Of a stretch of DNA of 64,000 nucleotides, positions 1 through 64,000 are shown piece by piece. The notes below the pieces were generated by a model. That model did not search any database and was not told the origin of the DNA. It worked only from the letters and a program-made list of their open reading frames with translations. The DNA comes from Eledone cirrhosa. Lineage: Eukaryota. The position numbers and the translations under genes are program-made. The stretch spans positions 21,886,001 to 21,950,000 of the forward strand of contig OZ024748.1 of the NCBI GenBank assembly GCA_964016885.1, in the 5' to 3' direction. How positions within the stretch are numbered: the stretch's first letter is position 1; each line of letters begins with the position of its first letter.

Positions 1-216
1 CGAAAGACTTATGATAAACTATATATATGTGTTTGTGTCTATATTGTATCTGTATTATTTTTGACCGTCGGTCAGTCAATGGCAACATTGAGGCCCGAGT
101 AAGTTAGATTACCGATATAAAAGACACAGAAGCGAAAAGCGAAAACCAACTAAACAGTGAGTGTGTTCTGTTATTAATTCTGGCAATATTACACAAATAT
201 GACCCTCCCCAAGTAT

Positions 217-364
<148 letters not shown>

Positions 365-805
365 CGAAGGAGTTGTGGTAAATAGCCGTCGAAACGGCTT
401 GAGCTCTGCCGTCGAGGTCATACATTTTCCTATATATATATATAAAGAGGAAAAAGTGGAAGAAGACACGCATATCCAATAACCCCGCCACAAGAGGCGT
501 TAGTTTGCTTGTAATAATTTTTGAGGCAAGCCAACAACACATTCACAGCGTTGCCGCCAGTGATAGCGGCTCTAAGATGCTGGAATATTAAAATTAATCA
601 AACTAAAATAAAGATAATAATATGACTACTAAGACTAATAAAAATAGAAGAAGATACGTAATACCAAAAGATTATACATACACATTTCTGTTCTAACATA
701 TATACATACACATACGTGTGTGATGTTTGTGTGTACGCATCTGAACGAATGTGCGTTATCGTGTGTTCTTACATATTAAAAAAAAAATATGGAGCGGGTA
801 TTAGA

Positions 806-878
806 AGCCCCCAGCGAGGTTCGAACTCACGACTTCTGGTTTACAAGACCAGTACTCTAACCACTGAGCTATGGAGGC
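806..878 (-). tRNA. tRNA-Thr(TGT), copy 1
   Basis: Reverse complement GCCTCCATAGCTCAGTGGTTAGAGTACTGGTCTTGTAAACCAGAAGTCGTGAGTTCGAACCTCGCTGGGGGCT, 73 nt. Acceptor stem GCCTCCA/TGGGGGC, anticodon arm CTGGT-CTTGTAA-ACCAG, TTCGAAC T-loop. Confidence 0.9.
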
Positions 879-939
879 AACTACGACAAGCGTTAACATA
901 TTTGAAGACTAACTGAATTAAGAAAAGTAATGTACAAGG

Positions 940-1890
940 TTCTCCTAAACAGAATGGAACCCACTGTGATCGAGGAACGTGAGGCAGCATGCGAGACGTG
1001 GAACCGGCTTGGACTTAGCCCAGTAGACGTCCCTTCTCCTTTTCCCCCTGCCAACGTTAAGTCTTCCCCAGAGTATTTGGGATGCCATCCAGTGCAAGCA
1101 GCTCTCAGACAGGTTTCAGCATATTGCTTTAATATTTCTTAAAATACACCCGAAATGCCTTTTAATGCAGGTATCCACCAGCGCCGTCTATAAACCAGGT
1201 TTAAAACGATATGAATTAGATGACTAAGTGAAGACTAAATGGATTCAGAGAAATGATGTAAGACAGCTATATTAAAATAGCTGTGTTCTTGTATAATATA
1301 CGTTCCCCCAGCCTGTGGCGTTCGAGGCGTTTGGAGGAGCTGGGTCGCTGACAACGAAGTCTTGTCATCATTGGCGGCTCACCATACCGAGGTATCATTT
1401 GATACTCCTGAGGGTGCTTGTTTGTTCCAGCACCTTAGCCTCGCTATCACTCGCGGTATGGCTACCAGTGTTGGCTTGCCTAAAAAGGTATTAGAGGGAG
1501 GCTTCCAAGTGTATCAAAGGTATCATGTGATGCCCGTGAGGGTGTTTGGTTTTTCCAGCACCTTAGTCTCGCTATCACTCGCAGTAAGGCTACCAGTGTG
1601 TCGGGTTGCATCAAAAGGTATTAGAGGGAGGCTTCCAAGTGTATCAAAGGTATCATGTGATGCCCGTGAGGGTGTTTGGTTTTTCCAGCACCTTAGTCTC
1701 GCTATCACTCGCAGTAAGGCTACCAGTGTGTTGGCTTGCCTAAAAAGGTATTAGAGGGAGGCTTCCAAGTGTATCAAAGGTATCATGTGATGCCCGTGAG
1801 GGTGTTTGGTTTTTCCAGCACCTTAGTCTCGCTATCACTCGCAGTAAGGTTACCAGTGTGTCGGGTTGCATCAAAAGGTATTAGAGGAAG
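940..1890 (+). mobile_element. Degenerate 3' end of a CRE-like (restriction-like endonuclease) non-LTR retrotransposon, with its last ~130 bp tandemly triplicated
   Basis: Translates to PVAFEAFGGAGSL...DTPEGACLFQHLSLAITRGMATSV and DAREGVWFFQHLSLAITRSKATSVL, resembling the 'LFQRLSxAIxRGNAxSVL' C-terminus of CRE-type ORFs. A ~130-bp unit starts at about 1484, 1614 and 1744. Confidence 0.6.
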
Positions 1891-2667
1891 GTTGCTAAAT
1901 CTATTTCCGTTAGTATTCATTCTTTTATCTAATCCAGAAGTAGTCATATCTGTAAATAGTTATTTCTTCAAAGTTACTCTTACATCTAATTTTGTATATC
2001 ATTTGTACATATATGCTGAATATTTATGTAATTGCATCATACAAATGAATTATTAAAATATCATATACGTTTTGTTTTAATATTGATGTTCCTTGAATTG
2101 TTTTTAATTTAGTCTTTATATTATATTAAGTTATATTGCAGTAAACCTAGTTTTTATACTATGATAGAACTGTCGATTAGAGTGTCTGTATTTTTATTTT
2201 CTGAGTTCAAATCCAATTGAAGTCAACTTTGTCTTTCCATTCTTCAGCGGTTGATAAAATAAAGTTCCAGTCAAGTACTAGGGTGGACGCAACCAGCTAC
2301 CCTCTGCCAACAGACTACTGGTCTTATACCTAAATTAGAAATCAATATAGAATGTAGAAGGAGTAGAAACGAGTTAGTTGGGAGTGACTGAGTGGAGATG
2401 GAACGAGACTAGCCAGCCTTGACGAGCAGAGAACATTGTAGTCGCGGTAAAAGACGAGACATCACATCTGTGGTTAACTTTATGTCAATTAGTTGAGTGC
2501 TTTTTCTTTTGATGTGTTTTAGGATATTTGTATGAGAAACGTCAGAAATAAGATTCTACATTTCTGTTCAAACATATATATATATATATGCTTGTGCGAG
2601 CACATATGAACACATATGTGTTATTATGTGTACTTAAATATTAAAAAGAAATAAAGGATATATTTGA

Positions 2668-2740
2668 AGCCCCCAGTGAGGTTCGAACTCACGACTTCTG
2701 GTTTACAAGACCAGTGCTCTAACCACTGAGCTATGGAGGC
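2668..2740 (-). tRNA. tRNA-Thr(TGT), copy 2
   Basis: Same cloverleaf as copy 1, with fully Watson-Crick D stem (GCTC/GAGC) and T stem (GTGAG/CTCAC). Two substitutions relative to copy 1. Confidence 0.92.
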
Positions 2741-3632
2741 AACTACAGTAAATTGCTTTAATATTTCTTAAAATATACCAGGAATGCATTTTAATGCAGG
2801 TATCCGCCAGAGCCGTCTATAAACCAGGTTTAAAACGATATGAATTAGATGACTAAGTGAAGACTAAATGGATTCAGAGAAATGATGTAAGACAGCTATA
2901 TTAAAATAGCTGTATTCTTGTATAATATACGTTTCCCCAGCCTGTGGCGTTCGAGACGTTTGGAAGAGCTGGGTCGCTGACAAAGAAGTCTTGTCATCGT
3001 TGGTGATGTCTTCTTTTGTGAAAATGGGTATAGCTTTCATTATGTAAAATGTCTCCACGTTTTGGGCAATTTTTTTTCATGGTACTCCCGTTTGGGTTTT
3101 TAGAAGTTGGCAGGTCTGATTCCTTGAATTGTTTTTAATTTAGTCTATATATTATATTAAGTTATATTGCAGTAAACCTAGTTTTTATACTATGATAGAA
3201 CTGACGAGTCATTAGGGTGTCCGGATTTTTATTTTTTGAGTTCAAATCCAATTGTCTTTCCATTCTTCAGAGATCGATAAAATAAAGTTCCAGTTAAGTA
3301 CTAGCGTGGACACAACCGGCTACCCTCTACCAACAGAGTACTGTCATTGTGCCTAAATTCAACAACCCAGAGGATAAGAAGGGGCAACTCCTTCTCTTAT
3401 ACCAACCTCACCACCATCACCGCAAAAAAGAGAATTCAAAATAGTGGGAAATATTCGGGGAAGATAAGAAGAAAAGATTGTCGAACAAAAATAATGGCTT
3501 CTGATTTAGGCACAGGGAGTAGAAACGAGTTAGTTGGGAGTGATTGAGTGGAGATGGGACGAAACTAGCCAGCCTTGGCGAGCAGAGACCATTGTAGTAG
3601 CGATAAAAGAGGAAGAGAGGAGACAGTACACT

Positions 3633-5070
3633 TATTTCATTTCATTTCATTTCATTTGAGTTTGAGTCCATGCTCAGGCCAAGTCGAAGACTCCACCCTC
3701 AGAGTCTGGTGTGGTTGCCAGGTTGTATTCTCTGTTTAATTTTGACATGTGTAGGAGCGAGTTTGAGTCAGTTTGTGCTCGTTGTGTATATCCTGGGAGA
3801 TGGGGTTCATCTCTAATGGTGCTTAAGTATCTATCCAGCTGCAATTTGAATGATTCCACACTGCATCCTGATAGATTTCTGACATGTACCGGAATGGAGT
3901 TGAATAGTTGTGCCCCTCGAACCAACAGACTTGACTCTCGCAGGGTTTTTGCTGCCTGGCCAGCCTTTTTGTTGATTGGTGGTAGCTGGCAGCGTCTTCC
4001 GTGGCGCAGTGAGTGGTAGGTTTTGATACCAAAGTTTGGCACCTTTTGCTCTATCATTTTCCAAATGTATATAATTCGGTATCGCTCAAATCTTCTTTCT
4101 ATTGAGTACATCTTCAAGGTTTTGAGTCTTTGCCAATAGTCCAGGTCCCTCGTTTCTGAGAAGTATGAGGTAAAATTTCTTTGGAGCGATTCCATCTTAG
4201 ATAGTTGGCCCTTTGTTGTTGGTGACCACAACTGAGAACAGTAGTCAATCCTCGGAAGTATCATACTGTTCCAGAGGGTTTTCATTGTTGAGGTATCTCT
4301 TGATTTGAAGGTGCGCAAGATCCACCCGCTGTACTTTCTTGCAGTAAGACAGACTGAGTCAAGGTGTTCTCTGAATTTTAGGCTGGTTCCCATGTGGATG
4401 CCTAAATCTTTCACACACTGTTTTTCCATTATTTGTTGTCCTGATGGGTTTCTGTAGTTTGTTGTATTTTTCAGATCTTGATCTGTTCCGTAGCGAATTA
4501 GTTCAAACTTCTTATCATTGAACAACATGTTGTTTGTTTCCTGCCATTTGTATATGGTGGTCAGGTCCTTTTGTAAGGCCTCTGTATCCACCTCGTCTTT
4601 GATTTGTCTCATGACCCTGGTGTCATCAGCAAAGGATGAGATGTTGCTGGTTGTATCTTCATCTATGTCAGAGATGAGGATGAGAAACAGGATCGGGCCG
4701 AGTACTGTACCCTGAGGAACACTGCTGGTCACAAGTGATGGTGTTGAATGGGTTCCATTCACAGTGACTGTTTGAGTTCTATTTGTAAGGAACTCATGTA
4801 TCCATGTACCAACTTTTCCTCCTACTCCTAGCTTTCGAAGTTTGTGTCCCAGGATGCCATGATCTACCTTGTCAAATGCCTTGGCAAAGTCGAGGTAAAT
4901 AACATCTGTGTTGTATCCGTTCTCTAGATTTTCTAGGATTTGGTCATGGTGTGCCAGTAGTTGGGAAAGACATGATCTACCTAACCTGAATCCATGCTGG
5001 TTGCAATTCATCAGATTGTTGGATTCCAGGAACTCAACCAGTTTTCCACGAACTATTCTTTCGAAGACCT
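3633..5070 (-). mobile_element. 5'-truncated CR1/L2-group LINE; reverse transcriptase ORF uninterrupted (3674-5070)
   Basis: RT motifs QHGFR, YLDFAKAFDKVDH, VPQGTVLGPILF, FADDT, VKDLG, RIDYCSQLW. The frame stays open up to the truncation point (VFERIVRGKL...). (TGAAA)n 3' tail at about 3633-3656. Confidence 0.92.
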
Positions 5071-5109
5071 ATAATTGATTTTATGTCAATTAGTTGAATG
5101 CTTTTTCTT

Positions 5110-5460
5110 TTGGTGTGTTTTAGTATGTCTGTATGAACAACATCAGCAATGTCCCAGACGAGAGAGCAGTAGCCCATTGTAATTCTCACTTGAATTTTGT
5201 TGAGGGCCATTAACTGTTGAGGGTTGAAGTATTTTCTTGCAGTGAGGAAAAGGTCCAGTCTTTCAGATGCGGTCCTAAGTATGTTAAGGATGTGTTTGCC
5301 ATGAGAGATCCTCAGTAATGAGACCCAGCGTTTGAAGGAATCATGAGATCGCTAGATATGTGATCTTTATACTCAAGAAAGGTGGGGACTGATGAAGAAG
5401 AAATCGAGAGATAGTATAGAGTAAGAAAAGGAAGAAATGGTGGAAAAACTGTTTCCGCAG
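5110..5460 (-). mobile_element. Old degenerate CR1-like LINE fragment
   Basis: Minus frame reads RLDLFLTARKYFNPQQLMALNKIQVRITMGYCSLVWD, like the post-RT region of CR1/L2-group ORF2. Confidence 0.55.
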
Positions 5461-5513
5461 GAGGAGAGCACGTATGTGTTTAGTTAGTTAACTGTTAATA
5501 TCTTTGTTTGATA

Positions 5514-5726
5514 AGGGCGGTGGTTTGGCAGTTTCGGTGGAGCGTCGGACAACATGCTTTATGGTATAGAGTTACGGCCTTTTACGATCTGAGTTCAAAT
5601 CCTGCCGAGGTTAGCTTTGCCTTCATCCTTATGGGGTTGATGAAACAAAGTACCAGTAATGCACTGGGGTCGATTTAATCGACTTTGCCCCTTCCCAAAA
5701 TTGTTGGCCTTGTGAATAAATCAGAA
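5514..5726 (+). mobile_element. tRNA-derived SINE (representative copy; >25 full or partial copies, e.g. 9050-9530 tandem pair, 17140-17750 cluster, 29080-29300, 30265-30445, 56210-56520, 60735-61120)
   Basis: A-box/B-box head (tggcagtttcggtggagc...gagttcaaatcc), then the conserved core ctttgcctttcatccttacggggtcgataaaataaagtaccagt (resembles the Meta-type SINE core) and the tail tgctggccttgtgcc. Confidence 0.85.
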
Positions 5727-6267
5727 GCCTTTCTTTTTTGTTGGATAATTTTTTCTTTCTTTCCTGAATATTTCCAACTATTTTGCTTGAATCTCATTTT
5801 TTGTGGTGATGCTGATGGGATTGGTATGGGAGAAACAGTTGCCCCTTCCTATCCTTGGGGTTGTTGTAAGCCTTTGATCAACTGTAATATTACTTGAAAG
5901 AAAAACAGGGCAGGGGATTAGCAGAGCCAGGAGAGCGTCGGATATTTGCTTTACAGTATTTTGTTCTGGGTCTTTATGTTTTGAGTTCAAATCCCATCGA
6001 GGTCAACTTTGTCTTTCTTCCTTCAGAGATCGATAAAATAAAGTACCAGTCAAATACTGAGGTTCATTTATTCGACTTTGTCCTTCCCCAAAATTGGTGA
6101 CTTTGTGCCTAAATTGTATGTATAGACCCGTAACTCCTGATGGAATAGTAGGGGCCCTGTAGTGACATACAAGTGTCTTGGGCATTTAAAACCTGGTGGA
6201 GCCCATTCCCTCTCCAGGTCTGAGCACAGCTGATTTCTTCCAGTGAGAGAGAGAGAAAGAGGAAGTG

Positions 6268-6300
<33 letters not shown>

Positions 6301-6936
6301 TCGAAATAGAGAGAGAAAGAGGAAGAAAGAGAGAAAGAGGAAGAAAGAGAGAAAGAGGAAGAAAGAGAGAGGAAGTGTGTGTGGGTGCGAGAGAGAGAGA
6401 GAGGGGAAGTGTGTGTGGGTGCGAGAGAGAGAGAGAGAGAGAGAGAGGAAGTGTGGGTGAGAGAGAGAGAGAAAGAGGGGTGGGGGAGATTTAGGAGAAG
6501 AATCAACTCCAGTAATGGACTGGTATTTTTTATCGACCCCAAAAGAATGAAAGGCAAAGTTGACCTCGGCTGATTTTGAACTCGGAATAGAGAGAGAACC
6601 GAATGCAATGCTGCAAGGGTTCTATCCGACGTTCTAACCACTCCACGTGTCTAAACTAGAAGTAGAAATTACTTTGGTAGACGAAGAAGAAGAACAAGAA
6701 AGTATTATAGCAAAGCAGAAAACAATACACTACGACATACAAGTTGAATATTTTATGTACATATTTTATTCGTGATCAACATAGAGATCAAAACAAATTG
6801 GAATTGCTTTTGATTTATATTTAAAATAATTAAGAAAAACAGTTTATTCAGAAAATAGCGGCATCTGTTTGGAAAAGCAATTTGGTTTTATATCCATGTA
6901 TTGCTGTCAAAGTAATTTTCTAAGTTTCCTTTTGGA

Positions 6937-9802
6937 TTATTCTGAAAGAAAGCAATGAAATATAAGATTAACAGTGATTTTATATTTGTTAAATAATCTT
7001 TTATTTTGAAGATTAAAACATTAAGTTACGTAACTAAAGAATACGATTTGGAATGGATCTCTGTCTGTTTCAACGATGAGTTTTCAATTGTTCGATCAAC
7101 GGAACAGTCAGCTCATGAAACTAACGTGTAAGTGGCTGAGAATTCCACAGACATGTGTACTTTTATTGTAATTCTCAGGGAGATTTAGCGTGACACAGTG
7201 TGTGGCAAGGCTAGTTCTTTGAATTACATGTATAGTCCACTCGATAGACTTCCAAATAATTTCCATCAACCCACTCAGAAGACATTGGTCGATCCGAGAC
7301 TTTGGTAAATGACAGTTGCCCAAGGTACAACGCAGTGGGATCGAACTCGAGACCTAATGATTGTGAAGCGAATTCCTTAACCATTCGGCCATGTATCCAC
7401 AATACGATTCAAATTGTCTAATGAACAGAATAATGACCATACATAATTAAACCCACAATTAATATTGGTTTAGCCGTTCATTCTTTTAGGCATGAAATTT
7501 CTTTCACTGAGCCGAACTAGAAAACAATATCGATTCTATCCGGATTTGAAATCAGAACTAAGAAGGGCGAAACTTAAAGTTTTATCCAACTTTAATGTTT
7601 CCCCCAACTTGCTATTGAAACTGTATCATTTTCGCATATACAATATACAGATCTTTGACAAAGGTACAGAGTTTCAAATATGAGGAATTGGTGTGGTTGG
7701 TTGTATCGGTATCAGTAGTTTTAACTTTGACCATGAAGGGGTAAGTTAACCGTAACAGGATTTGAACATAGAACTTAACCCTTTAGCATTTACATTACTC
7801 CATCTATACTATTGTATTTTTGTGGTAAAGGCTTTATTTTACATAATTATCTCACATAATATGAAATCTATGAGATTTTGATATTATTTATTTTAAGAAC
7901 AATACTTTAACGTCAGTATGAGCAGCCAGTTATGGCCGGTTTAAACAGAAAGAGGCGAGAGAATTCTGGCCGAATACGGCCGGTTTAAATACTAAAGGGT
8001 TAAATGAACATAACTAATGGCCGTGAGGCATATCATTCGATAGTCTATCGATTCTGGAAATCTATCACCTTGTTAAATATTACAAGTATATACGTATGTA
8101 GAATTACCAACCGAAAGGTAAGAATGTTAAAAGTGATATTGTTAAATATACTTTAGAATATAAATAGAAATTTTGTGAAGCACGTAGGGGATCGAAATGA
8201 TAATATATGTTTCTGGCATCGAGAGAAAGAACCACGACTATAAAATAGTTGTAAATCTGCCCCAAGGGGTTTATTCACAGCTATTTTATAGTGATAATCT
8301 ATGCGTCTTGGTTCTTTGTTCGATGGTAAAAAAAAACACACTTTGTAATACTTTAGAATATTTTTATGGGATGTAACAATTAAAACATAGAAAAAAAAAA
8401 ATAATCATAGACTGAAATAATTTCAAAATAAAACCTATCTTCTTACCATCACTTTGTCTAGCAGCCATTGCTTCAGCGAATGCATTAGAAGCAGCTCTTT
8501 TGCTGATACTCCGTCCAAACCTTAATTGAAAAAGAAAATTATTTCACATATGCACAATTATTGAATATATAAATACAAAATGGAGTTTATATTACAAAAA
8601 TATTATTTTTGCATAATAATTTTCTAACAAAGAATCTGATTAATATTAGTTATTAAAATTCGCATAAAATACGAATAATCGATAGGAGAAAAGAAAAAAA
8701 ATGTAGAAAAAGAGAAAATAATATTTAGCTGAAAGAATTGTTCTCTTACGGTAATTTAAATAATATTATATGATTCTAAACAAAGCGGTTGTTTTAAGAA
8801 GTAGCTGGACAATGTGAAATGCGTGCGTCCCAACGCAAATGACTATAATAATAGTCGATCACTATAAATAATAGTTGAGAAAGACATGGAGTAAATAGAA
8901 TAATATCAAAATAAGGAAGAGACACAGAGGAGCAAGAAGTGTCACTGAGAAGGTCACACACTGTGTGACGAAAGAGCTTTGACAATTAAATATAACAATT
9001 AAACAACCATCCTGTTAAGCTAACCGAGCAATCGGTTATTCACTTAATTAATAATCGTTTTTTTTTTGCACAAGACCAGCAGTTTGATGGGAAGAGAAAA
9101 GTCGATTAAATTAATCTCAGTGCATTACTGGTACTTTATTTTATCTATCCCGTAATGATGAAAAGCAAAGTTAACATCGGTAGGATTTGAACTCAGAACG
9201 TAAAGGGTCGTAACTATATGCCACAAAGCATGTTGTCCGACACTCTACCGATTCTATGGCCAATCCAACACTCTGAGTTACTTAACTAATAATTGTTTCT
9301 TATATAGACACAAGACCAGCAATTTTGGCGGAGGGGAAAGTCGATTAAATCGACTCCAGTACGTGACTGGTACTTTATTTTATCGACCCCGTAAGGATGA
9401 AAGGCAAAGTTAACCTCGGTGGGATTTGAACTCAGAACGTAAAGGGTCGTAATTATATGCCACAAAGTATGTTGTCCGACACTCTACCGATTCTATGGTC
9501 AATCCAACGACCTGAGTTACTTAACTAATAATAAAACTGAAATGAAATACAATTGGTGCGTGTGTTTTTATTGGCAACATGACCGCCACAAAATACAATA
9601 TTTGAAAATAATAGTTATACATTTACCTAGGTCGACCAACGATGGCATAATATTCATTGAGGGCTTTTAGGTATTTTCTAAGCTCTTCGGGACTTCTGAA
9701 TTCAGAGGGACGGTTAGGAGGTGCAAGCATACTTTCCTGACAGGAAACTTGCATAGCAAACATAATCCCAACTAATAGAAGAGTGATGATAATTTTCTGC
9801 AT
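6937..9802 (-). CDS. NPF: Neuropeptide F/Y precursor, 84 aa; coding exons 9802-9627, 8520-8447, 6941-6937
   Basis: Spliced translation MQKIIITLLLVGIMFAMQVSC|QESMLAPPNRPSEFRSPEELRKYLKALNEYYAIVGRPRF-GR-SISKRAASNAFAEAMAARQSDE*. Signal peptide, RPRF-amide with GR amidation/cleavage signal, phase-2 intron inside the Arg codon of RPRF, GT-AG at all junctions, AATAAA at 6765-6770. The 5-nt last coding exon is the least certain part. Confidence 0.93.
7040..7395 (-). mobile_element. Second SINE family (other copies about 38290-38410, 47340-47530, 58070-58220)
   Basis: tRNA-like head on the minus strand (ggttaagg...gagttcgatccc) and a body (aacgtgtaagtggctgagaattccacagac) shared by the other copies. 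Confidence 0.7.
7779..7999. mobile_element. piggyBac-type MITE (221 bp) inserted in a SINE within the NPF last intron
   Basis: TTAA on both sides, CCCTTTAG...CTAAAGGG termini, and a near-identical copy at 25135-25355. Confidence 0.85.
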
Positions 9803-10091
9803 ATTTGATTTGTTGAAATCTGTCAATTAAAAGATAAAAACAAACATTAAGAAAATAAAACCGATACAAACATTTGATTTCAATTGAAGATCTAAAAACA
9901 GCAAGCCAAATAGTTAAGTCCCGCAAAATATGATTCGATCCATGTTTTTTATTATTATTGTTATTATTATTTCTAATTAAGTACGTGAAAATAAGAGCAT
10001 GTTGCTTTGTAATTTGCAAGACTGCTCTCAGTTAATCGAAGGTTTTTAACTCATTCCATTTCATAAGTGGGAATCTATCAAACACGCATGT

Positions 10092-10122
<31 letters not shown>

Positions 10123-10364
10123 CAATCATATATATATACATATATATACACATATATGCACACACATGGATACATATATGCATACAGTGACTTATATATA
10201 CATATGTGTGTGTATATATATATATTCCCACTCAACAATATATATATATATATATAAAACCACTCTCAATTCTTATTTTTGAAAAGCATAAGAACTGTGA
10301 AACTGGTAAAGGAAACAAATAAATATTCTTAAAAACACTCCAGTTGCATTTTCGATTTCTTTTA

Positions 10365-10397
<33 letters not shown>

Positions 10398-10399
<2 letters not shown>

Positions 10400-10601
10400 C
10401 GGAGGAAATGTGGTAAGGAACCAGGTGGACCATAACGCACCAAAGTACTCAATACTTAGGGTAGTAGAGTGGGTAATAGGAATGAGTAGGACCCCGACGG
10501 CTGAGCTCAAGCCGTTTCGACGGCTAATTCTGGACTAATTCTGTCCAGAATTAGCCGTCGAAACGGCTTGAGCTCAGCCGTCGGGGTCCTACTCGTTCCT
10601 A
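10398..10601. mobile_element. (TA)n-embedded fold-back element, probably Penelope-like pseudo-LTR derived (copies 362-431, 12568-12701, 12908-13107, 18117-18309, 24383-24575, 42310-42484)
   Basis: A ~135-bp long arm plus an inverted ~60-bp short arm, in most copies both abutting (TA)n. Contains GAAACGGC-TTGAGCTCA-GCCGTC, the 3' half of a hammerhead. Confidence 0.75.
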
Positions 10602-10637
10602 TATATATATATATATATATATATAGGAACGAGTAGG

Positions 10638-10676
<39 letters not shown>

Positions 10677-11210
10677 GTAATAATAATAAATTTGAAGACT
10701 AAAATCCAAAGAGGGCTCGATAAGGATAAATATATATCAAATATATAAGAACCGTAGAGCAAATATTTATTAAAATAACAGATTAAAGTTTAAGCAAAGA
10801 ATCGCTGCTTTCACCCTTAACGGGATCTTATGAAACTAACAAAGTCAATCTGTGAATGCAGAAGTGAATATTTCAAAAAACGTTGCAACCGGAGGAAGAC
10901 AGGAAGACCATATTTTGGTTCGTGGAAACGTTCCCTGGCAAAGAACGGGAAAAAACGAATATAATACGTCATTATTTGGAGCGGTGAAAAACAATTACAC
11001 GCAAAGACAAAACCACGTTTATGGTGTAAAAGAAGTCGTAGACTAATATTCTCTTAGGTGGTTCATAGAGACGTTCTCTGGCAATGAACGGAAAAAACGA
11101 AGATAATACGTCATATGTGGAGCGTGGAGAACAATTGCACGCAAGGGTGAAAGCAGCGATTCTTTGCTTAAACTTTAATCTGTTATTTTAATAAATATAT
11201 AATATATATA

Positions 11211-11618
11211 CGAGGGCAATCCCAAAAGTAAGGTCTCCTTCCGATATTGCAACTTCCGATATTGCAACTTTTCCGTTAAAATCCTGTGGATGGTGCTTCG
11301 GGAAACCTCAGGAACCAAAATGCAGAGAGCATCCAGAATGATCCGCCGATCTTTACGCATGTTTTCCTCGGAAGGAGACCTTACTTTTGGGATTGCCCTC
11401 TATATAATAACTGCGCGAAATTCGCACTTGGCGGTAGCATTCAACGGGAGCTCCATTCTCAACGGCTGCCAAGCCAAGATTGAGCATCCCAATGAAGCGT
11501 GTGCATGCTTGTTTGGAAGTGAAGGAAGCACCAATCACAACAGTGTTGCCAACAGCCGTACGAACAGTTTCTCTGCGTCCCTATCGCTTTGGAGACCTTA
11601 CTTTTGGGATTACCCTCG
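11211..11618 (-). mobile_element. Internally deleted/rearranged mariner element with three TIR copies
   Basis: TIR CGAGGGCAATCCCAAAAGTAAGGTCTCC at 11211, inverted at about 11373-11400 and 11591-11618, with TA flanks. Transposase remnants MELPLNATAKCEFRAVI and RKDRRIILDALCILVPEVSRSTIHRILTEKLQYRK. Confidence 0.85.
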
Positions 11619-12510
11619 TATATATATAAATATATTTGTGTGTAAGTTCCGGGTTCAATTGCTGGTAACAACAGTTAGTAAGGTACACAATATATTAAAA
11701 GAGTGTAAACATCAAGTTTAAGTTAGAAATGGTTTCTACAGAACTAGAGCCGTTTCATTCAAAAGAAATCATCATAGGGAATGTGCTGCCATCTGGCCGA
11801 CTAGGCAGCCGGCTAAGATACAGAATCACAGGGGCACATTAGTAAATCTTAAATGCTCACAATTCTATCTCTCTATATATCTCACTATAATAAGATATAT
11901 TGTATTAATACAATTAATATGTATATATGTATGTATGGTAAGGTCCCATAACTCCTGATAGTCATAGCAGCGCCGTATTGACATACGACGTTTCTTGGGT
12001 ATTTTAAGCTTAGCGGAGACCATCCTTCTCTAGGCCTGAATACAGCAGATTTCTTCGAGAGAAAGATAGAAAGTAAGAGAGAGGAAAAAAGGTTATAGGG
12101 GAAGAATCGACCCCAGTACTAGACTGGTACTATTTTTATCGACCTCGAGAAAATGAAAGGCAAAGTTGACTTCGGCGGGATTTGAACTCAGAGTACAGAA
12201 AGCCGTAACGAATGCCATAAAGCATTCTATCCGACGTTCTAACGACTCTGCCAATACAATTAATATATAAATCATTAATCATAGCTGCATTGAAGCAGCG
12301 TTGTGGAAATATCCAAAGCGGTGGAGAGGGTCGTATGGTATTATGATCTGTCACATAATTTAGCATGGGTGAGTTTGACTGTGTAGTGGAAAATGCTGGC
12401 TCATTAAATTTCTTAGTACGGTCAGAGAAAAATGTGTCATTATCTATGTTTATCAACTTGCTAAAATGCAAGTTAAAATTATATATATATGTGTATATAC
12501 ATTTATATAT

Positions 12511-12570
<60 letters not shown>

Positions 12571-12699
12571 ATTAGCCGTCGAAACGGCTTGAGCTCAGCT
12601 GTCGGGGTCTTACTGGTTCCTATTACCCACTCTACTACCTCAAGTATTGAGTACTTTGGTGCGTTATGGTCCACCTGGTTCCCTACCACATTTCCTTCG

Positions 12700-12737
<38 letters not shown>

Positions 12738-12876
12738 TGGGTTTAGAAAGTGTAGCATCAATGGCCGTGCTGCAGCATGGTCTCAGCCTTTTAGCTTGAA
12801 CACGTAATACTGAGTAGTAACATATTTGTGTGTGTGTATAAGTTATATAAATGCATTTACATTTCTATGTATGTAT

Positions 12877-12908
<32 letters not shown>

Positions 12909-13103
12909 ACGAAGGAAATGTGGTAAGGAACCAGGTGGACCATAACGCACCAAAGTACTCAATACTTAGGGTAGTAGAGTGGGTAATAGGAACCAGTAAG
13001 ACCCCGACAGCTGAGCTCAAGCCGTTTCGACGGCTAATTCTGGACTTAGTCCAGAATTAGCCGTCGAAACGGCTTGAGCTCAGCTGTCGGGGTCTTACTG
13101 GTT

Positions 13104-13155
<52 letters not shown>

Positions 13156-13454
13156 ATACATACATATCTATGTAAATGCATTTATGTATTATGTATATAT
13201 ATATATATATAGATATAGATATATATATACATATATATATATACATATACATATATTTATACATATATATATATACATATGTATATATATATATATATAT
13301 ACATATATATACATATATATATATATACATACATATATATACATATGTATATATATATATATAGAGAGAGAAATAAATAGATAGATACATGTATATTTAT
13401 AAATATATAAATATGTGTGTGTATGTGTCTATTTATATGTGCGAGCGTGTGTGC

Positions 13455-13582
<128 letters not shown>

Positions 13583-13625
13583 GTACGTGTGTGTGTGTGT
13601 GTGATATATAATATATATATACACA

Positions 13626-13656
<31 letters not shown>

Positions 13657-14497
13657 TGAAATATGTATGCATTTACACAATACATATGAATATAATGCAG
13701 ATATTTAGTTAGTTGTTGGTGCTGCTTAGTTGCAAATTAACCATTCTTATATGGGTACCTTGGAGTAAATGTATCGAATGTCCTTCCCTTTTTATGACTG
13801 TGGTGCTGAATTTGAGGAAGTTGTATGTACTACAACTAGCAGATCTATCAACCACGTAGAGTCTCATTCATTGGCTCGAAAATGCCAGTGGTTCGAAAGA
13901 GATGTCGTTTAAGAGTAGCATATATGGTTTGTTTGTGATAGAGTTATAGATAGAGAAGAAAATATATTTGAAAATATACTGCAATAATGATATAAGATAC
14001 ATATCTCGGAAGAAAAAATATGAGAAGGAATTTTCTTACCCACCTTGGTACAAACGGAATGTGTTGTGGTTGGCTTCGGAATGATGAGTTTGTTATGAAA
14101 TGTTTCATATTTATAATAAATATCTTCATACAGTCTGTCAGATCCATCTGACACCATGGGATATTAATATTATTTGAGGAATATTGGAATATTCATCTTT
14201 CACAAGTTTAGAGACGTTCATACTTTCCATGATAAAAGGGTCAGTAATTATCTTTAGAATTTTATTAAATGTCTACAACATCTGCTTGGCTGTGTCATTA
14301 TCACCCTGCTGTGATCTGTTTAAATTTTGGATAATAAGCAAATCCACAATAGCAAATATCTGACAGAAAAGGGCAACTGGATATTGTCCTGCAACCAGTG
14401 TGCATGATCACGTGGTCTATTCGCAAAGGCATATCCGTAAATATGTGAATATGATTTTATGGATATAAACATGAATGTGTATATGTAGCTATACCAC

Positions 14498-14648
<151 letters not shown>

Positions 14649-14667
14649 ACACACACGCACGCACGCA

Positions 14668-14748
<81 letters not shown>

Positions 14749-15430
14749 GTATACACACACGCACGCACGCACACACACACACACACACACACATATATTA
14801 TCGCCATTTTGTATGAAGACAATGTATAAAGCATATGTAACAATACTTTCCTTATCGACACACCCACCCACACACACACATGTAACTATATATATATATA
14901 TATATATACACCCACACACAAACCCCCCCCCCACACACACAAACACACACACACAGACACACACACAAACACACACATATATATATATAAGAGATATATT
15001 TTTTACATATGCTTCATGTATTGTTTCCAAACATGATGGCAATAATAGCGAGAGATAATTAAATTCTTAATGTTATTTATATGTATTTTATAACACAGTA
15101 AAATATATACAAAGGGTTATGCCATAAAAAACATAAGACTACATGTCTTATACTATATGAATATCACGCCTATGCTGACGCAAATTCAAAACCTTTTCGA
15201 CGGAATATTGCAACACGAGACAAAATAAATATAAACTGCGTAGTTTAAAAGTTTGCCTCGCAAATGTGAAGTTCTCAATTCAATCCCACTGCTTGGTTAT
15301 CTTGGGACAGTGTCTTCTACTTCAGGTTATGCGTGGGATTTAGTAGGCAGAAACTATGTAGAAGTCCGTCGTTGTATATATATATATATATATATATATA
15401 TAATCTCTCTCTCTATATATATATACATAC

Positions 15431-15512
<82 letters not shown>

Positions 15513-15513
15513 T

Positions 15514-15557
<44 letters not shown>

Positions 15558-15795
15558 CATATATATGATCCAAGAACCAACAAATTCAAGAAAACGTCAC
15601 AAAGCCTTTTATTTTGTCTTTGAATATACGAAACCCTATGAAAAATTTCTGTTTCCGAGTTTACAACTTGGGACATATATACATACGTTAATATATACAT
15701 ACACACATACATACATACACACATACATACATACATACATACATACATACATACATACATACATACATACATACATACATACATACATACATACA

Positions 15796-16153
15796 AAAAG
15801 CGCAGCTCCCTAATTCATAGTCTACAAATGGCTGCGATAGCTGGCACCTTCAAAATATGCAAAACATTCTTGCGATTCAAGGGATGACAATTTCTTTTCT
15901 TTTACAACCTTGCCACCAGGAAGGTGGCCGGTCAAAAAAATATACTCGAAATTAAGAGAAAGAGAAAACATACATACATACATAGCGCAGCTCCCTAATT
16001 CATAGTCTACAAATGGCTGCGATAGCTGGCACCTTCAAAATTTGCAAAACATTCTTGCGATTCAAGGGATGACAATTTCCTTTCTTTTACAACCTTGCCA
16101 CCAGGATGGTGGCCGGTCAAAAAAATATACTCGAAATTAAGAGAAAGAGAAAA
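15796..16153 (+). mobile_element. Two tandem ~170-bp 3' ends of an R4/Dong-like RLE retrotransposon in (CATA)n
   Basis: Each copy reads [28 protein letters not shown] and ends in gagaaagagaaaa followed by (CATA)n. Confidence 0.7.
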
Positions 16154-16431
16154 CATACATACATACATACATACATGATGATGGCTGCCCCCTCGTTATC
16201 GAGTATGGCCATTGCGTGATATACCATTATTAATAATTATTAATTAATTCTATCGTGCAATGCCTGTGCATGAAGATATTTTTGAAAGAGAGGAAATACT
16301 GTGCACTGAGCCAATCCCACTCTCTGAGCGACAGTAGCTATAACCCGAAAAAAAAAGAAAAGATCAACATCATCGGTAACTACTGAGCCGCAGGTTTTAT
16401 ATCGGAGTTATACATACATACATACGTACAT

Positions 16432-17077
<646 letters not shown>

Positions 17078-18307
17078 CAATTTTGTCAGTTTATAATATG
17101 TGGTTACCTGAAAATATTTCATATTCATTATTACATTTAGTAGGGCGGTGAATTGGCAGTATCGGTAGAGGGTCGGACGCCATGCTTTGACGCATAGAGT
17201 TACGGCCCTTGCCATTCTGAGTTCAAATCGCGCCGAGGTTAACTTTGCATTTCATCCTTACGGGGTCGATAAAATAAAGTACCAGTAATGTACTGGTGAA
17301 TTGCTGGCCTTGTGCCAATAGTAGAAACAATTATTACATTTAGTAATAGGGTCATGGATTGCTAGAATTGGTAGAGCATCGGATAAAATGTCTATTCTGT
17401 CACTTTACATTTTGAGTTAGAATCTTGTTCTGAGTACAAATCCCACTGAGGTTAGCTTTGTCTTGCATCCTTACGGGGTCGATAAAATAAAGTACCAGTA
17501 ATGCACTGGGGCCGATTTAATCGACTTTTCTCTACCTACAAATTTCTGGTCCTTGTGTCTATAGTAGAAATCATTATTTTAATCGGTAGAGGGTCGGACG
17601 CCATGCTTTCCAGCATAGTTACGTCCCTTTACGATCTGAGTTCAAATCCCGCCGAGGTTGACTTTGCCTTTCATCCTTACGGGGTCGATAAAATAAAGTA
17701 CCAGTAATACACTGGGTAATTGCTGGCCTTGTGCCTTAAGTAGAAACAATTATTTTAGAAAATATTAATTAGAGCCCACAGTGGAACGGGCGAGGGCTTC
17801 AAGAAGATCATCTTTGTCCGGTCCCTTGTCGTTTTAACTTGGATAGCCTCGAGAACGTAACCTTATTATGTAAGAAGCTGTCTGATGAGATCATGGCACT
17901 GGGTAGGCGGAATCGCATGGCCACAGTCGTCATTGAAATATGTACCACAGCCTTGTCAATAAAGGACTTTAACATCTGAAACTACTTCGCATTTTTTAAA
18001 TTCTAAATATACTCCGTCATTCCTATGTAGAAAAAGTACGTAGAGTTCTTGAATTGAATTGCATCAATATTTACCGTATGTATATATATATATATAATAT
18101 ATATATAATATATATATAGGAACGAGTAGGACCCCGACGGCTGAGCTCAAGCCGTTTCGACGGCTAATTCTGGACAGAATTAGCCGTCGAAACGGCTTGA
18201 GCTCAGCCGTCGGAGTCCTACTCGTTCCTATTACCCACTCTACTACCCTAAGTATTGAGTACTTTGGTGCGTTATGGTCCACCTGGTTCCTTACCACATT
18301 TCCTTCG

Positions 18308-18450
<143 letters not shown>

Positions 18451-18770
18451 CCTCCATCGGTCACTTATGACAATGGTTTTGCACCTAGAAATTCCATTCT
18501 CCCAACGGGGCACAAGCCTTGGCAATGTGTTTTTCTGGAAGACCAGCAGTCAAGCATACAGGTCGCCCAACTCCACGACACCGATGTTGTCTAAGGGAAA
18601 GACAATGGCCGATACAGCTTGGTACCAGTGACGTCGCAACTCATTTCTAAAGCTGAGTGAACTGGAGCAACGTGAAATAAAGTGACTTGTTGAAGGACAT
18701 AACGCCTCACCCGGTCCAAGAATCGAACCCCAAACCTCTCAATTGCAAGCCCAACCACTAAGCCCTTCCT

Positions 18771-20558
18771 CATAACTTGTTGGCCTTGTGTTGGAGGTTG
18801 GGAATTGTATAGAGACTAACATAACTTGTGTTGAAGGTTGGGAACTGTATATAGACTAACATAACTTGTGTTGGAGGTTGGGAACTGTATATAGACTAAC
18901 ATAACTTGTGTTGAAGGGTGGGAACTGTATATAGACTAACATAACTTGTGTTGAAGGGTGGGAACTGTATATAGACTAACATAACTTGTGTTGGAGGTTG
19001 GGAACTGTATATAGACTAACATAACTTGTGTTGGAGGTTGGGAACTGTATAGAGACTAACATAACTTGTGTTGAAGGGTGGGAACTGTATATAGACTAAC
19101 ATAACTTGTGTTGAAGGTTGGGAACTGTATATAGACTAACATAACTTGTGTTGAAGGGTGGGAACTGTATATAGACTAACATAACTTGTGTTGAAGGTTG
19201 GGAACTGTATATAGACTAACATAACTTGTGTTGAAGGGTGGGAACTGTATATAGACTAACATAACTTGTGTTGAAGGGTGGGAACTGTATATAGACTAAC
19301 ATAACTTGTGTTGGAGGTTGGGAACTGTATAGAGACTAACATAACTTGTGTTGAAGGTTGGGAACTGTATATAGACTAACATAACTTGTGTTGAAGGTTG
19401 GGAACTGTATATAGACTAACATAACTTGTGTTGAAGGGTGGGAACTGTATATAGACTAACATAACTTGTGTTGAAGGTTGGGAACTGTATAGAGACTAAC
19501 ATAACTTGTGTTGAAGGGTGGGAACTGTATATAGACTAACATAACTTGTGTTGAAGGTTGGGAACTGTATATAGACTAACATAACTTGTGTTGAAGGGTG
19601 GGAACTGTATATAGACTAACATAACTTGTGTTGAAGGGTGGGAACTGTATATAGACTAACATAACTTGTGTTGAAGGTTGGGAACTGTATATAGACTAAC
19701 ATAACTTGTGTTGAAGGGTGGGAACTGTATATAGACTAACATAACTTGTGTTGAAGGTTGGGAACTGTATATAGACTAACATAACTTGTGTTGAAGGGTG
19801 GGAACTGTATATAGACTAACATAACTTGTGTTGAAGGGTGGGAACTGTATATAGACTAACATAACTTGTGTTGGAGGTTGGGAACTGTATAGAGACTAAC
19901 ATAACTTGTGTTGAAGGTTGGGAACTGTATATAGACTAACATAACTTGTGTTGAAGGTTGGGAACTGTATATAGACTAACATAACTTGTGTTGAAGGGTG
20001 GGAACTGTATATAGACTAACATAACTTGTGTTGGAGGTTGGGAACTGTATAGAGACTAACATAACTTGTGTTGAAGGTTGGGAACTGTATATAGACTAAC
20101 ATAACTTGTGTTGAAGGTTGGGAACTGTATATAGACTAACATAACTTGTGTTGAAGGGTGGGAACTGTATATAGACTAACATAACTTGTGTTGAAGGTTG
20201 GGAACTGTATAGAGACTAACATAACTTGTGTTGAAGGGTGGGAACTGTATATAGACTAACATAACTTGTGTTGAAGGTTGGGAACTGTATATAGACTAAC
20301 ATAACTTGTGTTGAAGGTTGGGAACTGTATATAGACTAACATAACTTGTGTTGAAGGGTGGGAACTGTATATAGACTAACATAACTTGTGTTGAAGGTTG
20401 GGAACTGTATATAGACTAACATAACTTGTGTTGAAGGGTGGGAACTGTATATAGACTAACATAACTTGTGTTGGAGGTTGGGAACTGTATAGAGACTAAT
20501 ATAACTTGTGTTGAAGGTTGGGAACTGTATATAGACTAACATAACTTGTGTTGAAGGC
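18771..20558. repeat. 40-bp minisatellite, about 44 units
   Basis: Unit ATAACTTGTGTTGAAGGTTGGGAACTGTATATAGACTAAC in exact 40-bp register from 18821 to 20540, with three recurrently variable positions. Confidence 0.97.
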
Positions 20559-20700
20559 TGCAAATTGGCAGAGCCTGTTGATCCATTATACCATACCTCT
20601 GCTAGTTGAAGACCATAGTCACACAGACAGAATGCAATGTCAAATCTTATGGCAAATAGTCTGAACATATACCCACTTCCCGTATTTGACAGATAGAGCG

Positions 20701-21243
<543 letters not shown>

Positions 21244-21271
21244 ATACAAATATATATATGTGTATATAGTG

Positions 21272-21348
<77 letters not shown>

Positions 21349-21400
21349 TAGATAGACAGATAGATAGATAAATGGATAAATAGATAAATAGATAGATATA

Positions 21401-21840
21401 TTTCTTTATTAGCCACAGGGGCACAAAAGAAGGGGACAAATACAAAGGGGGAAGTTTACATACAATAAAAACGTGTAAAATGTTATCACAGATGGAATTT
21501 AAAAGTTAGTCGATTTTCCCCAATAGAGGGAGACAGTTTATATGGGTAACACAGACCCCCGAAAAAAATGTGCAACCCTCATCTCCAGGAGTACGAAGAG
21601 CTTGTACTCCTTTCCTCTCCTCCTCCTTTTCCTCAACCTACAGGCTGATATAGAGAGAAGGCCCATTCACTCGGGCCATTCTCGCCACTTTCACCCACCT
21701 TTCATAAAACTTGCTGGGGTACAGCACCTCTCTCTCCATCCTGATTCTTCTTCCAAAGTGGTATTTGAAAAAAAGAATCAGTTGTTGGCCGGAGAGAAAG
21801 GTGTCTGACCTCAGCCCTTTCAACCTGTCCACCATACAAC
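21401..21840 (-). mobile_element. 3' end of a Tx1/L1-group LINE inserted in a (TC)n/(TATC)n tract
   Basis: Minus frame ...FLSGQQLILFFKYHFGRRIRMEREVLYPSKFYERWVKVARMARVNG...* followed by a UTR ending AATAAAGAAA, bounded by (GA)n/(GATA)n on the plus strand. The clade assignment rests on recalled similarity. Confidence 0.55.
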
Positions 21841-21845
21841 AGAGG

Positions 21846-21929
<84 letters not shown>

Positions 21930-24785
21930 CCTGTTACTCTTTTCACTGTCTATCATGAGAGAGAAATGACGACATGTTTCAACTCCACTTCACAATAACC
22001 GGATGTTACAATTTCACGTGACCAAACTTTGAAACCCCTTCGAAGATAAGACGTTTCTAGAATAGTCACAAACAACATCTTTTATCAAAACTTCGTATAA
22101 ATACATAAAAATAGAAAGTGTAAGTAGGAAGAAACGATTTTATTCAACCAGAAAATGTGTAATAAATTTATACTGTCTGTGATTTAAATGAGGAGAGCAT
22201 CAATAAAAAAAAAAAAAGGATTTAGAAAAGAAAGAAAGACAATTATGAGATGTGTATAACCAGTTACATAATACAATGGGGAATAAACAATCCAAGTCAA
22301 TTATGCTAATACCACGAGTGATAGGGAGGCTGAGGCACTGAAATAGCCAAGTACCTTCACGGACATCCGTAAAGTGAGTCATCAACATTGACAAAAAAAA
22401 CTTAAACAAAACAAAACAAAACAAAACAAAAAAAAACAATCTTCTTGTCAACAACCCTGCTCCCCCAAAGGTCACAAATACCACAGGATGAGAAACGTAA
22501 AAAAAAAGGGTAAAGACCCCCCCCCCCCGCCATGAATGACCATGGGATTTGCACCTGGAAAACTCTCCTCCAAGGCGCAAGTCCGTAATTTATCAACAAA
22601 TCGATTTTTTTCAACAGTTCATTCTGTTCTACTATTGATGCACTGATGACCGGCACCTTTTCTGCAGTAGGATGTGAGAATGTGTGAAAGAGTCATTGAC
22701 AGTGGCATCCCATATGAGGTCTCTACCTCTATGTCAAGGGCAAACGTTAAAACCATCAGGCTCCATCACATAGACCCTGAACAATCCGACTGGCTTCAAT
22801 ATCTACCTTTATCCCAAGGGCAAACGTTAAAACCATCAGGTTTCTTCACATCGATCATGAACAATCCGACTGGTTTCAAAATTGAGAAGATATGATTTCC
22901 CTGTTCAGCATTAACTGCTTCACACATAATATATTTAAAATTCCCCAGCATTTCATACGTTGTAAATATTATCTAAAAAAAATCTATTGAAGAATTGTAA
23001 ACGTAGGAGTCAAAATAGGAATCTGCCAGTGATCCCTTGATGAGCTAACAAGAGTAACAAAACCTTCCTCAAACCATTTCTTGTTTTAGTAACCTGCTAT
23101 GTACATTGAATGCCCTAGAACTGTCAATGAGTGACAATTTCCTACGCAAACTAAAGCTGTTAACTGAAATTCTATTGTAAATGTCATTCAAGAAAGAAGT
23201 AATTTCGAAATAAATGAAAATGTATTTACTTTGAATATATTGTAATTACTTCTTTTTTCTTGTAATTCAGTCTGTCAGTAATATAACCCCTGTCAGCTGT
23301 TTTATGTTCGACCAGTTCAATCGAATACGAGTAAAAGAAACCTATTTCTATTTTATAGTTTATGTCCATAGACAATAAAATCGGTTTCTTTTACTTGTAG
23401 TTGCTAAAAGTTTACCAATTTACAATAATGAATCCATGTTGTTGTTTATTCTATATTATTTTAGCCAAGACAGTTTATAAAGTGTCGTTATTTCACATAA
23501 CTCTACGCTTCTGGAAATAATTAGAAAATTGAATCGCTCTGTTCTACGCAGGAACCGACAGTAACAGCTGTTCATAGAAACTTTTCCTCGAGAGAATTTC
23601 TACAGTTCATTTGCAAGAGAAATGAAATTGTTCTGACAAATACATTTCATATTTTCTAGTGTATTGTTTAACTTAAGGCTGTACAATTCGAGTGTAAAAT
23701 CTTTCTCAAAGTCTTTTTTTTAACCCAAGCATTTATCAGAAACGTTCAATCATCGTACGAAATAATTATTTATTTCTATAAATCTACGTCATGAGTTCAA
23801 ATGTCACTGAAATATCTTCTTTGCTCTTCATTCATCCGGGGGTCCATAAAATAGTACCTGTCATTTACTGGGACTCATCCATTTCAGTTTACGCACTTCA
23901 AATTCATAACTTCGTATCAGTATAAGAAATACTTATTGTGAAGTGGTGAATGCTACCCCCCCCCCCCCAGCTGTTGGCAGATTGAGGCAGCGATGCTGTT
24001 TTATTATAGGTCGAAGCAACTTCATTCTTCTTACATTACTAATGCTTTTTTGGGGAAAAAAACATGGAACATTGAAAGTTTCCGTGGTGCATTCCCTCAA
24101 ACTTTTTAGTTTAATCATGTTTAGTAATATAGATCTATAAAAGCTCTTTGTCGACTCTGTGTTGATATATCGATCGAAGGATCGAAAGTTCGTATCCCAT
24201 ATCAGGTATATAACACATCACAAACAGGCACCTACAATATAAAATTAATACAAGAAACAAAACATCGAAAATATAACAAACATAATGGTTTACGGATGAG
24301 CAGACTTTATAATAAACAAAAATGGTCTATTAGTTTGAAGACTGGTTTGAATATCTAAACACTCTTTGAATATATATATATATAGGAAAATGTATGACCC
24401 CGACGGCAGAGCTCAAGCAGTTTCGACGGCTATTTCTGGACAGAAATAGCCGTCGAAACGGCTTGAGCTCTGCCGTCGGGGTCATACTTTTTCCTATTTC
24501 CCACTCTACTACCCTAAGTATTGAGTACTCTGGTGCGTTATGGTCCATCTGGTTCCTTACCATAATTCCTTTGTTAACTTTGCCTTTCATCCTTACGGGG
24601 TCGATAAAATAAAGTACCAGTAATGTACTGACTAATTGTTGGCCTTGTGCCAAAAGTAGAAACAGTTATATATATATATATATTTATATATAAGTATGTA
24701 TGTATACGTACATACATATATGTATACAGACGTACAGTAGCATGCATATATATATATATTCCCTCAAAATATTTAGTTTAATCAT

Positions 24786-24851
<66 letters not shown>

Positions 24852-25134
24852 ATACTAGAATGCGTGTGTAATGGTGCATGCAGCCTAGCATTTGTATATT
24901 ATCCAGCTCTTAGCTTAATAAATTATATGAATTAGATAAATATGAATTACTTTACCAATGCGTAATGCAGTATGAACAAAAAGCAAAATGCTGTCAAATG
25001 CTAAATAACGTAAGCTTTATATTCATTAAATCGGATTCCTCCATATTGGTTAAATATGTAGAGAGATATGTGAGGTAACCATGATTGAATATTCCTTCTA
25101 ATATTTCTGTTGTAGTTTAAAGGTTTTTTTTTAA

Positions 25135-25355
25135 CCCTTTACCATTTACATTACTCTATATATACTATTGTATTTTCGTTATAAAAGCTTTACCTCACAT
25201 AATTATCTCATATAACATCGAATGTATGAGATTTTGATATTATTTATTTTGAGAACAATACCTTAACATCAGTATGAGTGGCCAGTTATGGCCAGTTTGA
25301 ACAGAAAGAGGTGAGAGAATTCTGGCCGGATATGGCCGGTTCAAATGCTAAAGGG
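25135..25355. mobile_element. piggyBac-type MITE, second copy
   Basis: TTAA flanks, CCCTTT...AAAGGG termini, and the same 221-bp length and sequence family as 7779-7999. Confidence 0.85.
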
Positions 25356-25503
25356 TTAAACATATACATGCATATAATTATAAATCAGTATAAGCTGCAG
25401 CATTCCACACCATGCTCTCAACGAAATAACATTAAATAAAAAGAAGAAAAATGTCATGCCAAATTGTAAGGGTGTCGGGAAACGTATTTTATCACCGGCG
25501 TTA

Positions 25504-26164
25504 TCTATATATATAAAACTGAGGATGTGTGTGTGTGCGCGCGTGCGTGCGTGCGTGCATGTGTGAGTGTGTGTGTCTGAGTTTGAATCCTTAAAATTCG
25601 AGAAGTACCCAACAGATTTTTTTCAAACTTTGCATGTGTATTACTTATGTTTCAAGGAGTGTTATGTACATAAAAAATTCAACTTTTTTTTATCCCCTAG
25701 GGCCCTCATTAAGTGAAAAACTGCGTTTTATCAGCTTTTTAGGGTTTTTTGAGGCGTTCGTCAGACCAATTTCATTGAAATTGTAACTATGTATTAGTCA
25801 GTCTCTTCTTCATATCGTGAGCAAAGAAAATCCAACTTTTTTATGGCCTAGGGCCAGCATTAGGTGAAAAACTTCATTTTTTCAGCTTTTTAGGGCTTTT
25901 TTGAGGCGTTACGTCTAGCCGATTTTCCCGAAATTTCAAGGCATATTATGCACATTAAAAAAATTGATTTTCTTGATCCCTTAGGTGAAAACCTGCATTT
26001 TTCCTGCTTCATCGAGGAAAATCTTAAAGATTATCCAGCCATCAGAGTATTCGGTTTATTTTCTTTACATATTGTCCAGGCATGCAGTTTTTTCACGATT
26101 AGGTCTGTTAACGGCCCGCGTACCAAAATACATTATCCCGTGCAACGCCGGGTACCACTGCTAG
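25504..26164 (+). mobile_element. Non-autonomous Helitron
   Basis: 5' A|TCTATATATATAAAA, a microsatellite near the 5' end, 3' hairpin CCCGTGCAACGCCGGG, then CTAG|T. Inserted between A and T with no TSD. Confidence 0.8.
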
Positions 26165-27387
26165 TATGTAATAAAATGGTGTTCCATCCAATAGGGATAT
26201 TTTGTTTCTCTATCTTTTACGCTTGCAAAATGTCAGAAATGTTAGAGCGTTGCAGGAAAAGCTTTGCCGTATATATTTCGTCTCCTTGAATTCTGAGTTC
26301 AAATCCACTCAAGGTTAATTTTACCTTTTCTCCTTCCGGTGTCGATAAAATAAAGAACCAACCAAGGACAATATAATGAGAAGAATCATTAGAACGTTGA
26401 ACAAGTGTCTTGCGGTATTTATTCTAGGTATGTGTATCCTGAGTTCAAATTCTGTCGTGGACTACTTGGGTGGAAAACTTAACCAACCATCTGGTTTTAA
26501 CGTTCCCACCCCTACCCACATGGTCCTTGTAGGGTCTATTCTATTGCAAATATTTAGGCCATACCTCTGGTTTAGGGATAACTTACACACTCTTTCTCTC
26601 ATCAATCTTTGAAACCCCTAGAAAAGTCATAGGGCACGGCCCTTCCATCAAGATGAAAACACCTCATAAATGAGTGATGATGGTTATGAGTTAGTTATCG
26701 CTTTCCCTCCAGTTTTTCATGCTTGCCTCGGTTGGACGAAACCCCGGAGCTTATCCTAGTTTCATGAACGTTATGCAACTGGACAGGGCTAATCCCAACC
26801 CCGTCGCTCTTAAACATTTTCAGTTGGGTAAACTGAAGCAACGCGAAATGAAGTGCTTTTCTAAAATAAAAACCCAAAACAAAACAACCACATGTCATCT
26901 GGTTTGGGAATCGAACCCACGACCTTATAATTGGTAGCTCAATACTCTAACTAGTGATAGTATGGCTAGAATTATCACACATAGACATCAAATTCATGTT
27001 GTTGTTAAGTCTGGGGTCAGTCCTTTCCAAACACACTCATGACCATCTCCCGTTTCTTTAGACACAGTGTATCCAAGATTACAGTATCTGCCGTGTCTTT
27101 TTTTTTCTATGGGCGGTGCGATGTGAGGGAGATTTAGCTGCTATTTCTTGTAGGTTGTGTAGTGTCCTCACGTTCATGTTTTGGAGAGAGAAGCTGAAAG
27201 ACTGAGCATGTTTTCTATTTCCGTAATATCTTCATTTCTATAATAAAATACTAAACAGTATAAAATAAACTCCGATTGGTTTTGGTATTTTCTAATCAAA
27301 ATAGAAGAGTTTCTTTGCAGGTTTTTTAAAATGAAATCCGCCCCTTCTAGCATTAGCGACACAAAGAATGTGATCCCAATATAAAAC

Positions 27388-27485
<98 letters not shown>

Positions 27486-27567
27486 AAAAGGTAAATAGAA
27501 ATAACACAATCGGTACAGTATATGGAAGGAATATATTAGGTTAACGCTTGAAATAGCAGGAAAAGGG

Positions 27568-27604
27568 TCTTAACGTTTCGGGACGCTAGTCCTTCATCAG
27601 AAGA
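27568..27604 (-). ncRNA. Minimal type I hammerhead ribozyme motif (Penelope-LTR type)
   Basis: Minus strand TCTT-CTGATGA-A-GGAC-TAGC-GTCC-C-GAAA-CG-TT-AAGA. Stem I TCTT/AAGA, canonical core, stem II GGAC/GTCC, palindromic ACGT stem III. Confidence 0.6.
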
Positions 27605-27648
27605 AAGAATGAGAAATTAGAAAGATTGAAGGGACGGGCGCGTAGAAT

Positions 27649-27701
<53 letters not shown>

Positions 27702-28061
27702 TTATTACGTGTAATTGAAATTAAAATGAAGTATGAGAAATATGTAAAATGAGCCAATTGCATTGATTTAGATAATTAAGTCAAAGAGTGTAGGTGGAGG
27801 TGTACTGAATGCCATATGCAAATAATTATGAATCAACCCTTTCGTTACAATATTTCTAATAAAGAGATTCGAAAACTTCTATGATCATCAGGTAGAAATT
27901 AACTTTTCCAGAATCCTTTAACACTTTTGTGGCCATATGACTAATGAAATACTCTGCTAATGACTTTCAATTAATTTTGAAAATAATGAAGAATTTGGAG
28001 AGCCTTGGTAATAGAACTAACTTTCTCATTATCAAACATGTGTTTGGAACATAACTTAAAG

Positions 28062-28495
28062 GACTTCGAACTTTCAGCTGCGTTGCTTCACCAGACTTCG
28101 AACTTTCGACTGTTGTCTTTTCAGACTTTCGGCTGTGTTGTCTCTTCGGGGAGTAAAGTTTCGTTCGTGTTGTTTCTTCAGGGAGCAAAGATTCGACTGT
28201 ACTGTCTCTTCAGGAAGTAAAGTTTCGTTTTGTTGCCTCTTCAGTGAGAAAAGTTTCAACTGTTGCCTCTTCAGGGAACAAAGTTTCGGGTGTGCTGTCT
28301 CTCGAGGGAATAACATTTCGACTGTTGCCTCTTCAGGGAACAAAGTTTCGGGTGTGCTGTCTCTCGAGGGAATAACATTTCGACTGTTGCCTCTTCAGGG
28401 AGTAAAATTTCGACTGTTGCCTCTTCAGGGAGTAAAATTTTGACTGCGCAGTCTCTTCAAGAAGCAAAGTTTTGGAAGTGTTGTCTCTTCAGACT
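28062..28495 (-). repeat. Degenerate ~30-bp tandem array whose unit contains CTGAAGA-hairpin-GAAA
   Basis: Plus-strand unit tttcgactgttgcctcttcagggagtaaa, roughly 14-15 copies. Confidence 0.85.
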
Positions 28496-29431
28496 ACTAA
28501 GTTGCTATCTTAGTTTTAGGTTGTTAATATATTTCGTTCTATTAATTAAGCATGGTGTAATTATTGATCAGTAGGCGTTAATTTGTTTATATAATTACTG
28601 TGCACTTATAAGGGGGTGAGGTGTTGTTAGATTTCTAAATGCCTTAGGTTTTGATTTTTTTCTAAGTTGTTTACATGTAGTAATTAAATGTATGTGTGTG
28701 TTTGTGTGTGCGTGTGTACGTGTGAAAAAGGAAAATAATTGTATTTATTGGTTTTTAATTAAGTTGTATTGGTGGTGTTCGACCAAGCGTATGCTGAAGG
28801 AGTCCTAGGGTTGTTTATACTCTTTGGTCAATTTGCTTTTTGAAGCGTTGAAATGTTTTAATAGAAGTTACAGGAGGCCGGAGACAATAATTTGTATAGT
28901 GTAGGTGAGGGGAGGATGTAGTTCTGGGGAATGGGGAATTTCATTCATCCGGTTCAATATTTTTGTATGTTAGTGGGTAGTTGTAAAAACAGGTTACACA
29001 TTCTGGTGATTTGTTTTACATTTTGATGAATCAAGGTCATATCTGAAAATGTTTTCTTTTTATTATTTCAGTCAAGCAAGGGCGTTGGATTGGCAGTATC
29101 GGTAGAGCGTCGGACTACATTCTTTACAGTATAGAGTTACAGACCCTTACGTTCTGAGTTTAAATCCCGCCGAGATTAGCTTTGACTTTCATTCTTACAG
29201 AATCGATAAAATAAAGTACCAGTAATACACTGGAGTCGATTTAATAGACTTTCGCCTCCTCCAAATTGCTGGCCTTGTGCCTAAAGTAGAAACAATTATT
29301 ATTATTTTACACTTCACACACTGTTTCAAACAGGTGCACATAAACACAAATAAACATTTATGCATGCAAGTTTATACAGTGGACGCATACAAGACTAATG
29401 GATGTATAGCGAGAGTACTGGGTTGTATGAA

Positions 29432-29756
29432 TGTAACAAAATGAGACATGGTTTGTGTGTATAATATTTAATTAACAATGGTAGATAGTATAGTTGACAT
29501 GTCAAAGATGATAGAATGAAACAAAGTTAGTCGTTACCGTTTTGATTGCCAGGCAAACGCGGCTGGCAGAGGACGCCTGGCTAAGGCCAGCCAGGCGCCG
29601 GAAGGCCAAATGAGAGGCTCTTGGCCTGGTGCCGAAAGGGCAATGAGAGAGTGAGAACTTAAAGTTGTTAGTTTTATAGGGTTCTGACCGGAAGTTACAG
29701 AAAGGGTTCTACTTCCCGTCTAGATGTTAATCCAAACAAGGGAGACAACCGCTACA
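29432..29756 (-). mobile_element. Possible solo LTR
   Basis: Minus strand begins TGTAGC and ends GTTACA, with CTATAAAA and ATTAAA in the expected order and a GC-richer interior. No matching TSD was found. Confidence 0.35.
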
Positions 29757-30444
29757 GATGTGTTGAGTGTGTTTGTTCTTGAATTTATCTTTCGTGAACT
29801 TGATGTAATTCCTCTCATTAAGATCTTCAGATGATACCTTGGACGTAGTATGGTCAAATGGTTAAAACGTTTGCTTTGCTACCATTAAGTGTTAGGTTCA
29901 ATCCCCCTTCTTGGTATCTTGGACAAGTGTCACTTACGCTGGCCACGGGCTGAGTGAAACTGGGGAGATAGAAACTTAACTGTTAGCTGTTTTCTTCTTA
30001 TTGCTCGTGTGAACATTTTAGTTTTTCTACACCAACAAATATACAGTAACGTACATTATTCAATAATGTACATTTTCAGGGCATTGGATAAGCAGAATCT
30101 TTTGAGCGTCCGATAAAATATCATTGCGGTATTTGTTCTAGCTCTTTACTTTCTGAGTTCAAATCCCATCAAAGTTAACTTTACCTTTCGTCCACACGGG
30201 GTCGATATAATCAACTTTGTTTTCCCTCTAAATTTGCTGGCTTTTCTGCCTGAATTAGAAATCAATATGGTGGATTGGCAGTATCGGTAGAGGGTCGGAT
30301 GCCACGCTTTGCAGCAAAGAGTTACGGCCCTTGCCATTCTGAGTTCAAATCCCGCCGAGGTTAACTTTGCCTTTCATCCTTACGATAAAATAAAGTACCA
30401 GTAATGCACTGGGATAATTGTTGGCCTTGTGCCAAAAGTAGAAA

Positions 30445-31790
30445 CACCAACCTCATTTACAGGGAGTGATGGGTGCTTTTTATCCGTGGCGCCTACACGA
30501 CGACTTTACAGTGTGGGCTGGGGGCTGGGTTCTTTTTTTGTCGTGACACCTCCACGACTATTTTGCAGTGGGAGGGGGTGGGGGCATATTGTCTATATGC
30601 TTTGTATCCGTGGGAAGTCAGGTCTTCTGTATTACTGCGTGACGTCAGAGGTCACGTTCCTGTGTCATCGTCTTTGAGAGGTGCAATTGGGTAAGGTCGG
30701 CTTTAATTGCCCCATCCCAGGTCTTCTTGGGCCCCCCTCCACTCCAAAGCTTCCATCGACTTTTCTTTTTATGCAGCTGTCATCCTTCGTACGCATCACA
30801 TGTCCATACCAACACAATCTCCTCTCCTACACATAACATTAGATTCCTCTTATGCTTAGTCTCTTAATTTGTTTATACTTTGCCATTCGCGTATATTACT
30901 ATTACACATCTATCGGAGCATGTAAGCTTCGTTTCTTTCTAATCTACGGAAGTCTTCTACACAGCGTCCAGGTTTCACTACCATGTAACATTGCTGTTCG
31001 TACGCATGCATCATAGTCTGCCTTTCATTTTGAGGGAAAAGCCTTTTGCAGCTAGCAGTGACAGTAGCTCTTGAACATCTTTCATCCCATTCTTACTCTG
31101 GTTACTGTACTTTCAGAACACCCACCCCCGCTGCTAATTCGGTCACCTATATAGCTAAAGCTGTCTACTGTTTCTACAGAGCCCTCCCAGAGTTTGGTGG
31201 TGCTTGTTTTCTGTGGCTGTTTGCTGCTTGTTGTCCCGGTGGAGGACTTAGTCTTTATCAGATTGACTTTGAGACCCTGCTTCCATACAAGGTCATGATG
31301 CAAACACCCAATCTCAGGGCGGTACATGCCCCACCCTCTCGTTCTCCTACCTGCCCCCACTCATCACCTTAGCATAGTCCGATGAGAAAGGAGACCGGCA
31401 AATCATCATCATCATCATCATCATTTTACATCAGCTTTTCCCTGCTTGCAAGGGCGGGACGGGTCCTATTCAACATAGCATCTCTCCATTCGTCACAGAC
31501 CTTCATCATCTCCTCCGTGAGCTTCAGCGATCTGAGGTCAGCTCTCACCACTTCCGCCCATGATTTGTGTGGTCTTCTTTCCACTGGGATTTTTTTAGCA
31601 TTTCTTCACCCAGCGGTCATCCTCCATGCGTATCACATGTCCACACCAATGCAGTCTTCTCTCCCGCACATTACAGCTTATCCCTCTTATACACAGTTTC
31701 TCTCTCAACTCGTCTATGCACATTGACATTACACATCCAATGGAGCATGCTTGCTTCATTTCTCTCCAACCGTCGCCCATGTCTCACTAC
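30445..31790 (-). mobile_element. Two adjacent degenerate RTE LINE 3' fragments
   Basis: VETVDSFSYIGDRISSGGGCSES and [37 protein letters not shown]. (GAT)n tail at about 31403-31423. Homologous to 34432-36264 and 49790-53027. Confidence 0.85.
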
Positions 31791-31989
31791 CATATATATA
31801 TATATACAATCATAAGTTTGGTGCAGCCTCTAACAAACGTACTGTCCTGATCACTTATAAACATACCCCCCCCCCCCCCCCCCCCCCCCCCCTCACTACC
31901 ATAGCACAGACCAATGAAAAAGGAGAACTTCATCTTGGAAACCTAACCACATCACCCACACGCCAGTATCGCTGACTGGAAAATAATTA

Positions 31990-32268
31990 TCAATATTCAA
32001 TTTGTTTACAAGCAAATAGCCTCATTATCCCATGCGTTTTAAATTACTAATGTCATCCTTTTGTTCGAGTGGTAGCAGAGAAAAACAATCTACAATTGTT
32101 TCAGGGTTATTGCCCCTTATCAAGATTGTGTATTTCTCTTTTCTGCTATACCCTGGAACTCTTGAGATTGTTTTTCTCTCTGCTACTGCTGGAACAAAAG
32201 GATGATGTTAGCTGTCTAGAACACATGGCATAATTAGGTTGTTTGCTTGCAAATGAATTGAATATTAT
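31990..32268. mobile_element. Head-to-head inverted pair of a hammerhead-bearing Penelope-like LTR fragment
   Basis: 31990-32090 is the reverse complement of 32166-32268. A third copy lies at 32572-32748. Confidence 0.75.
32086..32128 (-). ncRNA. Minimal hammerhead ribozyme motif, U3-A8 core variant
   Basis: CAATC-TTGATAA-GGGG-CAATAA-CCCT-GAAA-CAATTG-TA^GATTG. Stem I CAATC/GATTG, stem II GGGG/CCCT, palindromic CAATTG stem III, GUA site. Confidence 0.7.
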
Positions 32269-32425
32269 TAACATAATTATATTATTATTATCATTCACTC
32301 ACAAATGAATTTATGTATCTGCAATGTTAGGGCAAAAACAAATTTTGCTTTTAATTTTTGGCAAAGCCAGCTGTAAAATCACTCGGTATGCAAATTAGGC
32401 TAATCAGCCGATGTAAACTTTAGAG

Positions 32426-32551
32426 CAGGTGTGTCAAACATGCAGTCCGCACAAACGTTTTTACAGCGCAGCATGTTTTATCTTCATAAAATTAGTTGTC
32501 ATGTCTGGCCCTCAGACAACACATATGTGACCCCTCAGTTTGACATGCCTG
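32426..32551. mobile_element. hAT (Charlie-like) MITE
   Basis: TIRs CAGGTGTGTCAAAC...GTTTGACATGCCTG and a perfect 8-bp TSD CTTTAGAG (32418-32425, 32552-32559). Confidence 0.9.
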
Positions 32552-32612
32552 CTTTAGAGAATACTATATATTCTCAAGAGTTCCAGGGTGTAGCAGAAGG
32601 GAGAGAAATACA

Positions 32613-32655
32613 CAGTCTTGATAAGGGGCAATAACCCTGAAACAATTGTAGATTG
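32613..32655 (+). ncRNA. Minimal hammerhead ribozyme motif, U3-A8 variant, second copy
   Basis: CAGTC-TTGATAA-GGGGCAATAACCCT-GAAA-CAATTG-TA^GATTG. The single stem I change gives a G-U pair. Confidence 0.68.
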
Positions 32656-32939
32656 TTATTCTCTCTACTATTGCTGGAACAAAAGGGTAACATTGTCATC
32701 TAGAACGCATGACGTATTGAGGCTGTTTGCTTGCAAATGAATCAAATAATAATTGTTTCTACTTTTGGCACAAGGCCAGCAATTACTCAGTACATTACTG
32801 GTACTTTATTTTATCGACCCCGTAAGGATGACCTCGGCGGGATTTGAACTCAGACCGTAAAGGGACGTAACTATGCTAGAATAATATCATAATTGACACA
32901 TGAATGCATTTACATATCTGCCATGTTAGAGCGAAAACG

Positions 32940-32994
<55 letters not shown>

Positions 32995-33459
32995 AAAAAA
33001 AAAATAATGGAGCTTCAACAATGTTTTCTACAATTTGTTTATTTGTCATTTCCTCCATGAAGTTCAGCAATTTTAGATCTGCTCTCCAAACCTCTGTCCA
33101 AGTTTTTCTTGGACTTTCCAAACTGAAGCTCCCTTCTACTAGGAGCTCATGAAACCTTTTCACGACACTGCCAATGGAGCTCTACTTCCTGCTTCTGGTG
33201 ATATGTGCACACAAAATGTTACTTATTCATGGTTGAGAACCAGGTCTGATGAATGTAAAAAGCATAACCATATGCTAGGGGGCCAACAGAGCTCTTGAAA
33301 GCCACACAGAAGTAACAACAAAACTTGTTACTATGTTGTGTCAGAAGTTTGAACATCTTAGCATCAACAAAATTATAATAAACTGCAAAGGCGTTCAGTA
33401 CACTCTGTAGAAGGAAGCAAATTTCAAATGGACAAATAAATGATGAAAACAAACTATAT

Positions 33460-33548
33460 TTTGGTTACATGTATTATTTTTATTGATATAAAAGAGAAAT
33501 TGGTCAGTTGCTGCTGAACTACTGGTTGGTGAAATTTTCTTCTTGTTC
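33460..33548 (-). other. DAD1: Probable non-coding terminal exon 3 of DAD1
   Basis: Strong acceptor tttttcattcttctttttatag| at 33549 and AATAAA at 33479-33484. Pairs with the donor TTG|GTGAGT at 36758. Confidence 0.6.
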
Positions 33549-34431
33549 CTATAAAAAGAAGAATGAAAAATATATTTAAATAGAAAAATTTTATTATAAT
33601 TTATTTGTAAATATTACACGAGAACATATGCATAGACAATAATGAAATTTTATTTTTCCATTTTTTCTGCTTTTTACTGTTTAATGAGAGAGAAGAGTAA
33701 GAGTTATGACTTTTCAGGGCCTCCAAGATGGCTGGAAGAGAAGGAAAAAGCTACCCTGAAACAGGAGACCTAGTTTAAATGCTTGCAACTAAGTATATGC
33801 TACTCAAGATACCCCTGTACTAGGTAGTGGTGGTAAACTGGGCAACAATTAAGTCTACCACCCAAGGAGACCATAGCAGTATTTGAACTCAGAACGTTAA
33901 GAGAAATATCATCTCATCTGGTGCTCAAATAATTCTGCTAGGATTGGTAACAATATTGTAACAATATTGTATTATGATGTATGTAATAGAATTACTAGAA
34001 TAAATATTGATCTTTAATAAAGTGATAAATCAAACTCTTGTTTCCTCTTTTTGATTTCCTGTTAAGTTTATTTTTTTTACTGGTTTCAGTTATTACTATG
34101 GCCTTGCTAGAGCACCATATATACACTTTTAATTATTATTGTCACATAAAACAAACAAACATTACTTATAAACATTAATTCTTTATAGTTTACCAAAATT
34201 ACACAATTACAATGATTATAATATTAAATCTAAACATTCTGTAATGATTTAGCAGAAAATATACAAAAATGGGTTTGTTATTTCAAACGTTTATAATATC
34301 TTTACTAATGGATATTGTTGCAAAATGTTGCTAAAGTAAAGACTTTAATTTTCAATGTGATGCAATAATAGTGCTGTTTTGTACTTTTCAAGAATGTCTT
34401 GTTAATGTGGTTTCATGTGGTACAGGATGTT

Positions 34432-36264
34432 AACAGTTAACATGCAGTTAACCAGGTAATACTAGAAGGTGTCATACCAAAAGATTGGTGCAGTAGCATC
34501 ATTGTCAACTGCTACAAAGGTAAAGGTGATGCACTAGATAGAGGAAACTATAGAGGTATAAAGCTGATGGACCAGGTCATGAAAGTAACAGAAAGAGTTA
34601 TAGCACAGTTGATTAGGGACCGGGTGAAAATAGACGAGATGCAATTTGAGTTTGTACCAGGAAGAGGCACCACTGATGCCCTCTTCCTTGTGAGGCAGCT
34701 ACAGGAAAAGTACCTAGCTAAAAGTAAGCCACTCTACTTGGCATTTGTTGACCTTGAGAAAGCCTTTGACAGAGTTCCACGTGCTGTAATCTGGTGGGCT
34801 CTTAGAAAACTAGGAGTAGATGAATGGCTTGTGAAAGCGGTACAAGCCATGTATAGGGGAGCAGTCAGCAAAGTTAGGATTAGCAATGAGTATAGCGAGG
34901 AATTTAGCGTACAGGTTGGGGTCCACCAGGGCTCTGTTCTTAGCCCCCTCCTGTTCATCATAGTCCTGCAGGCAATAACGGAGGAGTTTAAGACCGGATG
35001 CCCATGGGAACTCCTGTATGCTGATGACCTCGCACTTATAGCTGAATCTATGGTAGAACTAGAGAAGAAATTCCAAACTTGGAAGCAGGGACTAGAAAGA
35101 AAGGGTCTCAAAGTCAACATGACAAAGACTAAGGTCCTTGTAAGTAGACGAGAAAACAGAACCCAGATCCCCTCAGCGAAATGGCCTTGCTCAGTATGTA
35201 GGAAAGGTGTAGGTAGGAACTCCATTCTCTGCCCCAAATGCAAACAGTGGGTACACAAGAGATGTAGCGGGATCTCAGGAAGCTTAATTAAGAATGTAAG
35301 CTTCACATGCAGCAGCAAACAGCCACAGGAAACAAGTACCACCAATCTCTGGGAGGGCTCTGTAGAAACAGTAGACAGCTTCTGCTACCTAGGTGACCGA
35401 ATTAGCAGCGGAGGTGGGTGTTCAGAAAGTACAATAACTAGGGTAAGAACGGGATGAAAGAAGTTTAGGGAACTACTACCACTGCTAGCTGCAAAAGGCT
35501 TCTCCCTCAGAATGAAAGGCAGACTGTATGATGCGTGTATCCGAACAGCGATGTTGCATGGTAGTGAGACCTGGGCGCTGAAGGTGGAAGACTTACGTAG
35601 ATTAGAGAGAAACGAAGTCTGCATGCTCCGATGGATGTGTAACAGTAATATACGTGAACGACAAAGCATAAATGAATTGAGAGAGAGACTGAGCATAAGA
35701 GGAATCAAATGCTGTGTGCAGGAGAAGCGGTTGCGCTGGTATGGACATGTGATGCATATGAAGGATGACAGCTGCATAAAAAGGTGCAGAGCACTAGAAG
35801 TCGATGGAAACCGCGTAGTGGGGAGACCCAAGATGACCTGGGATGAGGTGATAAAAGCCGACCTTACCCAATTACATCTCTCAAAGCCAATGACACACGA
35901 CCGTGACCTCTGGCGTCACGCAGTAATACAGAGTACCCGACCTCCCATGGGTACAAGCTGAAGCATATAGACAATATGCCCCCACATTCCCCACCGCAAG
36001 GTGGTCGTGGAGGTGCCACGGCAAAAAAGCACCCAGCCCACACTGTAAAGTGGACGTGTAGGCGCCACGAAAAAGCACCCAGCACTCACTGTAAATGAGG
36101 TTGGTGTTAGGAAGGGCATCCAGCTGTAGAAATCAAGCCAAATCAGTTCCTGTATGAGCAAGGCATGGTCAGCCGACCAGACACTGCCCACAACAGGAAA
36201 ACCCGTCTAACCCATGCTAGCGTGGAAGAACGGACGTAAAACGGTAATGATGATGATGATGATG
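34432..36264 (+). mobile_element. 5'-truncated RTE-clade LINE, antisense in DAD1 intron 2
   Basis: RT motifs [27 protein letters not shown]. ORFs 34567-35457 and 35512-35961 are in one frame, separated by a single TGG>TGA. Cys-rich PHD-like insert. (GAT)n tail. Confidence 0.93.
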
Positions 36265-36779
36265 CAGATTCCATTCTATATTAATCTGGTGCCAATTAAC
36301 AATAGAAGAAATAATAGAGTTTGGGATATTTCTACAAAATCTAGTTTAAGGGGGCTTGAAAAAGATATGGACACTACTCCTACAAAACAATTAGCTAAAT
36401 TATTATTTTAAAAAAAGGTCCTGGTGTACCAACAAAAATGATTTTCATAAAAAAATGAAATTTATGTATAATAACAATGACAATAATAATTCTAAATCTT
36501 CTAAGCATTGGTACACGACCGGCAGTTTAGGGGAAGGGGAAAGTTGATTATATTGTCCCCTCCTCTAGTAGTTAACTGGTACTTTATTTTATCAACCCTA
36601 GAAGGATGAAAGGCAAAGTTGACATTAGCAGAATTTGAACTCAGAATGTAGAAAGTCATAACTAAATACCACAAAGCATTTTGTCAATCCGTCACCCTAA
36701 TAATAATATACGAGTAAATACAGTTCCATAAATTCCTGTCAGCAAAAGATTTACTCACCAACAAGAAGGAAATTAAAGC

Positions 36780-39700
36780 TCAACCAATAAAATTCATGAC
36801 GACCAAATGAAGAATGATATTAGCAAATGTAAAATCTGCAAATGCTCTTTCAGGACTGATACTTGTGAAATCTGATTTATTTTGAGGATTTACTTGCAGT
36901 CGAAGACACACTGAAAAGAAAGAAGAATATTTAAGATATTTCCAAATATTGAAGCAGAGAAAAAACAAAATCTACATTCGTATCATCATCATCATCATTT
37001 TACGTCCGCTTTTCCTGCTTGCAAGGGTGGGACGGGTCTTATTCAGCACAGCATCTCTCCACTCGTCACGGTCCTTCGTCATCTCTACCGTGAGCTTCAA
37101 TGATCTGAGGTCTGTTCTCACCACCTCTGCCCATGTTTTTCGTGGTTTACCTCTATCACGTCTTCCTTCAACTGGCATTTCCTGGCACTTCTTCACCCAT
37201 CGGTCATCCTCCACATGTCCATACCACCTCAGTCTCCTCTCCCGTACACTACATTCTATCCCTCTCAGGCACAGTTTCTCTCTCAACACATTTATGCTGG
37301 GTCGTTCACGCACATCCAACGGAGCATGCTTGCATCATTTCTCTCCAGCCGTCGCATATCCTCTGCAGTTGCTGCCCATGTCTCACTACCATGCAGCATC
37401 GCGCTCCTCACACAGGCATCATACAATCGGCCTTTCGTACGCAGGGAGATACCCTTCTTCGTCATATTTGTCATGCTGTCATGAGTTGGACAGGTTGTCA
37501 TGCTGTCATGAGTTGGACAGGTTATCATGCTGTAAGACACAACAGGTTGAATTACCATGTCTTATGTTTTTGCATGGTTTCTATATCTAGATGCTCTTCC
37601 TAATGCCAACCACTTTACAGAGAGTATTGAGTGCATTTCATTGTAGCATAAGGACTACCACTTTACAGGATGTACTGGGTGCATTGAATTCTGCAAGATT
37701 GAAGGGTCTCCACTACCCAAGACTGTCTCTGGATGACAACCACTTTACAGAATGTATTGAGTCTATTTTATTGTGGCATTATTACTAGGGAGTTTAGCAA
37801 GACCTTGGCAAGACCAAAGGGATCCTCTATACTCTATGTAGTTTCATTTCATTTATCATCCAGTTTTTACAGGGGATACAGAATGCATTACATTGTGCCA
37901 CCTAAACAAGTGATGTTATCCAGTATATTGTAATCTCCGATCTTTCACTATATTTTCTAGCACGGCAAGTTCCCAGTCATCTCACAAGGTTGAGTTTGTT
38001 GTTGAAAAATAAAGCCAATGTTTCATAATAGAATGTTGTAGTTTGCTTGAAGCATTGTATATAGTATATAATGTAGAAAATGATATGTTTAAGAAGGCTA
38101 AGACAATGCGAAATAGATAGTAAAGTGAAGGCAACAAAAAAGTTTGTTAACTGGTATTTGCTATACATATATCATTAAATGAGACAAAACAAAATTTGCT
38201 TCAATATCTATACAGCATTTGGTTCCTGTAATAATTTGGTAATGTAACAGAATGATAAATCATTTATTATTTTAGTTTAATAGTATTTTATTAACAGAGT
38301 GAACCTCTGTTGGTTTTGACAATGAGTGTATCAATGGGACAGCCTGCTCATGAAATTAACCTATAAGTGGCTGAGCATTCCACAGGCATGTGTATCCTTA
38401 AAACAATTTCCTTGATATGTGTAGTAATTATGTTTTCATGTTGTTGAAGAAGACTAGAATGTCTGTTTTTCCATAGGAGAATGGTTGGTTTTAAGATTTC
38501 TATCCATGTGATACAAGCAAGCATGAAAAATCGCAGCAGAGACAGTAAAGGCGTCCAAAGTGTTCTGGCAGACCATATGCCGACTTCGTAATAAGAAGCC
38601 CTCCTCCACACCTGCTATCAAGAATGTGCCTGGGATACTCCTCTCTTCAGAGAGGTGCATCCTCGCGAGGATGAGAGAATACTTTGCTGATCTCCTAAAT
38701 CCGATCACAACATCTGATAAATACGAGATGCATCTGGGAGTATGACTAAGCTCTCAGAGGCTGAGGTCATAAGAGCTCAAATGTGGCAAGGCTGCTGGGG
38801 AAGATGAAATCCAGCCTGAGATGTTAAAAGCCTTAAATAGTGAAGGTATTTTCTGGCTTACTTGTGTAAGTTTGACCTGAATCTCTGGAAAGGCAACTAA
38901 GCAATGGCAATTGGGAGTGGTAATCCCAATTTTCAAAAAGGGAAACAAGAAAGATTGTTCCAACTACAGAGGGATCTCCTTGTTAAGCCTCCTTGGTAAA
39001 GTCTATGCTAAGTGTCTAGCAAAGAGATGCAGGGAGACAGTCATGTTCAAGCTAGCTGATGAACAGTGTGGTTTTCGCCACAGATGCAGCACAGCTGACC
39101 AAATACTCACACTGTGACAGGTGTTCCAGAAATTGGGGGAGTATTGCCAAGAGGTATATTCTTGTTTTGTCAACCTCGAAAAGGCATATGACTGCACTCC
39201 TCAGGGCCTGCTGTAAAATTTCTGCAGGAATATGGGATCAATGGTCAGCTTCTTGCTGCCTCGATACATCTATACAAATGCCCAAGTATTTGTGTTTGGA
39301 TAAAGGGTGCTAAATCAAAACCATTTAATGTGGGAGTCAGACTACGCCAAGGGTGCATACTGTCACCTCTTCTGTTCATTATTTACATCAACAGGATTGG
39401 CATGCGCAACTGGGTTGGAAGTGGTACCATCACTGGCGGGTGTAAAATCAGTTGGCTGGAATTTGCAGACGACTTGGTGTTACTTAACTTGACAGAAGGT
39501 GATCTCTGACTTGCACTTGATAGGTTTGATGCTGAGTGCTGCATGGCTGAAATGAAAATCAGTGCTGCGAAAACTGAGACACTCATCTTCTCAAGGAAGT
39601 CTGCAGTAAATGGAGTTTCACTGAAGCAGGTAGAGAAGTTCGTATATCAGGGCCGTGTTCACAAGTGATGGACGGCAGGAGGCTGAATTAAGTGCAAGAA

Positions 39701-41660
39701 TTGCAACAGCTGGTACAGTAATGCATCAGCTTCAGCATTCAGTAATCAGAAAAAGGGAGGTAGGCATAAAAGCCAAACTCGCTATCTTTAATTCGGTAAT
39801 CGTGCCAACCCTTACCTATGGTCATGAATCTTGGGTAATGACTGAAAGAATACGACGTCGAATACAAGCGGCAGTAACGTTACTCGATAGAGTGCACAGC
39901 TCGGAGATCAGAGAGTCACTCCATGTTGAGCTGCTACTTCTCTGAATTCACTGATCACAGCTCCGATACTATGGGCATGTGGTTAGAATGACACAGGAAA
40001 GAATCACTGGGCAGATTTTATGGGCAAAACCATGGTTGGATAACATCCATGAGCTTGGATAGTCTTGCTTGAGAATCAAACTGGATCAGTTGGAGACGGT
40101 TGCACTTGACAGGACCCGCTGGAAGGAGTGTTTGAGGATTTGCCTCCACGAGCCTCTCAAGTATAAGAGGGCGAAGAAGAAGATTCCTGGAAGCATAACA
40201 GGTATAGCATGAAGTGTCTCGGTTGCGTGTGGGTAACGACGAAAGAAGACTTGTATTATCTGCATAGATGTGTCTGTGTGATTAGAAGTGATAACAAGAT
40301 GATTAATGGTAGCAAACAACCGAATTTCAAGCTGTATCGACTGCACTTATTTGGGAGGATAAAGGTTATGCATGTACCACCATCACTAGTCAATAGTGGT
40401 TTAAGACGAGAGGGGGCTGGTTAGTCTGCAGCCATAGGCCCAACAACATTTAAAGGGCCCCAAATAATTATTAGGAGCAATTTTTTACAACCATACATAA
40501 TTGAAATTTCAACCAAGGGGTCCCATGTATGTTTATTCCGCCATTTAACACAACCAACAGATTAAAAACAACTTTAAATAAAAAAAAACGACAAGGGAGA
40601 TAACTAACATTAGAGCTTTGCTGAAAGCACCGTCTTCCATGTTTGGGAAAATATCTAAACTTCTGATAAATCTTTTTTAAATTGAAGTTTCATTTTTTAA
40701 ATCCAAAATTTACCAAATTTATCTTTAAAATGACACATTATAAATATAATGTGTGTGTGTAATGTAAGTAGCAATATCCGTAGGTGTGAAAAGGAAAAGT
40801 GCCCAGTTGGGAAGAGAGCAGAAATATTATATTATTTATGTTCATACACGGAATAAAAGCGCTACCTAAGGTTTCAAGGCCCAATATTGACCATATCTCT
40901 AGAATGTAATAGGGATCAAAATTGTGGCCAAATCTGCAGGCGTTTTATACGAGTTTATACATATATATTCTTCGTGTTTAGGTATAAGTATCGATAAGAT
41001 ACTGATTTCATATGAAAATATTGTTAATTCTAAAAATATAAAATGTCTTTATATAAATGTTAATGAATGTGCCATTTTTAAAGTTTTAAATAGTATATAA
41101 CTAATTAATTGTACAAAAAGAAAAATAACGGTTCTATTAAAACCAATCGTGAAGGAAAGAACGAAATGTTTCTGTTTATACGTTACGTACACATTAAATT
41201 GAATCAGAGAATCAATAACTCGTTATAAATGAAAGGGTATATAAGGTTATCAGGTGCATTACCGGCGGCGACGCCGATTGAAGCACTCGATGCTATTACT
41301 ATGTCCATCTCTCGTTGGGTTGTGCTCCAGGTTTAAGGTGGCTGTAGTTTGCAGAGTATATATAAAGTGACAATAAGAATTACAGCTTTTTGTAAACTTT
41401 ATTACATATTACAATTCGTTTCCATATCGATCAGCTCGGGTTTGATCATGTGATCGGATCCGGACTGTTAATCGACACTTCTTCAGATATGAGAATTTAC
41501 ATGGATAGGATCATCCATGTAAACTCTCATATCTGAAGAAGTGTAAATTAAGAGCCGGGATCCAATCATATGATCAAAACCGGGCTGATCGATATGGAAA
41601 CAAATTATAATATGTAATAAAGTTTACAAAAAGCTGCAATTCTTATTGTCACTTTATATG

Positions 41661-41726
<66 letters not shown>

Positions 41727-42277
41727 TGTATAATCACACACAGGAGCCAACAGTGAAACCCTCATCCCAATACAAACGAAGCCCAAATTTAACGCAATGA
41801 ATCCGGTGATCTCGACAAAATATTTTCGTTTTTTTATTTCAGGATGCATCATAAAAAAATTCCCCCAAATTGCATGAAATGGAACTTCACTTCGATTTCA
41901 TAATTTCGCTTTAGACATTTTTTGCAGAGCCATTCACAAATTATAGAAATGTTTCATATCACCCTCAGCTGTCTTGTAATTCACACTGAATAGAAATGTG
42001 CACGTTTTTGAATTATTATTTCTTTTTACTATTAAATAATAAAAACATTATGCGGAAACCTCATGTAAGTTTCTTATCAAGACATACTAATTTTGATCGG
42101 AAATAATCATCTTAAAGCAATGTTCTTCATTTAATATATACACGTCATATATCTCATAAACAACAGACAGCTTGCTGGATGTGAAGATCTCATGTCTTTG
42201 ATGACGTGGGTAACAAGAATATAACAACCTTCTCTCGAATACATCGCAACAGATATGTTGGTGTCTGTATGTCTGTC

Positions 42278-42310
<33 letters not shown>

Positions 42311-42480
42311 ATGGAGGAAATGTGGTAAGGAACCAGGTGGACCATAACGCACTAAAGTACTCAATACTTAGAGTAGTAGAGTGGGTAATAGGAACGAGTA
42401 GGACCCCGACGGCTGAGCTCAATTAGTCCAGAATTAGCCGTCGAAACGGCTTGAGCTCAGCCGTCGGGGTCCTACTCGTT

Positions 42481-42535
<55 letters not shown>

Positions 42536-42604
42536 TTTGCGGTGCTGAGATCTGGGAGTACTCACTGCATGGAAAGAAGCATAGTAGGTAGAGGGTTATA
42601 TATA

Positions 42605-42647
<43 letters not shown>

Positions 42648-43301
42648 TGAGTGTGTGTGTGTGGAGAGAGAGAGATGTAAAATCCCGAAACCGCTTGGCA
42701 TCGCAGTCGGTATTCTACATATCTCTATACCTATTATGCATGTCCCCATGCATTGAGTACCCCCATGATTTGTGGTCTCACCACCGCAGACCCCACCCTC
42801 CATCTCTATATATAAACATAAACACACACAACCTAGGGATCTTAGCCAGCTCTGGTTTATAACAACAAAATGTTAGTCACACCCTCTGCAGACAGCAAAA
42901 TATAAAATCATTTTCCTCTACATTATACTATACTAAACCAAAATCAAAGATCAGACACAACGGATTGATTTCGGGATTTCTCCCACCCCCAAAGCTGGTA
43001 TCAAATTCATTCATGTTCCCAAAATAACATCAAATCTCGATAAAAAAAAATCAAAGTTTAAAACAATATATATACATATAATAAACTTACCTGCTAGTAT
43101 GAATGATCCAACACTGGATATAAAACCGGAGAGGAAAGAATTAAATGGGAATGTACCGACAACACAAATGTACAAGAACTGCATAACGCCTGTGAGGAAA
43201 ACATAGACAAGATAGGCATCTATAATTTTTAGCTTCTTCGGCGTGTTCGCAATATATTCATCCCAAAATTTGGTCAACACATTTAATATTTTTTCAGGCA
43301 T
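36780..43301 (-). CDS. DAD1: Defender against cell death 1 (oligosaccharyltransferase subunit), 113 aa; coding exons 43301-43091 and 36910-36780
   Basis: [70 protein letters not shown]|[46 protein letters not shown]1 motifs [12 protein letters not shown] and SPERAFADF; phase-1 GT-AG intron. Confidence 0.97.
36981..37462 (-). mobile_element. RTE LINE 3' fragment
   Basis: [20 protein letters not shown]...[11 protein letters not shown]...RGKPRKTW, with a (GAT)n tail. Confidence 0.9.
38470..40182 (+). mobile_element. Degenerate RTE LINE of a different family (short related pieces at 48820-49040 and 59480-59802)
   Basis: Broken frames [39 protein letters not shown], with multiple stops and frameshifts. 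Confidence 0.88.
41357..41662. mobile_element. ~300-bp imperfect palindrome in DAD1 intron 1 carrying two inverted hammerhead motifs
   Basis: Arms mirror around about 41509. Each arm has CATAT-CTGAAGA...GAAA...TA-ATATG followed by AATAAA. Confidence 0.8.
41405..41491 (-). ncRNA. Type I hammerhead motif with extended stem II (mirror copy 41528-41614 on +)
   Basis: CATAT-CTGAAGA-a-GTGTCGATTA...TGATCGATAT-g-GAAA-C-gaatt-G-TA^ATATG. Stem I CATAT/ATATG; 10-bp stem II with G-U pairs. Confidence 0.62.
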
Positions 43302-44702
43302 ATTTCTTTTTTAAATGGTTTGTTCTTGTGAGGTTGTTCGGTGGTCTACAATATTGCAGTAAGCGACTGACACAGAAAACAACAGTTAAGTCAACGTGGC
43401 AATAAAATCTCGTAAAAAAAGAGATTTTAGCGAGACTTACAACCGGTGTTTCTTTCATATGTATTCCATTAAATAATGCGTACTTTATGGCGAAATATCA
43501 AAACGATAAAATACATTTAATACAAATTAAATATAAAACATTTAATTGTTTTATTCAATAAATTTCAATTAATTTATATAATGTTTGCAGTAACAAAAAG
43601 AAAAAAAAACTCCCGGCATTTGGCTACCTTTCGTTTCTCTATTACAAATGGCAGTGTCCGTGTTTGTGGACAAGGTTTGAAGGCGGAGGATTGTAAAGTA
43701 AAACATTAAAATTTATTACAAATTTCAAACAAGAAATAACTGAAAAATAAGCATTAATATTCTATGTTAAAATTAACGTGATATTTAAAAAAAAATTGTC
43801 TTTACTGATGGGAACAAAACAAAACCCGAAAATAACTGTAAAATCAACCACTATAATACGCCGTGTGTTTTCTTTTATTTATATATGTATATATTTAGTG
43901 AGGGGAGTTGATGTGAATGTGTAGTGGATTGTGTCTGACTCAGGATTAAACAACAACAATAACTATGTTACAAGAAACTTAGTCAATGGTGCAAGGGAAA
44001 TAATTTCAACTGATACTAACGACCGCACGAATTGACTTGCTAGAAATAGCAAACAAATCTTTTTAAAAACCATTTTCCACTCTCTTAAATTACGAAAACT
44101 CTATCTGGATACATACACACACTCTGACGATGAAAACAAAAAATAAGTTCGTGAATGAGTATCTATGCGGTTGTTTAATAAGCTAGAAATAGCGATGAAA
44201 TCTCCCTCAAATTACACCCCAACCACCATAAGAGAGAGATTAAGAGAGAGAGAGATTGGATAATATTATGTGAAACCAGGATAAGTCTTAGGATTCAAGA
44301 CAGACATTTTTTTCTACTTTATCTCTTACTTACTCACGAGTCGAGTTTCCTTGATCCAATGAACAGTAGTGTTTCCATTTGTCTCGATCTAGCATTATCA
44401 CTCCAAGATCCGTTAAATTTCCTCTACTTTATATTGTGAGAATAAAATGTTTACAAAAAACGCATGCTCTAAATTTTCCTTGCATTTTTAATTAACCTAT
44501 CACCGTATGGTGCCTCTATTAATAATTGTTTCTATGTTTGGCACAAGGCCAGCAATTATATCAATATATGACTGGTACTATATTTTAACGACCCGGCGGT
44601 TTTTTTAACTCAGACCATAAAGGGCCGTAACTCTTTGCTGCAAAGCATGACATCTGACCCTTTACCGATACTGCCAATCCATCGCCCTCTATTAATAATA
44701 CA

Positions 44703-45509
44703 TCTATATACATAAATGGCAATCCCTGTCTGTGTTTGTGAACCTAAAACTCAAAAACTACCAAACCGATCTTGATGAATCTTGACACGTGTGTGGGGCC
44801 TCATACCCATTTGATTTCTTACGTATATTTCATTTTAATCAAAGGGTTCCCCGGGGGCTCAAACCCCCGCTGAAATTTTTTTCCCTTCGATTTATATGAA
44901 ATTTAAACCATAGGAAAATGACAAGATATGATGCATATTCACAAAATTTCAATCATATTAACACAGCCTAATGGGGGTTAAACCCCCTATATATATATAT
45001 ATATACAGAAATGGCAATTTGTCTGTTTGTGAATCTAAAACTAAAAAACTATCAAACCGATCTTGATGAAACTTGACACGTGTGTGGGGCTCATGCTCAT
45101 TTGATTTCTTACATACTTTGAAGTTTTAAAAAAATCGATAATTTCCAGTCTGCATCGATTTAAAAAAAAATGAATAGGAAATTTGTATGCAAATGCTCAT
45201 ATGAATGTTATTTTCTGCCATAACTTTTAAAGCTCTCAACCAATTTCCTTCAAACTTGAAACACAGACAGATTATGTGCTAAGGATGGCTTTTTGCTAAA
45301 GAGAATTCTCCAGACCACTCGAGTAAAGCGTAAGCTGATATTTGATTAACTGATGGGCGAAATTTGGCTTCAGCTGTTGTGGGCTTAAAATGTTCTCCAT
45401 AAATCAACTTAATATTCTCTGCTTGCTGTAACATTTATTTTTGGTCTGAGAGGCATTGGGCATTTTAATGGGAACTGGGAATACCCCCGCTCCCGGGTAT
45501 TACAGCTAG
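44703..45509 (+). mobile_element. Non-autonomous Helitron with duplicated 5' end
   Basis: A|TCTATATACATAAATGGC start, repeated at about 44987. 3' ATACCC...GGGTAT hairpin, then CTAG|T. Confidence 0.7.
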
Positions 45510-45811
45510 TATATACATATGGCACAACAACCTCTGTAAAGTGGTAGATTAAAAAAGGCATTCAACCACTGAAAATTTGCCAAATAAAACGCAGAAAGGC
45601 TTCTTCAATTGTGTCAAATATATGACAATCCCCCTGGCGCTGTTGCCACTATAAAATGCACCTGGTACACTCTACACAGTTCCAGGAGTATATGTGAGAT
45701 GCACTATATTAGATTCAACGTTTCTCTTCTCTTTTAAACCAGATATAGTGACTCTTTTTTTCAGCATTAGACAGTTTTCTTTGCTTTGCAGCTAGTCACA
45801 AACACACACAC

Positions 45812-46960
45812 ATTCATCATTTTACGTCCATTGTTCCACAGTAACATGGGTTGGATAAGTCCTTCTCATTACAGCATCTTTCCACTTGTCGCATTCCTTT
45901 GTCATCTCCTCTGTGAGTTTTAGTGATGAGATTGTCTTCCTTCCACTGGAATTACTTAGCAATCATCAGACATGTGCATCACATGTCCATACCAATGCAG
46001 TCTCCTGCCCTGCACACTACTTCTGATTTCTCATACTCAGTTGCTCCCTCAGTTCATCTATGCTTGTCATTCTTGCACATCCATCGAAGCATGCAAGCTT
46101 CATTTCACTACTCTTCTACAGTTTCCTTAAGGACCACCAGAAGACCAATGAGGGTACTCTCTCAAAAGCTTTCTCTAGATCAACAAAAGGTAGACACAGA
46201 GGCTTACTTCTAAGAACTTTTCTTGTAGTTGTCTTACTAAAAAGAGGACATATGTGGTACTCCTCTCTGGCATGAAACTGAACTACATCTCTTGACTAAT
46301 TAGCTGTGCTAGAACTCTTTTTGTCACTTTCATAATTTGATCTATTTGCTGTATTCTCCTGTAGTTGCTCCTTTATAGAGCATCACCTTATCCTTTGTGG
46401 CAATTAATGATTATACAGCTGCACCAGTCATTGGGTATGGCCCCGTATTATCTGATTGACTATTATGGTGACTAGTTCAATTCTTACTTCCCCAGACAGT
46501 CTCATGACTTTACCATTTTTCATCTTCTTGATTGCTTCTTTGACCTGTCAACTTCGATAGCTGACCCCTCTGCTGGGAGTAGTCTCCCTTCCTCTGATGC
46601 ATTCTTGATATTCATTAACCTCTCATAGTAACATTTCCAGGCCTTTTTCTTTTGGGCATCAGTGAAGCTAAGTGCACTAGTGTAATTTCGAACACAGACA
46701 CACATATATATGTTGCATCTAGATTAAATATATTATGTCTAATCGCCATTTTTATAAATTTACGTCTATTTTTACATGCCTGTTTGGGTTGGATATCTCT
46801 TTTCTACAAGTGTTTGCCTCCTCTCATTGTATTTCTTTATCATCTCTTCTATAAGGTTTGGCATTTTGAGGTCAGTTTTAACCATGTCTGACCAGGTTTA
46901 TCTCAGTCTTCTTCTGTTACAGCTTTCTTCCACTGTATGTTTAGACACAATCACAGCATT
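45812..46960 (-). mobile_element. Highly decayed RTE LINE fragments
   Basis: QKKKAWKCYYERLMN and remnants of the RT and 3' end similar to 49790-53027. Confidence 0.7.
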
Positions 46961-47049
46961 GTTTGAGAGTTAGATGCAACATTGCAGAAATAACACATGA
47001 CACTCCATATTTACATAATTTATTCTGTACAAAACTTACAATTTCATTG

Positions 47050-48711
47050 TCAAAAATCATAGTTTTGGAGATAAATAAGTCGACAACTGAGGAGTTTCTC
47101 TCTGCACAACGGGCACTCTGACTAATGGCAAAGAAAAAAAAAAGAAAATATTTTATTAAACATGTAAAAAGAAAGTGATGTTTGGCATCAGAAAATTAGT
47201 AGAAAAAGTCTGAAAGTGGAATAGATTGGTTTGTCTGAATAAGAGAAACATAATGTTTTGGGTATGACCATTTGTTTCACAGTAATGTTTGCTTATAAGA
47301 CACTTTATTTCACATTGCTCTAGTCCACTCAGCTAGCAAAAATGAGCTGTAACTGTAATTCGCAGAGACAGCCTTGTCACATTCTGTGTCATGCTGAATC
47401 TCCCTGAGAACTACATTAAGAGTATGTGTGTCTGTGAAATGCTCAGCCACTTACATGTTAATTTCACGAGCAGGCTGTTCTGTTGATCGGATCAACTGAA
47501 ATACTCGTCGTCATAATCGACGGAGTGCCATCCAATGTTTGCTCATAGTACTGGATAAATAGAATTACATATATGAAAGTGGTAGGGAGGTATTGTAGTC
47601 ACTTACTTTGGTCTGGCACCACTCCAAAATACAATTCCAACAGAAAAGGTGACCACATGGTGTAGCTGTTGTCTCGTGACGAAGTTCTAGGCAAAGAGGA
47701 CACCGATGACTTGATACAGACTCTGCAGACTTCAGATTAATACTGAAAGTAGACAAACTCAAAATGCTACTCTAAAAATAAAGTACAGCAGATAAACCTT
47801 AACCCCTTTGATACCAAACCACCTGAAATCAACATCAGTTTTATGATATAAAGCTGCCTATTTTAAAGTACTAGGATGTTTTTCAACATGCTGATGCGCA
47901 TGTGTATATGTGTGGTAGCAGCCTGCATCAGGCGTAAAGAGAAAGGAGTAGTATGAGGTAGTCATAACAACAGTGGTAGAAGCCTGCATCACTGAATGTT
48001 AGATGCTGTTTTCTGTAGTTTGTCATCACCTCTTCCTTCCTCAATCATCTCTAGTGTGTGATGTCATTACCCCTTCCTTCCTCAGTCATCTCTACTGTGT
48101 GATGGATGGAAGTCATTCAAATTTATATATAGATTCATATTTATCTAAATATTTTCCTTTATATAATTTTATGTAAATAACCTTTGTTAAGATATGTTCC
48201 AAACACCAATATATTAATAAATCTTTCTAAATTTTTATCATTTTTTATTATTTTCAAAATTATTTGAAAATCATAGGCAGTGTCTATTATTAGAAATATA
48301 GTAACAAGAGGGTTACTGTCTTAAATAAAGGTAGACACACTGGTAATATAGCTCTGGGTGTATACAAAAACATGGAATGGTCACAGCTGGAATGTCTTTG
48401 ATCATAGGTCTTCTCAATCAACTGTGGTTTAAGTAGTTTGGTACCAAAAATGTTAAAGGAATAATTCTACAAGTGTCTCACCACTACTAGCTTCATTTTC
48501 CTTGCAATCTTATTTTTGTTAACTTACCCAGAGCGTGGTGATGTGGTGGGTTTATCCTGCAAGGTCTTATGAAACTGGAAGGCACCAATTAACAAACCAC
48601 CGAGAAGTTGGGCGGCAGTCAAATATCCTAGCAGCCGGAACATTCCAAACTGTGTCTTTGGTTTCAATGAAAATTGAATCTGTTGTAGAGAGAAAGATGG
48701 AAAGAGAGAGA

Positions 48712-48760
<49 letters not shown>

Positions 48761-51700
48761 ATCTAGAGAATGTTATAGTAAGCAGATCCTGAGAGAATGT
48801 TAAATAACAACAAAAGAAAAGTATTGCTGGAGAGATTTTATCGGCAAAACCAACCGGCAAGAGACCCAGAGGCAGACCCTGAGCAAGATGGTTGGATAAC
48901 ATCCATGAGCTTGGCTGGTCACGATTGGGGATCCAGTCGGATCAGTTGGAAACGAGTGCTTCTGACAGAACCTGTTGGAAGGAGTGTTTGAGGACTTCCC
49001 CAACGGCCCTCTCAGGAATAAATGGGCGAAGAAGAACAACAAAACTGGTTTGTCAGATTTTCAATCCAAGATATGGAAAAGGCCATCACGGGCCCTAATT
49101 TCACAATGAAACAATAAATACATTTGTTAGATATATAAATAAAATCAATATTTTTTATAATATAATCTGATGTATAACTGAAGTATTTAATAATTATTTC
49201 TGAATCATCAACATAAACTATAGATGATCCTCATTATTGGAAGCAATGCTGTTAGAATAACACAACGTTATAACAGCAACAATCACAGGGTATGTAAAAT
49301 TCAATCTCCCATATTTTGCGACAGCACCTTGGTAAATTGGCTCTTAACAATCTGATCACTATATTCTCTCTCTCTTTATATATGTAACTATCACCATTTA
49401 ACACCCAACTTTCCATGCTTCCATAAGACAAACAGGCTGTCTAGATATCAGACAGGGCAGGTGAGTATGGCTAGCTTGTATGCTCCATTTTTGGCTTGGC
49501 TTTTCTGGTTGGAATCCCTAATGCTAACCACTAGAGTGGACCAGTACTTTCACTTTACCGTGCAGACTGAGTGGTTTTTGTAGTGGCACCAGTATTATTG
49601 CCTTAAAATACAGATGAACTGGTTGCTAGTACCTCCACCAAACAGGTTGCACTAGGAGCATTCTATCATGGTACCAGCACTACAACACTAGAAGTTTATA
49701 TATAACGACCTCTCTAGTGCTGGTGGCACGAATAAAAGCACCTAGTCCATGCTGTAAAATAGAGGGGTAGAGAGGGCGCCTGAGTTCAGTAAGACAACCT
49801 CTCTAGTGCTGGTGGCACGAATAAAAGAACCCAATCCATGCTGTAAAATGGTGCTGGTGTTAGGAAGGGCATCCAACCAGTATATATACTACTGCCAAAA
49901 ACTATGAGCACAACAAATGAGAATTGCATCAACAGCAATAACACTAACCATGTTAGGGCTGCGCACGGTAGTGGGGTGGCTGGTGCGGCCATGTGCGAGA
50001 ACCCCCCCACCATCATCAAGCAATCACACTACAGGAAAAGGAACAAGAATATGAAGATGTTGCATCTCAGAGTTGCGACACTTAATGTTGGCACTCTCAC
50101 AGGTAGATCTGGTGAAATAGCAGAGATGCTGGAGAGAAGGCATGTGGATGTGTGCTGCGTGCAAGAGGTGAGATGGAGAGGTGCCTCTGCAAGACTAATT
50201 GCAGGCAAACATCTTAGTTATAAGCTTTTCTGGGTTGGTAATGATTATGGGTTAGGGGGAGTAGGCATTTTACTGGCTGAGAGATGGATCGATAAGACAA
50301 TAGAGGTAGTTCAAGTTAATAATAGAATAATTAAGCTTAGATTAGTTGTAGGCAGGAGACTACTGACAATCATCTTTGCCTATGCTCCCCAGGCAGGCCT
50401 AGGTAAAGAAGATAAAGACTGCTTTTACGAGCAACTTTTACAAACAGCCGCAATGACAGAGGACGGAGACATTGTTATGCTAGCAGGGGACTTCAATGGT
50501 CATGTTGGACAGCTCCAGGATGGTTACACTGGGGTACATGGTGGGCACGGTTATGGCTCAAAAAATGAAGAAGGAGTGAGGCTTCTTGAATTTTGTGATG
50601 CAAGTGCACTAACCATTTGCAACACTAACTTCCAGACACCTGCCAACCACCTAATGACCTACAAATCAGGCGAGCACATAAGCTAGATTGACTTCTTGCT
50701 AGTTAGGCAGCGAGACAGACAGATGGTGTCAAATACCAAGGCATACTCTGGGGAAGAATGTACCCCACAGCATAGGTTAGTCATTAGTGATATCTCAGTA
50801 AGTAAGAGACGGAATGAGACTACAGGAAGGTGTGGAAAAGGAAGGTCTGGAAGCTAAAAGACCTTTCACTAAAATACAAATTTAGGAAAGCCCTTCAAGA
50901 TGTGTATGATGAAAAAGAAGACGATTTAGAGTCGTATGACATAGATGATAACTGGAATTTCTTACATGACAACTTACTGCAGGCTACTGAAGAAAATTGT
51001 GGCTGGAGCAGAGCTTCAACCAGACAGAGAGTGACCTGGTGGTGGAATAGCACAGTAGATAGGGCTATTAGAGACAAAAGACTGGCTTGGAAAAATGGTG
51101 GGAGTAGACAAGGATATACAGCCGCTAAGAGAGAAGCTAGATGTCAGGTGTACTTAGCACGTAGGGACGGTGAGAGTAGCAGTGTTCCGCATTGCAAGGC
51201 GGTGTGTCAGTGCAAATCAGGATGTTGTTGGAGATAAGTGTGTCCAGAATGATGTCGGTGTACTTAGTGTCACGAATGATCAGAAAAAGGAGGCCTGGAA
51301 ATGTCATTATGAGAGACTGATGAATGTGGAGAACGAATGAGAGAAAGAGAAATTACCCCCAGTAGATCCGACAGAGGGACCAGCTATTGAGATTGACGAA
51401 TATAGGGTCCAAGAGGTGATTAAGGAAATGAAAAATGGTAAGGCCGCTGGACCGTCAGGGATAGTTGCTGAGATGCTGAAGGCATCAGGGGATGTAGGCA
51501 CTAAACTAGTTGCACGCATCATCAATCAGGCTATATATGGTGGTGTCATACCCCAAAACTGGTGCAGCAGTATTCTCATAAATTGCTACAAAGGTAAAGG
51601 GGATGCTCTGGAGAGGAGCAATTATAGGGGCATAAAACTGATTGATCAGGTTATGAAAGTGGCAGAAAGGATATAATGCAACTAATTAGAGAAAGGGTCA

Positions 51701-54700
51701 AACTAGATGAGATGCAGTTTGGTTTTGTGCCTGGGAAAAGTACAACAGATTCCCTCTTCTTAGTGAGACAACTACAAGAGAGGTTCTTAGAGAAGAATAA
51801 GCCACTATACTTAGCTTTTGTTGACCTAGGGAAGGCCTTTGATAGGGTATCCAGATCTGTCATCTGGTGGTCCCTAAGGAAACTAAGTGTTGAGGAATGG
51901 CTTGTGAGGACAGTGCAATCTTTGTAGAGGTGCTGTCAGTAAAGTGAGGGTAGGAATTGAGTTTAATGAGGAATTCCAGATACAAGTAGGAGTACATCAG
52001 GGTTCGGTCCTCAGCCCGCTCTTGTTCATTATAGTGCTCCAAGGCATAACAGAGGAGTTTAAGACTGGCTGTCCATGGGAACTTCTCTATGCTGACGATC
52101 TGGTTCTTATAGCAGAATCGGTAGAGGAGCTAGAGAATAAATTCTGGCTATGGAAACAGCAGTTGGAATTAAGAGGAGTGAGAGTGAACCTAGCTAAGAC
52201 AAAAATGTTGCTAAGTAGAAAAGAGGACAAAATTCTGAGTCCGTTAGATTCTATAAAATGTACACAATGCAGATCTTGGGTACACAAGAGATGTAGTGGG
52301 ATAGCAGGCAAACTAACAGGTAGGGATAAATACGTATGCAGTAGATGTACAGGGAAATTTGACAGTAGAAGTTGCATTGATAGACACATTTTTCAAATGC
52401 AGGTGGGTTTTATAGAAGTGGTTGATAGCTTCCGGTACCTAGGTGATCAGATTAGCATGGGATGGGGGTGTTCCGAGGCCATAGTATCTAGAATAAGGAC
52501 GGGTTGGAAGAAGTTTAGGGAGCTGCTTCCTCTGCTGACGAAGAAGGGTTTCTCCCTGCATACGAAAGGCTGGTTATATGATGCCTGTGTGAGGTGCGCG
52601 ATGCTGCATGGTAGTGAGACATGGGCAGCAACTGCAACGGCTGGAGAGAAATGAGGCAATCATGCTACATTGGATGTGCAATGTCAATGTGCATGAACGA
52701 CCGAGTATGGATGTGTTGAGAGAGAAACTGTGTTTGAGAGGGATAAATTGTAGTGTGCGGGAGAGGAGCCTGCAGTGGTATGGACATGTGATGCGCATGG
52801 AGGATGACTGATGGGTGAAGAAGTGCCAAGAAATGCCAGTTGAAGGAAGACGTAGTAGAGGAAGACCACGAAAAACATGGGCGGAGGTGGTGAGAACAGA
52901 CCTTAGATCGCTGAAGCTCACGGTGGAGATGACGAAGGACCGTGACAAGTGGAGAGATGCTGTGCTGAATAGGACTCGTCCCACCCTTGCAAGCAGGGAA
53001 AAGCGGACGTATGATGATGATGATGATATGACAAGGTGTATACATTATAAATGACAAATAAACTCACGTAATGAACTCCCAGGAGACGTTTAGTAATATG
53101 ATAAAAAACACCCCTGAGGTAAAAGGCTGTTAGATGGAATCTGTGACAGAACAGGATACACTGTTTCATAACTGGGAGCATTTGTAGTAGGAACTGTTTG
53201 GTGTTGGGTGACAAACAGCTTAAACTGGAATCTGGTTTCATTAAGTCTTTCTGGAATTTGTCAAGGAATCTTTGAAATATGTAGGGACTCCACACATGAA
53301 GCATGATCATTAGCAATCTCCTCTGAAAACAACAAATAATTAAATAAAAAATTGTAAATAAATATTTTTTGTTTGTTTATGTTCAGAGTTTGTGTTCAGA
53401 GTTTATGTGTGAGAGTCAATTTGATCTGAAATGGTTTATAAAAAGATGATGGTGTTGATAACAAGGATTATAATGACATTGATGATGATGAATGTCAATT
53501 GTAAAAGAAGTAAGATAGATCACCATAGCTGAGATTGGAAGCTGGCGTGTATTGTCCACCTGAATTATATTCACATATTCCTCACCAAGTGTCTGGAAAC
53601 CTGAATCAAGAAACAAGCTGGGTAAATGAAAGTAGAAAGATGTGGAAGTATGTGTATTTAGATAATTAGTGGAGAATGAATAAGAATAAAGATCAAAATT
53701 ATAAGGCTGCTGTGTTGGAGATAGAATGGAGACACTATATGCCTGAGAGAACTCTTCACTCTCGCCTAGCATGTGGTAACCTCTCAGTGTTGGTGCCATC
53801 ATAAAATGCACACAGTCCACCCTGTAAAATGGTAGTGCTGGTTCAATATAGGTTCTAAGAGAACTCTTCACTCTGGCCTAGTATATGATAACATCTTTAC
53901 TGCTGGTGCCATGAAAGAACGTACTCAGTATACTCTGTATAGTGTTAGTGCTGGTGTTACACAAAAACACGTTCTGTAAGGTTTTTGGCATTAATTAGGA
54001 AGGACATCTAGCTGTAGAAACCATGCCCTATTTTTTTACTATATGAGCAACATAAGTTTACTCTGACCTGCCTGGTCTTGGACTATGATAACCCATGCCA
54101 GTATGGAATGCAAACATAAAAATGATGATGATGATAGCAATAGACTCACCAGCAGCTGTTGTCAGTAAAAAGTAGCCAAAATCTGCAAAAACTTCCAGTT
54201 CTTTGCGAAAGTGAATCCATGGTTTCACACCTGTATATAATGGCAGGTCAACGAAAATGAGGACAGTTTAGAATATAAAGAAAACATCAGTTAGAGGTGT
54301 GAAGCTGGGGATTAATTACTCACCCTTTTATGATGGTATTTTTAATGAAATATGCTATTTTTTAAATTAATTAATGAAGAATCTGAAGGGATTGCTAAGA
54401 TTATTAAGATGTTAGTATTTGTAACATAACTTAACAAAAGGTTCTTAAATTAAATTATGTTGGAAGATTTATAGTTAAATAGGATCTCATTAAAATGTGT
54501 GGTTTTTGTTTCATAAAACCATGAGTAGTTTGGTGTGGGTTGGTTTAAAAAGGGTTAAGCCAGCCATTTAGGTCCATAAGCAGAATCTAAACTATAATGA
54601 AGTAAGGAGTGCGGGACTGCATACGGTTTATTTCTTTTAATCCAGTTAATAAAATAGGTTGGATTACTTTGAATAAATAATGGAATATTACATAATTTAT

Positions 54701-55185
54701 CTACTAAATTTCGTAGCTGTTGATTAAATATATTTTATTGCTTATTTAAAGATTCACTTCTTTAAAATTTTCAAATGTCAACACTTCCAGTTAGCGATCA
54801 CTTAAATAAACATTCATATATTTCTGTCACTAATTTTCTCCTAATGCAGTTTATATATAATATCGTCTTTTTTTAATGTGTCATGGATTATGTTACTGAT
54901 TACATAAGAGAGTGTAACACAGTCTTCCTTCAATTTTTGTGTATATTGTCAATTACGATTTTATTTGATGTATCAATATACACACTACACATGTTAGCAG
55001 AAAACCACCCAAAGGGTGGTTTTTCTGCTAGTGTTGTATAATGAAGGCTCACAGAATTAGTTAATGCTATACATACCAACAATACTTTGAAAAGTTTCTG
55101 ACAGAGCAGATCTGATATAGGACATATAATAGTCATCCTTCTGGTTTGAACGGAGGATTTCTGCTTGTCCTGCAGTGCGAAACAT
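47050..55185 (-). CDS. PEX10: Peroxisome biogenesis factor 10 (RING E3 ligase), 293 aa; coding exons 55185-55077, 54230-54150, 53600-53524, 53322-53068, 48679-48528, 47742-47607, 47121-47050
   Basis: [20 protein letters not shown]...|[27 protein letters not shown]|[15 protein letters not shown]...|...[26 protein letters not shown]|...FRLLGYL...|[32 protein letters not shown]|SECPLCRE... QTLGEEY motif and C3HC4 RING. All junctions are GT-AG with matching phases, total 882 nt, AATAAA at 47019-47024. Confidence 0.96.
49790..53027 (+). mobile_element. Near full-length but disrupted RTE-clade LINE (AP endonuclease + RT), antisense in a PEX10 intron
   Basis: APE motifs [28 protein letters not shown]; RT motifs [23 protein letters not shown]. 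Several stops and frameshifts; (GAT)n tail. Confidence 0.95.
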
Positions 55186-55361
55186 TGTCAGCCTAGGAAA
55201 TATAGAAATTCAAAGATATTTTCTTCTGTAAATTATAGAGTTTTTCATTTGGAGAGCTTTTTGTTGTTGTCTAATCAAACTGGATTATCAAGAACATTCC
55301 AATAGTGACCATCCTATCTTTCTTTTAGTATATGTCCAATACGGCCTTCACACACACACAT

Positions 55362-56190
55362 CTATGTAGAAACAGTAGACAGCTTCTGCTACCTAGGTGA
55401 CCGAATTAGCAGTGGAGGTGGGTGTTCTGAAAGTATAGTAACCAGGGTAAGAACGGGATGGAAGATATTCAGGGGCCTACTACCACTGCTAGCTGCAATA
55501 GGCTTTTCCCTCAAAATGAAAGGCAGACTGTATAATGCATGCATACGAACAGCAATGTTACATGGTAGTAAGACCTGGGTGCTGTGTGTAGAAGACTTGC
55601 GTAGATTAGAAAGAAACGAAGCTTGCCGCTCCGATGGATGTGTAATAGTAATATACGCCAACGGCAAAGCATAAACAAATAGAGAGAGAGACTGAGCACA
55701 AGAGGAATCAAATGCTGTGTGCAGGAGAGGAGGTTGCGTTGTTATGGACATGTGATGCGTATGAAGGATGACAGCTGCATAAAAAGGTACAGAGCACCAA
55801 AAGTCGAAGGTAGCTTTGGAGTGGGGAGACCTGGAATGAGGTAATAAAAGCTGACCTTGCCGAATTGTACCTCTCAAAGGCAATGACACAGGACCGCGAC
55901 CTCTGGTGTTACTTCCCACGGGTACAAGCCGAAGCTGAAGCATATAGACAATATGCCCCCACCCCTCCCACTGCAAAGTGGCCGTGGAGGTGTCACGACA
56001 AAAAAGCATCCAGTCTACACTGTAAATGAGGTTGGTGTTAGGAAGGGCATCCAACCGTAGAAATCAAGCCCAAATCAGTTCCTGCATGAGCAAGACATGG
56101 TCACCCGACCTGGCATTGCCCACAACAGGACAACCCGTCTAACCCATGCTAGCGTGGAAGAATGGACGTAAAACGGTGATGATGATGATG
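55362..56190 (+). mobile_element. RTE LINE 3' fragment, same family as 34432-36264
   Basis: Colinear nucleotide similarity to 35360-36264, with a (GAT)n tail. Confidence 0.9.
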
Positions 56191-56610
56191 TATATATATA
56201 TATATAGTAATAATAATTGTTTCTACTTTTGGCACAAGGCCAGCAATTACCCAGTGCATTACTGGTACTTTATTTCATAGTAATAATAATTGTTTCTACT
56301 TTTGGCATAAGGCCAGCAATTATTCCAGTGGTACTTTACTGGTACTTTATTTTATCGACCCCGTAAGGATGAGAGGCAAAGTTAACCTTGGTGGGATTTG
56401 AACTCAGAATGGAAAGGGCCGTAACTCTACTATTTTATAGTAATAATTGTTTCTACGTTAGGCACAAGGCCAGCAAATACCCAGTGCATTACTGGTACTT
56501 TATTTTATCGACCCCGTAATAATAATAATAAATGTGAAGACTAAAATCCGAAGAGGGCTCGATAAGGATAATATATATCAAAATATATATAAAACCATAG
56601 AGCAAATATA

Positions 56611-56652
<42 letters not shown>

Positions 56653-57532
56653 CATATATAGCGAGAGTTGTACCAAGGGAGTTAACTTATACTCGACTAA
56701 CAGTTAAAGGGAGTTCATAAAATCGAACGCCACTGCGAAACAGTTTTAACCGAATAATAGTAATATGTTTAGAAAATTATTTAAAGATATATTTGGGTTG
56801 TATGTATGCATGCACACATACATACACACACATATGTATATACACATACATACATCCATACAACGACTAGAGAAATGTAATTGCAGCTAAGTCCTGATTG
56901 ACTTATGACAAATTACCACCCATAATCAACGATCAATCATATCGATTCAAATATTTGACTGGTATTTTATTTTATCAACTTCACAAGGATGAAAAGTAAA
57001 CTCGACCTCGGCGGGATTTGAACTTAGAACGTCCCCTTCGATGCTCTAAAGAGATTGCTTAAATAATTATAATTGTTTATAATCTAGATACAAGGTCAGA
57101 TTTTTGGTGGGAGGGGAAGAGTCGGTTATATTGATTCTAGTATTTGTCTATTTCTTATTTCATCGATAACGGAAGGTATATAGTTTAAATACAACGCAGG
57201 TCGACTTTGTACTTCAAGCAAATCAAACGACTATATTGAGACATCCTCGGCGATTTGATATTAAATTATCGACAGAAAATAGACACCACGGCCCAAATCT
57301 TCATCAAATCATACTGTCTTAACAGAGCAACAACATATGGGATAATGTGATCCTGGATGCATTATTAAGTCTAAATATAAGAGGGGATGGTCACACCGGA
57401 ACATCTTTTGATCATAAATTTGCTCACTTTATATTGACTTGGGAGATAAACAACCCTTCCTCTCTTCATCGTGTAAGAGAATCACATTTAGTCCAATAAA
57501 AGTTGAAAACCAAGAAATACGATCGAACTTAC

Positions 57533-57640
57533 TTTGTTATGAGACTGGGAAAGCAAGTCGGTGTTTAAAACAAAGCGGTGTTAGACAAACTATAGTTCCT
57601 TCAGAAATTTACGTATATCTACGCACACCGACTGTTGGAC
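57533..57640 (-). other. Candidate non-coding first exon/promoter of PEX10
   Basis: The PEX10 ATG exon has an acceptor 7 nt upstream of the ATG (55193), so an upstream exon is required. A good donor AAA|GTAAGT lies at 57532 in CpG-containing unique sequence. Confidence 0.4.
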
Positions 57641-59139
57641 GTTGTAAAAATATGGGAATATTTGTTCAATTGATTATCTTTTTTAATTACGCAAAATAAG
57701 AAAATATTTTTAAAAGTAAAATATGATAAAATATTAATTTATTTTTCAAAGGTCATGGTAAAAGAAAAGATAATGAAGTTACGACTAAAACTCTCACTAA
57801 GTGAATGTGAGAAATCTCAGCTGTGAGATAATAAACACATACAGCAACAGTCTTCATTAGTATTCTGCGAAATGACCCTCGAATCAATGCTTATTTACTT
57901 CTCCTCCATAGCCAGAGGGGGTAGGATGGGGGAGGGTTACAGAATTGCACCCCCACCCTCCTTTCTTTTCAATGTCACACCCTCAGATATACCATAACAA
58001 ATAGTGTTTATATATATATATATATATAATCATCCTGAAATATATTCCTTTTGAAAGGTCATTCAGTACATCGGAATGGAACTCCGTCGGTTTCGACGAT
58101 GATTTGTTTCTAGTTGTTCGATTAACTCAACTAATTGTGTCTGCTTATGAAATTAACATGTAAGTGGCTGAGCATTCCATAATCACGTGTACCCTTACGA
58201 TAATTCTCAGAGATAAATATAAGCCCAGGCCAAATGTGAAATATAACACCCCCTCATCCCTAAAATTGAGAATAGAATGCTTTACGGTATTCGCCCCACC
58301 TCATTACCCGCTCAGGGTTCATATCCCACCGTCGTCAACTTTGCGTATCATCCTTTCGAGGTCGATAAAAAAGTGCCAGTCCAGTACTAGGGTCGATTCT
58401 TCCTCTATAGATAAAATCGGCTGTGTTCAGACCTGGAGAGGGTTGGGCTCCGCCAGGTTTAAAAGTGCCGTATGACGGTGCCTCTAAGACTCCACAAGGA
58501 ATTATGGGATATTTTTATTTATATGTGTAATATAAGCACCCAGCACCACATCAGTCAAACGGCTTATTAAGTATTTTCGTAATCAATGCTAAATACAAAT
58601 GATTTTCGTATGAATTACGGGTATATACGGGCAGGTGTAGTGTATTTACAAATGTTTACAAGTTATAGAACAGAATATAAAAACCAGATCGATTCATTAA
58701 AACGTAACCGCCAGCAATTTTAATACAATTCTTCACAAAAACAATAAAAAAGATAGTACTGTAATAAAGAACACAAGATAAGGTAATTTTTTTTAAATTT
58801 AATTTTACATTTTAAGGTGCTTTTGTTGTAATATCTCAAAACGTAAATTTTATTCACAGTTGTATAAATTTTATTCACAGTTATATTTATATACATAAAT
58901 AACATTACAAATGCGTAAATAGTATTATAGATTGTTCGCAATTCTTTCAGAAGAACATTACAAATATAATGTTGTGGGTAAACACAAATATAAATGCATA
59001 AAAGAGAGAAAGAAAAAAAAAAAAAAAGTGGGGGTGGAAGCAAAAACAAAAACGACCATCAATTCCCTACCAAGTGCGACAATCGGCCGCACATCACATC
59101 ATAAGGGTTAACGAAACACTTTGTGGCAAGTCAATACGC

Positions 59140-59260
59140 TCGCAACATTGTTACGGGTAATGGCGAGGATAAGGCGCTGAGAAAACCAAATATCCTCACG
59201 GGCATCACCTGACACTTCAAAAATGTTGCTGTCAGCGACCCAACCCCACCAAAAAATGAT
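59140..59260 (-). mobile_element. CRE-like 3'-end fragment (further copies about 490-590 -, 22290-22390 -, 60260-60372 +)
   Basis: FGGVGSLT...EVSGDAREDIWFSQRLILAITRNNVASVL, homologous to 1300-1480. Confidence 0.6.
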
Positions 59261-62200
59261 TACTGGATTAGTCTTAAGAATTTCAGCTTAGAAATAATAG
59301 CCATCACTTTTCCACATTCAGAAATGGTTTCTGTCCATTTTTATGAATCGCTTCCCCTTTAAATGTATATGAGGAATAAGAACTTTTGTCTGCTATATCT
59401 GAAATTATTAGTCGAATTAAACTTTTCCCAACCATCTTTGTTGCTTCACTTACAAACAAAAGACACTTCTCAAATTTGGAGTAACTTTACTCGATAAAGT
59501 GTGAGCTGGGAGATCAGAGAGTCACTCCAGGTAGAGCCGCTACTTCTCCGAATTGAGATATCGCAGCTACGATACTATAGGCATGTGGTTAGAATGCCTT
59601 GCGAAAGAATCGCTGAACAGGTTTTACGAGCAAAACCAACCGGCAAGATGGTGGGATAACATCCATAAGCTTGGCTGGTCACGCTTGGGGATCCAGCCGT
59701 ATCAGTTGGAGACGGTTGCTTCTGACAGGACCCGCTGGAAGGAGTGTTTGAGGACTCTGTTCCCACGACCCTTTCAGGAATATGTGGGCGAAGAAGAAGA
59801 CATTTAGACATAGTTCAATCATTCTTAAGAAGCACAACGACCGTCGTTGGCTCACATTTCTATCAAGAAAGAGACACTCATCGAGTTAGAACGATAAAAA
59901 GAATTTATACAATATATATGGTGGGGAGGGGGTTTATTATAAAACCAAGGAGCCTTGAATTTGTTTAAATGAAGTATTTAGAGCAAACGGGGATATTAAG
60001 CCCCAGGGATTATTGAGCTTCATCACAAATGCATTATATTTATAATGTAGTGTGGTGGAGCTTAATACCCCCGTTTACCCTATTTCTTATAAAAAAATAT
60101 GTATTCTTACTTTTTCCTATTACAGAGTCCGCCCCATGTAAATACATTGCTCATTCTATTATAGGAAAACCTTTTAAATGAATTTTCTATAAAAATAAAT
60201 TGCAAAATTAAAGAAAGAAACCATGTGCCTATCTTCCTTTTATCCTCACATCACTAAATGTTGGCTGCTCACCTTACCGAGGTGTCAGGTGATGCCCGTG
60301 AGGCTGCCTAGTTGTTTCAGCGCCCTCGCCTCGTCACCGACCGCGGTATTACTGCGAGCAGGTTGGCTTGCCGCAAAATTTTCCGTTGACCCTTATAGTG
60401 TGGTGTGCGGCTGATTGTCGTACTTGGTAGTGAATCAATGGTCGTTTTTTTTTTCTTTTTGTCTCGCTTTGACCATATACTTTTGTGCAGTACATTTGTG
60501 AGTTTCCTAGCAATAATTAATTGTATTTATTATTTGTGTTTATATTTTCATTCTATAAGAATTATAAACAATTTATAATGTTTATAAAAGCAAACTAAAT
60601 GATTATACTTATAGTTCGCCGTAGTTTTGTTTATTAAGTGTAAATAAACTAACTATAAGTGGCATAACTACAGTTTAGTGCCCCACCCCACTCTGAGTTA
60701 ATTTTGGTAACTTGTTTTATTATCACAATTGTCTCGGAGGGTGGTGGATTGGCAGTATCAGTAGAACGTCAGACAACATTCTTCATCGCCCTTTACGTTC
60801 CGAGTTCAAATCCCGCTGAGGTTAGTTTTGCTTTTCATTCTTACGGGGTCGATACAATCAACTTTTCCCTGTCCCAACATTGCTGGCCTTGTACCTAAAG
60901 TAGAAACAATTATTACACTCGTCTCCGAGTTTGGATTGGCAGTAGAATGTCGGACAACAGGCTTCACGGCCCTTTACGTTCAAATCCCGTTGAGGTTAGC
61001 TTTGCTTTTTGTCCTTACGGGGTCGATATAATAAAGCACCAGTAACGTACTGGGGTCAATTTAATCGACTTTCCCCTCCCTAAAATTGTTGGCCTGGTGC
61101 GTAAATCTAAAACCATTATTACACTCGTCTCCGAGACGGGTATTATGGAGTTCCTCGGTGGGGTAACCATAAAAAGTCTAATTTACGACGGTTTTCAAAG
61201 CCATATTCGTTCAAAACACATACCAATATTATTGTAAATACATAAATTTCAACTTCAAAGTTCTAACCAAATATATCAACTAATTATTCTTTAAAAAAAC
61301 TTATATTATTACACTGGTCTCGAAGATGGGCGTAATAATAAAAATTTAACTTTTGTTTTCTCACGTTTTTAGTAACGCATATTTTTTAATTTTGCAGATA
61401 CATTTTTGAATGTGTAGATAATGATTATGTTGATGAAATTAATTTTATTCTACTGGATAAAATAGTGTGAGACGATTGCAGATGGAAGTAGTGTATCATA
61501 ATGTCGAGTTATCCTGACCTGTCAACTCTCCCTGTCCGACGGGGAGATCTCCCACCCACTATGGAGTGGGTGAGAGATGTCTTCTCTTGCGAAAATGGGT
61601 ATAGCTTTCATTATGTAAAATCTCCCTATTTTGCCTCATTTCTCCCCGTTTTGGGGCATTTTTTTTCATGGTACTCCCCATTTGGGTTTTTAGAGGTTGG
61701 CAGGTCTGAGTTATTTTCAGGTCAAAAATCTTGTACAAACCCCAAATATTATTGAGGGATTTATAAAGAACACTTAAACTTAATATTTCTCGATACTAAA
61801 CCCAAATATTACTGAGAGACTTATCAGACCTCTTAAACAAATATTACCAAAACACTCACAAAATATTTTAGTGAAACTTTTGGGTTCGTACAAATCCAGG
61901 TAGGAGACTCTTGTTATAGAGTCACAATATATATTTAGCAGCGGTTCATTTGTCCACCTCTTTCATGTGCTTTTGTTGTATGTAGTCCTAGATGTGTGTA
62001 TTACCTGCTTATTTTTAATGTTATTTATATATATATATTGTAAAATAATTCTGAGCAATATATAATGTTATTTATGTAGATTTAAAACAAAAACACAAGT
62101 ATAGGAAAAGGGTCAGTATCCCCCCCCCCCATACATAGAATTCTGGAGACAATTTAAAGTCATAGAAAAATAGGACGTATTCTAACAAAACTAGGTATCA

Positions 62201-63301
62201 TGTTTGCATTAAGTTAGATACTACCAAGGTTAACTTTGCCTTTCATCCTTACGGGGTCGATAAAATAAAGTACCAGTAATGCACTGGGATAATTGCTGGC
62301 CTTGTGCCCAAAGTAGAAACAATTAAGTTAGATACTACAGCACCCCTACGACTCCATCAGGTTTACATATACAAATATGGTGGTAGAAGTCCTGCCTCAG
62401 CGACAGGCACAGCTAGTTGGTCCCATTTGTATCACCAGGTAACAGTATGTTCCCACACGTCTTCCAGACAGACAGACCACAATAAACCTTGCAAACAGTT
62501 CTTCCAATTCCTACAGCTTAATGGAATCTTTTTTTCACGTGAATAAATAAATAAATAAAGCAAGAACATTTTATATGTCAATTGGGACATTTCCACACAA
62601 ATAATGATGATTTCAACAGCCTCTATCACTATTAGATTGACGAACAGCATGATGGGAAGGCCAGAAAAAGTCACCATAAAGCTATAAATAACAAGTTATC
62701 CGCCAAAACATTATATTCACCAGTTTCACCCTAATGTTAAAGCGGTGAATTCACAGCATTTCTTTTTCTTCTATCATAATTTGGCCAATTAAAAAAAAAG
62801 AGAACAAAAAGAATAACAAAATTAGAGGAAAAAGTTGAGGAGGGCACTCCCTAAATTATATCTGACCGTCCCCACTTACCTTGATATTAGATTATATGTA
62901 ATTTCCAATTAAACTTTGGCTCGACAACATTCCGATCTCCTCTTCCCTCCTCATGCTGTGCCTAGCGCATCTTGACGATTTGACACCAGTTTAGAATTGC
63001 AGGGGTAATTTTAGGCGTGCTTATGTTTCGATGACCTTTCACACGAAATCAAAAAGGTCAAAGTTACTTTTTTGTTTTGTGAATTATGGTCTGAATTAAA
63101 GTGATGATACTGAGAGTTTAGCATGGTAGAATTAAGAGTAAGTAGTATGTCCTCTCTCCACCACCACAGCCAACCATCGGCGACACTTCAATTTCACATA
63201 CAACCATACATTGTCTCCAAAGAAATTCTGTTGATTTTGTGCAATTCTTTATCTTTTAGAGTATTTTGTAGCTTAACTCTAGATTGTGTGTATGTCTCTA
63301 T

Positions 63302-63585
63302 CTAAGGCGGGTAAAATTCCCGAGATCCATGGACGAGTTCTCTCCAGCGGTCTCTGTCCCTCATTATCGCTGCCATGTCCTGCGTCTCCAACAGACCAGT
63401 GTCTGTCCTTAGGGCATCAACATACGTTAACCTTGGTCTTCCTCTTCTAGTGTGTCCATGTAGGGGCTCCCAAAGGAGCACTGAGTGCAATGTCAACTCT
63501 GGATGTCGGTGAGCATGTCCAGCTAACCCCAGTCTCCTCTGTGTCACTTTTGAGCTGACTTTTGGGATGTATGGACCCATAACTC
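63302..63585 (-). mobile_element. 3' fragment of an RTE/RTEX-like LINE, frame intact
   Basis: IPKVSSKVTQRRLGLAGHAHRHPE...LLWEPLHGHTRRGRPRLTYVDALRTDTG...MRDRDRWR. Confidence 0.8.
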
Positions 63586-64000
63586 CTTGTGAATCGTAGG
63601 GGTGCCGGCGTAATAAACGGCGTGTCTTCGGCAATTTTAAAACCTGGCGGAGCCCATCAGCTCTCCAGGTCTAACCATCTTCTTCTTCTTCTTCTTCTTC
63701 TTCTTCTTCTTCTTCTTCTTCTTCTTCTTCTTCTTCTTCTTCTTCTTCTTCTTTGTGAGAGAGAGAGAGAGGAAGGATTGTCCCCAGTACTGGACTGGTA
63801 CTTTTTTAACGACCCCGAAAGGATGAAAGGCAAAGTTGACCTTAGATTTTGTACTCAGAAAGCAGAAAGTCAGAACGAATGCCGTAAAACATTCTATCTG
63901 ATGTTCCAATTCGAACTCTGGGCCCACGAGGGGGCTTGTGACTAGGTTTCTGCACGATAATGAGTGTCCTCTCATACTTTCCGGACTCATATAATTGATG

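What the first reader, a model, noticed from the sequence alone, without database searches (positions are those of the whole stretch)
31990..32748. Variant (U3-A8) hammerhead ribozyme whose predicted cleavage site is exactly the start of a neighbouring insert
Seen: three copies of one element. Two (32086-32128 minus, 32613-32655 plus) contain stem I-UUGAUAA-stem II-GAAA-CAAUUG-UA^-stem I', so the usual C3/G8 are jointly replaced by U3/A8. The third copy (32166-32268) begins at GATTG, the first bases after the predicted GUA cleavage site, and lies head-to-head with the first. Established: Penelope-like element LTRs carry minimal type I hammerheads with palindromic stem III that can cleave as dimers, and positions 3 and 8 form a base pair that tolerates covariation. 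Inference: the ribozyme was active, and its 3' cleavage product was the RNA copied into the genome.
Basis: partly seen in the sequence, partly recalled or inferred. Interest (0 to 1): 0.75.

Follow-up and report, generated by a model that had tools for sequence, protein, structure and literature searches.

The report
Hammerhead-carrying mini-retroelement with Penelope-type insertions
This is one old insertion of a 351-base non-coding repeat that carries a hammerhead-ribozyme motif of an already described variant type and was likely spread by Penelope retrotransposon enzymes; its start at the predicted cut site is likely chance, because most copies examined run straight through that site.

Summary
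The hammerhead motif is real. In 91 aligned copies U3 and A8 are each kept in 88, stems I and II show compensatory changes, and two sister families carry the canonical CUGANGA core at the same place. The U3-A8 core is already published, also in Penelope-like elements (PLEs). The 'three copies' are one insertion of a 351-nt tandem, non-coding element: an inverted 5' piece plus about 1.5 forward units, later split by a MITE and a SINE. The family shows PLE insertion hallmarks: ragged 5' ends, adjacent inverted pieces (46 of 110), and 3' ends piled at +148 and +188. 94 of 110 anchored copies read through the cut site, and 5' ends at it are not significantly enriched (P about 0.3 without the window copy). 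A young sister family with 14,248 hits has no peak either (5 of 88 breakpoints at +1; mean 5.9 per position). The window junction is itself ambiguous over 0 to +3. Best reading: a non-LTR retrozyme moved by PLE enzymes from a template with an intact site, likely a re-ligated circle. Activity is untested; no autonomous partner was found.

The parts
31982..32167 (-). 5' inverted piece of the insertion (unit position -71 to -79, through the hammerhead, to about +110)
   Evidence: 87% to family consensus
32086..32128 (-). U3-A8 minimal type I hammerhead motif; predicted cut between 32091 and 32090
32165..32167 (.). 3-nt overlap (AGA) shared by the inverted and forward pieces; makes the forward start ambiguous from 0 to +3
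   Evidence: read against consensus
   Evidence: 89% to consensus
32426..32551 (.). later insertion: 126-nt MITE with 14-nt terminal inverted repeats (12 of 14 match) and 8-bp target duplication CTTTAGAG (32418-32425 and 32552-32559); hAT-like by recalled knowledge
   Evidence: 90% to consensus
32580..32680 (+). predicted long extension of stem I: 5' arm pairs with the first ~30 nt after the cut site
   Evidence: fold; -32.4 kcal/mol for 32576-32690, z -3.2 against 100 shuffles
32613..32655 (+). U3-A8 minimal type I hammerhead motif; predicted cut between 32650 and 32651
32754..32872 (.). later insertion: abundant SINE-like repeat (25 hits in the window) in the element's AT-rich stretch
32877..32938 (+). 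3' end of the forward insert, second cycle +113 to +174, running into a (GT)n(GA)n microsatellite; no target duplication seen

Best explanation
The stretch is one old insertion of a 351-nt, non-coding, tandemly repeated element with a U3-A8 minimal hammerhead motif, likely a non-LTR retrozyme that was likely copied by the enzymes of a Penelope-like element from an RNA in which the predicted cut site was intact. Shown: the unit length, the motif and its covarying stems, the read-through of the site in most copies, 3' ends at +148 and +188, ragged 5' ends and adjacent inverted pieces. Inferred: multimeric transcripts self-cleave as dimers through the palindromic ACAAUUGU stem III; monomers are ligated to circles by a host ligase; a PLE RT-endonuclease nicks AT-rich or microsatellite DNA on both strands and starts reverse transcription internally at +148 or +188; two such cDNAs joined head-to-head through a few bases of microhomology give the inverted-plus-forward layout. 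The start of the window's forward piece near the cut site is likely an ordinary 5' truncation.
For: Unit and layout. Structure: alignment A1, 91 rows; pair 41/84 AU 58, GC 13, GU 8; pair 53/65 GC 35, AU 29, GU 12; 89.4% of cells paired against 37-46% for slid controls; 0 of 500 shuffles reach the covariation score. Position 17 switches A 42 / C 38 / U 9 / G 2. Sister families (63-66% alike) have canonical CUGAUGA or CUGACGA at the homologous place. PLE signature: 24 of 110 3' ends at +144..151 and 20 at +179..194, 46 of 110 with an inverted piece within 15 nt, matching the 30-40 bp tail, partial tandems and inverted 5' copies described in PMC8557442 and the two internal RT starts and two-strand nicking in PMC11167929. 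GIY-YIG/RT-type ORFs are abundant in the genome (10,595 candidates). Intact template: 94 of 110 read through. A sister-family locus holds 7 forward and 2 inverted units; the 6 full forward units differ by 0-3 bases in about 422, as rolling-circle copying would give. Circular 350-390 nt type I retrozymes are documented in a mussel (PMC7229834).
Against: No cleavage, ligation or RNA was observed. A circle and an uncleaved multimer give the same DNA record. In the Anolis PLE, unprocessed RNA was the dominant substrate and ribozyme mutants inserted normally in vitro (PMC11167929); minimal PLE hammerheads cleaved weakly (PMC4209133); 8 of 9 Xenopus dimers did not cleave (bioRxiv 2026.07.22.740005). 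No autonomous partner sharing the sequence was found in 42 GIY-YIG loci of 10,595 candidates. The covariation is subfamily-level (few events), and shuffle control (a) ignores relatedness. Within the family 3-8 never covaries. 5' ends are somewhat denser at +5..+9 (10 pieces in that 5-nt bin against 1-8 in the bins from -100 to +19).
Confidence: 0.55

Rival explanations
1. Same element and same PLE enzymes, but the template is an uncleaved multimeric transcript of a tandem array; the ribozyme is weak or acts at another step and no circle is needed.
For: Read-through of the site in most copies; tandem arrays exist; unprocessed RNA is the main substrate for the Anolis PLE; low in vitro activity of minimal hammerheads.
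Against: Stems, core and cleavage triplet were kept through several subfamily replacements, which implies selection on cleavage at some step; near-identical 7-unit insertions fit a circle more simply.
Confidence: 0.27
2. One reading: the ribozyme cut the RNA and the linear 3' product, starting at GAUUG, was the template of the window's forward insert (and of a minority of other copies).
For: The window start fits 0..+3. Three other pieces start at +1: L273 and L282 and the inverted piece of L303 (found outside the defined samples). 5' ends are somewhat denser just downstream of the site than just upstream. One 22-nt foreign insert sits at the cut site in L303.
Against: Without the window copy, 3 of 30 ends fall in -1..+3 of the range -60..+15 (P 0.32) and 2 of 14 in the filtered sample (P 0.22-0.54). 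One of those 3 (L140) is a hairpin-homology junction. The same insert carries an uncut second ribozyme. Sister family B: 5 of 88 at +1, mean 5.9 (called by hand; P 0.71).
Confidence: 0.1
3. The copies are 5'-truncated ends (solo pseudo-LTRs) of an autonomous, ORF-bearing PLE that was not found, not an independent non-coding element.
For: PLE insertion hallmarks; most genomic minimal hammerheads are thought to be truncated PLEs (PMC4209133).
Against: Every copy that extends far enough upstream re-enters the same 351-nt unit (up to about 3 units, L038); none was seen to run into coding sequence; a 2.27-kb spaced pair proved to be a segmental duplication without ORF.
Confidence: 0.08

Closest known systems
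Non-LTR retrozymes of animals (Cervera and de la Pena 2020, PMC7229834; Li, Clavereau and Pollet 2026, bioRxiv 2026.07.22.740005)
   Same: Non-coding unit of 351 nt, low GC, one type I hammerhead per unit, monomers to multimers, co-occurring with PLEs.
   Different: Minimal U3-A8 core instead of CUGANGA; this family is mostly old, dispersed, truncated 0.3-1.5-unit insertions with PLE-type inversions and tail; circular RNA not shown here.
Minimal hammerheads of PLE pseudo-LTRs, including the U3-A8 variant of Schistosoma mansoni Cercyon (about 1,300 hits; PMC4209133)
   Same: Same core change, short stem I at the core, palindromic stem III suited to dimers.
   Different: Stem II is 4 bp with no extra base between 9 and 10.1; stem I is predicted to extend about 30 bp; no ORF linked.
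Natural U3-A8 hammerheads (Perreault et al. 2011, PMC3088659)
   Same: C3-G8 replaced by U3-A8; the paper says such ribozymes were already shown active in vitro.
   Different: Here fixed in a whole eukaryotic repeat family with canonical-core sister families in the same genome.
EN+ Penelope-like elements (PAc of Anolis, PMC11167929; structure summary in PMC8557442)
   Same: 5' truncation, partial tandems, adjacent inverted 5' copy, two 3' ends 30-40 nt apart downstream of the ribozyme, AT-rich or microsatellite targets, no copies piling at the cut site.
   Different: No RT or GIY-YIG ORF; non-autonomous.

Membership tests
Type I hammerhead ribozyme | Core C3UGANG8A9 / G12AAA15.1 / U16.1H17, or a tolerated 3-8 covariant | tested here: met
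   U3 88, U4 75, G5 81, A6 89, A8 88, A9 81, G12 71, A13 87, A14 89, A15.1 87, U16.1 87, H17 89 of 91
Type I hammerhead ribozyme | Stems I and II with compensatory changes; stem III or a palindrome allowing a dimer | tested here: met
   dimer cofold pairs the palindromes
Type I hammerhead ribozyme | Match to an Rfam hammerhead model | tested here: not met
   no hammerhead family among 7 matches at E<=10 in 30000-35000; none among the 150 of 367 rows shown, which included canonical-core loci, so the models appear insensitive to these minimal forms
Type I hammerhead ribozyme | Self-cleavage after H17 | not testable with these tools
   needs in vitro assay
Non-LTR retrozyme | Non-coding repeat unit of about 150-400 nt with one type I hammerhead per unit | tested here: met
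   351-nt unit
Non-LTR retrozyme | Two or more consecutive units with hammerheads | tested here: met
   L035, L036, L038 and others, several with decayed cores; 7-unit array in sister family B
Non-LTR retrozyme | Expressed as linear and circular monomer RNA | not testable with these tools
   no RNA holder listed
Autonomous Penelope-like element | RT plus GIY-YIG ORF between pseudo-LTRs | tested here: not met
   upstream sequence re-enters the same unit; no ORF in L159
PLE-mobilised (non-autonomous) element | 5' truncation, partial tandem, adjacent inverted 5' copy, 30-40 nt optional tail, no clear target duplication | tested here: met
   against PMC8557442
PLE-mobilised (non-autonomous) element | Sequence shared with the pseudo-LTR of an autonomous PLE | tested here: inconclusive
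   none in 42 GIY-YIG loci examined of 10,595 candidates

The most novel reading that the evidence does not exclude
A superfamily of short retrozymes in this genome, including a very young member with over 14,000 copies, is spread by Penelope enzymes rolling round ribozyme-made RNA circles. Within it one lineage switched its core from C3-G8 to U3-A8, and a subfamily then grew a full intramolecular stem III by 7-nt palindrome expansions, moving from dimer-only to monomer cleavage. That would give direct genomic proof of PLE mobilisation of retrozymes and a natural series for testing what PLE hammerheads do.
Probability: 0.35. Interest if true: 0.6.

Novelty: new member of a known kind. Interest (0 to 1): 0.36.

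Why it matters
The role of hammerheads in Penelope-like elements and the identity of the enzyme that moves animal retrozymes are open (PMC7229834 and bioRxiv 2026.07.22.740005 propose PLEs; PMC8557442 calls the function unclear). This family adds insertion-structure evidence for PLE mobilisation and a negative result: linear cleavage products are not the main template. It also supplies matched natural variants (C3-G8 or U3-A8; one, two or three palindrome units in stem III) for simple in vitro tests. The headline claim of the finding does not hold and the core variant is known, so interest is moderate.

Tried and rejected
Rfam scans: no hammerhead match seen; microsatellite-driven miRNA hits only. 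RNA evidence: no RNA holder listed; laying the one run's contigs was dominated by repeats and told nothing about ends. Earlier findings of the scan: none. Autonomous partner: the pair of motifs 2.27 kb apart is a 98% segmental duplication without ORF; the sister-family copies near PLE ORFs in L199, L200 and L201 look like independent insertions, since the monomer query hit no such segment in L191, L192, L195 or L198 of the same PLE family. Automatic boundary calls were unreliable in places: the window copy was called -16 because the 5' arm's reverse complement resembles the ribozyme; internal deletions and stem III duplications gave false ends (L084, L115, L118, L122, L149). The apparent pile of 5' ends at -254..-227 is partly SINE interruption of the AT-rich stretch. 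Three of the first 100 matches (L262, L264, L265) are another repeat and were dropped; 12 of the first 100 were internal deletions and were dropped. C6 locus L303, first scored as a +1 start, is a read-through copy with a 22-nt insert. Single-strand MFE folding of the monomer does not give the active core, as expected for a dimer-type motif. Literature: searches 'retrozyme'+'octopus' and 'octopus'+'Penelope'+'hammerhead' listed no paper whose title or abstract start describes such a family; subscription journals, Repbase and Dfam were not searchable, and supplements (for example of PMC4209133, PMC8557442) were not read and may list it.

Full report
Observation. The third segment begins with GATTG at 32166, but 32165-32167 fit both neighbouring pieces, so its start lies between position 0 and +3 of the cut. 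Positions below are counted from the predicted cut (+1 = first base after it).

What the element is. DNA searches of the window's own 3-Gb genome gave 1,129 and 1,433 first-look candidates (lower bounds). A consensus from the top-scoring loci gives a 351-nt unit from cut to cut. Copies long enough to pass one unit re-enter the same unit, up to about three units (L038); none was seen to run into coding sequence. In the window the pieces are one insertion: an inverted piece 31982-32167, then a forward run +1..+260, a 126-nt MITE with an 8-bp target duplication, +253..+351 and +1..+104, a SINE, and +113..+174 ending at a microsatellite. The pieces are 87-90% like the consensus, so the insertion is old.

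Is it a hammerhead? I aligned 91 of the 140 ribozyme regions collected (chosen by hand from the list: mostly those of standard length, leaving out most long stem III forms and most second pieces of a locus). U3 and A8 are each present in 88 of 91 and C3-G8 in none; position 17 is A 42, C 38, U 9, G 2. Stem I pair 41/84 is AU 58, GC 13, GU 8 and stem II pair 53/65 is GC 35, AU 29, GU 12; 89.4% of cells pair against 37-46% when partners are slid; 0 of 500 shuffles reach the covariation score (that control ignores relatedness, and the changes are a few subfamily events). The majority stem II closes with canonical G10.1-C11.1; the window's U11.1 occurs in 28 of 91. Two sister families, 63-66% alike and sharing the upstream ATGCAAAT motif and downstream blocks, have canonical CUGAUGA or CUGACGA at the same place, so U3-A8 is a double change within one lineage. 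The variant is published: Perreault 2011 (PMC3088659, passages) and the Schistosoma Cercyon PLE (PMC4209133, parts 1-2 of 4 read).

Test of the cleavage-product claim. A 17-mer at +24..+40 has 207 exact hits. I analysed 110 distinct matches: the first 100 listed plus matches in loci already held. 94 extend 5 nt or more upstream of the cut; 5' ends spread from -682 to +24, with 5-6 in the 0..+9 bin against 5-6 in each 10-nt bin from -60 to -31. In -60..+15, 3 of 30 ends other than the window's lie at -1..+3 (P 0.32; 0.14 with the window). A second pattern anchored at +11 gave 228 hits; of the first 100, 3 were another repeat, 87 of 97 read through and none started cleanly at +1 (read by eye). 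A filtered search (46 hits) gave 15 true ends over -4..+11, three at +1 including the window (P 0.22-0.54 without it). One more +1 start turned up outside these samples (L303 inverted piece). Over all pieces in L001-L159 the +5..+9 bin is the fullest near the site (10 of 197), which may reflect stalling in the long stem I, T-run microhomology, or some cleavage with trimming; I cannot separate these. The young sister family B has 14,248 exact hits; 94 of the first 100 read through, and among the first 100 of 131 hits filtered for breaks, 12 were internal deletions and the 88 ends fell -6:7, -5:3, -4:22, -3:6, -2:6, -1:3, 0:4, +1:5, +2:6, +3:0, +4:6, +5:2, +6:7, +7:5, +8:6 (called by hand; the -4 pile lies in the palindrome and likely reflects microhomology). 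There is no peak at the cut.

How it likely moves. 3' ends pile at +144..151 (24 of 110) and +179..194 (20), modes 148 and 188; many shorter ends are SINE interruptions or lie in the AT-rich stretch; 46 of 110 have an inverted piece within 15 nt of the 5' end. These are the partial tandem, inverted 5' copy and 30-40 bp tail described for PLEs (PMC8557442, passages). The Anolis PLE protein nicks both strands of AT-rich DNA and starts reverse transcription at two internal sites downstream of its ribozyme, and no reads were found at the cut (PMC11167929, parts 1-2 of 4). The genome holds many GIY-YIG ORFs with a Neptune-like cysteine linker (the clade label is recalled), one family with its own canonical minimal hammerhead, but none of 42 loci shares this element's sequence. 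Since the site is intact in the copies, the template was a re-ligated circle or an uncleaved multimer. I favour the circle: structure was kept through subfamily turnover, a family B locus holds 7 forward and 2 inverted units differing by 0-3 bases, and 350-390 nt retrozyme circles are known in a mussel (PMC7229834, passages). Against it, minimal hammerheads cleave poorly in vitro and 8 of 9 Xenopus dimers did not cleave (bioRxiv 2026.07.22.740005, parts 1 and 3 of 5 read). No RNA data were available.

Extra feature. Of 146 family A ribozymes scanned, 15 carry about +7 nt and 10 carry +14 nt in stem III, as repeats of CAATTGT that keep the GUC triplet. These could form a 5-6 bp intramolecular stem III and so cleave as monomers (inference). 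Simple slippage in a near-repeat is the alternative, and MFE folds of two decayed examples gave competing hairpins.

Verdict. A real hammerhead of a known variant in a new retrozyme-type family with PLE insertion hallmarks; the headline coincidence is most likely chance. Lunse et al. 2017 on dimeric PLE hammerheads was not retrieved (recalled; one search showed only papers that hold its title words). The host looks like a cephalopod from recalled repeat features; no call names it.

Noticed in passing
L311 (G000:C1:9967500-9973000); genome-wide: Sister family B, period about 424 nt, canonical core, 14,248 exact hits of one 17-mer; near-identical tandem arrays with an inverted 5' part suggest very recent activity. 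Best candidate for RNA and cleavage tests.
   Followed up: partly
L232-L261: Sister family C, period about 438 nt, CUGAUGA core, 2,451 candidates; most copies listed have G at position 17, which is usually non-cleaving.
   Followed up: partly
L072, L079, L100, L113, L144, L145, L287 and others: Family A subfamily with +7 and +14 nt CAATTGT expansions in stem III (25 of 146) that may allow monomer cleavage.
   Followed up: partly
L303 (G000:C6:15262400-15263500): A 22-nt foreign insert lies at the predicted cut (0/+1, 1-nt ambiguity), the only insert of 8 nt or more among 11 in 169 copies that is not a local duplication or self piece; the same locus has an inverted piece starting at +1. Found through a filter that favours anomalies near the site, so anecdotal; could reflect RNA-level ligation.
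   Followed up: partly
window 32388-32395 and families A, B, C: An ATGCAAAT octamer-like motif about 125 nt and a TATA-like run about 85 nt upstream of the cut are shared across the three families; possible internal promoter.
   Followed up: no
window 32754-32872; L063, L073, L076, L096, L119, L123, L131, L132, L154 and others: The same SINE interrupts the element's AT-rich stretch at about +104..107 in 11 of 110 copies, and in the opposite orientation in others: strong target preference for AATAAT.
   Followed up: partly
window 32426-32551: 126-nt MITE with CAGG ends and 8-bp target duplication; single copy in the window.
   Followed up: partly
L193, L194, L197: PLE family with RT and GIY-YIG ORF and a canonical minimal hammerhead (CUGAAGA, palindrome AAGUACUU) about 400 nt after the stop codon.
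   Followed up: no
L009/L040, L140, L298: Inversion junctions that appear to use the element's own stem I or stem II complementarity as homology.
   Followed up: partly
window 30774-30990 and 31611-31796: Two 76-83% alike copies that look like LINE 3' ends on the minus strand, next to the insertion.
   Followed up: no
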